64,000 nt of DNA from Octopus vulgaris. Its lineage: Eukaryota. Location of the stretch: positions 70,680,001 to 70,744,000 of the forward strand of contig OX597824.1 in NCBI GenBank assembly GCA_951406725.2, read 5' to 3'. This document shows, piece by piece, positions 1 through 64,000 of the stretch. The first letter of the stretch is position 1; each line of letters opens with the position of its first letter. The notes under the pieces were generated by a model. The model saw only the letters and a list, made by a program, of their open reading frames with translations, was not told where the DNA came from and searched no databases. The position numbers and the translations under genes were made by a program.

Positions 1-195
1 ATGAACTGCATTGTGTGTGTATAGACAGAGAGAGAGTAGGTTAATGACACTTCTATGGATGTGATTATATATATATTTACACACACACACACACACATAT
101 ATACACATACATATATATACCTATAATATACTTATATATATACATAGAGAGAGAGGGGTTAATGACAAGATTATGGATATGATTTAAATATATAT

Positions 196-230
<35 letters not shown>

Positions 231-454
231 AGAACCAACAGAAAAAGTACCATCTTTCAAATAAATACTGGAGTTGATTTGATCACTGAATACTTTTAAA
301 GTAGTACCCCAGTGTGGAACACCACCTTGAAAAAGTCCAGTAACTGAAACAGGCTAAAGTATATCTCTCTGACTATCTGTAGATAGATAATGCATGTGTA
401 TTAATTATACATTTTATATATAATCACTGTTCATCATAGTTTTAATTATATATC

Positions 455-840
455 ATCATCATCATTTAATGTCCGTTGTCCATGCTGGCATGGATTGGTT
501 GCTTTGACCAGAGCTGGAAAGCTATGTAGCTGCACCAGGCTTCAATCTGATTTGGCATGGTTTCTATGGCTGGATGCCCCTCTAAATGCCAACCAGTTTA
601 CAGTGTGTGCTGGGTGCTTTTATATAGCACTGGAAAGGTGTTTTTACATGGCACCACACAGGTGTTCTTATGTGGCGCCACACAAGCGCTTTTATATGAA
701 ACTGCCATGAGTCTTTTACACCACCAGAAGGATCGATCTTAACACTTCTGTCACGGATTACGGGTCTTCTTGAGTATGGTAAGGCACCTGGCATTTCGAC
801 CCTTTGTCATCTCATATGAAAGGTTCAGCATCCTGATGTT
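455..840 (-). mobile_element. SINE/LINE-tail repeat family D with (gat)n tail; further copies near 13230-13680, 16215-16465, 20970-21130, 28045-28200
   Basis: Shared catcatcatttaatgtcc...catgctggcatgg...ctggatgcccttcctaa sequence in several copies. Confidence 0.65.
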
Positions 841-927
841 TATGAGCATGCGTTATATAGATAGAGAAGTAGATGGTTATTCTTTTACCTGATTCATTGA
901 ACTTCAGCCATGCTGGAGCACCACTTC

Positions 928-1154
928 AATCCTTTAGCATTCAAGCTGGTCATATCAGGCCCAAATATCCTACCTGTTTTATGTTCAAACTGGCCAGATC
1001 CAGCCTCTCACATCAATCATACAATGTCATTCTAAAAGTAAACAATCACACCACTGAAATATTAAAAGCCACAAGATAATATATGCTGGATTCAAAACAG
1101 TATGGATAAGTAAGCATTAAATTTGACAGAGAAATCTGAATGCTAAAGGATTAA
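928..1154. mobile_element. piggyBac-like MITE, degenerate copy (same family as 20684-20904)
   Basis: cctttagcatt...aatgctaaagg ends; internal sequence shared with 20684-20904, ~10900-11090 and ~51120-51312. Confidence 0.6.
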
Positions 1155-1943
1155 AAGTGTTTAGTTGATCGAATCACCCCCACCCAGTATTTATCTGAAA
1201 TCTGGTACATATTCTGTTGGTTGTTTTCTTTTTGTTTTTTTTTGTTTTTTCCAGAACTGCTAGGTTATAGGGATGTAAACAAACCAGCACCACCTGCATG
1301 CTCACACACACACACACACACACACACAATGGGCTGCCACACACTCCCTGTCTATGAAATTCACTCAGAAAATATTGGATGGTTCTGGGTCTATAAGTAG
1401 AGGATGCTTGCTCAAGGTCCACACAAAGGGTCCAGAATAAATACCACAGTTCATCTTACATTATGCCCTAGTAACTTAACTAATTCGTGTGATTAGCAAT
1501 GCAAACTAAAAGAAAAACAAAAAATAAAAACACTTGTCAATTTTTCTATGCTACCACTACTCACAGTTCTACTATAATCTCAGGTTGACCAAAGCCTTGT
1601 AAGTGGGTTAGGTGGAAACTGAAAGAAGTCTATTGTGTGTGCTCGTGTCTCCTTGTCATGACATCGCATGATTGTTGTAAACGTGTTGTTCATTTCCAGT
1701 GTTTTACAAAAACATGCCTGGTCATGTAGAAATGTTACCGTGCTTGGAAACAAGAAGGGCATCCAATCTTAGAAAATCTGCCCAATTAAAATTCTCTTTT
1801 ATCTTTTACTCTTTTACTTGTTTCAGTCATTTGACTGTTGCCATGCTGGAGCACCACCTTTAGTTGAGCAAATCGACCCCAGGACTTACTCTTTGTAAGC
1901 CTAGTACTTATTCTCTTGGTCTCTTTTGCTGTGTATATATATA

Positions 1944-2160
1944 CTCTTTTACTCTTTTACTTGTTTCAGTCATTTGACTGCGGCCATGCTGGAGCACCGC
2001 CTTTAATCGAGCAACTCAACCCCAGGACTTATTCTTTGTAAGCCCAGTACTTATTCTATCGGTCTCTTTTGCCGAACTGCTAAATGACGGTGACATAACA
2101 CACTAGCATCGGTTGTCAAGCAATGTTAGGAGGACAAACACAGACACACAAACATACACG

Positions 2161-2237
<77 letters not shown>

Positions 2238-2398
2238 ATGACGGGCTTCTTTCAGTTTCCGTCTACCAAATCCATTCACAAGGCTTTGGTTGGCCTGAGG
2301 CTATAGTAGAAGACACTTGCCCAAGGTGCCACGCAGTGAGACTGAACCCGAAACCATGTGGTTGGTAAGCAAGCTACTTACCACACAGCCACTCCTGC
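1944..2398 (-). mobile_element. tRNA-derived SINE family A (internal microsatellite, agtaaaag tail); other copies ~9710-10175(-), 24916-25730(+), 32228-32615(-), 34495-34903(-), 36533-36861(+), 43106-43410(+), 52208-52583(+), 53175-53560(-), 53890-54278(-), 54765-55360(+), 60128-60640(+)
   Basis: Near-identical repeats with A/B-box-like head (tggctgtgtggtaag / gggttcagtccc), ccttgggcaagtgtctt core and repeated tail. Confidence 0.9.
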
Positions 2399-2400
2399 AC

Positions 2401-2435
<35 letters not shown>

Positions 2436-2864
2436 TACATGAAGGGCTCCCACACAGTTTCAGATTCACTTACCCAAGTCGCTACACTATGGGATTGTAC
2501 TCAGAACCTTGAGTTTGGGAAGCTAACTTCATACCACTCATCTATGCCTGTGTCCATCTCAAGACTGAAAAATAAAAGCTGGAAAGGAGAAATTGTATAA
2601 AATAGTCTTCAGTTTTCTGCTGGTATGAAATAGATGGAATAGTCACACGTGGAAAGGCCTTTGATGTTGTTAGGTCTGCTTGGTCAGACTGTGGCCTGGG
2701 GTTTAAGATCAATACCAACGCAAAAAGGCCAATCACCATTACAGTGGTGTCAACGATTTCTCACGTATGTCCAAAGTATAGAGACTGTAGATTGTGTGTG
2801 TGTGTGTGTGTGTGTGTGAGAAAGAGAGAGAGAGGGGAAAGAGGGAAGGGTGTGTGTGAGAGAG

Positions 2865-2897
<33 letters not shown>

Positions 2898-3044
2898 GTG
2901 ACTCACAGATATAATTATTGATGGAAATCCGTCAACAAAGAATTTTGTTTTCATTTCAAAAATGTTAGTTACACAAACCAACTTTGTTGTGTATATATTT
3001 GTGTGTGTATATATATATATATGTGTGTGTGTGTGTATGATATG

Positions 3045-3102
<58 letters not shown>

Positions 3103-3160
3103 ATGTATATGTATATATATAATTTGTGTGTTGATGTGTATGTATTTGTATATCTGCATT

Positions 3161-3194
<34 letters not shown>

Positions 3195-3525
3195 CGAGGG
3201 AAGAGAAAGAAAAATGAGTGAGTGAGTATTGTGTACCTATGTATTTAAAGTGTTTATGTATTTCTTGAGATGCATGTGTTTGTGTTTGCATGTGTATGTA
3301 AAAAATGGAGAATTTCCTTGCTGTCTTAATGACTGGAATGTGTGTGTGTGTGTGTGTGTATGAGAGTGAGTGTGAGTGAGTGTGTGTGTGTGTGTGTGGT
3401 TTATATTTATGGTGTTTGAAGAAAGAATTTTTCATATGCTGAAACATAAATGACATAGGAATAATGTTGAGTGTGTGTGTGTGTGTGTGTCCATGTAGCC
3501 CTGTGTCTGTCCATGTGTGTATGTA

Positions 3526-3556
<31 letters not shown>

Positions 3557-4479
3557 TGCCCTTGAATATCTTGAAAAGTCTGTCAAAACAAAACAGATCT
3601 TTCCGGTGAGGGGTGAGGGTCGGTGTGGAGACGAGGCGGGTGGAAGGAGTGGGGAGGTGGTAGTCCATCATTTCTACCTACCTACCTACCCTCCTCCTGC
3701 TCCCCTCTCTTGTGACACAACACCTGGATGATGTGACTTCAATCAGGTTCTTGAAATTTTCATTGGTTTAACTCTTTTACTGATGAGTAAGGTGTGCCAG
3801 AAGTTGGTGGGGTGTTGCGTTTGCGATGTATATGCGTCATTTACAATATATGTTATGTGCATAAGGTAAGTGTGTGTGTGTGCTGTTTGTGATGTATATG
3901 TAGTGTGTATGTATGTATATAAACAAATGAGATTTGGAGGCCACGTTTGGCCTTCTTCCTGCCTCAAGTCAATCTAATTAGCTAATCCTCCCTCCCCAAT
4001 TTGTAGCCTTTTGCATATGTTAGAAATAGTAATCAAATTATTATTATTATTATAAAGGCAGTGACCTGACAGAATCATTAGCATGCTAGACCAAAACGCT
4101 TGGCATTATTCCATCTGCCTTTACATTCCAAGTTCAAATTCCACCTATGTTGACTTAACCTTTCAGGGTCGATAAATTAAGTACCAGTGAAAGACTAGGG
4201 TTGATGTAATCGACTGTCCCCCTCCCCCAATTTCAAGCCTTGTGCCTATTGTAGAAAGGATTGTTATTGTTATTATTGTTGTGGTTGTTGTTTTTGTTAC
4301 CATTATTATTATTATCATTATTATTATTATTATTATTATGGCAAGTTGGCAGAATTGCATCGAAAAAATTCATCCCACTAGAGTTGATTGAGTTAGGTAC
4401 CAGTCAAGTATTGGCGTCAATGTAATTGACTTGCCTTTTCCTCTCAAAATTGTTGACCTTGTGCCAAAATTTTGAAAGA

Positions 4480-4532
<53 letters not shown>

Positions 4533-4971
4533 TAATATTTAAGGATTGACGTTACTCCTCCCGAAGGTAAAGGAACAATAAGATGAGTGTGACTATTATT
4601 GAATGAACGATATTTCGACACTTCATGTGTCTTCCATAAGTCCAAAATAATCATCTAAATCTACTTCATTTTGGTAATATTTAAGGATTGATGTTACTCC
4701 TACCAAAATGAAGTAGATTGAGACGATTATTTTGAACTTGTGGAAGACACACGAAGTGTCAAAATATTGTTCATTCAATAACAGTCGCACTATTATTATT
4801 ATTATTAATTCAACCAAGGTCAGCTTTGTTTTTCATCTCTTTGAGGTTGATGAAATAAGTGCCAGCTGAGCATTGGCGACAGTGTAATCTCAACTATCCC
4901 TCCCACATGCACACAAAATTTCAGACCTTGTGTCTATATTAAACAGGGATTGTTGTTGTTGTTAGTGAAGG

Positions 4972-5292
4972 TGCATGGCTCAGTGGTTAGAGCATCGAGC
5001 TTATGATCGTGAGGTTGTGAGTTTGATTCCTGGACCGGGCTGCATGTTGTGTAATCAAGACACTTTATTTCACATTGCTCCAGTTAACTCAACTGTGGAA
5101 ATGAGTTGCGACGTCACTGGTGCCAAGCTGTATCGACCTTTGCCTTTCCCTTGGATAACATCAGTGGTTTAGAAAGGGGGAGGCTGGTATGCATGGGCAA
5201 CTGCTGGCCTTCCATAAACAACCTTGCCCAGACTTGTGCCTCGGAAGGTAACTTTCTAGGTGCAATCCCATGGTTATTCATGACTGAAGGGG
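4972..5292 (+). mobile_element. tRNA-derived SINE family C; related copies ~7545-8645, 7685-8012(-), 12850-13160, 21537-21850, 31540-31825(-)
   Basis: tggctcagtggttagagc A box, gagtttgattcc B box, shared caagacactttatttcacattgctccag body. Confidence 0.8.
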
Positions 5293-5596
5293 GATGGGTC
5301 TCCCTCCCCATCATCATTATTATTATTTACAGTTTCTTTTCATTATAACTTTATTTCAGCTGTCTTAGTACCGGGGGTTCCTGTGGAGGCCAAAAGTAGC
5401 AAGGGCTACTTTGTTTTGCTTATGCATGCTAAAATTATCACCAGATTTATTCCGTTTTAGATGGAGACTGCTTTCCATAGTATATGGGCTGTATCCATCA
5501 AAGTTATCTTCTGTAGTTCACAGAGATTGGAGTTACCAGGGAGTTACTTAATATACTTCTCAGCTCCCTTCTATATCATTCTCAACACACCAATTA

Positions 5597-5640
<44 letters not shown>

Positions 5641-8116
5641 GTTATTATTGTTGTTGTTGTTATTCAGCATCAGTCTTTCAATAGTAAAATGCTCATCTGT
5701 CATGTAGGCACCCCAGGTTCATTTCCCAGCTGATGCAAGTCACTTATGGCAGCAAGCTGGTGGAATTGTTGGCACATTGGACAAAATGTTTAGCAGCTTT
5801 TCTTCTAGCTTTACTTCCTGAGTTCAAATTCCACCAAGGCTGACTTTGCCTTTCAGCATTTTGGGATCAATAAAAATAAGTACCAGTTGAGTCCTGGGGT
5901 CTATGTAATTGACTAGACTCTCCTTCTAAAATTTGGAAAATAACAGAAAGGATTATTGTTATTATCATTTAGGCAGTGAACTGGTAGAATTGTTAGGGCA
6001 TTTCTTCTGAGTTCTAATTCTGCTGAGGTCAGCTTCACTTTTTGCCCCCATGGGCTCGTTAAAATAAGTACCAGTCAGGTACTGAAGTTGATGTAATCAA
6101 CAAATCCTTCCCTTCACACCCCCAATTTCTGGCCTTGTGCCAACATTTAAAATGCTTATTACCTCATATTATCAATATTTGGTAAACTTGATGGCACAGC
6201 TACCCAAGACATTATTGAAATTGTAGCAATTTGAGGAATCATTATGAGCAAAAACATTAATCAACTGGTAGCAGAAATGGTACAAATCCAGGTTAAATGT
6301 TTCCTAATGTTTAGATTTATCTAATTTATTTAATCGCCTCCACATTCTAGGTTTACATTGGCCATGGAATTCTGGAATTCTAGCTGTCACTAGAAACTAC
6401 AGATTTTTATCTGTAGTGGAGAAGTAGGGCTGGTAGAAAAAATGGTGATTCACTTAAAAAAAGTATCATCTACAACAGCAAAATTCCAAGCCAAAAAAGG
6501 ACTTCCTAAACTAAACACTAACAGCTTTTTATAATGGCTCACTTTTGATGCTGGTGGTGGGGATTGGGGTTGTAAATTTCACCCATGTCCCACATGTATA
6601 CCAAAACAGTGTGGCCTAGTGGTTAGGGTGCTGCAATGCTCATTATCATAACATTGTGGTTTCGATTCCTGGATTGGGCAGTAAGTTCTGTTCTTGTTGA
6701 GCAAAACAATTTGTTTCATGCTGCTTCACCCCCACCGCCCCCACCTGTAAATGATTTCCTGCAATAGCTGGGAAGTTATCCTTGCAACAGACTGGCATCC
6801 TATTCAGTGGGGGGTGTTTTAACCTCAATCATTTATATGCCATAAGGCTTATGACAAACCTAAGTCTAAGTCACACCTACATCATATCTTACATGTAATA
6901 ATATCTCTGTGTTTCGGCCCATCATCAACATAATCACATCATTGAAACAAGCAGACCTGCACTGAAGTAAGGTAAACATAAGTAAAGAAGATTTATAAAT
7001 GCAGCACAATTATGTTCTCTTAAGTTTACCTTGACAAAGGGCCAACTTGTCTAAAGTATCAATATTATTTACTTTTACTTCAGTGTAGTAATGCGGACTT
7101 CTTTTTATGGGTAAATTAAAGGTGTTTTAACCATGACATTGTGTATCTAGAACTACATTGCTGCATTATGCCATGTGCTGGTTTTGGGGGGTTTTTCTTT
7201 GTTTTTGTTTTTTTTTTTGGGGGGGGGCTTTTTTTAAAGACTATTCACACTGAAACTCCTTTCATTGTTGTTAATGTTTAGTCCCTTAACATTCCTGATT
7301 AATCAGAGATAGGATCGATGGTGTTTCACCCATCACTATCCATCAGTATTTCGGACACAGTCTATCAATGTCAAAGGCTACATAATCCAGTGTGTCCTTC
7401 CTTTTCTTAGACAATACAGTGTGATTAGAAAGATTTGGTTGCTATTGCTATCAGAAAAACAACCACATGAATGATCACTCTGCTTTTTGATGATACCAGT
7501 GATTGTGAGATTATGCGGGTGTTTCTATGAGAAGTGTGAAAGCACATGGCTTGTTGGTTAGGATATTCAGTTCATGATGGTAAGATCATGAGTTCAATTC
7601 CTGGTGGCACATTGTGTCTTTAAGCAAGGCACTTTATTTCACATTGCCCCAGTCGACTCAGCTGCAGAACTGAGTAAAATAGAACCCCTTCTGTCATGAA
7701 TGGCCATGGGATTGCATGTAGAAAGTTCCCCTCCGAGGCACAAGTCCAGACATGGTTGTTTATGGAAGACCAGCAGTCATTCATGCATACCAGACCCATC
7801 TCTCTATGCCACTGATGTTATCTAAGGGAAAGGCAAAAGATCCTATACAGTTTGGCACCAGTGACATCACAATTCATTTCAGCAGCTCAGTGAACTGGAG
7901 CAACATAAAATAAAGTGTCTTGCTCAAGAAAGCAACACACAGCCCGATCCAGGAATCAAACTCATTACGTCATGATTGTGATCTCTACACTCTAACCACT
8001 GAACCATGCACCATGTACAGAAATGAGTAGTACCTGTATTTCAAAGAGCCAACCTTGTCATATTCTGTTTCACATTGAATCTCCCTCAGAACTACATTAA
8101 GGGTATACATATCTGT

Positions 8117-8533
8117 AAGGCGGAGAGCTGGCAGAAACGTTAGCATGCCAGGCGAAATGCTTAGCGGTATTTATTCTGCTGCTACGTTTTGAGTTCAAAT
8201 TCTGCTGAGGTCGACTTTGCCTTTCATCCTTTCGGGGTCGATTAAATAAGTACCAGTTACTCACTGGGGTCGAAATAATCGACTTAATCCATTTGTCTGT
8301 CCTTATTTGTCCTCTCTGTGTTTAGCCCCTTGCGGGTAGTAAAGAAATAGGTATTTCGTCTGCCGTTACGTTCTGAGTTCAAATTCCGCCGAGGTCAACT
8401 TTGCCTTTCATCCTTTCGGGGTCGATTAAATAAGTACCAGTTACTCACTGGGGTCGATATAATCGACTTAATCCGTTTGTCTGTCCTTATTTGTCCTCTC
8501 TGTGTTTAGCCCCTTGTGGGTAGTAAAGAAATA
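8117..8533 (+). mobile_element. tRNA-derived SINE family B, partial tandem dimer with 15-bp TSD; many other copies (12590, 13365, 16814, 17306, 22500-24850, 37485, 41400(-), 42106, 50892, 54849(-))
   Basis: gagctggcagaa..gttagc / gagttcaaattcc head, gcctttcatcctttcggggtcgataaa core; TSD ggtatacat(a/g)tctgt at 8102-8116 and 8534-8548. Confidence 0.9.
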
Positions 8534-8734
8534 GGTATACATGTCTGTGAAGTGCTCAACCGCCTGCATGTTAATCCCACGAGTAGGCTGTTCTGTTGAT
8601 CAGATCATCTGTAACACTTGTCATCATAACCGATGGAGCACCAGTTAGTGTGAGAAGTGTATATGGTAATGTGAAGAAGTCAAACCTTTCCTCCATTTAT
8701 ACTAATTCTTTCTCTCTTTCTCTTTATATTTCAG

Positions 8735-8809
8735 TTGACGACTTCCATATTGTTCTGACTCCACATTTTGCAGAATCTGTTACTGAAGGCGACATTGTCT
8801 GGGTCAAAG
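8735..8809 (+). CDS. DLST: DLST exon, start of lipoyl domain ([24 protein letters not shown])
   Basis: Polypyrimidine tract + tttcag acceptor; AAG|gtgaag donor; 75 bp, phase 1 to 1. Confidence 0.95.
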
Positions 8810-9836
8810 GTGAAGATGTTCTTCTGACCGATATTTGCTTATATTGTTCATTAATGTTTGTGCTTTCTCGTATATATTGCTGTATGTGAGTGTGTTGGCA
8901 TATGCACATGTGTCAGCGTTTGTGTTTATGTATGCGTGTGTTTTTCTTTTTTGATTAAACAAACTTCATCTCTAGAACCATCATTAATGTAACAATTTAA
9001 AATCACATTCTCTCGCTCTCTCTCTTTATATATATATATATGTATATATATATGTATATATATATATATGTATGTATATATATACACATATATATCTGTG
9101 TGACTCCCTCTCTTTACTTATCTTTCCACATTTTCCTTTTCCTCCTCCCCCTCTGTATCTATCTACCTATCTATCTTTCTCTCTTTATCCATCTTTCTGT
9201 ATTTTCCTCTTCCTCTCTCTCCATGTGTATCTTTCTCTTTCTCTCTCTTGTTATTTTTCCTTCCCACTCTCTTTCTCTCTTTCTCTCTCTCACACACACA
9301 CATACACTCGCACACACATGCAAAAGCTGTGTCAAACACTTATGCTGGACAATAAAAAAAATATACACTAAAAACAAAATTAGTTACCAGTGGAAAAATT
9401 TAGTTGTTAAATTAATAAATTTCTTGGGGAGAAAATATTTTTCCATAGATTTTTTTGGGGCTTTTTAATTCATTTAAAAATGTACCTTTTCTCTGAAACT
9501 TTCTTCTTACCATATTACTTTATGTATCTTTTTCAATATTGATTAAAGTAATCGATACTGATTAAAGCAGTCAATGACCTAGACTGTTTCTTTTTTCTTT
9601 CTTTCTTTTTTTTGGCATTTTATATTGATTTTCTTGTCTTTTAACAGCAATTGGTGATTCAGTGGCTGTTGATGATGTCGTTGCTGAAATCGAGACTGAC
9701 AAGGTATCTTTTATCTTTTACTTGTTTCAGTCATTAGACTGTGGCCATGCTGGGGCACCGCCTTGAAGAATGTTTTAGCTGAATGGGTGTCTTTGATTCG
9801 CTTGTGTTTTATTTTGTTCTGGTTGCCTAGTACACC

Positions 9837-9871
<35 letters not shown>

Positions 9872-11298
9872 TTTTATGTTTAAATTGATCCCTGTACTTA
9901 TTATTTTTTTTAAAACCTGATACTTTTATTGATCTCTTTTGCTGAACTGCTAAGTTACAGGAAGGTAAACACATCTTCACCAGTTGTCAAGCATTGTTGA
10001 GGGACACACATGCGCACACACACACACATGTGATGAGGCTTCTTTCAGTTTCTTTCTACCAAATCCACTCACAAGGCTATAGTAGAAGACAAGCACCCAA
10101 GGTGCCATGCAGTGGGACTGACCTTGGAACCATGCAGTTAGGAAGCAAGCTTCTTACCACACAACCACGCCTGCGGAATAATCCAGAGTTTAAACATAAA
10201 ACTGACACACACACACACTCACACAGTAGGTGTACTAGGCAACCAGAACAAAATAAAACACAAGCGAATCAAAGACACCCAAATGGTTTAACAAAAGAAA
10301 CAGGCCATTCTGCAGCTGCAGAAGTAAGTACATGCCAGGATCAGACGGTCTCAAAACATCCCCATTGGCCACCTGTATCAATCCCTTTGCAACATAGGGC
10401 TACCTTTCTCACACACAACGATTCTCTTAGTGTAACTGTCCAAGGAGTTCTAATCAGGAGAACTAGGTGCCCATATGTTGGTAGTGGTCATATAATTACA
10501 TGGGTCTCACAGAGCTTGCTGGACATGAACTGCCTTCTCCTCATCATATAAGATTTATACCTGATGTTCTCATGTAGTACATGTCTGATAGTGGAATCAA
10601 CCACCTTAAGATGATCAGCGATGGCCCTTATCAATCTGCTGGAATTGTCCTTGAAGACACCTTAGACTTGTTAGATGACTTCAACCATACTGATGATGTC
10701 TGACATTAAGGTTTCTTGTCCTTGGTCACAGGTGACATTTCCCTGCAAGAGGCCTTCAGCTCTTCCCTGGCTCTGAACACAAAAGAGCCCAACCATGTTC
10801 AAGAAGCTGGTGATATCTCAAGTCAGTGTGACAAGTGGTTAAAGTAATGAACTTGGTGTATGAGTGAACTTTTCATTTGTTGTGTCAAATTGGAATCTGC
10901 CACCTTGAGGCTGGCCTTGTGCCTAGAGTAGAAAAGATTATTTTGTAGGTCTGAGAATTTGATGATGTGATTGTTTATTTTTAGAATGACACTGTAGGGT
11001 AGGTATAAGATGTTGGATCTGGCCAGTTTGAACATAAAAGAGGCAGAATATTTTGGCTGGATACGATCAGTCTAAATGCTAAAAGGTTAAACCAAATAGT
11101 GGTAAATTTTTTCAATGTTGCTTGTTTATTATTCCTAGTCCATTGCATTATACATCTGTCTACTTCATTTGCAGACAACCATCCCAGTGCCATCACCTGT
11201 GGCAGGCGTCATTGAAGAATTTTTCGTTGAGGATGGTGAAAAAGTGGAAGCTGAACAGAAATTGTTTAAACTTAAACTTTCAGGCAAGCATACCATTT

Positions 11299-11343
<45 letters not shown>

Positions 11344-14300
11344 ATATATATATATATATGCTGAAAAGGGATGATGTATAAAACAATAAAAATATATATG
11401 TATACATGGTAATTTATAATAGGTCATTAAACTAATTCCAACCTGATATAACATTGTAATAAATCCAATGTACTTGTATTTAAATCAGCAACAGTTTATA
11501 GCTAGCACAGACTGTTGTATTCCTGATGGTCTGGGATGTTCATTTGGGCTAGAAACATCATCATCCTCATTTAAGATTGCTTTAAATTTAATTTTAACTA
11601 ATTTATACTAATTAGGTATCTTAATTACATAACCATAGAATTAATAATGTTTATTCCTAATGAAACAGCTGTTGAAAGTAATTATATTATGGTCTATCTG
11701 TGAAATTTATGCTTTTCCTGTTTTTATTATTGTGTATATATCATTGCTATTCTGTTAAACTGTCGTATGTCCAAATTTGACCAAATGCGTTTTTTTCGAT
11801 ATTTATTTTTGCTTGGGGTATGGCAAAATGTTGAATCTCATAATCACATGCCTCTATTAGCATTGACTCTTATCACCACATATTTCCTAAATGGTGACTC
11901 TTATCACCAACTATTTCTTAAATGTTGACTCTTATAACCACGTGCTTCTGTTAATGTTGACAATTTTAACCAATATGCCTCTGTTAATATTGATTCCCCT
12001 AGAATATTTAGTTTTGCTCACCTTTAAAAACTTGTCCAAATTCAAATCCTATAGGAGCAAATGCCCATCTCTTCTGATGTTTGAGAAAACATATTGCTCT
12101 ACCAGTCATATATTGGGGATGAAAACAATTCAGTAAACTGCAAATTCCTCTTCAGATTTGTGGGCTTGGTAGCAACTTATTTTTCCCTTTTTTTTTTTAT
12201 AAAAAAAATTCATTATTCTTAAATTACTTTTAATTAATTTGTTTTATTTTACAGCTGGTGGAGCTGCACCAAGTGCTGCTGCAGCACCGGCGCCACCACC
12301 TGCCGCTGCTGCTGCCGAGACTTCACCACCACCACCACCACCTCCACCAGCTGCAGCGGCTGCTGGACCTATACCAAGCACACCACCACCAGTGACTCCT
12401 CTCCCCTCAAAGCCAATGGCTACTACTCCACCATCTACCGTGCAACTGCCGAAGCCTGCCACAGCCGCTGCTGCTGCTGTTCCGGCTGTCGCTTCAGCCC
12501 CAAATGCTAGAACTGAACAGCGGGTAATTGTTTATTGTTGTGTTTAGTGTGTGTGTGTGTATGTATGTGTGTGTATATATATATACAATGGGAGCTGGCA
12601 GAGTTGTTAGTACGCAGGGCGAAATGTTTAGCAGTATTTTTCCCATTGTTACGTTCTGAGTTCAAATTCCGCCGAGGTCAACTTTCCCTTCATCCTTTCG
12701 AGGTTGATTAAATTAGTACCAGTTACGCACTGGGGTCAATATAATCGACTTAATCCATTTGTCTGGCCTTGTTTGTCTCTCTGTGTTTAGCCCCTTGTGG
12801 GTAGTAAAGAAATAGTATATATATATATATATATATATGTTGTTCAGGCACATGGCTTAGTGGTTAGGGTATTCAGCTCATGATCATAAGGTCATGAGTT
12901 CAATTCTTGGTGACCTGTTGTGCCCTTCAGCAAGGCACTTTATTTCACGTTGTTCCAGCCCACACAGCTGGCAAAAATGAGTAGAACCTGTAATTCAAAA
13001 GGGCTAGCCTTGCCACATTCTGTGTCACGCTAAATCTCCCTGAGAACTATGTTAAGGGTACATGTGTCTGTGAGGGTACTCAGCCACGTGCACCTTAATT
13101 TCATAAGCAGGCTGTTCCATTGATCAGACAAATTGGAACCCTTGTCATCATAACCAACACAATGGCAGTTTTTTTTTATATGTGTGCCAGTGGGTTTGTG
13201 CATGTCTTTGTATTTCTCTGTATGTGTATCATCATCATCATCATCATTTAACATTCCTGGACGGTTTGACTGGGCTGGCACGCTGGAAGGCTATGCCAGG
13301 ATCCAGTCTGATTTGGCATGGTTTTCTATGGCTTGCCATTCCTAACACCAGTCACTCCAAAGGTATAGGTGGTGAGCTGGCAGAAACGTTAGCGTGCCGG
13401 GCGAAATGCAATGCCGTATTTCTTCTTCCACTACATTCTGAGTTCAAATTCTGCCGAGGTCAACTTTGCCTTTCATCCTTTCGGGGTCAATAAATTAATT
13501 ACCAGTTATGCACTGGGTCGATATAAGTGACTTAATCTGTTTGTTTGTCCTCTCTGTGTGTAGCCCCTTGTGGGTAGTAAAGAAATAGGTATAATGGGTG
13601 CTTTTATGTGCCACCAGCATGGGTGCCATTTGCATGACACCGGTATCTGTCATGACTGAAATTTGCCTCTGTGAAGCCCAACACTCAGAAGAAGCTTGGC
13701 CACTTTGCCTGTATGTATGTGAATATGTTTGTATATTTCTATATATTATGTATGGTGGAGGGAGGGGCTATAAAATTCCTTGCTTTAGTTAAAAGAAAAT
13801 ACAGGAGGATCAGTTAATTATGATTTTATTTAACATATTCCTCTCTCAGATTCACACACTTATTACAGTGGTCCCTCAGTTTTTCTAACCCCTGTAAAAG
13901 GACTCCGAAGTTTGGGCCTCCAACCAGGCTTTTCATGATACCCTTAAAGTCAAGAACTTTTCAGCATCTCCTTGTATGTCATGCACATGTGAGATTAGTA
14001 TCAGGGACATTGTGTGTATCTTGGTTTTTGAGGAGGCACTCTATGTCCCTATATGTCAAAAGAGGCAACTAAAATGGGTTGGTAAAGGCACCCGACCATG
14101 AAACAGCTGTCTCAGGTTATCCATCCAACACATGGCTAGCATGAAAGAGCAGTTGTGAGATAACAACAATAATTATGATGATGATGATGGTAATGATGAT
14201 GTGAATCTATTTGTGCATGTCGCTGTATGTGTTTGTACATTAATGTGTTTGTGTCAGTGTGATTGCTTCTGTATGTTTGTGCTCACATTTGAAAGTTGAA

Positions 14301-17300
14301 GGCATTAGTATGTGATTATATAGATGTTTGTGTTTGCTTGCATGTATGTTAGGTGCTTTTGACATTATGATGAAAGTTGTATATGCCCAACATATGGGAC
14401 CGGGGAGGATTTAAAAAGTTTTCATTTTTTAATTTTGTTTGCAAGCTTCTTTTTGTAAATTCGTGTGTTGAGGCATATTTTATTGTGTCTAGGGAAAGTC
14501 ATTTTCTTTTAGTACCTTATTAATTTAACACACTCACTGGGTCAATGACTATTGAAAAGGTTCCAAGTTACAATGAAAATTTTAGTAAAAATAAGTAAAT
14601 GTGTGGAAACCTGTGACCGATAAGGTACTTAAAGAGAATGACTCTCCCCAGACACGAACATCGTCATCGTGTAACGTCCATGAACAGAAACGTTTCTGTT
14701 ATACTCAACATACACCGAGGAATTCCTGATGTCGATCCAGCACCAATTGTGCAATTATTGTGGATGATGCCAAGTAGCCATAGGCAGTGAGTGTGCCTTT
14801 TTGGAATACTACTAGGGACATACCCAACACATAAATTTTAAATTATATACATAGTGTGTGTACATGTGTGTGTGTACATGTGTGTGTACATGTGTGTGTG
14901 TGTGTGTGTGTGTGTGACGTTTTGTAGATATTTCACTAATGTTTATTAAAGGCATGTTGTACCATGTGATACTGCTCCCTGTTACAGTATACGGTGTCAC
15001 TCCCCATTATGTCACACTATATATTGTCATTCGATGTCATGTTACACTATAATGCTACACCAAATAACACTGGTGTTATAATGTCATGTCACTTCATGTC
15101 ATATCACTACATGTCACTTCACATCATGTCACATTGTGAGGTCACTCTGCCATATCACAGTGTTGCATCACTGTGGTGTCACACTCTATAATGTCACTTC
15201 GCATAGTATCGCTATATGCTATGTCACACTATATATATTGTGTCACTTGACACTGTCTCACTCCTGTATATTGTCCCTCTCCATGCTCATTTCACAGAAA
15301 CGACCATATGAAGGAGCCTCTTACATGGTCTTTAAATCTGCTTGAAATAGCCAAATCCATCGAGTTACACAATATATCTTTTTAGAAAAGGACACATTGA
15401 ATAATGTAGGCAAGAATTCTGTACGAAAGCATAAAGAGTGAAGGAGGCGACTAGAGTGTCGTCTCTGTCGTAGATCTGGTTTAAGAAGGCTGGCCTTGGG
15501 CTAAACGACAGTAACACGCGAAATGCGATATGATAAAGAAAAGTAACTCTTCTATTTTTACCGGGGAAGAGAGGTGTTATCTTTCTTGGCTCAAGGGAGG
15601 TAATTAATGATTAGCTTTGATTTATGGCTTTGTGACTTATCTCCCCTACATTCAACTTTTTGCGTACAAACTTTCATAGTTGGTCAATCGCTAAAATGGC
15701 AAACAAAAATGCTTTGAGGTTTGTAGATATGTTCATTTTTGCTAAGTTCAATCCAAGTTGATTTTGCCTTCCATAAAATAATTAGCAGTTAATACTTGTG
15801 TTGATATAATCGACTATTCCCTTCTATAGTTGTAGCTTCGTAAGAATCTACAATGTAAGCAATCTATGCTTGTAAATAAATAAACACAGCTTTAGCCGAA
15901 TGGTTAACAAGTCTGCTTCGCAATCATAAGATACCTGGTTCGATCGTACTGCTTGGTTCTTGGGCAAGTTATTTTTTTCCCACCTTAGCCTCGAATCAAC
16001 CTAAATCTTATGAAATGTTATTTGTGTGGAGCTCGTTGGATTGGAGAACTTGTATCTGTAATTAAAAAGTCTGGCTGTGTCACATTCTGTGTCAGTCATT
16101 GGCAACCTGCGGTCCGTGGGTCTTTCTGAATGATGCACACCTTACAAACAATCTTCATAGCTATACTGCGTTTGAAATATTTCTTGTCAGTATGATACAA
16201 TATACATATAACACTTCATCATCATCGTTTAACGTCCGTTTTCCATGCTAGCATGGGTTCGACGATTAGACCAGGATCTGGGAAGCCAGAAGGCTTACAC
16301 CAGGCTCCAATCTGATCTGGCAATGTTTCTACAGCTGGATGCCCTTCCTAACGCCGACCACTCCATGAGTGTAGTGGGTGCTTTTTACGTGCCACTGGTA
16401 CAGGTGCCAGGCGAGGCAGGCAACGGCCACGATCGGTTGGTGCTTTTTATGTGCCACCGGCATGGTTTGTTTACATATGTTGTTGTATTTCCAAAGAAGC
16501 TATGTATTTAGCATTTAATTTGGCAGAAATTGTTGTCAGCAAGCAGTTCATCTTAATTGGTTGCGTACCCAGCCAGTATCTGGGAAGTGCAGGTTCAAGT
16601 CTCATGGCTGTTTGCTAACAACTTTTCTGTCTTATAAAAGCAAAATACCCAATCTTTCTGCTGTTTTCATGGCTTTACTGCATTCGAAATATCATTCTCT
16701 TGCCTGCATGATATGATACACTTCCAAAATTAAAAAAAGCTTGTTTACATATATTGTTACATTATATTTCTTTCAAGCAGTACAGCCTGTGTGATGAACC
16801 ATATCTCATTTGGGTGGCAAGCTGGCAGAATCGTTAGCACGCCGGACGAAATGTTTAACAGTATTTCATCTCCCGTTACATTCTGAGTTCAAATTTTGCT
16901 GAGATCGACTTTGCCTTTCATCCTTACGGGGTCAATTAATAAAGTTCCAGTTACGCACTGGGGTTGATGTAATCAACTTAATCCCTTTGTCTGTCCTTGT
17001 TTGTCCCCTCTATGTTTAGACCCCTGTGGGCAATAAAGAAATATATACTTTGTTTAAAGGTCCCTTGTGGGCAATAAAGAAATTGAACCATATCTCATTT
17101 GGTTGGGTTCTTGAAAAAGTTTGCCCATGCTTGTTCTATTTCATATGATATCGTTACTGAAGGTCATGTTAATGATGGAGTACTCAGCCACTCATGTTAT
17201 AATTCAGTGAGTTGTTTAATCTGAGATCAGCTCTAACCCAACCTAGTGTATCTGAATATGGATGTGATTTGAAGGCTATGTTTGCTCCTATTTTTAGCAG

Positions 17301-18649
17301 TCTAAAGGTGGCGAGCTGGCAGAATCGTTAGCACACTGGGCGAAATGCTTAGCGGTATTTCACCTGTCTTTACGTTCTAAGTTCAAATTCTGCCGAGGTC
17401 AACTTTGCCTTTCATCCTTTCAGGGGTCAATAAACTAAGTACCAGTTGTGTACTGGGGTCAATGTAATCAACTGGCCCCTTCCCCCCAAATTTCAGGCCC
17501 TGTGCCTATAGTAGAAAGGATTTTTAGCAGGCTAAGCAAGCATGTAGAGGCTCCCTCATTGAGTACATAGATCATGTGATCAAACAGGCACTCACTGTTG
17601 AGTGTGTGTATGTGAGAGAGAAAGAGAGAGCCAGCCATACACTAGGGAAAGCACCCATGTGTTTTTTGTGTTTGTATATGTTCTTGTTGATATATGAAGG
17701 TCTGCATATGTATGTATGTAATGATGTATATAAGCAAGTGTGTGTGAATATGCATGTAGTAATGTTGGTTTATATGTCATGCTAGGAAAGGCATCAAGCC
17801 ATAGAAACCATAGTAGAGTACATATTTATTAATTTTTACAAGATAAAGGTTAGCAGTAACAATTTGATGATGCTTAGAAAACTAAAACTGTGAAACTACT
17901 GTCAGCCTTTACCTTATAAAAGTTTATATATTTATATCAGCTATATCGTGCTGTTTTAGCACGACGGTGGAGTGACGATTTCAAGAGGGCGATTGGGATC
18001 ACGTGGATGAGAAAGGCGTGATCCAGAGACGAGTGGACAACGTGCTGTGACCAGCGGTGTCAAATGGACGCCTGATGGACTGATCGGTCAAAGTGATCAG
18101 CTATATATTCATTCCATCATCCACTGACTATTGCTATACAACCACTGCCTCCACCACCACCACCACCACATATTTAACCCAACTTTCATTTGTCGTAATA
18201 TTTTTCTCTTTTTATCCGTTCAAGGTGAAAATGAACCGAATGCGTCAAAAGATTGCTCAACGCCTTAAGGATGCACAGGACACATGTGCAATGTTGACTA
18301 CATTCAATGAGATTAACATGAGGTGAGTTTACTGCATTCGAGAGTGGCATCTATTGCACATGGATCTGGTATGAATGTATGGTTCAACCCTTTACCTTTT
18401 AGATTTCTTTGTCAAATATTTTGCTTATACATTCACAGGAAATCAGTCATAGGAACCTGTGGCACAAGACAAACCTTTGATCCTTTTTGAGATATATATG
18501 CATCTGTAAAATATACATAGTGTGTGTGTGTACACACACACACACACAAACAAAAACATACGTATATTTCTATATGGGTTTCTCACATATATATAATTTG
18601 TATATGGGTATCTGCAAAATGTTTTTTATCTATATGTACACACACATTG

Positions 18650-18680
<31 letters not shown>

Positions 18681-18784
18681 TAAAAGAATATAAGGATAAA
18701 ATTCACATTAATGATTTTTATCAAGTGGTCAGTTCGATATAAAAAGGCAATTGTATACATATGTACATTATTATTAATTTAATG

Positions 18785-18816
<32 letters not shown>

Positions 18817-21800
18817 ATTATATATGTATGTATATGTGCTCTAAATAGAACACCCACATTCCTAGAAATAAGAGCCTAACTCGAAAACACTGGTTGAGAA
18901 TTCCCTATATTGATCAGTCATTTTCAGCTAATTCCCTAACCTCATCAATAGGGACCACTCAACCCTGCTGATTCCGGACTTAATTCTCTGTCAGTCCATA
19001 TGTCTTCTCCATAAAAATCTATGGACGATTTAGTGAATTGCTAATGTGTGCATGTGCGTGTGTGGGTGTATATGTATGCATAAAGACTTGACTGTTCATT
19101 TTGTGTTGCAGCAACGTGATGGATCTGAGGAAACAGTACAAAGATCTGTTCTTGAAGAAACACAACCTTAAACTTGGCTTCATGTCAGCGTTTGTGAAAG
19201 CATCGGCATTCGCTTTGCAGGATCAACCCATCGTCAACGCTGTGATCGAAGAGAAAGAAATAGTCTACCGCGATTATATAGACATCAGTGTTGCTGTGGC
19301 AACCCCCAAGGTTAGAAATGGTGATCATGTCTTGTGTAGCTGTCTGTCTATGTGTGTGTATGCCTATGTATAAATGTTCTTGTGTGTGTCCATGTGTGTG
19401 TGTGTGTGTTAGAGAGAGAGAGAGATGGATTCTGTTCGTGTATGTGTCTGTGCATGTCTTCTTCAATCAAAACCAAATCGAAGGGTTTCTGGTTCTTAGT
19501 ATATCCTTTCCTCTTATATCTACAGGGTCTAGTTGTCCCAGTCCTTAGAAATGTAGAAGATATGAACTATGCAGCAATTGAGAGGACAATACACGAATTA
19601 GGAGAAAAGGTCAGTATTACAGATTTCTTCTATTTCTCCACCACACCCATTTCACTGTATTGATTTCCCAGTCTGTCTGTCTGTCTCTCCCTTAACTTTC
19701 CAATCTTTCACGTTAATCTTTTGTTCTAAACAACAGCTTAATAATAACAAAGATATTTTACTGAATTCTTCATTATTTTCAAAATTAATTGAAACAAATG
19801 CAGCGTATTTCAAATGAAATATGATTAAAAGTTAAAGTGATCTAAATCAAAATCTTTCATCAAAATTTCATGTCAGTTTATGGGCGATCCTTCGGTATAC
19901 ATACCATAAGTATTGGAAGTGGCTTTGTTTACATTTCTGAAGATAACAGAAACCCTAACCCCCCCATATATATCTTGAAATGTACCCGGTACGTATACCG
20001 AAGTTACGCCGATTTATGTTCTAAACACCAGCTTAATAATGAAAAAGTTACTTTTATTAAATTCCTCATTATTTTCAAAATTAATCTAATCAAATGCTGT
20101 GTATTTCAACAGAAATATGGTAACAGGTTATAGTTATCTAAAGTAAAACCTTCCTTCAAAATTTCTTGATAGCCTTTTGTTCCAAAACACCAGCTAATGA
20201 CTCTGCTTCAATTAATCTTGAAAATGAGGGGAATTTAGTAAACATTGTTTATTTCTGTAGAAATATGGTGATAAGTGGGTTAAACAGTAATCTGTTATGT
20301 GTTTGTTTCATGTCTAGGCTCGACTCGGCGCCTTGGCAATTGAGGACATGGATGGTGGCACTTTTACCATCAGTAATGGTGGTGTGTTTGGATCCATGTT
20401 TGGCACTCCAATCATTAATCCTCCCCAGTCAGCCATCCTGGGAATGCATGCCATCATCGACCGACCCATGGCTGTAAATGGAAAGGTATGTACACTCGTT
20501 GTGTCTGTCATCACATGTACTTACAAATGCACACACACACACACACATGCATGTAGAAAAGTCAACCAGCATGGTGGCACTGTGTTAAAGTTCTCAGTGC
20601 ACCAAAACAACTCATCATCACATTTTAAATTCTGGCTTCTATTTTTGCAAGGGCAACACTTAATTTCTTTGGAAAACACTTAACCCTTTAGCATTTAAAC
20701 CGGCCATATCCGGCCAAAAGTATTCTACTTGTTTTATGTTCAAACTGGCCAGATCTGGTCTCTCACACCAACCCTACAATATTGTTTTAAAAATTAACAG
20801 CTACCTCATCAAAATCTCATAGCTACAAGATAATGCATGATTAGTTCAAAACAATGTGGATAAAAAAGCATTAGTTTTGGCAGAATAATGCGAACACTAA
20901 AGGGTTAAATACCACAGTCTTATATTCTGTATTTTGAAATATGTCATTGTGGTGCCTGTGTTATGTACATCATCATCACCATCATCATTTAATGTCTATG
21001 TTCCATACTGACATGAAGTGGATGGTTCAACAAGAAACAACAAACCAGAGGACTGCTCCAAGCTCCAGTGTCCACTTTGGCTGGGTTCCCCCTTCCTAAT
21101 GTCAATCATGCTATAAAGTGTACTGAGTGTTTTTGTTTTCCTTTTTCTTTGTGACACTAGCCCGAATGAGATCACAAAGTAATTTGCAAGACAAGACCCC
21201 TAGTTAAAGTAGGGGATGTGCCATTGCAGAAGGTGGCTTTATGCCAGGTGAGAAGCTGAAGTAAGGTTGAAGTGCCTTGGTATTGCAGAGAAGCATAGCT
21301 TTCCTAGCTGCAAAAAGAGATCATGGTGATGAGTTGTCAATGTACACCTTCATGGTACAGAAATAGTATCCATACATATATAAATACAAAATGGGACCAG
21401 AACGCAAAACATCCAGATGGATGATACAAAGATAACTAGGATGGGTCCTTCAGAGTTTTCTTTCCTCAGTCAAGATTATCTTTGCAATTTCGGCTGGTTA
21501 TACACGAGATATGTATATATTTATACTTTGAAGACATATGGCTCAATGGTTAGAGCATCAGGCTTACAATCATGAGGTAATGAGTCCGATTCCTGGACCA
21601 AGTTGTGTTGTATTCTTGAACAAGACACTTCATTTCATATTGCTTCAGTTCACTCATCTGTAGCAATGAGTTGTGGCGTCACTGATGCCAGGTTGTATTT
21701 GCCTTTCCCTTGGATAACATCAGGGGAGAGGGGAGGCTGGCATGCATGAGCGACTGCTGGTCTTCCATAAACAACCTTGCCTGGACTTGTGCCTCAGAGG

Positions 21801-21863
21801 GGAACTTTCTAGGTGCAATCCCATGGTCAGTCATGACCGAAGGAAGTCTTTATACACAAGTGC

Positions 21864-21895
<32 letters not shown>

Positions 21896-22069
21896 GACTA
21901 CTTGTGTAATTATATATTTTTTTCTATTTTCTAGGTGGAAATCTGTCCAATGATGTATGTGGCATTGACCTATGACCACCGACTGATTGATGGCAGAGAG
22001 GCTGTACTCTTTTTACGAAAGATCAAGCAAGCTGTCGAGGACCCAAGGGTTCTACTGTTAGATATTTAA
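8735..22069 (+). CDS. DLST: Dihydrolipoamide S-succinyltransferase (OGDH complex E2), spliced, 5'-partial: join(8735..8809,9648..9703,11175..11283,12255..12523,18225..18322,19112..19310,19526..19609,20318..20485,21935..22069)
   Basis: Exons join in frame (1193 nt, 2+397 codons incl. TAA). They give a lipoyl domain (FAESVTEGD...EIETDK), an Ala/Pro linker, [24 protein letters not shown] and catalytic DHRLIDG, ending LLLDI*. All acceptors are AG; donors are GT except one GC. Confidence 0.97.
9648..9703 (+). CDS. DLST: DLST exon with lipoyl-lysine ([19 protein letters not shown])
   Basis: ttaacag acceptor, AAG|gtatct donor, 56 bp; ETDK lipoylation motif. Confidence 0.96.
10290..10830 (-). mobile_element. 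Degenerate Tc1/mariner-type transposase remnant
   Basis: Minus-strand fragments such as [25 protein letters not shown]; frameshifted. Confidence 0.4.
11175..11283 (+). CDS. DLST: DLST exon, end of lipoyl domain ([36 protein letters not shown])
   Basis: tttgcag acceptor; CAG|gcaagc GC donor gives the phase-1 junction the next exon needs. Confidence 0.9.
12255..12523 (+). CDS. DLST: DLST exon, Ala/Pro-rich linker to RTEQR
   Basis: ttttacag acceptor, CGG|gtaatt donor, 269 bp, GC-rich coding island. Confidence 0.93.
13751..13976. mobile_element. mariner-type MITE (opposite orientation to 57243-57456)
   Basis: Shared internal sequence and gaacttttcagca TIR, TA flanks. Confidence 0.6.
16814..17083 (+). 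mobile_element. SINE family B with 19-bp TSD
   Basis: tgaaccatatctcatttgg at 16795-16813 and 17084-17102. Confidence 0.85.
17947..18095 (+). mobile_element. 5'-truncated RTE-like LINE 3' end with 11-bp TSD
   Basis: Translates [24 protein letters not shown]; TSD atcagctatat at 17936-17946 and 18096-18106. Confidence 0.7.
18225..18322 (+). CDS. DLST: DLST exon ([32 protein letters not shown])
   Basis: caag acceptor, AG|gtgagt donor, 98 bp. Confidence 0.96.
19112..19310 (+). CDS. DLST: DLST exon ([13 protein letters not shown]...[10 protein letters not shown])
   Basis: ttgcag acceptor, AAG|gttaga donor, 199 bp. Confidence 0.96.
19526..19609 (+). CDS. DLST: DLST exon ([28 protein letters not shown])
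   Basis: ctacag acceptor, AAG|gtcagt donor, 84 bp. Confidence 0.96.
19710..20280. repeat. Degenerate ~165-bp tandem repeat (about 3 units) in a DLST intron, interrupted by a MITE
   Basis: Recurrent tgttctaaacaccagcttaataat...cattattttcaaaattaat...gtatttcaa. Confidence 0.65.
19883..20010. mobile_element. Small MITE with GG..CC termini and 8-bp TSD (Merlin-like)
   Basis: TIR ggcgatccttcggtatac / gtataccgaagttacgcc; TSD agtttatg/gatttatg; contains aaccctaaccc. Confidence 0.6.
20318..20485 (+). CDS. DLST: DLST exon ([22 protein letters not shown]...DRPMAVNGK)
   Basis: gtctag acceptor, AAG|gtatgt donor, 168 bp. Confidence 0.97.
20684..20904. mobile_element. piggyBac-like MITE
   Basis: TTAA|ccctttag ... 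ctaaaggg|TTAA. Confidence 0.8.
21935..22069 (+). CDS. DLST: DLST last coding exon with catalytic His ([22 protein letters not shown]...LLLDI*)
   Basis: ttctag acceptor, 135 bp including TAA. Confidence 0.97.
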
Positions 22070-22273
22070 TACCTGCTCTCTAATCTATTTAGTGAAATTT
22101 ATAAACTAAGACCAAAACTTTAAGAAACTAAACTGCGGCCTGGTGTAAAGGTGTATATATGCATATATATATATATATACATATATATATGTATATTATA
22201 CATCACATGCAATACTGGCACCTTGCTGCATAAGGGGTGCATATGAAGAAACCAAAAAAAAAAAGAGAACTAT

Positions 22274-22279
22274 AATAAA
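22274..22279 (+). promoter_or_regulatory. Candidate polyadenylation signal of DLST
   Basis: AATAAA ~205 nt after the stop codon; no transcript evidence. Confidence 0.4.
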
Positions 22280-22499
22280 AAGAAAAATTGTGAGTAACTG
22301 GAATATCAGCGGAATTGATAATCAATAGATTAGAGTTTCTGTCTCTCCTCCCCCCACTTCTCTCTCCCTCTCACATATTTGCACAAATATTATTTTTTTT
22401 TGTTTTGTTTTTTTTTTGTGCATGTTTAGTAACTTCATAGTTAGAAGATTGCTTGATTATTATTATTATTATTATTATTATTATGAATTTTATTTTTAA

Positions 22500-22726
22500 A
22501 AAACGGTGGCTTGGCAGAATTGTAAGAACGTCGGAAAAAAATTGCCTTGCCGTGTTTGTTCTGGCTCTACATTCAAATCCAGCCGAGGACAATTTTGCCT
22601 TTCATCCTTTGAGGATCGACAAAATAAAAGTACCAGTGAAATACGGGCTGATGGGGGTGGGGGAGGTCGATTTAATAGGCTTAACCCTATTCCCTCAAAA
22701 TCCAGGCTCTGTGCCTATCTTAGAAA

Positions 22727-22766
<40 letters not shown>

Positions 22767-24850
22767 AACACAGTGAGATGGCAGAATTGTTAGCATACCG
22801 AGCAAATTGCTTTGTAGGATTTCATTCATCCTTACGTTCTGAGTTCAAATTCCGCCAAGGTCAACTTTGCCATTCATCCTTTCGGGGTCGATAAATTAAG
22901 TACCAGTTGAGTACTGGTGTTGATATAATCAACTATCTCCCTTCTCACAAATTTCTGGCTTTGTGCCTATAGTAGAAATAATAATAATTATTATTATTAT
23001 TATTTATAATATTATTATGAAAAATGCAGTGGATTAGCAGAATTATTTGCAATGTCAGACAAAATATCTTGTGGTATTTAGGTATCAACCTTGAAGTTTT
23101 GTGTGCTTAGATTCCACTGAAAATAACATTGCCTTTCATTCTTCTGAGGTCTGTAAAATAAAATACCAGTCAAGCGCTGGGGTCGACATAACTGTTTTTG
23201 TCTTTCTAGCTCAAATTTGTGACCTTGTACCTATGTAAGAAATTATTGTTACTAAGGCTTATGAACTGACGGAATCATTAGCATATCGGATGAAATGCTT
23301 ATTGGCATTTCATCTGGTTTTTACATTCTCAAGTTCAAATTCCGCTAAGGTCAACTTTGCTGTTCATCCTTTCAGGATCGATAAAATAAGTACCGGTTGA
23401 GCACTGGGGGGGTTGATGTAATCGATTAGTGCCCTTTCCCAAAATTTCAGACTTTGTACCTACACTAGAAAGAATTATTAAGGCAGCAAGCTGGCAGAAT
23501 TGTTAGCATGGCTGAGTGGCATTTTGGCCGTTTTTGTGTTCTGAGTTCAAATTCCACCAATGTTGACTTTGCCCTTCATCCACAAATTGAGTCCTGGAGT
23601 TGATGTAATTGACTAACCTCTTCTCCCTGAAATTGCTAGCCTTGTTCCTAGGTCAGAAATTATTATTATTATTATCATTATTATTATTGTTATTATTATT
23701 AAGGCGGTGAGCTGGCAGGGCAAAATACTTAGCGGTATTTCATCTGTCTTACGTTCTGTCTTTATGTTTTGAGTTCAAATCCGCTGAGGTCGACTTAGCC
23801 TTTCATCCTTTCAGGGATGATAAACTAAGTACCAGTCAAGTACTGGGGTCGCTGTGATTGACTTACCCCCGTCCCAAAATTTCAGGCCTTGTGCCTACAG
23901 TAGAAAGGATTATTATTATTATTATTTATTGTAAGTACCACAGAGCAAAAGGTTAACTGCTGGTGATCTGTTTCTAATTCACATCACTTAGACCAATAAT
24001 GTCCTTGAGAGAAAGACATGAACATCACATAGTCACAGTGCTCCCCACTTTTATAAAATTTGAGGCCATGCATAAAAGATTTTTATTTGTAATACTTGGC
24101 CAAAATGAAAAGAATTATTATTGTTGTTGTTATTTTTGTCATTCTTTTCTACTATAGGCACAAGTCCCCCCCCCCATTTTTTTGGGGGGAAGGGGCCAGT
24201 CAATTAGATCAACCCCACTATGCAACTGGTACTTAATTTATCAACCACAAAAGGATGAAAGGCACAGTCAACCATGGCGGAATTTGAACTCAGAACGTAA
24301 AGAGATATGTGATACCGCTAAGCATTTTGCCCAGTGTGCTAAAATTTCTACCAGCTGGCCACCTTGTTTTTTATCATTATTAAGGCGGCAAGCTGGTAGA
24401 ATCGTTAGGACGCCAGGTGAAATGCTTAACAATATTTCGTCTGCCACTACGTTCTGAGTTCAAATTCTGCCTTGGTCAACTTTACCTTTCATCCTTTTTG
24501 GTGTTGATAAATTAAGTACCAGTGAAACGCTGGGGGTCAATATAATTGACTTGTCCCTTCTTCCAGAATTTCAGGCCTTGTGCCTATAGTAGAAAAGATT
24601 TTTATTAAGGTGCCGAGCTGGCAGGATCATTAGTGTGTGGGCAAAATGCTTAGCAACATTTCATCTGAGTTCAAATTCCTCCAAAGTGAACTTTGCCTTT
24701 CATCCTTTCAGGGTCGGTAAATCAAGTACTAGTTCAAGTCCTGGGGTCGATGTGATCAACGATGTGATCCCTCAAATTTCAGGCCTTATGCCTATACTAG
24801 AGAGGGTTATTATTATTATTATTATTTTCAAGGTGGCGAACTCATAGAGT
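22500..24850 (+). repeat. Head-to-tail cluster of ~10 family-B SINE copies separated by (ATT)n; one copy inverted (~24150-24365)
   Basis: Repeated ggcagaa..tagc...gagttcaaattcc...gcctttcatcc...agtaccag units. Confidence 0.8.
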
Positions 24851-25090
24851 CGTTAGTGTTGCAAAAATGACCTGTGTTATTTCTTTCCAGGCTGTATAGT
24901 TTACATTCATATAGATGGAGGTGTGACTGTATGGTAAGAAGCTTGCTTCCCAATCACATGGTTCTGGGTTCAGCCCCACTGTGTAGCACCTTGGACAAGT
25001 GTCTTCTACTATAGCTTCAGGCCCGACCAAATCCTTGTAAGAAAATTTTTGGCAGACAGAAACTAAAAAAAGCCTCGTGTGTGTGTATGT

Positions 25091-25123
<33 letters not shown>

Positions 25124-25124
<1 letters not shown>

Positions 25125-25495
25125 GAGCAGAACGCCCGCCGTCCAATGGACAGTGCTGAGTTGTCAAACACTTAAACCAAATTTTCTCAAAACAACTTGT
25201 CCAACCATCCCATAGGCCTCCCCTTTGAGAAACACTGATTTAACCTAAATTTGAGACACCAGCAAAAGAAAAAATAACGATAGACTTTTTTTCTATTCTA
25301 AAGAAAAGTGATTTTATTCACACGAATATCGATTGCATTCTCACCTGGAATCGATTTTTGTAATTTTTTCAAGACTTATACACGCCCTGATACCATCGGT
25401 ACCTACATATCAAATTTGAGCGCAATCAGATGGAGGATGCCCAAGATCCTAGAAGACACACACACAGACAGACAGAACGGATTTTATATAATAGA
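25124..25495 (-). mobile_element. Non-autonomous Helitron-like element inserted in the microsatellite of a family-A SINE
   Basis: Same family as 56685-57072; minus strand begins TC(tattatataaaatcc), ends with gtccattggac hairpin and a degenerate CTAG. Confidence 0.65.
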
Positions 25496-26129
25496 TATAT
25501 ATGGTGGGAGTCTTTTTGTCTGTTTTTGTGCTCCACTACTGCTTGACAGCTGGTGTCGGTGTATTTACATTCCCATAACTTAGCAGTTTGCCAAAAGAGA
25601 CTGATAAAAATAAATACCTGACTGGCTTTAAAAAAAAATAAGTACCAGGGTCAATTCATTTGACTAAAAAGAGTTTTTAAGGTGGTGTTCCAGCATGGCC
25701 ACAGTCTAATGACTGAAACAAGTAAAAGATAAATCTCACCAGTGTTAACTTTGCCTTTCGTCCTTTCCAGATTCATAAGGATACCAGTCATGTACTGAGA
25801 TCAATAGTTTAGATTAAAGCGCTCTTCTCCAAATTGCTGGCCTTTTATTAAAATTTGCAAGAATTATTAAGGCAATTGATTGGCAGGAGTCGCAGAACAT
25901 TGAGGAAAATGCTATTCCAGCATTTGTTCTGGATTTTTATATTCTGAGTCTAAATTTCATTAAGGTCAATTTTGATTTTTACTCATTAGCAGGGTGTGCT
26001 GATAAAATAGTATACCTATCAAATCCTGGGGTCCCTCTTCTCTAAATTTCTGGCTTTGTGCCTATCTTACAAACGGATAGGGTGCTGGATTGGCAAAAAC
26101 TTTGGAGCATCAGAAGAATTGCTTGTTAC

Positions 26130-26820
26130 AGAATTATTAACTCTTTATAAGTGGAGTTTGCAGCAATAACCCCTTGACTACATACATACACACATACCAA
26201 TATATATATAGGGAGAAGACAGGTGGTATAGACAGCAAACAGATGTATTACTATAACGCTCAGGAAGTGAAAAATCTTTAACGTTTCGAGCCTACGCTCT
26301 TCCACAGAAAAAAACAAAGAAAGAAAATAAAGAATGTGTAGTGGCTAGTGATCTATTATGGCGAATGCCGGACAGAAGGGGAGATAATAAAGTAGTGGTG
26401 GTCCCAAAACAAAGATGCGTGTGCGTGTGTATAAGAGAGTTTGTATGTGCGTGTGGAAGAGGGCTGGTGATCTTGACCTGTGTGTGTGTGTAGGTGTGAA
26501 AATGTGGGGCTTGGAAGTGGTTAGTTCTGGGACCGTGCATGATGGTGTGATGTGTTGTGTGGTATGGTGGTGTAGTGGTGTGATGTGATGGTGTTGGGAG
26601 GTGGGGAAGGCAAGAGTGAGAAAAGGGAAAACAAGGGTGTGGTGTGGTTTAGGCTGAGGGTGGGGGTAGAGGTGGGATATATGTGAGGGGTGGGCTTGCA
26701 AGGGAGGGGTGACAACAAAGAAGGGGAAGGAGGAGGTGGGTAGGAGTGAAGAGAAGAAGTAGGAGTCAGAGCAAGGGAGGAGAGGTGGGTGGGAAGAAGT
26801 AGGTGTGAGAGTTGAATATA
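26130..26820 (-). mobile_element. Penelope-type pLTR / 3' region remnant
   Basis: Pyrimidine-rich tract followed by a hammerhead-like motif on the minus strand. Confidence 0.5.
26275..26310 (-). ncRNA. Minimal hammerhead-like motif (variant core)
   Basis: Minus strand: ttt CTGTGGA a GAGC gtag GCTC GAAA cgtt aaag. Confidence 0.5.
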
Positions 26821-26910
26821 TATATATATGTCCAAAACGATTACAAAGAATACGGAGACTGGTATATCTATGGATATTTCTTTTAATTATACAGCATAAT
26901 TAGTTAAAAT

Positions 26911-26993
26911 GACCAACATGTTTCTGTCTTTCAGAGAACGATCAGCTGCATATGCAACTTGCAATATTCTGCTATGCACCTCCATTCAGGGTC
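26911..26993 (-). ncRNA. Degenerate hammerhead-like motif
   Basis: Minus strand: GACC CTGAATGGA...GAAA catgtt GGTC; stem I gacc/ggtc, palindromic stem III aacatgtt. Confidence 0.4.
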
Positions 26994-27075
26994 TGAAGCG
27001 AACTGAATTTATTTATGCGTTGCTAGCTTATTTCTTTATTTTGCTATTTCATTTCATTTGAGTTTGAGTCCATGC

Positions 27076-27300
27076 TCAGGCCAAGTCGAAGACTCCACCC
27101 TCAGAGTCTGGTGTGGTTGCCAGGTTGTATTCTCTGTTTAATTTTGACATGTGTAGGAGCGAGTTTGAGTCAGTTTGTGCTCGTTGTGTATATCCTGGGA
27201 GATGGGGTTCATCTCTAATGGTGCTTAAGTATCTATCCAGCTGCAATTTGAATGATTCCACACTGCATCCTGATAGATTTCTGACATGTACCAAATGGAG
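27076..27300 (-). mobile_element. Non-LTR retrotransposon ORF2 C-terminal remnant
   Basis: VRNLSGCSVESFKLQLDRYLSTIRDEPHLPGY resembles the FK..LD..L..I.D.P C-terminus of CR1/L2/jockey-group LINEs. Confidence 0.6.
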
Positions 27301-28658
27301 TTGAATAGTTGTGCTCCTCGAACCAACAGACTTGACTCTCTATGGTGTAAGATTCAAAAAGAAAGTATGTTGTTGACAGTGACTTCAAAGTTTCAGCCAG
27401 CTAAGATATCATCGGACTTTGGTGCATTGAAGTTAATCAAGCCTTTATAAAGCCAGGCAAGAGTAACTCTAATGCACCACAGTCTGACGATGGCTTGACT
27501 GACTGAAATTTCAAAGTCACTGTCGACAGTATTCTTGTATAACAATAAATTTGTACTCTGCAAAAGTATAGAGTAACCCATCAGATTGATGTCAAATTGG
27601 TTTTATTAGAACTGAAGATTAAAAAAAAATAAATCAACACACACACACATACCTATTTCCTTACACTTCTCCAAATTGAGACTCATCATTGCCTACGCCT
27701 CCATCCCTGCTCCTGATCCACTACTTTACTTCCACCTTCATGTCTGTCTCCTTTCACATCTCATGAACCTGCTACCCACCCAGCCAACCTTTATTTCCTG
27801 TTTCTATTCTCTCTTTATCCCCTATCTCGTGTGTTGAAAGTATGTCTTGGTTCCCTATCTCCATAATTGTTTCTCCTTTTCCAGCTTGTGCAGGAAGACA
27901 CCTACCTGTACTTGTCACTCTGTTATACTTTAGACTCTCAAATTATGACACAAAGCCATCTCCCTCAGTACTGCAAACACATACTCTATTCTGTCAAAGC
28001 ATCTTGTCTTGCCAGTTACTTGCCGACCTCAATAGCAACACTGCTGTGAAGAAAGCACCCAGTACCCTCTATAAAATGATTAGGATTAGGAAGGACATCT
28101 AGCTGTAGAAGCCTTGCCAAAGCAGACACTGAAGACCAAAGCAGGCCTCAGGCTAAGCAGATCCTGATGAAACCATCCGACCCATACCAGCTTGGAATGT
28201 TAACTAGCAAGTATTTTAAGTTTTAGATATTAAGGAAATACCTAGCTCTTAACAAAAGAATTAATTGAAAACTTTTTTTTTTAATTGAGTACTTAGTAGC
28301 ATCACTTGTGTTTTGGTTGCTCTGTTCGGTTCACACATTCTTGCACACAGCACTCTGTGCCACTGAAATTAATAATTTGGTGAAGGGCGTCATAGTATCT
28401 AAGGGAGGTAATTTCTCGAAGAGTCGTTTTCTCTTGGACATTACTGATAATAATTAACTTATTGTCTCAGGTGCACTACAACTCGTCGGAAAAGGTTAAA
28501 AAAAAGGATATAAATCAGCCATATATGTCAAGTAAATAAAGATAGGTATGAAAGCAACACTTATATACAGTTCTATATTTAAGAGATGAGGAATTATGTA
28601 CATTATTTACATTTTTTTTACATTCGATGGATATTTGTCCTCATCTTGTTTGTTATTA

Positions 28659-28702
28659 ACACAACGTTTCGGCTGATATACCCTCCAGCCTTCTTCGGGT
28701 GT
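28659..28702 (-). ncRNA. Hammerhead motif (left arm), core CCGAAGA (U4C variant)
   Basis: Minus strand: ACAC CCGAAGA a GGCTG gagggtatat CAGCC GAAA CGTT GTGT. Confidence 0.55.
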
Positions 28703-29017
28703 TCGGGTGTCTTGGGGGAATTTCGAACCTGGGTTCTCATTCTTAAGATATTTTTCGATGTTTTTGTTATTATTATTATTATTAGTGTTCAGTTCACTGC
28801 TTGGAATCGAACTCAGAATCTTGGGGTTAGTAGCCCGCGCTCTTAATCACTACGCCATATGCCTGTGGGTATATGGCGTAGTGATTAAGAGCATGGGCTA
28901 CTAACCCCAAGATTCCGAGTTCAATTCCAGGCAGTGACCAGAACACTAACAATAATAATAATAACAACATCGAAAAATACCTTAGGAATGAGAACCCAGG
29001 TTCGAAATTTCCCCAAG

Positions 29018-29061
29018 ACAACTGAGGAAGGCTGAAGGGTATATCAGCCGAAACGTTGTGT
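29018..29061 (+). ncRNA. Minimal type I hammerhead ribozyme motif (right arm)
   Basis: CTGAGGA (29022-29028) a GGCTG-loop-CAGCC GAAA CGTT GTGT; palindromic stem III aacgtt. Confidence 0.65.
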
Positions 29062-29889
29062 TAACAAACAAGATGAGGACAAATATCCATCGAATGTAAA
29101 AAAATGTAAATAATGTACAAGGCTTATATGTTCATTACTTGGAATAAAATGAACAAAAGTGAGCAGTAAAAGAGTTGTAAGGGTGCGTTAGTGATATCAG
29201 GAGTAAGCATTGAGGAATTTTGGAAAGTATGGGGTTTTAGAAAGATGCAGTGTCCTGACAGCTAACAATTGATGCGGGTAGTTTATTCCATGTGTCAACA
29301 ATTCTGAGCATGAAAAAGTTTTTCAAAAGTCTTGGGTGCTGTGCTGTTTTATTAAAGCAGCGAGCTTGCAGAATCGTTAGCATGCTGGGCAAAATGTTTA
29401 GTGAAATTTAATCCTTCTTTATGTTCTGACTTTAGATCCCACCGAGGTTCATTTTGCCTTTTGGGATCTGTAAGATAAGTACCAGTCATGCACTGGGATC
29501 GATGTAATTGACTTCCCCCTTTCCCTGGAATTTCTGGCCTTGTACAAAAATTTGAAACAAAGATATTAACGGATGCCTTGTACTTTACTATATTGGTTAA
29601 TGGTGTCACATCTGCACAAACTATATTTTAGATTAAGTTGTTGGTACAAATTGGACGAAAATTAACCAAGAAGAAAATAGCTTCCTTCGAGAAATTCTGA
29701 CATATTTGTAATAACATCAACACTTTGATATTTGAACAAGTAATGGAAGAAAGAATTGATGGAACAATGGTGAAAATATCTTGTGATACTTGTTTACATT
29801 CCTTTGCACAGAGTTTAAAAGCCTGCACATCACAGGGTAGTTGGTTTGAGGCAGCTCAGACCCACTCCAGGTGAATGCCACCGTAAGTA

Positions 29890-30262
29890 CAAGTGTGTGT
29901 GTGTATGTATGTGTATATATATATATATATACAAACACATATATAAACATATATATATATATATATATGCATACATATATACTGTGTGTGTGTATATATA
30001 TATATATATATACACACATATAAATATATATATACATATGTATATATATAAACACACATCTATATATAATATATATATATATATACATATATATGTATGT
30101 ATATGTATATATATAAACACATCTATATATATATGTATGTATATGTATATATATAAACACATCTATATATATATATGTATGTATATGTATATATATATAA
30201 ACACATCTATATATATGTATGTATATGTATATATATAAACACACATCTATCTATCTATATAG
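29890..30262. repeat. Compound (TA)/(CA) microsatellite with ~38-bp higher-order unit
   Basis: Repeated aaacacatctatatatatatgtatgtatatgtatatatat. Confidence 0.85.
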
Positions 30263-30297
30263 ATATGATGGTCACTCCTGTCAATTTTGACATGGGA

Positions 30298-30523
30298 GCA
30301 TTTGAAGGAGAGGATTTAAAAAAAGTAAAACCAAGAAGGACATCATGGTCAGTGGCAAGAGAGGAAGAGGCCGACCAAGAATCCTCTGGCTTGACACCAT
30401 CAAGAGGGATGCTGGAATGGTCTTAGCCAATCTGAAAGAAGCGACCCAGGATAGAACTGACTGGAGGACACTGATCCAACGAGTAACCGAGAGTTGACTT
30501 CGACTGAGCGGATAGATAGATAG
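30298..30523 (+). mobile_element. RTE-like LINE 3' fragment
   Basis: RGRGRPRILWLDTIKRDAG...ATQDRTDWRTLI then (atag)n tail. Confidence 0.7.
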
Positions 30524-30731
30524 AAAACTAAGAAACATCAACTTTAGAGCTAAAAGAAGCTGCATCTATTTGCAATGGATGTGTGAATGTAATTTGAGTG
30601 CAGACATGGATTTTACTATGGAGTTGCCATGGGCACATTGATGATTTTGATTTTGCCTGTGATACACACATACATTCACACACATTTATACATACATATC
30701 TCTTGAAATGTGTGTTATATGTATAAATATA

Positions 30732-31223
30732 TGGGATACAGCACTTTGGTCTAAAAACATTTTCCTCAAAAGACAAAAAGGATTATTAGAGTATAGTTAT
30801 TTATTGGGTTGGTGCATAATTCTTGCAGCTTTTTTTCAACAAATTTTATTCAACAAAAACAATAACATGTAACAAAAACATCTTTAAATGATTATTCCAG
30901 AGCATATTCACCATCTACTTCAATTACTTCCCATTTGCTTGGCAGCTGGTTAGACTGTCATTTAAAGATGTTTTTGTTGAATAGAATGTGTTTAAAAAAA
31001 GCCACAATAATTATGCACCAATCCAATAGGTCTTTTACATTTTTTTTTTCTTTTTTTGAGATTTTATAGACAAAATAGTTATTAGACCAAAGTGAGTTTA
31101 GACAAAAATGTCTTTATACTAAAGGGCATTTAGACAAAAATGACTATAGTGTATTTTTACAAAAGTCACTTGAGACCAAAGTTCTTTAGATCGAAGTGTT
31201 TTAGATGAAAAGTTCTAGATCCA
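30732..31223. mobile_element. TIR element with short subterminal repeats (ttagac(c/a)aaa), containing a nested mariner MITE at ~30802-31028
   Basis: Imperfect TIRs; nested tattgggttggtgcataatt / aattatgcaccaatccaata. Confidence 0.55.
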
Positions 31224-32051
31224 AATATACATATTGGCAAACGCTAATTGAAGCAGTGTTCCATTCAAAGAGAGACAGTCTGAATATGGTTTTCGCTTTC
31301 ACAAAGAATAGTGGTGACAGTAATTTTGAAGTTTGCTGGTTGTCAGCCTTGTCAGATCATGAAATTTCCAGCTGAATGTGTTGTTTATATCTATGGTCCC
31401 TTCTTATGGATAGGTGTGTTAAGCACAGTGTGGAAGGAGTTCTGATTGCAGAGACAATAAAAATTGGGTTGTTGAGTAAAATTAAACTTCTGTTTCTAAT
31501 TATGTTTTAGTAACCAACTCTCTGTCCATTATGATTATGAGGGTTCCAGTTGATCCAATCAGTGGGACAGCTTGCTTGTGAACTTAACATGCAAGTAGCT
31601 GAGCATGCCACAGACACCCATACCCTTGATGTAGTTCTCAGGGAGGTTCAGCATGACACAGAATGTGTCAAGGCTGTCCCTTTGAATTATTATTCATTTT
31701 TGCCAGCTGAGTGGAGCAGAGCAATGTGAAATATGTTTTTTCTTCAAGGACAATGTGCCACCAGGAATTGAACTCATGACCTTACAATCATGAGCCAATG
31801 ACCCTAACCACTAAACCACAAGCCTTTACTGTTTTAGTATTGGTATTTGAATTAAGAGGGGGAGATGGAAGATAAAGTAGTAGGAGTAGCAGGGTGAGGA
31901 AGCGATGAAGGTGGCTGGAGAAAAATGTAGTAGTGTGAGGATAAATTTTGAAGAAGTGGGTTGAGAGGTAGGAGGGAGAAGGGATGGAAAAAGAATAAAG
32001 TAATAAATGTAGGAAGAAGGAAAACAAAAAATGGTACTGTGTCTTTTCATC

Positions 32052-32200
32052 CCACGTCTTTTTGCGATGATTTTTTTTTTGTCCAACAACAAATTCTATC
32101 AATAAAATTCTCAATGATTATTTGAGTTTGATGTTCGCCTTGTTTCCTAAAGAGTTTATTTAAAATTGGACAAAGAAAAATCATCAGACCAAAAGACGTG
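32052..32200. mobile_element. Small inverted-repeat element (MITE)
   Basis: ccacgtcttttt..gatgattttt..tgtccaa / ttggacaaa..aaaatcatc..aaaagacgtgg. Confidence 0.5.
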
Positions 32201-32966
32201 GACAAAGTGCGATTGGACGAAAAGTCATTCTTTTATTTGCTTCAGTCATTTGACTGCGGCCATGCTGGAGCACCACTTTTTAGTTGAGCAAATAAACCCC
32301 AGGACTTATTCTTTGTAAGCCTAGTACTTATTCTATCGGTCTCTTTTGCCGAACCGCTAAGTTACAGGGACGTAAACACACCACCATCGGTTGTCAAGTG
32401 ATATTGGAGAGACAAACACACACACATACATATATATATATATACATATATACGACAGGCTTCTTTCAGTTTCCATCTACCAAATCCACTGACAAGGGTT
32501 TGGTTGGTCCGAGGCTATAGTAGAAGACACTTGCCCAAGGTGCCACGCAGTGGGAATGAACCTGGAACCATGTGGTTGGTTGGTTGGTAAGCAAGCTACC
32601 TACCACACAGCCACTAACTCAGGTCACAGAAAAAAAAATGTTAACGATGATGATGGAAGAAATAGGGAAAGGTAACATACAGGTGGAATATACAATGATT
32701 TAATGTTTGTTTAATATGGTAAAAGACAATTGAAAGGGTATATGGGTTATAAAACAATATTCAGCACTGACTATATTTTGTTAAATATGGAATATGAAAA
32801 AATTTTCAAAAGGGTTTTATAATGATTAGAAGACAAAAGGCTTGTTTAAGAGATGAGGAATTATGTAAATGTGAATAATGTAAAAAAAAGGTTTTGCATT
32901 GAGTAATTAGGAACCAGAAATGGAATGAAGAAAAAGAAAAGGGTAGAAAGAGATAAGCATCTATAT

Positions 32967-33202
32967 CAGTGGTTCTTAACCATTTTTTTTACCTATGAAT
33001 CTCTTTGATTCCCATTTTACTCAGATGAACCCTCCAAGTCATTTAATGTTTAAAAAGGTCGTTATATTTTTATAATTAGATATTATTAAGAATTGTATGA
33101 CCAAAATTGTTTATATATTTTGTGTATTGTAAAAGTATAACCAATTTATTGCAGATAAATGTTAATAACAAAATCTTACATGGACCCGGCTGAGAACCAT
33201 TG
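32967..33202. mobile_element. hAT-type MITE
   Basis: TIR cagtggttcttaacc / ggctgagaaccattg; 8-bp TSD atctatat/atctagat. Confidence 0.75.
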
Positions 33203-33560
33203 ATCTAGATCATGTGGTCGATGGGACTATTCAAAGGGTCAATAAATGCACATCTACTTAATATTTATTTATATTTTCTTGCACACGGCTGGGAGTGAAG
33301 GGTTCTAGTAAGGGGTTGATGATCTAAAATGTTTGGGGACCCATGATGTAGATGAACCAGTCAGTACTTTAATTCGTTTATTTTTGATAAATGGTCGAAA
33401 GTTATAAACAGCCACCAGCATCAGATATAAACAATATGAATAGTTGAGATAAAAAATGTCACTAAAATATATCACCCTCTCTCTTATATATATATATATA
33501 TTTATATGTAAAATTTAACAACTGTTTCCCATGCTATGGGTTGGATATTTTATATATGTA

Positions 33561-34393
33561 TGGTGGGGTACCCAAAAGTAACTGGAAATGTTCTCTGTAG
33601 GACAAGCCCGTTGTAGTTCAGGCTTCCGTCGCTAAAAGCCACTTGATGCGACCCTCAGGCTTCAGTCTGCCAACCTACATTGTTCAGTGGGGTCATACTG
33701 CCACGTGGTGCATCTTTGTTTTGCAGAGCTTTTCTCCTGTTTGTCAATTTTTGCGATGGCTGAAATGAAGGAACAGTGTACTTCCGTGAAATTCTGTTTT
33801 CTGCTGGGGAAATTGACGGCTGAATACAAGGCCACTGCCATGAGCAAAACACAAGTTTATGAGTGGTTTTTTTGTCATTCAAGGTGACCATTGACCTTCC
33901 TAATGAATAAAAATTCATGAACTGATTTTGGCGGACCATCACCAAACAACTGACGAACTAGTTTACATGACTGGTGTGTCCTGGAGCTCCTGCTAATGAA
34001 TTTTAAGTGAGGAATCGCAAATGAAAAGTGTTGCAGCAAAATTTGTGCCTTGCTTGCTCATGGAAGATCAAAAGCACTCATGGCTGTATGTGTGTTGTGA
34101 ACTGGAGGAGCAGTTGGAATTTGATCTGGACCTTTTTTCGAAGGTTACCACAGGTGATGAAAGCTGGTGCTATGGAATTTACAGATGTGGAAGAGATGAA
34201 GAAAAATACAACAGAAGCATTAAAAGGCATCACTTTGCAAGATTTCCAGCACTGCTTCAAATAGTGGAAAATACATCTGGACCGATGCATTGCTTCAAAG
34301 GAAGAATACTTTGAAGGTGATAAGTCTAAACATGCAAAACTAAGTTAATAATATTATATTGCAGAATTCCTGTTTCTGTTGGGTACTCCATCA
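33561..34393 (+). mobile_element. Internally deleted mariner transposon
   Basis: ggggtacccaa / ttgggtactcc TIRs; fragments MAEMKEQCTSVKFCFLLGK, SKTQVYEWF, VAAKFVPCLL, VTTGDESWCYG. Confidence 0.85.
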
Positions 34394-34408
34394 TTTATAT
34401 ATATATAT

Positions 34409-35006
34409 ATAGAGTAAACCCTCGACTATTGTGGGTGTTATGTTCCAAAAACCCCTGCAATAGGTGAAAATCCATGAAGTAGGAACAGTACTGTACTCTT
34501 TACTCTTTTACTTGTTTCAGTCATTTGACTGTGGCCATGCTGGAGCACCACCTTTAGTCAAGCAAATCGACCCCGGGACTTATTCTTTGTAAGCCCATAC
34601 TTATTCTATCGGTCTCTTTTGCCGAACTGCTAAGTGATGGGGACGTAAACACACCAGCATCGGTTGTCAAGCAATGCTAGGGGGACAAACACACACACAT
34701 ACACACACACACACGCATATATATATATATACATATATACGACAGGCTTCTTTCAGTTTCCATCTACCAAATCCACTCACAAGGCATTGGTCGCCCCGGG
34801 GCTATAGCAGAAGACACTTGCCCAAGATGCCACGCAGTGGGACTGAACCCAGAACCATGTGGTTGGTTAGCAAGCTACTTACCACACAGCCACTTCTGCG
34901 CCTATTTATACTGTATATTTTATTTTATTATAAATGCAAAACAACACCATGGAAGAATCAATGTAAGCTTAAGTAATAAACTGCGATATGGTGCGGGATT
35001 ACTGTA
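34409..35006. mobile_element. Tigger/pogo-like MITE interrupted by a family-A SINE
   Basis: agtaaaccctcga... and ...gcgggattactgta ends in TA context. Confidence 0.5.
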
Positions 35007-35749
35007 TATATATATATATATACAGAGAGAGAGAGCCGTATAGAGCTTTAAACAACATTGAAATTGATGCCATTCATGTTCTGTTTAAACTACTGCAGGG
35101 AAGAGATTCCAAAGGGCCTGTGTTCTGAAGAGAAGGGATTGAGAAGAGCAGCTGGTGCAGGGTTGGCTGGATCGCGTGTTACAAGTGATTTAGAGATAAA
35201 TGATTTGAGGGTACCTGGGTGGTCGTATTATCAACCAACCTAGCTCCAAAAAGCAGAGACCATTAGAGTAACGATGGAAAAGAGGGTAACAAGAAGCAGC
35301 ATACTTGTGGGCAAGGGGCAGTTGAATTGTCTGTTAGGGATTTAGTTTGTTGAGTTGCCCTTCTCTTGATGCAGTCAAGGAAATCTGTGTGTGTGTGTGT
35401 GTGTGGCAACACTGTCTCAGATTAAAATGTTGTGCTCCATTGTCCTTACTTAAGCTTTGCAGAATGTCAGCAACCAACAGAGCATAAAAGAAATGGATTA
35501 ACAGAATGAGAACCGTTACCAATAATCATATTGCATCAAATTAGTGTCGTAACATTGTGAGCAGAGTCTTTGAAACATCAAATAAATAAACAATATGACA
35601 CATACAACCCTTGCAATTTACACCAACATATCTACCTAAGATTATACATAAATACACTAGATAATATTGTTAAAAATATAAATAAGCTGTATCTTCGTAA
35701 GCCATAGCTTCATATTTTCTAATGTATCCCTATCCCATTTATTTGTAAT

Positions 35750-38700
35750 TACTCTCAAACTGCAATTCACAACTTAAGTACCAAACTTGAAAGAACATCA
35801 AATTTCTTCAAAGTATCACAATGTATTCCTTGGCTCCAATTAAAGTGTTTTTTAACAATTTACCTGTGTATTCTTGCCAGCTTATTCAGTCTATCAAACG
35901 ATTCATTTTATCTGTAAACATCAAAACGATCATTTCCGCCACGCCTTATTATCTGATAAGAAAAACTGCTGTGCCCCTCCCACTAACTATCTGGAGTGCA
36001 GCTGGGAAGGAAACAAAGCGTTTTTCTTCGACAAAGAAATGTCTAGTCTATCTACAGAGAACACTTTCGGTTTCAGATCTTTCATGTATACCTCACATAT
36101 GAAAGAACTATATAAATTCGAAGAGGTCTTAATTAGATAAGTTGAAAACTTTAAGTTTAATTACAAAAACAAGAACTTCCAGCATGGACTACGAAAATTC
36201 CTAGAACCCGTCAAATACTCCTTAAATATATTCAGTAAAGCCAATAAAACTGAAAATCTTACGTGGAATAGATAGACACACACAAATTAATAGACAACAT
36301 TACTAAAAAAATTAAGTTTTGACCATATAAGACGTATTACGATATCAATGTGGCAGCAAAAGATCTAACCACCAAACGATCGAGCAGAAACACACAATCC
36401 ACGGTGACCATACGTGACCCTCAAAGACTACAAGGTTAATATCAACCATAAGCTTAATAGCAGACTAATCAGTATTTCTAAAAACGAAGCAAATATTATT
36501 AGCAAATCGATATTAGATAAAATTATTCCATCGGCGTAGGAGCGGCTGTGTGGTAAGTAGCTTACTTACCAACCACATGGTTCCGGATTCAGTCCCACTG
36601 CGTGGCACCTTGGGCAAGTGTCTTCTACTATAGCCTCGGGCCGACCAAAGCCTTGTGAGTGGATTTGGTAGACGGAAACTGAAAGAAGCCCGTCGTGTAT
36701 ATGTTTGTCCCCTCAACATCGCTTGACAACTGATGCTGGTGTGTTTATGTCCCTGTAACTTAGCTGTTCAGCAAAAGAGACCGATAGAATAAGAACTAAG
36801 CTTACAAAGAATAAGTCCTGGGGTCGATTAAAGGCGGTGCTCAAGCATGGCCACAGTCAAAAGAGATATCAGAGTAACCTCAAACTTTACTCCATGGACG
36901 TGTAGCAGTCCCACTTATGACTAGTATAACTCTATCAACAACTAATCCAAGTGTTTGATATTATTGATTTTCATCTGGCAATCTCAAAAGATCTTTTGCT
37001 CCAGGTCCTCAAGTTCGGTAAGTTATACACCAAAGTCACCGATTCTGAAATTAATATTATCACGAAGGCTAGAAAAATTTTACTTATTAACGGAAGCTGC
37101 TATAGGGTGAAAAGGAACGGTGATGAACTCTTCCACATCGAGATGTAGAACTGCGGGGTGATAAAGACACCTAGTTTGTCCGTTATCTTGCATAAGCTCA
37201 GCAACGACATAATGAGGCCAATATGAGAGTAAACAGAGATTGGCGGATAAGGGGTGATACAAAAATGGACACAACATGGATATTAAGATAAAAACAAGTC
37301 AGGACATTCACACGATCTAAAATTCATAATCAAAACCAATTTCAAAATAGTCAATTATTTAGAGATTAACCTGAAGCTTAGCACTTGTAAATACTGCCCC
37401 TTCCATAAACCAAACGAGCAAAATACATCAATAAAAGCTCAAAATACTCATCCTCAATTAGGAAAATTACAAATATCACTGGAAGGCAGAAACGTTAGCA
37501 TGCCGGGCGAAATTCTTAGCGGTATTTTGTCTGCCGTTACTTCTGAGTTCAAATTCCGCCGAGGCCGACTTTGCCTTTCATCCTTTCGGGGTCGATAAAT
37601 TAAGTACAGTTACGCACTGGGGTCGATGTAATCGACTTAATCCCTTTGTCTGACCCTGTTTCTCCTCTATGTTTAGCCCCTTGTGGGCAATAAAGAAATA
37701 AGAAGCACTGGAAGGCGCATCCTCAGATGAGACAACATTCTATTGAGCTGCCTCGTATAACAATGCTGCAGCCAAAGCAAAACATACAAGCGCAGAAAGA
37801 CCTCAAGTGTTATCCACTATATAACATCAACGTGACAACGCACAAACATAAGTTCACAAATCTTCAGCCACATCAAAAATTTATCTTAAGCAATAACCTA
37901 CAATAGCTATATCACTACAAATACCCTGCCGAAAACTTTGTCTGGACAATAAATGCCTTGAAAAAGAACAGGTATGCAGAGATTACATCTTTGATGTAAG
38001 TCGGGGGTGGAGAAACATTTTAGTGCGGCGGGCAAAATTTCAAAAAAAAAAAAAGAAAAAGAAAAATGGTCCGCGGGTGGATCACAAGTTCTATCTCATA
38101 TCTGTGTAAATTTTGTATATATCTATGTATAATTCGATATACGTTAATAAAGATGAGTTTAACACATTAAATTAACATGTAACATCTTCGTTAACGTCGC
38201 CGCTGAATTTAGGGCGTTTATATTACTTATGAAGTATTGTATATTTTTCAGCTAGAGTGTAGTTGGATCTCAAGGAGGTGGTACAAACCTAGCAATATAT
38301 GTTTTATAGTGAGAACAAAATTTCCATTCAAATAGTAATTGCCGGACGATTTTCTGTTCGAGTTTTAAGTCGTGGTGGAAAAGCGACCTATGTTACAAAG
38401 AGGCATACGAGTATTGTATAAATTTTATAATTGAAAAATTGACTATATTTTGTATATACGAGTATACCAGCCTGCAGGTGCAATAAAATGTGCTCGCGGG
38501 TGCAACTGCGCCCGCAGGCGGGGGTTTCCCCACCCCTGATGTAAATGGTGCAATAAAGATCTATATTGGGATCACGGAGGAAATACATTCAAGGAAAGAT
38601 TCTCACAACTGATAGATCCATTCAGAAATAGAAACAAGCATAATTCTGCGTCACTATCCAAGTTTGTATGGAATTTAAAGGATGGATGGGATGGACAATT

Positions 38701-38870
38701 CACTCACAGAGTTGCTAAAACCAATAACTATAGTGGACGACACTTCAGTTGCAACCTCTGTTTAGCAGAGAAGTTAAATATATTGACCTTGCCAGTAAAT
38801 GCATTCAACATAAGGAACGAAACATTAATTTCTTTGTTCACATGTGAAACACTTTAAATGACAAAACTTC
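35750..38870 (+). pseudogene. Decayed Penelope-like retroelement ORF (RT + GIY-YIG), interrupted by two SINEs and a hAT MITE
   Basis: ELYKFEEVLI..VENFKF; IFSKANKTENL; FDIIDFHLAISKDLL..ARKILL..VKRNGDELFHIEM; KIYIGITE; LSKFVWNLK; CNLCLAEKLNIL. Confidence 0.8.
38002..38538. mobile_element. hAT-type MITE
   Basis: TIR cgggggtggagaaac / gtttccccacccctg; 8-bp TSD atgtaagt/atgtaaat. Confidence 0.75.
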
Positions 38871-39849
38871 AAGCACATTTCAGAACCAACCGAACACAAA
38901 TTCAACTCGACTAACCAGTATCTTTTCCCTCACCTATCACTCACCAATATAAGAATACAATAAGGAATCAAGCACGCAACCGCACTACATTTACCGCTAT
39001 GACCTCATAAACCATCCAACAACACTACCCCCTGACCCTCACCCTAACAACTATACATTAAAACATCCTGTATAATATTGTAACGATACAGCACTAACTG
39101 AGGCGAATTCAAATGCACAAAGCTCCAAATAATTCTCACTGTTATAACCAGAATTGAAAAACTGGAGTAAACTTTTATTATGCATTGATTATTCATTACT
39201 CTGGGCAATAGAATAACGTCGACAGATTTACAGGGGTAACATACAAGTATTTTGACGCGATGGTACAAACCACCTGATATAGCATCCTTGGGCACTACAA
39301 GCACATGAAGAATAGAAACCGCATATTTTACATTTTGTTTCTTATGATTTATATATTTTATATTTTGCACGTCACATTACGTAATGTTTGTTGAATTGTA
39401 CATAAGACAAAACGAATGCATTATAATACGTGCTACATAAAATTTTCATGACCTTACATCTTCATATCAGCCACGAAAAACGAGCGGGTCTGGGCGTAAC
39501 ACTAAGGCAGCCCTACATTTCCCGATACTATCTGCTATATATATACGCATACAACTTCCTTTGCTTTCTTGCGTGATACTTCGTATACCCTACCCAAAAA
39601 CTATCGCCCGACCACATTGAAATATCATTGCGATCACTTAACGAACACACTGACATAACTATTACGCAGTCATGAGATATAAATGACAAGACATCGGATA
39701 ACAGGAGAGCAATCTGCAAAAGAGGAGTAAACCAAGACAATATTTCTTAACTCTGTTCGGAAGTGGTGGTGGTCAAGGATCCTTTGTGCAAACTAAACTG
39801 TTAAATACTCATCGCTAATGCTGCATCATAAATGGATTCAGTTATATAG

Positions 39850-40235
39850 AAGATATTTCTGTATGAATCTCAGTTGGAAATTCTAATTCCGTCTAACTTC
39901 TAATTAGAACTTGGAAGATGGTTGGAATTTCTACGTAAGTACAATTTGCTGCTCGTTAAGCATTTTGCTAGAGTAATACTTGCCAGCTTGAGGGCTAAAT
40001 TAATGTCCAAAATTCCTTAAAAATTTATATTAGGTTTTATATAAGTAAGGTCGCATACATTGTTTGAAATTGCCAGGCCATCGTCTCTTTACAAGCCGGA
40101 GCTATGAGCTTGTGTGCGTTTCTTGAACGTGCCAAGGATAGATAATCCAACCTCGTCTGTGATCCCAGCTTTGTCATAGCCTCCCACAGAGACATCGAAC
40201 AGCAAATCCTTCTTCTTTTGATCTAGTAGCATTCG
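39850..40235 (-). pseudogene. Penelope-like RT core remnant
   Basis: Minus strand: LFDVSVGGYDKAGITDEVGLSIL...GL*RDDGLA (decayed YRDDG motif). Confidence 0.7.
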
Positions 40236-40296
40236 TCAAAATATAACAGTGGCTTTCCCTTATTCATGGTGATTCTAATATCAAGGTTGCTGGTCC

Positions 40297-41018
40297 GGAT
40301 CTTTTATGTTTGACTGCCAGTTTCCAAACTCTTCAATTCCTGCTAGAATTGATCTCAGTGTAATGATATGGTTTTATATGCTAATCACTGCTTTGGAATT
40401 CATTTTCGCAATAAATCAAAAAATAAAGTGTTATTAGCTTTTAAAGTTTGAAAATTTGGGGTAATTTTAGTCAATTGTAAGCCAGACACATTCATGTCTG
40501 TTTCCATAATAACAAGTCAAACATGAGAACTCTTTTGTCTGCGAGATAGCACGTGTTGACAAATATATTCTACGCGAAAGCATGTGCGTCGATGCTGTGT
40601 TCTGCTGCTAAAATGTGCTAAAAATAACAGCCAAATAAGTCTTAAATTCGGTGAGGTGGGGTGGCATAATTGTATGAACTCTCGAGTGTAGAATACAAAT
40701 TGGCAAACATTTTCAGAAAATTCCAAAAAATAAAAAAGTTATGAGGGGTCATATGTCGTGTGTAAAGCAGAAGTTGATTTATTTACAGTTTCATATTAAA
40801 ACATGTCGCGCACAAAATGATAGCTTCTAAATCCTGTCTCCTGACTAAGTGAAAATTATCAAACTTTAAAACCTCTATAGCTTTCTTAAAAAAAAAATTC
40901 TGGTAAAAGTGAAATATTGCCTAAGATTCAGCTTGGAAAACTACATTAATGTACCAAATTTTAAAATTTTCAATACACTCTGAATTTTCGAAAATTGGCA
41001 GTCAAGCTGTAAAGATCT
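40297..41018. mobile_element. TIR element with 8-bp TSD (Merlin-like)
   Basis: ggatctttt..ttgactgcca / tggcagtcaa..aaagatct; flanks gctggtcc/gctgatct. Confidence 0.55.
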
Positions 41019-42559
41019 GCTGATCTTACTGAATTGCACACCAAAAGTCCACCGTTTCCAGATATTATCCGCTATAACAAACTTAAATGTTGCTACTTTC
41101 AATGCAGCTTTCTGTCAAATAATTTTAAGCTATTAGATAGCACTATTCCATATATTTTACAAAAAAATTGTACAGCAATATCTAATGAAAGCTAGAACTA
41201 CCCTTATCTATAGCACCAGATTTGTTATATTATATATTCTATTAATCGTTCAACTATTGCTTTCAGCACGCAATCCAATCTGGCTTATGGAAACGGGCTA
41301 AAAAAATCATCTGTAGAAAAACTGTTTACCACTTTCATTTTATTATAATATTAGACATCTTGTCAATATGGCTGCTTAACCTTAAATATTGAATATTCTT
41401 TTCTACTCTAAGCACAAGGCCCGAAATTTTGGGGAAGAGGGCCAGTCGATTAGATCGACCCCAGTACGCAACTGGTACTTAATGTATCGATCTCCGAAAG
41501 GATGAAAGGCAAAGTTGACCTCGACGGAATTTGAACGCAGAACGTAAAGACAGATGGAATACCGCTAAACATTTCCCCCGGCGTGCTAACGCTTCTGCCA
41601 GCTCGGCTCACCAAAGCTTTTCTTAGCATCGAGTTACATGACCCGGTTGTTGACCAAATTAGTTGCAGGTTTTAACTGTCCAATCGTGTGTTTGCAACAG
41701 AGTTTGTTCCCAATGCATCCAATGGCAATTAAATCTTTTTGAGAAGCGAAATTGTAAAGGTGTTTATTAACCTCCACGTATAACTTTTTTCGGATGTACG
41801 TTCATATGTGTGTGTTTGCGTGTGTGTATGTGCGTACACACAAAGTTGCGAGAAAAATTCACGTTTAATTTAAATACTACATACATAACGAAGTGTTTAA
41901 ACAAATAACATCTCAAGTTGTTCATTAACTTTCTTCTTGTCCCACAGCACACGCTTTACACAATGAACTGAAGAGCAGCTTCCAAATATGTCTCTACGGA
42001 TACCCGTGTATATGAATGTGAATGACCGGTTAAGAGACAGAATGGTTCGCGCGCACGCGGACGTGTGCGGGCGTATGTGTGTATGAGACTATATGTGTGT
42101 ATTGTGCGAGCTGGCAGAAACGTTAGCACGCTGGGTGAAATGCGTAGCTGTATTTCGTCTGTCGTCACGTTCCGAGTTCAAATTCCGCCGAGGTCGACTT
42201 TGCCTTTCATCCTTTCGGGGTCGATAAATTAAGTACCAGTTACACACTGGGGTCGATATAATCGACTTAATCCGTTTGTCTGTCCTAGTTTGTCCCGTCT
42301 GTGTTTAGCCCCTTGTGGGTAGTAAAGAAATATATATGTGTGTATTGTGTATCTCTGTATCTGAGCGAGCGGAAATGTGAATTGATGTTTTATGCGACTG
42401 TGTGCATGTAGAGATTTTGTATATTAATGTAAAAACATGTCTTTTTGTTTGCTTGTGTGTGTGTGTCCTTGATGCAATACTATTAACAAAAAGAGGACAG
42501 AAATCCTGGAACAAAGACTGATATTGTTAGCTCTGTCCTATAAGACAACTGTTGCTGTT

Positions 42560-42920
<361 letters not shown>

Positions 42921-43270
42921 ATAACTATTCCATCACTCCTACCACCACCTTCAGATTTCGAATATCTAAAGACTGCACAATTCAAAAAGCCATTTCAACT
43001 TCAAAACAGGTGATGCTGGATGGGGGTGAAACCGAAAGTGGTTTAGCTGTTATTTCTAGCATGTATCACCACTGCTTACACCAGTGATTCTCAAACCTTC
43101 CACTATAGGCGCAGGAGTAGTTGTGTGGTAAGTTAACTTGCTAACCAGCCACATGGTTCCGGGTTCAGTCCCACCGCATGGCACCTTGGGCGAGTGTCTT
43201 CTACTATAGCCTCAGGCCAACCAAAGGCCTTGTGAGTGGATTTGGTAGAAGGAAACTGAAAGAAGCCCGT

Positions 43271-43334
<64 letters not shown>

Positions 43335-43419
43335 TGTGTTTGTCCCGCCACCATCGCTTGACAACCGGTGTTGGGGTGTTTACGCCCCGAAACTTAGCAG
43401 TTCGGCAAAACTGCTGAAA

Positions 43420-44380
43420 AAGAACGGTAACAAAGTGACGTGGTAAGCAATTTTCGGCCTATAACTCTGCTAATCACAGAGTTTAAGATTTTGAAAAAGT
43501 GTTAGCAAAAAGGATGGCACTTGTCGTCGACGGTCTGATCAGAGAAGAGCAAATACGTGTGATCTCGAACACCATCCACTACAACCTCCACCTTATGCGA
43601 TACGTCATAGAGATGGCTGGCACCAAAGTTGGCTTAGGTGGGGCTCTGATCAATTTGGATCAGCCAAAAGCTTTCGATAGGGTTGGCCATCATTACTTGG
43701 GAAGCCAAGATATTTTCTTTATTTATGTGATTATTTTGTTCTGTTAGAGAATATATATATATAAAAAAAGTTGATTTTATAGAAAATGTAACGAATGTAG
43801 GAAGAATAATAAATGCGTGGTCAAAGTAAACGGCCACTTCTTAGAACCTTTTCGCATCCCACGTTAGGTCCATCAGAACCTCTTGCTTGCGGAGGTTCTC
43901 GAGGCCACTGCTGATGAAGTTGGAACAGTTGAGCAGGATCTCTTTCGAAATGAGCCAGGAGGGCCGTGTCGGCATACGCAGACGACGCAGACGATGCAGA
44001 CGACATCACCATCATGGCGTCGGACGCCATCGAAAATGGACAGTCAACATCATTTCAAGGACATACGAGTCGGTGGAAGGCACTAAAGTCGACGTAGATA
44101 AATCGGTGGACTTTAAACTGGGCATCTGGAAAGACAGGCCCATGCCGTCGGACTGGCGTCGTGGAACGCTGCACTGACGGACTGGTTAAAGTGCTCGGGG
44201 TCTGGTTCGGTTCGAGACGAAGCAAATCCTAACCAAATATAAGCCGAGAAGAGGCTGTCCCTGAAAGAGCAAGAAAAAGTGGCAAATACCTCCGTTATGT
44301 TTTTTTTTTTTACTACCGCGCCTTGCCCTATCACCTGATCGGATAGGATCGTCCGTTATTGTTTCATGTGAAAGGGACGC
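43420..44380 (+). pseudogene. L1/Tx1-clade LINE reverse-transcriptase remnant
   Basis: NFRPITLL..FKILKKVLAKRM...HYNLHLMRYVI...LINLDQPKAFDRVGHHYL; later SAYADD-like motif; frameshifts. Confidence 0.8.
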
Positions 44381-45962
44381 GTTCTAGTGGTTAGACAGTC
44401 AATTTGCTGGCATCACTTTTTGCACGGACGTTTAGGCAGTTTTGTTCCGCCTCGCCAAATTTCTTCCGGCTATAAAGCCGAACTTCTAATATCTACAATT
44501 TGGGGATGGGATAATGTGTTGGTTCTGTGTGGGTTGATACTAAGTCTTCGATTGGTTGTTATGGCCTGTTGTTGCTGTATTGGCCCAAAGCAGTTTTGAT
44601 ATATCTGATCTTTGCTCACAGCTATTCCAGCTACATTCATCCAGAGTATTTGGGCATTTTTTGCTATTTTGCTTATCCAGATTTAAATCGACCATTTCAT
44701 TTGTTCGTTTTTTGTTGTTGTTGTTGTCATTGTTATTGTTGTTATTTGCTTTTCTTTTATGGTGGTAGGCTATGATCCGAGGATAAATGTGGCTGCTATT
44801 TTTAGCAAGCTGAGCAACCACCTAGAGGATTACTCTTTCGTTGGATTGTGTGTGGTGGTAGGTCTGGTTCAACAGAGCCAATTAGTGAGAACCAAACCAG
44901 AAGCGACGCAACAACAGCGACAACAGATCGTTATTGAATAGTTGCCCCTTGCCCCCTCTCCCCATACTCCACCATCATCACCACCACCACCACTGCCACA
45001 ACCACCATCACCACCACCTCCATAACCACCACTACCACCACAACTTTGTGTCTTGGAAATTTACAAGAACATTTTTTGTTCTTCTGTCATGGTCTTCTGT
45101 TTTCTGCCACTTCCCCACCACCACCCCTTTTCCTCCTCTCCTCCCCCTCCTCCTCCTCCATTTCCTCTTGGTCAACGTCCTTTTATTTTTCTACTATTCC
45201 TCTTACCCTTCTTCATCCTTTTACTCCCTCCACTTCTTTATTCTCTTAGTCTTGTATTCTTTCCTTTTAAGCATTTGATATTTTTTTTCTTCTTGTTTTG
45301 TTTTGTTTTTTGCAACGAGCTGTCAAACAAGAATTACGAAATACCTATAAAACCTTTTTACATAACACATAAAAACTATACAAAAAACACGTTCCTTTAG
45401 TTTGAACCATTGTGATTTCTGGTCAGGCTTTCATCCACAGTAACAAAATTTCGTTCTTTTATGTACGAGTTTGTTTTTCTTTTCATTTTAACCTATATAT
45501 ATTATATATATTTATGTATTTTATTTATTTAATTTGCCGTCGTAGCCTTGGTTATGTGATTAACATGTTGGCTTCGTTATCATATATACAATAAACTAGT
45601 CTTTGACGAGTAATATATTAGAGTGGAGGTGATAAAATCTTTCAAATTTTGATACAAGGCCAGTAATTTTGAGGAATGGGGCAAGTCGTCTACATCGAAC
45701 CCCAATGGTCAATGTTCAAGTTGGTACTTGCTTTATCGACTCCGAAAGGAGAAAGAATCAAAAGCAACGTTGACCTCAGTGGCATTTGAATTGAGAACAT
45801 AAGTAACTGGAACAAATGTAACGTTTTGCCTGGTGCAGTAACAACTGTACTAGCTTGAAGCCTTACATTCAGAGATAGAATTAACAAATTCATTACTTCT
45901 ACTGTACATAAAATATTGGCCTCACGTCTAATTAAAAGAGAAACCAGTAGAAACTGTATAGG

Positions 45963-46041
<79 letters not shown>

Positions 46042-46249
46042 CTCTATATATATACATCTATCTATCTATCCCTCTCTCTCTCTTTCTTCATGTACCATGT
46101 TTGTTTTACGGACGTTGCTTGATAATGGACCTCTATGTACAAGTCTAAAGTTTTGCGTCTTTTTTTTCTTACGGCATCTTCTTTATGCCTTCTGTCGGTT
46201 TATTTGCAGTTTACTCTGCTAGTTTCTCAAACTTAAACTTGAGTCTCAG

Positions 46250-46891
46250 GACTAATTGAGTAGGCAAGCCACCGAACTGTCATCTCAGCGATTTTGTTCA
46301 GACGTTTCCAAGATGGCCGAAAACATATCAATATTCGTGAACGTTCTGGGAGACTCACAACCAGCAGAGCTACGGAAAACATTGCAGATATGTGCGCAGC
46401 TGTGAGGAGAAATCGTCGAATCACCATCTGTGAGTTATCAGAGGATGTGCAGATTAGTTATTGTTCAGTTCAGTGAATTATCCTTGAAGATTTGGGTATG
46501 AGACGCGTGTCTGCCAAGTCTGTGCCAAAACTGCTTTCAGCTGACCAAAAAGACACTCGGGTTTCAGTTGCACAAGATATCCTTGATTGTGCCGAAATGA
46601 TGAAAACTTTTTGAAAACTTTGCTTAGGCTTCTGAACAGGTATTACCAAGCTTTTGGTAAAATTTGATGCAGATTCTGTGCTCAACTTTCTTTGTCCTGG
46701 TAAACGTGACGATCACACGGTACACACGTTCCTTCCAAGCACTGGTGTAAACAGCAACAGTGAGCTAGAACATTAAAACTCAGTGCGCATGCACAACAGA
46801 GTTCAAGGTCAATCTTTGCCAAGCCACTTCACTCTGCGTGCTTTACCTTCGTTAGTATGGCAACAGTCCGGATACTTATTGATGAGACAAC

Positions 46892-46894
<3 letters not shown>
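46250..46894 (+). mobile_element. mariner transposase remnant
   Basis: FRRFQDGR..RSGR..VRRNRRITICEL..IILEDLGMRRVSAKSVPKLLS. Confidence 0.8.
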
Positions 46895-46945
<51 letters not shown>

Positions 46946-47083
46946 AAATAAACACACAAATTTCCACACGAAAGCACGTGATCTCTGCCCTTGGCATGTA
47001 GCTTCAACCGTGTTTTTCTGACGTGAATTTGCTACCCGGGTATCGGTTAACCGAATTATCCATACTAGGATAATTCATTTAAC

Positions 47084-47140
<57 letters not shown>

Positions 47141-47142
<2 letters not shown>

Positions 47143-47423
47143 GGGTTTTTCAGAAAGAATGAACCGATTTCATTACGCAATATTTTAATAAGGAAAAGCA
47201 ATAGAAAACTCTAGCTAAGTCACAAGTATTTACTCACAACCAGTATATCAATCGCATTGATGTTGCCCGTGCTGCAGGTGGTGGCCACATTGAACCCCTG
47301 TAAGACAAGAAATAAAAGTTGACTGTGAGTAAATACTTGTGACTTAGCTGGAGTTATTTTTACTGCTTTTCCTTATTAAAATATTGCGTAATGAAATCGG
47401 TTCATTCTTTTTGAATAACCCTA
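47141..47423. mobile_element. Tc1/mariner MITE with ~97-bp TIRs
   Basis: Long near-perfect inverted arms; centre encodes a transposase-like C-terminus RIDVARAAGGGHIEPL*. Confidence 0.85.
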
Positions 47424-47628
47424 TATATGTTCTGTTGTGTCTGGGGAGAGTAATTTTCTTTTTGTGTTTTATGATTTAACACACTCACCGGTAAAATTTC
47501 CACTTATTTCTTATTTTTATTTTCCTAAAATTTTCGTTGCGTCTTGCAACCTTTTCAATAGTCTTAACTATGTTAACAACACCTATAACGAAGTGCTTTA
47601 TCCATTCACCAAAGTGAATAGATTCGTC

Positions 47629-47629
<1 letters not shown>

Positions 47630-47664
<35 letters not shown>

Positions 47665-47743
47665 ATGTATGTATGTATGTATGTATGTATGTATGTATGT
47701 ATGTATGTATGTATGTATGTATGTACGTACGTACGTACGTACG

Positions 47744-47777
<34 letters not shown>

Positions 47778-47787
47778 TGTATGTATA
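47630..47787. repeat. (GTAT)n microsatellite
   Basis: Directly visible. Confidence 0.95.
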
Positions 47788-48292
47788 CACGACGGGCATC
47801 TTTCAGTTTCTGTCTACCAAATCCATTCACCAGGCATTGGTCAGCCCGAGACTATAATGGAAAACACTCGCCCAAGGTGCCATGCAGTGGGACTGAACCT
47901 GGAACCATGTGGTTGGGAAGCAAGTTTCTTACCACACAGCCACTCCTGCTGACTACATTACCTAACATACTCTTTCTTTTATTTCTAGACAGCAGAGAGT
48001 AATTTCAGATAGATTCGGGTGCTATTTCTAGCAGTTCGAATGAGCAGGTAAAGGCTACCTCGTCGGCGGCTCGACTCGAGTCAGGTGACAGCAATAGGTC
48101 GAGTGGGTAGCAGTGGTGGTGGGAGGTTTGTAGTGGTGGTGGTGGGATGGGATGGGCTGGGGGGGGGGGGGGAAGAAGAAGAATGTCACCCAACCTTCAG
48201 TTGTTCACGTCACATTGGAATGTCTCACTCATATTTCATCATTGTGCATTCATGTGTTGACGAATCACTGACTGTCTTAATGGCCATTTCTC

Positions 48293-49672
<1,380 letters not shown>

Positions 49673-49993
49673 GCGTACAATAGTGCGTGAGTACGTTTGC
49701 ATGTATTCGTATCTACATACCTGAGTGTGTGGATACGTGAGTGTATACAGTGAAATAAAACTTGAAATACTTACACATATGTATATATGTGATAGGTGTA
49801 TATAGATGTGCGTATGTGTGCTTGCGCGTTTGTGTTGAGGAGATATAGGGCACAGCATAGCTGAAAGGCTAAGAAGGTCACCCTGCAGCGACGAGGTTCA
49901 ACCTACCACATTGAAGATCGAACCAAGGACTTCGAGATTCACCACAGCCTTCAGTGGGCACAAATCTTACAACTAAAACTGAGTAGACGGGTG

Positions 49994-50414
49994 GGATCTT
50001 TTTGGTTTGAGCGGCAGTTTTTTCTAGCAGTGTCATATGAACTTGTCACCCATAATTATGACCCTAGTATCGATCTATTGCATTTCAATCTGTTTTAGGG
50101 TTAGGGTTAGTTAGGGCTAGTTAGGGTTAGGGGTGGGGAGAAGGGTATCTTTTTTTCTTCACAAATGTTTCTTAAACGAGGGACATTTTCATACGGCACA
50201 GAATGTTTTCACCTCAATAGGCGGTCATTGATTGGTTGAAATTGCAGAAATTGCAGAAAAAAAAACAACAAATATCTTACAAACCATAGAATTTTCTCAA
50301 TAAAGCCAAGAGAAAAAGATGTTTTATAAACACATTCTACCAGCATACGAAGTTTAAAATTTTTTAGTTACCTAGAAATTATGTTAAAAACTGCCGTTCA
50401 AACCGAAAAGATCC
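49994..50414. mobile_element. MITE with GG..CC termini, perfect 8-bp TSD and internal TTAGGG repeats (Merlin-like)
   Basis: TIR ggatctttttggtttgagcggcagttttt / aaaaactgccgttcaaaccgaaaagatcc; TSD gacgggtg at 49986-49993 and 50415-50422. Confidence 0.85.
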
Positions 50415-51379
50415 GACGGGTGAGTTGTACACAGGCAGTCATGTTACAGATTGGGTCACGCCGATTATACCCGAGGTTTACATTAAGGGCACGAGTGTAT
50501 GTGGAATACTCAGTCAATTATGATAGAACTATAACAAATAGGCAATTCTGCTGACCGAATGACTAAAACATTGTCGAAACCGACGGATTCACCACCTTCA
50601 CACCTAAACACACATACACGCACATATATATATGCTACATTCGTGTCTGTTAGATAGGAAATGAAAGCATTCAATATCATTAACACACTAACTCAAGAAT
50701 CCCACAAAATAAGACAACTGACGTCATTTAGTTTGCCCCACTCTATGCGTTTAATATCAGATCTAATATAGCTAAAAGCATTTTCTCAACTTAGAAAAAA
50801 CACTTTCATCCAACACAAATATAAGAAATTATTGGACAGTACTAGGCCCTTAATCCTTTGTATTTAGATTACCCTGTCATATGTAAAGCTTCGAGCTGGC
50901 AGAATCGTTAACATGCTGGACGAAAGGCTTAGCGGTATTTCGTCTGCCGTTACGGTCTGAGTTCAAATTCTGCCGAGGCCGACTTTGCCTTTCATCCTTT
51001 CGGGGTCGATAAATTAAGTACCAGTTACGTACTGGGGTCGATGTAATCGATTTAATCCGTTTGTCTGTCCTTGTTTGTCCCTTCTGTGTTTAGCCCCTTG
51101 TGGGCAATAAAGAAATATATTTATTCACATTGTTTTTAATTAATCAAGCGTTATCTTGTAGCTTCAATATTTCGATGATGTAATTGTTTAATTGCTTATT
51201 TTTAAGAAAGACATTGTTGGGTAAATGTAAGGGGCTGGATCTGGCCGGTTTAAACATAAAACAGGAAGAATATTTTGGCTGGATATGACCACTTTAAATG
51301 CTAAAGAGTTAAGTTGAGTTATAATTGTCCCACAATTTATATAATCCCTTAATCACACCAGGAGAAAGCTGTTCTTCCA

Positions 51380-51700
51380 GAAACATCACAGCCCACTGAA
51401 CGGGTCTGCAATACTAAACTCATTATCAACCAAGCAGAAGTGGAACAATCAAATCCTATCTAAAGCAATTCTCTTAAACGGTGTATACATAGGGATGACT
51501 GAAGGACGATTTAAGATACGCTATTACAATCACCTACTTAAGCATGTAAAACGGCGGCATGTCTGAACTTTCTCGCGAATTTTTGTTTGTGAAAGACACG
51601 GCATTGCATTACAGCGTGGGATAGAAAATACACGAAAGATCCAGCAAAAATGTGACAAATGCACTCCTGAGTAAAGGCTAATATCGAAACATTCAATAAA
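51380..51700 (+). pseudogene. Penelope GIY-YIG endonuclease remnant
   Basis: VYIGMTEGRFKIRYYNH. Confidence 0.6.
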
Positions 51701-51845
51701 ACCGAATTTCTACCCCAGTTTTAAATCTAAGATACACGAAATCTCTCGCTTACATGGATGCTTTTTACTGATCCTATCAACAAGCGAATAGTATGCCATA
51801 TAACATGTGCGTGTGTGCATGTGTGTGTGTGTGTGTATGTGTGTG

Positions 51846-51885
<40 letters not shown>

Positions 51886-51890
<5 letters not shown>

Positions 51891-53164
51891 TGTTCCGGCT
51901 AAATTTGACGATTTTTTTAATGATTCCTTCTGTTTTCAGGAATAGCTTGATGCATTCGTGAATAGTCAACAGCGATGGAGAGCATAAAGATTAAAGCTGT
52001 TGTTGAGAAAAAGTTCGCTGGCATGGAGGACTGGAAGCTATTTGAATATTGGAAAAGAACTGCTGTAACATGATTCGCACCGAGTATCAAAATTCTGACA
52101 TCAGGACGGCTGCTCAGTGCTCTGTAAACACTGTAAAGGTTGTAAAACATGACATGAATAGCTGCAACGGAGATTACGCAATAGTGACCTATAGGAAAGT
52201 ACACAGTAGGCGTAGGAGTGGCTGTGTGGTAAGTAGCTTGCTTACGAACCACATAGTTCCGGGTTCTGTCCCACTGGCGTGGCACTTTGGGAAAGTGTCT
52301 TCTACTATATCCTCGGGCCGACCAAAGCCTTGTGAGTGGATTTGGTAGACGGAAACTGAAAGAAGCCTGTCGTATATATGTATCTATATGTATGTGTGTG
52401 TATATGTTTGTGTGTTTGTGTTTGTCCCTCCAACATCGCTTCCCAGTAACCTAGCGGTTCGGCAAAAGAGACCGATAGAATAAGTACTAGGCTTACAAAG
52501 AATAAGTCCTGGGATCGATTTGCTCGACTAAAGGCGGTGCTCCAGCATGGCCACAGTCACATGACTGAAACAAGTAAAAGAGTAGGCGTTCTGACTGTGT
52601 CCGCACGCCGAAATTTAATTCCCATATCATTGGACAGAGTCTTAGGCTCAATTCAGATACTTATGTGATGCTGTTGGAGACTATGGTCAAGCCCTGGCCG
52701 GAGAGGATCGCTGCTGGAAGGTCATATGCGTGGCAACAGGATTTGGCTCCTTACCATACCGCTGGAAAGAGTTAGAAAGTTTGTTGGAAAATTTCTACGA
52801 CTTGACCAGCCTCAATCTCTGGCCTTCTAATTACCCCGATTGCAATTTCACGGATTACTATGTGTTGGGGGCGGTTGAGAAAGACACCAACGCTCTTCTT
52901 GCAACACCAAGAGCTAGCTGGTGGCCTGGAAGAAGGTGTTCAAAGATCTTCCCAGTGACACAGTGAAGAACGCATGTACCAGGTTCCGGAGCCACCCTGA
53001 AGCCGTGGTGGAAGCTGAAGGCAGTTCCTTTTAGTAAACTGCCATCTCCTTGCCATAATTTAGCTGATATTTTTTGGTTTTTAAAAATATCTTTGCTTTC
53101 GGGTAAGATGTGTTTTCTTTCTTTCTTTATTATGCAAACTGTTAAATTTAGCCCGAACACCCTG
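51886..53164 (+). mobile_element. Tc1/mariner-superfamily element, decayed, with a nested family-A SINE
   Basis: TIR agagtgttccggctaaatttgac / gttaaatttagcccgaacaccctg; LWPSNYPDCNFTDYYVLGAVE (WPxxSPDLNPxD-like). Confidence 0.8.
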
Positions 53165-54848
53165 AATTTTAGTTTTTACCTTTTATTTGCTTCAGTCATT
53201 AGACTGAGGCCATGCTGAGGCAGCACATTGAAGAATTTTAGTCGAACGAATTGACCCCAGTACTTATTTTTATTTTTTAAAGCCTGGTAATTATTCCATC
53301 AGTACTTTTGTCGAACCGATAGATAATGGGGACGTAAACATACCAACACCGGTTGATGGGGAACAAACAAGCAAACTCCCGCGCGCACACACACACACAG
53401 AGGCACACAACGGGCTTTCAGTTTCTCTCTACCACATCCACTCACAAGGGTTTAGTCGGCCCAAGGCTATAGTAGAGGACACTTACCCAAGGTGCCACGC
53501 AGTGGGACTGAACCTACAATAATGTGGTTGGGAAGCAAATTTCTTACCACACAGCCACGTCTTTGCTTATATATGCATATATCGGTCAGATATTCATGAG
53601 TCCGAAAGAAAACCCACACTGTAAAAAAATCTTTTGAGCACTAATATTTTATGTAGCCTTTGGTTATTGTTGGTCAGAAAGTTACCAATGGTTTCACGTC
53701 TTATATTGTTCTTAGCAATATAGGTGACTCAGCAGGCCTGTTGGACGGTGGCACATAACCTCTTTGCTAGATTAGTATGAAATTAGCTGACATGGAAAAC
53801 TGAAAGCCATCTGAATATTGGGAAAAAATTCTCGTATCAATAAATGTATGTGTGTGTATGTAAATGATTACTTACTTTTTACTTATTTTTTACTTGTTTC
53901 AGTCATTTGACTGTGGCCATGCTGGAGCACCGCCTTTAGTCGAGAAAATCGATCCCAGGACTTATTCTTTTGTAAGCCTAGTACTTATTCTATCGGTCTC
54001 TTTTGCCGAACCGCTAAGTTACGGGGACGTAAACACACCAGCATCGGTTGTCAAGCGATGTTGGGGGGAACAAACACAGATACAGAAATATACACACACA
54101 CATGTATATATATACGACGGGCTTCTTTCAGTTTCCGTCTACCAAATCCACTCACAAGGCTATGGTAGGCCCGAGGCTATAGTAGAAGACACTTGCCCAA
54201 GCTTCCACGCAGTGGGACTGAACCCAGAACCACGTTGTCGGTAATCAAGCTACATACCACACAGCTACTCCTACGCCTGTAGATTTTTTTATATTTGCCT
54301 GTAGATTTTTTTAATAATTTGCTTAGTTGATAGTGCATTTAGCCGGATACTTAGCTTTAAAACTAAAATTCTAAAAGCAGACCAGATTGAACTGGAACAT
54401 AGAGCAGCGTACAACCTTGAAGTGTTAACTTAATCAGTTTCTTGCGACTCAGTTATATCTATGTATTATACGACTGCTCTCACCGAGATTTTCTCTAATA
54501 TTTATTTCAGCTATATTTTTGTGAATAGATAAATAGATAAATAAATAAATACATAAATGAATAAACATGCATATGACTCATTGTTATAAAATTTTGGAAA
54601 CGGACAAAAGTAAAAAATAGAAATGAAAAAATGGGAGAAATACTGGTGAGTTTCTGGTTTGAGAAATTGTAAAACAACACAAACAGGTTTTATTGAAATA
54701 AGAAATGCTTTAGAAAACTTGAGCTTTTAGCTAAATTCAATGAAGATTGATATTTTAAATAAATGGCGTGTGCATGTAGTAAGAAGTTTGTTTCCTCACC
54801 TCATGGTTCCAGGTTCTGTCCCACTCGGAACCCATGCCTTCTATTATA

Positions 54849-55082
54849 TATTCCTTTACTACCTACAAGGGGCTAAACATAGAGGGGACAAACAAGGAGA
54901 AACAAAGGGATTAAGTCGATTACATCGACCCCAGTGCGTAACTGGTACTTAATTTATCGACCCCAAAAGGATCAAAGGCAAAGTCTACCTCGGCGGAATT
55001 CGAACCCAGAACGTAACGGCAGACGAAATACGGCTACGCCTTTCGCCCGGCGTGCTAACGATTCTGCCAGCTCGCCGCCTTA
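54849..55082 (-). mobile_element. Family-B SINE nested in a family-A SINE, 15-bp TSD
   Basis: atg(c/t)cttctattata at 54834-54848 and 55083-55097. Confidence 0.85.
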
Positions 55083-55413
55083 ATGTCTTCTATTATAGTC
55101 CCGGGCCGACCAAAGACTTGTGAGCGGATTTGATAGATGAAAACTGAAAGTGGCCTGTCGTGTGTGTGTGTGTGTGTCTCCACCATCACCGTTCGGCAAC
55201 CGGTGTTAGTTTGTTTGCGTCGCCGTTATTTAGCGGCTCGGAATAAGAGACCGATAGAATAAGCCTTTAAAAAATAAGTATCGGGGTTGATGTGTTTGAC
55301 TAAACTCTTGAAGGCGGTGCCCCAGCATGGTCGCAGTCTAATGAGAGAAACAAGATAAAACAAGAGTGTGCTTGCTGATATTAATGATGATGATCGATCG
55401 ATAGTAGATATGA

Positions 55414-55477
<64 letters not shown>

Positions 55478-55839
55478 CCGGGGGCCATACAACTGACTAA
55501 ATTTCTTTGAGGCATTGCTCCAGCATGGTTGCGGTCTAATGACTGAAAAAAAGACAAGTACGCAGTACACACACACGTGTATATATATACATACATACTT
55601 GTTTTTTTTTTAAATCTGGTTTGGCAAGATTTTTTATGTGAATTCATATGTTGAAGCAAATTCTATTGTATCTGAGGAGAGTCATATCGTCTTAATTTTG
55701 ACAAGGTTGCAAAAGCAACGAAAATTTTGGAACAAAAAATATAAATAATAAATGAGTGGCAATCGAACCGAGCTTTAAAGTGTGTTAGATAATAAGGCAT
55801 TATGACAATATGACTCACCCCAGACACAACAAAATATAG

Positions 55840-56240
55840 ATAAGCCTGTGATTGTGCCAAGGAAAATCGATGTCCATTAAGAAACTTTTGTAGGAGAAAA
55901 AGTGTTATATATGGCCGTAAGGTATCATCTGAGGGACAGGATTACTACTATATTGGTTCTAAAGAAAATTATATAAAAAGAAGGATAGCGAACCATGAAA
56001 ACATTTTTAGGAGAAAAGAAGCAAGCACTAGTCTTAGTAAACTAATTTGGGCGATTAAGGATAAAAATAGGGAATATACACTTAGGTGACAAATAATTAG
56101 CCGAGCAAAATCTTATAGCATTATGAACAAAAGATGTGAATCCTGCGTAGAGGAAATTTATGAAATTCCTACATCAAAACACAAATGAATAAACAACACG
56201 AGGGAAAGAGGATTTTGTTGTGTGCATAGGGTTAAATATA
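55840..56240 (+). pseudogene. Penelope GIY-YIG endonuclease remnant
   Basis: CDCAKENRCPLRNFCRRKSVIY...YYYIGS...RRIANH...TSLSKLIWAIK...RCESCVEE...CVH. Confidence 0.8.
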
Positions 56241-56684
56241 CCTTTAATAAATTTAAATATATTGAAATGAATATAATTAAATAGACACTGTGTGAATAAT
56301 ACAATTATACATAAGAATAATTCTTAAAGTTAAATATACTTTTGTTGAATTTAAATAGTTTTAGCCAAAAACTAAACACCCTGTATAAGATACCTAGGAA
56401 TCGTGCTTCTATACTATTAATTAAATAGACGAATAATATCGGAACCCAAACTATCAATAAATATATCTAAATAAATTATACTAATAATAAGAGGGAACGG
56501 AAACTTTGTTCATAAAGTTGAATATATATTTATTGAATTTAAATAGATTTAATTAAAATAAACACTGTGTGAATGATATAATAATACCTAATATCTTAAA
56601 GTTAAATATATTTTCCTTGTATTTAAATGGTTTTAGTTAGAAATAAACGCTGTAAATTAGATACATAAGAATCGTACTTCTATA

Positions 56685-57072
56685 CTAGAGTAAAACGTCC
56701 CTCGTCCAATGGACGGTGCTGAGTTGTCAAACATTTGAACCAAATTTTCTCAAAACAACTTGTCCGACCGTCCCATTTTGTAGCATTATTTCAAGCCAGC
56801 CGGCTTTTTTGCGTAAACTGCACGTGCATTTTTCTCGCGCACGCGTAGTATCGATCGCAACAGCTGATGTACTTGCGCGTACAAATGCACGTTCCCGCGG
56901 TTTTATCGATCGCATTCTCGCCTGGAATAGATTTTTGTAATTTTTTCGAGACTTGTACACGCCCTGATACCGTCGGTATCTACATATCAAATTTGAGTGC
57001 AATCGGATGGAGGATGCCCGAGATCCTAGAAGATACACACACAGAAAGACAGAACGGATTTTATATAATAGA
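56685..57072 (-). mobile_element. Non-autonomous Helitron-like element
   Basis: Minus strand 5' TC...; 3' hairpin cgtccattggacg followed ~13 nt later by CTAG. Confidence 0.7.
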
Positions 57073-57202
57073 CATGTAAGAATCCAAACTATCGTCTAAT
57101 ATATCTAAATTAATAGTTATATTAATAATAACTAATATAACTTCTTACAGTATGAATAAAAAAATAAATAAATCAGTAAAAGTAGCAAATAAGTGCATAC
57201 GT

Positions 57203-57242
<40 letters not shown>

Positions 57243-57243
<1 letters not shown>

Positions 57244-57456
57244 GGTGGGGTGCAGAAAAGTTCCAGGGTTTAAGGGTGTCGTGAAAGGCCTGGTTGGAGA
57301 CTCAACATTCTGAGTTCTTTTACGGGTTTAGAAAAACTGAAGGACCGCCGCAATAAGTGTGTGAACCTGAGGGGAACATATTGAATAAAATCATAATTAA
57401 CTGATCTTCCTGTATTTTCCTTTACCCAAAGCCAGGAACTTTTCAGCACACCCTCG
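57243..57456. mobile_element. mariner-type MITE
   Basis: TA|..gtgcagaaaagttcc / ggaacttttcagcac..|TA. Confidence 0.75.
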
Positions 57457-57915
57457 TATTTATGTGTATTTCTTCTCTCTCGTTCATAACTTTCTCCCAC
57501 ATAACTGCATCTCACACATAACTGCATCTCACACCCATATCTTTACATGCGCTTCTATCACACCCTACATTCTTCTCTGCTACCTTTTTACTTCACGCTC
57601 GCGTCAGTTCACACTTCCTCACGTCCATGCTTTCCTCGCACATATCTTCACCCTGTATCCCTTCTAACCCATGCCATAACACTCCCCTACTTGCATACCT
57701 CTACACATGTATACACCCACACCAAAAACCACACATATACGGCATTGTCCCTTATTTCCCACCTCAAAGCAAGGATACACTCCTATATATGCACATACAC
57801 ATCCACCTCTCATTTCTTCTTCACTCTCCCCTATAGAACTACATTCCAGGCTATCCTATAATTATGCAGCTGTTTTCTTTACCTTTTCTCTTTCACAATT
57901 CCCCTTCTAAACATT

Positions 57916-57951
57916 TCTTCTGATGAAGGACAAGCACCCGAAATATTAAGA
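57916..57951 (+). ncRNA. Minimal hammerhead motif with intact core in a PLE pLTR-like segment
   Basis: TCTT CTGATGA a GG acaagcac CC GAAA tatt AAGA, preceded by a pyrimidine/CA-rich tract. Confidence 0.55.
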
Positions 57952-58263
57952 CACTCCTCCCTTCATTTTTAAACGTTAAACTAATGCAATATTTGTTAAA
58001 ACGTTTCCCACCAGTACTGTCTGTCTTCTTTTTGTTTATTGCTTTCACCATATATATATATATATAAGCAGCACGGAATTTTGTCAGTGAACAGATCGCG
58101 GTCTCAAAGCGACGAGAATATTTTGGAAAATTAAATTTAAATGTTGAAGTGAATCTAACGGTTTTTGTGTGTTTCTTAAATGGCTTATAAACACCTTCTA
58201 CGCTGCAATTACTTTCGTTCAAGCACACGATCTCAGATCAGGTCACTTGCTATGCAAGTACAC

Positions 58264-58403
<140 letters not shown>

Positions 58404-59206
58404 AACTGTAAATATTTCTCTAAATATTATAACTGTATCAAGAATATTAACCATAACACGTGCGTCATAACGTTTGGAACTGAAGCACGTATTGAACTCA
58501 CTCTCTCATACAATATTACCTCTCATAACTTCCATAAAAATGTTGGAAACTTATATCAAAAAAATTTGTCGGACCAATTTTCATTCCATCGGCCGTCGGA
58601 GCTATGGAAACTTAGTGCACTCCGACGGCATGAAAATAGATTCCACTAATTTTTTTTTCCTCAAAGAAAAACTATATCATTGTCTTGATGAAAGTTGTTC
58701 ATTGATTGAAAAGTATTGTTCAAGTTTAATAAGATCTAATATGCACTCAATTCATGAAGTGCCATCGTTGGGACCAAGGAAAATTATTAACTAGAATCCG
58801 GACATACACATATACCGCTCTGGATCCTAATGTAAGCGTTATTAATAATATTATGAATGATAATAATGATAACATTAATGATATTGACAACGATAATGAT
58901 GCTAACTTTAATGACACTTTAGAAATTATTATGAAGTAATATAATGTACTATTGACTATGTATATTTGCATCTAGGTACTAATTTGTGTATGTTTATTAT
59001 CACAATATTAAGTCGAAAAACTGAGACATTGAATGTGGAACACATATATATGTTTACCAATTTATATTATTTATTTATATCATAATGTAAATGTATATTT
59101 TTATATGTATAGGAGTGTGAGTATATGCACTCATATGTATATGTATATGTTGTATTGTGGGTATGCACCCACACCCATGTGGGTATATATGAGTTATATT
59201 ACATAA

Positions 59207-59336
59207 TCTCCGAAGAGGCCTTATGATATTTTTGTGAATGTCTCATTTATATCTATATATTGACCAACCATAAAGGGCTAATATTGGTAAAATGAGACAT
59301 ACTTATCTACATGGCCGAAACAGCTGTAAGATGTAA
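59207..59336 (+). ncRNA. Hammerhead-like motif with long stem II
   Basis: tct CCGAAGA GGCC...GGCC GAAA CAGCTG TA aga; internal atgtctcattt/aaatgagacat pairing. Confidence 0.5.
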
Positions 59337-60280
59337 TCTATACTTATATTTATATTTACTTATATTTATATTATCTTTTATATATATTCTACTTATATAA
59401 CATTATTCTTTTATGTACACTTTTTTATGTACATTCCTTTATGTACACTGATTTGTTCTGCGTTTTATATTTAACCCTACAGTCTCTTATGTGGTGATTT
59501 AATAAAGTATGTGATTGAGTATTATCTGGTAATTGATATTTGATTTAGATGTATTTCTCCATTTTCTTATCTTGTATATATATATATATGTATATATTAT
59601 TGTTCTGTTAAGGTAGTCAACAAAAGAAGTACTCCATGTAGTGAGACATAAATATCATTTAATGTACACATTATTGGAATAAGATTTACTGATGGTTTCA
59701 TGCTATGGAGACACGTTACAGGTACGTCTGAATAACCTGCTTATAAAATTTTATAAATATATATAATTCTAAGTGAAAACCTTGATGAGATTTAGATAAA
59801 AGATACATGTCGGTGTTGTTGTTGTTGTCGTCGTCGTTGTCGGTCATGGTGGTTGCGGTGGTGGTGTTGGTGGTGGTGGTACTAGAAATTAGCTCTCAAG
59901 TCTGCTCCGATTGAGCAAACCTATGACAAAGGATCGTTCCAGTTGTGAATATTAGGTTCAAGGCTGACTGTGCAGTTAAGAACGTTTCACAACCAATTGG
60001 TTTCGGTCTCACTGGGCGGCACCTTGGTGAAGTGTTTTCTGGTACAGCACCGGACGCACCAAAATCTTGTGAGGTAGATGGAAACCACGCGGAAGCCCAT
60101 CGTGTACGTGTATGTGTGGGGGGATGCGTGTGTGGTAAGTAGCTTGCTTACCAGCCACATGCTTCCGGGTTCAGTCCCACTCCGTGGAACCTTGGGCAAA
60201 TGTCTTCTACTATAGCCTCGGGCCTTGTGAGTGGATTTGGCAGACGGAAACTGAAAGAAGCCTGTCGTGTATATATATAT

Positions 60281-60384
60281 AAGCCTAGTACTTATTCTGT
60301 CGGTCTCTTTTGCTGAACCGCTAAGTTATGGGGATATAAACACACCAGCATCGGATGTCATGCGATGGTGGGGAGAAACACACA

Positions 60385-60451
<67 letters not shown>

Positions 60452-60562
60452 ATATATATATATGTTTCTCCCCACCATCGCATGACATCCGATGCTGGTG
60501 TGTTTATATCCCCATAACTTAGCGGTTCGGCAAAAGAGACCGACAGAATAAGTACTAGGCTT
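60281..60562. repeat. ~100-bp near-perfect inverted duplication of a SINE 3' half around a (CA)n/(TA)n spacer
   Basis: Arms 60281-60380 and 60463-60562. Confidence 0.9.
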
Positions 60563-60776
60563 GCAAAGAATAAGTCCCGGGGTAGATTTGTTCGACAAGA
60601 GTGGGTGATCCAGCATGGCCGCAAGTCAAATGACTGAAATGAATTTTTTAAAAAAAGAATATATATATATAGAGAGAGAGGGGGGAGGGAGAGAGAGGGG
60701 GGAGAGGGGGAGAGGGAGAGAGAGGGGGAGGGAGAGAGAGGGGGAGGGAGAGAGGGAGAGAGAGAAATAGATAGAC

Positions 60777-60854
<78 letters not shown>

Positions 60855-62441
60855 GCAGACAGACAGACAGACAGATAGATGTGGGTGGGTGTATGTGTAA
60901 ACGTGTTAACGTTTGTCTCCTCCAACCCTACAGCTTGACAACCGGTTTTGGCTTGCTGAGTTTCGACAAAAGAGACCGATAGAGTAAGTATCAGACTTAA
61001 AATTAGAGCTGGGATCGATTTGTCTCGATTAACTCTACCGTAATTCATCGGTGCCCAATTACTGAAACAAGTACAAAATTGTACCATGTCTGCTATTCAG
61101 AACCTGTGTGTAGGCTGCATTCTCCAATGCCTTTCCCGTTTCGTTGACGGTAGAGTATGATTTAAAGAAGATTTAAATGCTACATTTAGCTGATCGACCC
61201 AGAACGAGTACACAAGCACACACATTCTCTCTCTTTCTCTCTCTCTCTCTCTCTGTCTCTCTCTCATTCCTTCCTTCTCTCCCCCTCTCTCGTTGATTCA
61301 AAATAAAACGTATACCTGTTCCTGAAGACAGGAACGCTAATTATGCAGTTAATTAAGTGTGAAACAATTATTAAAGATAATTATGATACAGTCTGTTAAA
61401 TTTGAGAGTTCAAATATTTTACTTAAACTATTCCAAGACAGCCTCTGGGTAGTTCTGAACCTGCTAGAAATAGCAATCAAATCTCACACAAATTAGACCC
61501 TACCGTCTTAAAGAAAAACACATTGGACAATAAATTTCACAATTGAGAAAAAGGAAAACCTTTGATCAGAGATCAATTTGTTCAGACACCTGACCTGGAA
61601 CTAAGCCACAACAACAACAACAACAGGGGTGAATTGGCTGAATCGAAAAAGAGTCGGATAGAATGAACAGTGGCGTTTGTTCTGGTATTCAGCGCTCTGA
61701 GTTCAAATTTTGCCGAGATCAACTTAGCCTTTCACCGTTTTGGGGTCGATAATACAGAGATACCAAACCAGGATAAAAGCTATGATAAAACTGAGAGAAC
61801 GCTAGACCAAATGTCCTGCAGTACATTTTTCGGATCTTCGCGCTCTGAGTTCAATTCCCGCCAAAGCCGATTTTTTTATCTGCTACTTGTTTCAATCATT
61901 CAACTGCGGCCATGCTAGGGTGGTGCCTTGAAAGTCATACTCGAACAAATTGACCTCGATACTTATTCTATCGGCTCCTTTTCGCCAAAGCGTTATCTTA
62001 CGGGGACGTACACGAACTAACAAGCGCTGATGTGGGGACAAGCACACACACACATACACACACGACTGTGAAAGGTAAAATACACTCCTCTTACACTATT
62101 TTCATCTTTCCTCTGTTCGCCTTTCTCCCCATCCTCTCTCTCTCTCTCTACCTCGCTCTCTCCCTCTTTTCTATCTATAGCGTCTTCAGTTGCCTGACGA
62201 TCAAACAATGAGAAACTCCGAGAAACGACTTACACAGCTTCATCTATGAATAAACATTCTTCCACTTTATCAAACAGCATTCAGTAACTCCTTTCGCTCA
62301 ACTGCATTTCACACCAGAGTTATACAGTATAAAGTTATTCTGAGAACGCAACAGCTACCTACACCATCATCACAACCGCCTCGACGAAACACACAAACAC
62401 GTACATTAGTTCTGAATTTGCCAACATTGATAAGAATATGT

Positions 62442-62905
62442 GGTCTTCTGTGTATGGCCGTCTGTGTGTGGCCGTCAGTGTGTGACCGTCTGTGTGTGTG
62501 GCCGTCTGTGAGTGGCCGTCTGTGTGTGGCCGTCTGTATGTGGCCTTCTGTGTGTGGCCGTCTGTGTGTGGCCGTCTGTGTGTGGCCGTCTATGTGTGGC
62601 TGCCTGTGTGTGGCCGTCTGTGTGAGGCCGTCTATGTGTGGCCGTCTGTGTGTGGCCATATGTGCGTGACCGTCTGTGTGTGTGGCCGTCTGTGTGTGGC
62701 CGTCTATGTGTAGCTGTCCGTGTGTGGCCGCCTGTGTGTGGCCGTCTGTGTGTGGCCGTCTGTGTGTGGCCGCCTGTGTGTGGCCGTCTGTGTGTGGCCG
62801 TCTGTGTGTGGCCGCCTGTGTGTGGACGTCTGTGTGTGGCCTTCTGTGTGTGACCGTCTGTGTGTGGCCGTCTGTGTGTGGCCGTCTGTGTGTGGCCGTC
62901 TGTGT
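62442..62905. repeat. 14-bp minisatellite (ggccgtctgtgtgt), ~33 units
   Basis: Directly visible. Confidence 0.95.
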
Positions 62906-63204
62906 CTGTATGTAAAAGTGTTAGAAGGGAGAGACATGTTCAAGTTTTCAGGAGGTATGGTCATTTGCGTAAAAGACAGTGAAGCATGCAGAATCAGTTA
63001 TGTAACGTACAAATAGCTCCACTCCTTACATACAAGAAAGGTAATCAATATACAAACTCACAAACCAAATTGTACACAGCATTCAGATACTTAACTAAGA
63101 TAGTCTTTGTTCGGCATATGTGGGTGTATGTGTGTGCGTGTGTGTGTGGATGGGTGTGGGGTGCGTGTGTGTGTGTAGCTATACACATATGTATTTATGC
63201 ATAA

Positions 63205-63259
<55 letters not shown>

Positions 63260-63329
63260 GGTGTATGAACTTATATGTATATGTACATATGCATGTATGT
63301 GTATGCATTTATATTCACATATATATATG

Positions 63330-63394
<65 letters not shown>

Positions 63395-63444
63395 ACGTAT
63401 GCACACACACACCACATACACACACACATACACACACACACACA

Positions 63445-63488
<44 letters not shown>

Positions 63489-63779
63489 ATACATATATAT
63501 AACAGGAACTATGTAACCATTTTCATTGGCTTACAGCTGTCTCTGATATAAGAAGCAGTACACTCAGAGCTGAATGCTTATGCGTCGCATTATAGCTTCC
63601 CCGGAACTCTTAAAATGAACTGTAGGTTTATTTGGGAAATTATTTAAATACATGGACAAGGTCACCATCAAAACGATAAAAAAGATTGGAGAAAAAAAAT
63701 TAAGTGAAATGTTTTGTAGATATTTTCATAGTCTTTAAAGAGGTAAATATTTCCATTCCTCAGATAGTTCCTTGACCAT

Positions 63780-64000
63780 TTCTGTGAACACATTACGAAT
63801 TACCCATGTCAGCATATTCATAAACAAAAATACAAGCCAAACTTCAGCAAAAGAGAATGGGCTAAGCTGAACAGATTAAAAGAGGATAAAACAATCACAA
63901 TCAAAGAGACGGTCAAAGGGCGTGCAATAGTCTTAATGGACACGGTATATTATATAACCGTAGTACTATCTTGTGAAAGGTAGGAAATTCCAGTTTGCTG
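63780..64000 (+). pseudogene. Penelope-like ORF fragment upstream of the RT domain, runs off the window
   Basis: KREWAKLNRLKEDKTITIKETVKGRAIVLMD resembles the L.....I.IK.ADKG...V.MD PLE motif. Confidence 0.55.

Follow-up and report, generated by a model that had tools for sequence, protein, structure and literature searches.

Head-to-head terminal repeats of a Penelope-like retroelement with a putatively tRNA-derived head in Octopus vulgaris

A palindrome in Octopus vulgaris DNA is almost certainly a pair of terminal repeats (pLTRs) from a class of retroelements that is already known, Penelope-like elements (PLEs). It lies in a stretch of 64,000 nucleotides (contig OX597824.1, positions 70,680,001 to 70,744,000), which was analysed as a whole and is called the window here. 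Each arm of the palindrome is the pLTR of an autonomous PLE encoding a reverse transcriptase (RT) and a GIY-YIG nuclease, the head of the repeat follows the open reading frame (ORF), and the arms are partly coding, because the ORF starts in the arm and runs through the hammerhead. The probable explanation, in our judgement, is that the arms are head-to-head pLTR fragments of a Penelope/Poseidon-type element whose tRNA-derived head, with its A and B boxes, is likely to be a Pol III start site. The EN+ PLE class and the minimal hammerhead are already known, and what appears to be new is the tRNA-derived head in a PLE pLTR. No tRNA-headed or Pol III PLE was found in the papers searched.

The left arm (28597-28863, minus strand) and the right arm (28868-29119, plus strand) are inverted, lie 4 nt apart and are 88.4% identical over 267 columns; the preliminary description had likewise given arms of ~260 bp with almost no spacer. 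Read outward, each arm opens with a tRNA-like head and continues through an (AAT)n linker and a middle segment to a minimal hammerhead and then an A-rich end. The A box, linker and B box reported earlier are present. The left head covers 28792-28864 on the minus strand (A box 28847-28857, B box 28803-28812) and the right head, which is Arg-like, covers 28867-28939 on the plus strand (A box 28874-28884, B box 28919-28928). The linkers are at 28765-28784 (minus) and 28948-28969 (plus), and an in-frame ATG of the PLE ORF is present at 28738-28740 (minus) and 28988-28990 (plus). The arms are unequal at their outer ends. The pLTR-only copy on the left (28597-28864, minus strand) is followed by a 29-nt extension (28568-28596, minus strand), which codes for the N-terminus of the ORF and corresponds to the PLE tail, reaching a second RT start site; the pLTR-only copy on the right (28867-29119, plus strand) ends at the first RT start site and has no tail. 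No target-site duplication is evident at the window copy, a decayed copy and, in the scheme proposed below, a dead end.

Upstream, four of the first 30 loci extend into common sequence that translates as the C-terminus of a GIY-YIG nuclease. The parent was rebuilt by walking upstream, where the RT motifs and then the PLE N-terminus were found. Of 30 loci picked by their GIY-YIG DNA, 27 have the head ~30 nt past the stop codon. Head and ribozyme are linked elsewhere in the genome too, with the hammerhead downstream as well in 19 of these 30. Among 30 loci picked by RT the head is downstream in 17. The repeat is also found directly before the ORF, in direct orientation, in 8 of 30 loci picked by the N-terminus, one of them with its head. 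The consensus ORF, built from 133 fragments, is open for 794 codons, or for 838 from the ATG inside the arm (window 28988). Its frame crosses the hammerhead and is aligned there with the protein P0001, to which it is 57% identical over residues 11-834, hammerhead-encoded stretch included. Splicing of a short GT-AG intron within the tail, which would connect a downstream ATG with the ORF, was considered and dropped because the unspliced frame is conserved in P0001; none of the 15 joints listed (of 56) in the RNA reads is a skip of this kind.

The RVT_1 domain matches the consensus ORF with an E-value of 2.4e-10, and the similarity to PLE-type proteins is full-length. The element has the features of EN+ PLEs, namely a single ORF with an RT plus, at the C-terminus, a GIY-YIG domain with CCHH-type residues (nuclease region read by eye), a pLTR at the 3' end and also before the ORF in partial tandems, and 5'-truncated inverted copies with a tail of 30-40 nt on one end. 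It appears to be of the Penelope/Poseidon type, judged by its domain order, its short linker lacking a zinc finger (by eye) and its 37% identity to an anole protein. The earlier proposal that the palindrome is mobilised by PLE RT/GIY-YIG was right, the arms belonging to the PLE itself, and the suggested comparison with pLTRs of intact PLEs places the arm as the pLTR of a coding PLE in the same genome.

The nearest described relative in organisation is Poseidon_Ac of Anolis, which is alike in having a single ORF with an N-terminal domain, an RT and, C-terminally, a GIY-YIG domain, a pLTR that overlaps the start of the ORF, a hammerhead in the ORF start, RT start sites inside the ORF, two 3' ends a 30-40-nt tail apart, and both tandem and inverted copies (PMC11167929). 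The octopus pLTR differs in that it begins with a tRNA-derived A/B-box head at which 5' ends pile up, and no such head is mentioned in the available text of PMC11167929.

A protein search for other PLE families in the genome returned only the family of this palindrome (30/30 loci, 70-90% identity). PLE remnants had been called common in the window, which was not borne out, as 48 PLE proteins gave a single weak region (63813-63953, E ~6e-4). This region resembles the pre-RT part of other PLE proteins and looks like a decayed remnant of a different family. Internal deletions are unusually many in copies of the palindrome's own family (L062-L090, L241-L280), and may be RT jumps or later decay. 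Two loci (L012 and L017) have the same flanks on both sides: the copy lies in another decayed RT-like element, which was duplicated afterwards.

The derivation of the head from a tRNA is statistically supported by profile comparison. A profile made from nine tRNA genes of the same genome and one tRNA-like stretch from a metagenome locus (L325) matches the heads of the two arms with E-values of 0.0011 and 0.0081, and that of the family consensus with 6.8e-5, in 313 kb. The closest two of 30 genomic tRNA genes, a sample of few isotypes, are both tRNA-Arg (49/73 and 46/73 identities), in agreement with the resemblance to tRNA-Arg noted before. A tRNA-derived head with A and B boxes is a feature of SINE2 elements, and here it is present in a PLE pLTR. 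Both window arms have GA in place of the consensus GG in the A box. The head has no cloverleaf fold (z +1.5) and its acceptor stem is gone too. ARAGORN found no tRNA at the palindrome, and the Rfam tRNA and hammerhead models, suggested as a check, detected neither in the window, giving only hairpin and microsatellite artefacts in the window and the element. Among dead copies the A box (4.8%) and the B box (5.5%) show no extra conservation against their neighbours (~5%).

Two further loci bear on tRNA-like heads. One (L054:1340-1420, oriented) is a chimera in which the tRNA-like head of another repeat is fused in register to the PLE head. The other, on a metagenome contig (L322), is an intact tandem PLE with 38% protein identity, in which the order of the element is that of the octopus PLE and the ORF likewise crosses the hammerhead. 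At 2820-2910, and again at 5611-5700, it carries a stretch resembling an A box and a B box followed by AATAATAAT, between the stop codon and the hammerhead. The signal of this stretch is weak, with a profile E-value of 0.99, no Rfam tRNA match and a pattern found 4 times in 620 kb, and each unit contains two TTTT. As a weak lead, the locus raises the prospect that PLEs may have captured tRNA heads more than once.

The hammerhead is a standard PLE motif. In its minimal layout, stem II (GGCTG/CAGCC), GAAA and the palindromic AACGTT are present, and the family consensus has the core, G10.1-C11.1 in stem II, stem I and a palindromic stem III, so at the level of the family the assignment to the PLE-type minimal type I hammerhead stands. 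For the two arms themselves it stands in part: the layout and stems are there, but each window hammerhead has one damaging change and neither is fully intact. The right hammerhead (29018-29062, plus strand) keeps its core (CUGAGGA ... GAAAC GUU) but has ACAA for ACAC, which breaks the first stem I pair, beside the predicted cut between 29057 and 29058. The left hammerhead (28658-28702, minus strand; predicted cut between 28663 and 28662) keeps ACAC and intact stems I and II, but its core is mutated to CCGAAGA (U4C). A family consensus lacking the core or stem covariation had been named as evidence against the earlier proposal; core and stems are conserved in it, and related PLEs have the same core with differently paired stem II sequences behind their ORFs. 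This variety is not independent covariation, because the scan demanded pairing.

The minimal type I hammerheads known from PLE pLTRs in metazoans are alike in their CUGANGA core, the extra nucleotide before stem II, G10.1-C11.1, the long stem II, the stem I of 4-5 bp and the palindromic 15.2-16.2 (PMC4209133). As ribozymes the octopus motifs are no different from these, apart from a GUU cut site and the damage to both window copies. The minimal hammerhead acts as a dimer, and metazoan PLE hammerheads have been described in pairs on opposite strands, 100-700 bp apart (PMC4209133). A ribozyme dimer between the two window arms was rejected, because the hammerheads sit on opposite strands and cannot dimerise in one transcript. 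Self-cleavage is predicted at the GUU site. No pile-up of genomic 5' ends was seen at the cut site among the partner arms, and three RNA runs contain no discrete read ends at the GTT|GTGT site where small or circular RNAs had been predicted to end; processing of the element by its own ribozyme, as proposed before, leaves neither trace. The hammerhead is a dimer-type motif and is probably needless for these insertions.

A 33-nt stretch of the hammerhead has 2017 exact matches genome-wide (2.8 Gb) and its reversed control has none. Only 3 of 91 copies that were not chosen by this pattern match it exactly, and on that basis we estimate ~60,000 copies of the PLE family, with a range of roughly 20,000-300,000. 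The suggested copy-number check thus yields tens of thousands of copies, single or head-to-head. Short tRNA-headed copies are far more numerous than coding copies. Non-CpG divergence from the consensus is 4.4% for 87 short copies and 6.6% for 60 ORF-linked copies. The same polymorphisms are found at like frequencies in 94 short copies starting at the head and 71 ORF-linked copies; position 64, for example, is 43/32 in the short and 32/24 in the ORF-linked set, and positions 78, 154 and 223 do not differ. The few significant differences reflect a short set nearer the consensus, which follows from how that set was chosen. In these sets the short copies show no private lineage, and do not form the separate non-autonomous lineage that characterises SINE2 elements. 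The palindrome had been taken for a separate non-coding parasite, a view that is not supported, as the head belongs to a coding PLE, the arm encodes protein from the ATG at 28988 on and the variants are shared.

Short hammerhead-bearing repeats are also known as the Schistosoma hammerhead repeats and the animal non-LTR retrozymes (PMC6765202, PMC7229834, bioRxiv 10.64898/2026.07.22.740005). In these sources the Schistosoma repeats appear to be transcribed by Pol III, and PLE pLTRs are put forward as the origin of retrozymes. They are described there as non-autonomous tandem repeats with double cleavage, whereas the octopus repeat is the pLTR of a coding element and is dispersed and mostly head-to-head. 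Retrozymes consist of head-to-tail tandem monomers with a hammerhead and no ORF; the octopus copies are single or head-to-head and have a coding parent.

The 5' ends were mapped in 154 copies at 89 loci. These were drawn, in order, from the first 100 matches to the pattern on one contig (C1), with 6 of the listed matches left out and paired matches sharing one locus; all loci picked by the hammerhead lie in the first half of this contig. Ends falling within the (AAT)n tract were excluded because they are ambiguous, and frequent internal deletions can distort 5'-end calls. Of 64 copies that reach the interval from -17 to +5 of the head, 47 end there. This is a rate of 3.2% per nt, ~10 times background, as five other intervals have rates of 0.17-0.38%. 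The main peak is at -6 (11 copies), with a lesser one at +1 (6 copies of 154). Transcription from a type 2 Pol III promoter is expected to start ~13 nt before the A box, which here is near -6.

In the window the two 5' ends meet in a self-complementary 12-nt junction (28860-28871). The head-to-head junction recurs genome-wide (459 exact matches to a degenerate pattern) and the read-through junction is found 496 times. The parent has a self-complementary 12-mer at -6 to +5 that can be lengthened into a bulged hairpin at -12. Fold-back at the longer hairpin was seen in 0 of 41 read-through junctions (40 loci), so the end of a template explains the stop better than the strength of a hairpin, and a template end near -6 fits best. 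Many copies (L047, L049, L051, L056, L060 and others) seem to begin in a long (AAT)n tract that is preceded by unrelated DNA, which suggests that the linker served to join them to (AAT)n microsatellites of the host.

The 3' ends are bimodal, at ~+235-253 and +274-277, without and with the tail. Bimodal ends of this kind are a known PLE signature (PMC8557442), and the tail is described in PMC8557442 and PMC11167929. Among 40 junction loci both arms are complete in 16; exactly one tail is present in 15 of these 16, and two tails in none. Of the 16 loci with a readable centre and tail, 11 carry the tail on the non-colinear arm and 5 carry it on the colinear one, counts to which internal deletions add noise. 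Simple snap-back of a single cDNA was ruled out by these counts. A snap-back copy cannot exceed the length of its template, and hence two cDNAs fit better; the joining of two cDNAs is preferred because there is one tail per palindrome, mostly on the non-colinear arm, and a single tail uncoupled from the orientation of the junction points to cDNAs joined at their 3' ends. Homogenisation of the arms after insertion was also rejected (private differences 8.0% within palindromes, 8.7% between loci), although shared variants are somewhat higher (0.54% vs 0.15%). The arms agree at 33/38 diagnostic positions, which are linked sites; this weakly suggests that both arms come from one source locus.

How inverted PLE insertions arise is called still undefined in PMC8557442. 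For the anole Poseidon, internal RT starts with extension of both strands have been reported in vitro, the ribozyme is described as protein-assisted and dispensable for insertion, and the template requires ORF sequence past the RT start sites (PMC11167929). In the scheme that we propose, a transcript would start in an upstream pLTR, ~6 nt ahead of its head, and run into the ORF. The protein of the element would nick both target strands and prime reverse transcription at two internal sites, one including the tail and one leaving it out, and both cDNAs would run off the 5' end of the RNA after ~250-280 nt. Their self-complementary 12-nt 3' ends could then anneal and give a palindrome with almost no spacer. 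The palindrome is a product of insertion and not a divergent promoter by design. The fixed 5' end offers a clean natural test of how inverted PLE insertions form.

The sense consensus of 2.66 kb contains zero TTTT, compared with a mean of 2.8 in synonymous shuffles of the ORF (P 0.032). In 49 clusters of related PLE segments there is no depletion (264 TTTT observed, 263 expected, segments under 900 nt dropped), and zero TTTT also occurs in 1 of 41 such clusters with an expectation of 2 or more. The absence of TTTT is modest support for Pol III, and concerns one family only. RNA was sampled as ~6% of each of three runs (X22-X24) from a related or same-label organism, with L138:960-1560 as reference. 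The repeat attracted 9272, 7447 and 6878 reads, or ~0.06-0.07% of reads. They are equal in both orientations, which fits passive transcription or an unstranded library, and there is no spot where many start or end, on a reference that begins 3' of the predicted start. Depth drops ~100-fold past the tail. The junction on the ORF side appears in loose read ends, and the head is therefore joined to its parent in the RNA-source organism as well. Taken from the DNA, the head is likely to be a Pol III start site. That the whole ~3 kb autonomous PLE is read by Pol III from a tRNA-derived pLTR promoter, purged of TTTT and with an uncapped RNA translated through the hammerhead, seems doubtful to us.

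The same parent could carry the head passively, as an old insertion of a SINE or tRNA in its 3' UTR, with Pol II reading the element, RT stalling at the GC-rich head and the 12-mer trapping cDNAs. The 12-mer is indeed the GC-richest of 10 short palindromic sites along the consensus, the A and B boxes are no better conserved than their surroundings, the RNA gives no sign of a start within the reach of its reference, and the Penelope promoter of D. virilis is LINE-like, internal and TATA-less with a DPE (PMC2377424). Against this, no switch occurs at the longer hairpin 6 nt on, a comparable 5-bp palindrome at +120 has no 5'-end hot spot, TTTT is depleted, and the stop sits where a type 2 Pol III start is expected. 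We regard the passive head as rather unlikely.

The arms might instead belong to an independent SINE-like parasite with a tRNA head and no coding function, whose own copies would be templates for Pol III, whose RNA its ribozyme would cut and which would be mobilised in trans. Such a parasite would account for the great excess of short copies, some of which, with A and B boxes and no terminator, could be re-transcribed, and the SINE-like hammerhead repeats of Schistosoma are a precedent (PMC6765202). It is nevertheless highly improbable and already largely refuted, given a head that is part of a coding element, diagnostic variants common to short and ORF-linked copies, an ORF start inside the arms and the want of a pile-up at the cut site; moreover, the ORF sequence beyond the RT starts that the anole template needs (PMC11167929) is absent from the short copies. 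If the tRNA-like head of a long Pol II transcript were cut by an RNase P-like activity, instead of marking a promoter, 5' ends would fall exactly at +1, where the minor peak lies, which a Pol III start at -6 leaves unaccounted for. With the main peak at -6 and both acceptor stem and cloverleaf lost, we give such processing very little credence.

The nearest analogy to a tRNA-headed PLE is the TRIMp3 elements (Cassandra, Helenus and Ajax), which have a Pol III promoter derived from a small RNA in their terminal repeat, plausibly through insertion of a SINE (PMC10886601). These are non-autonomous LTR elements, whose autonomous partners are argued in the same source to need Pol II, whereas the octopus tRNA head is in the autonomous PLE itself. 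Should the head prove to be a functional Pol III promoter, the element would be an autonomous retroelement that uses a promoter of the SINE type, something deemed unlikely for autonomous LTR elements (PMC10886601). It would also be a route for PLEs to seed thousands of SINE-like repeats, which annotation pipelines could file as SINEs.

Other repeats occur in the window. A second imperfect inverted repeat (27363-27536), with 82-nt arms that are 76% complementary and a 10-nt spacer, is unrelated to the PLE palindrome. Three tRNA-derived SINEs of octopus were reportedly described by Ohshima and Okada in 1994. High-copy interspersed repeats, each with >10 copies in the window, are spread across it (for example 1802-2416, 8111-8540 and 29349-29543), and some of these look tRNA-headed and are presumably octopus SINEs.
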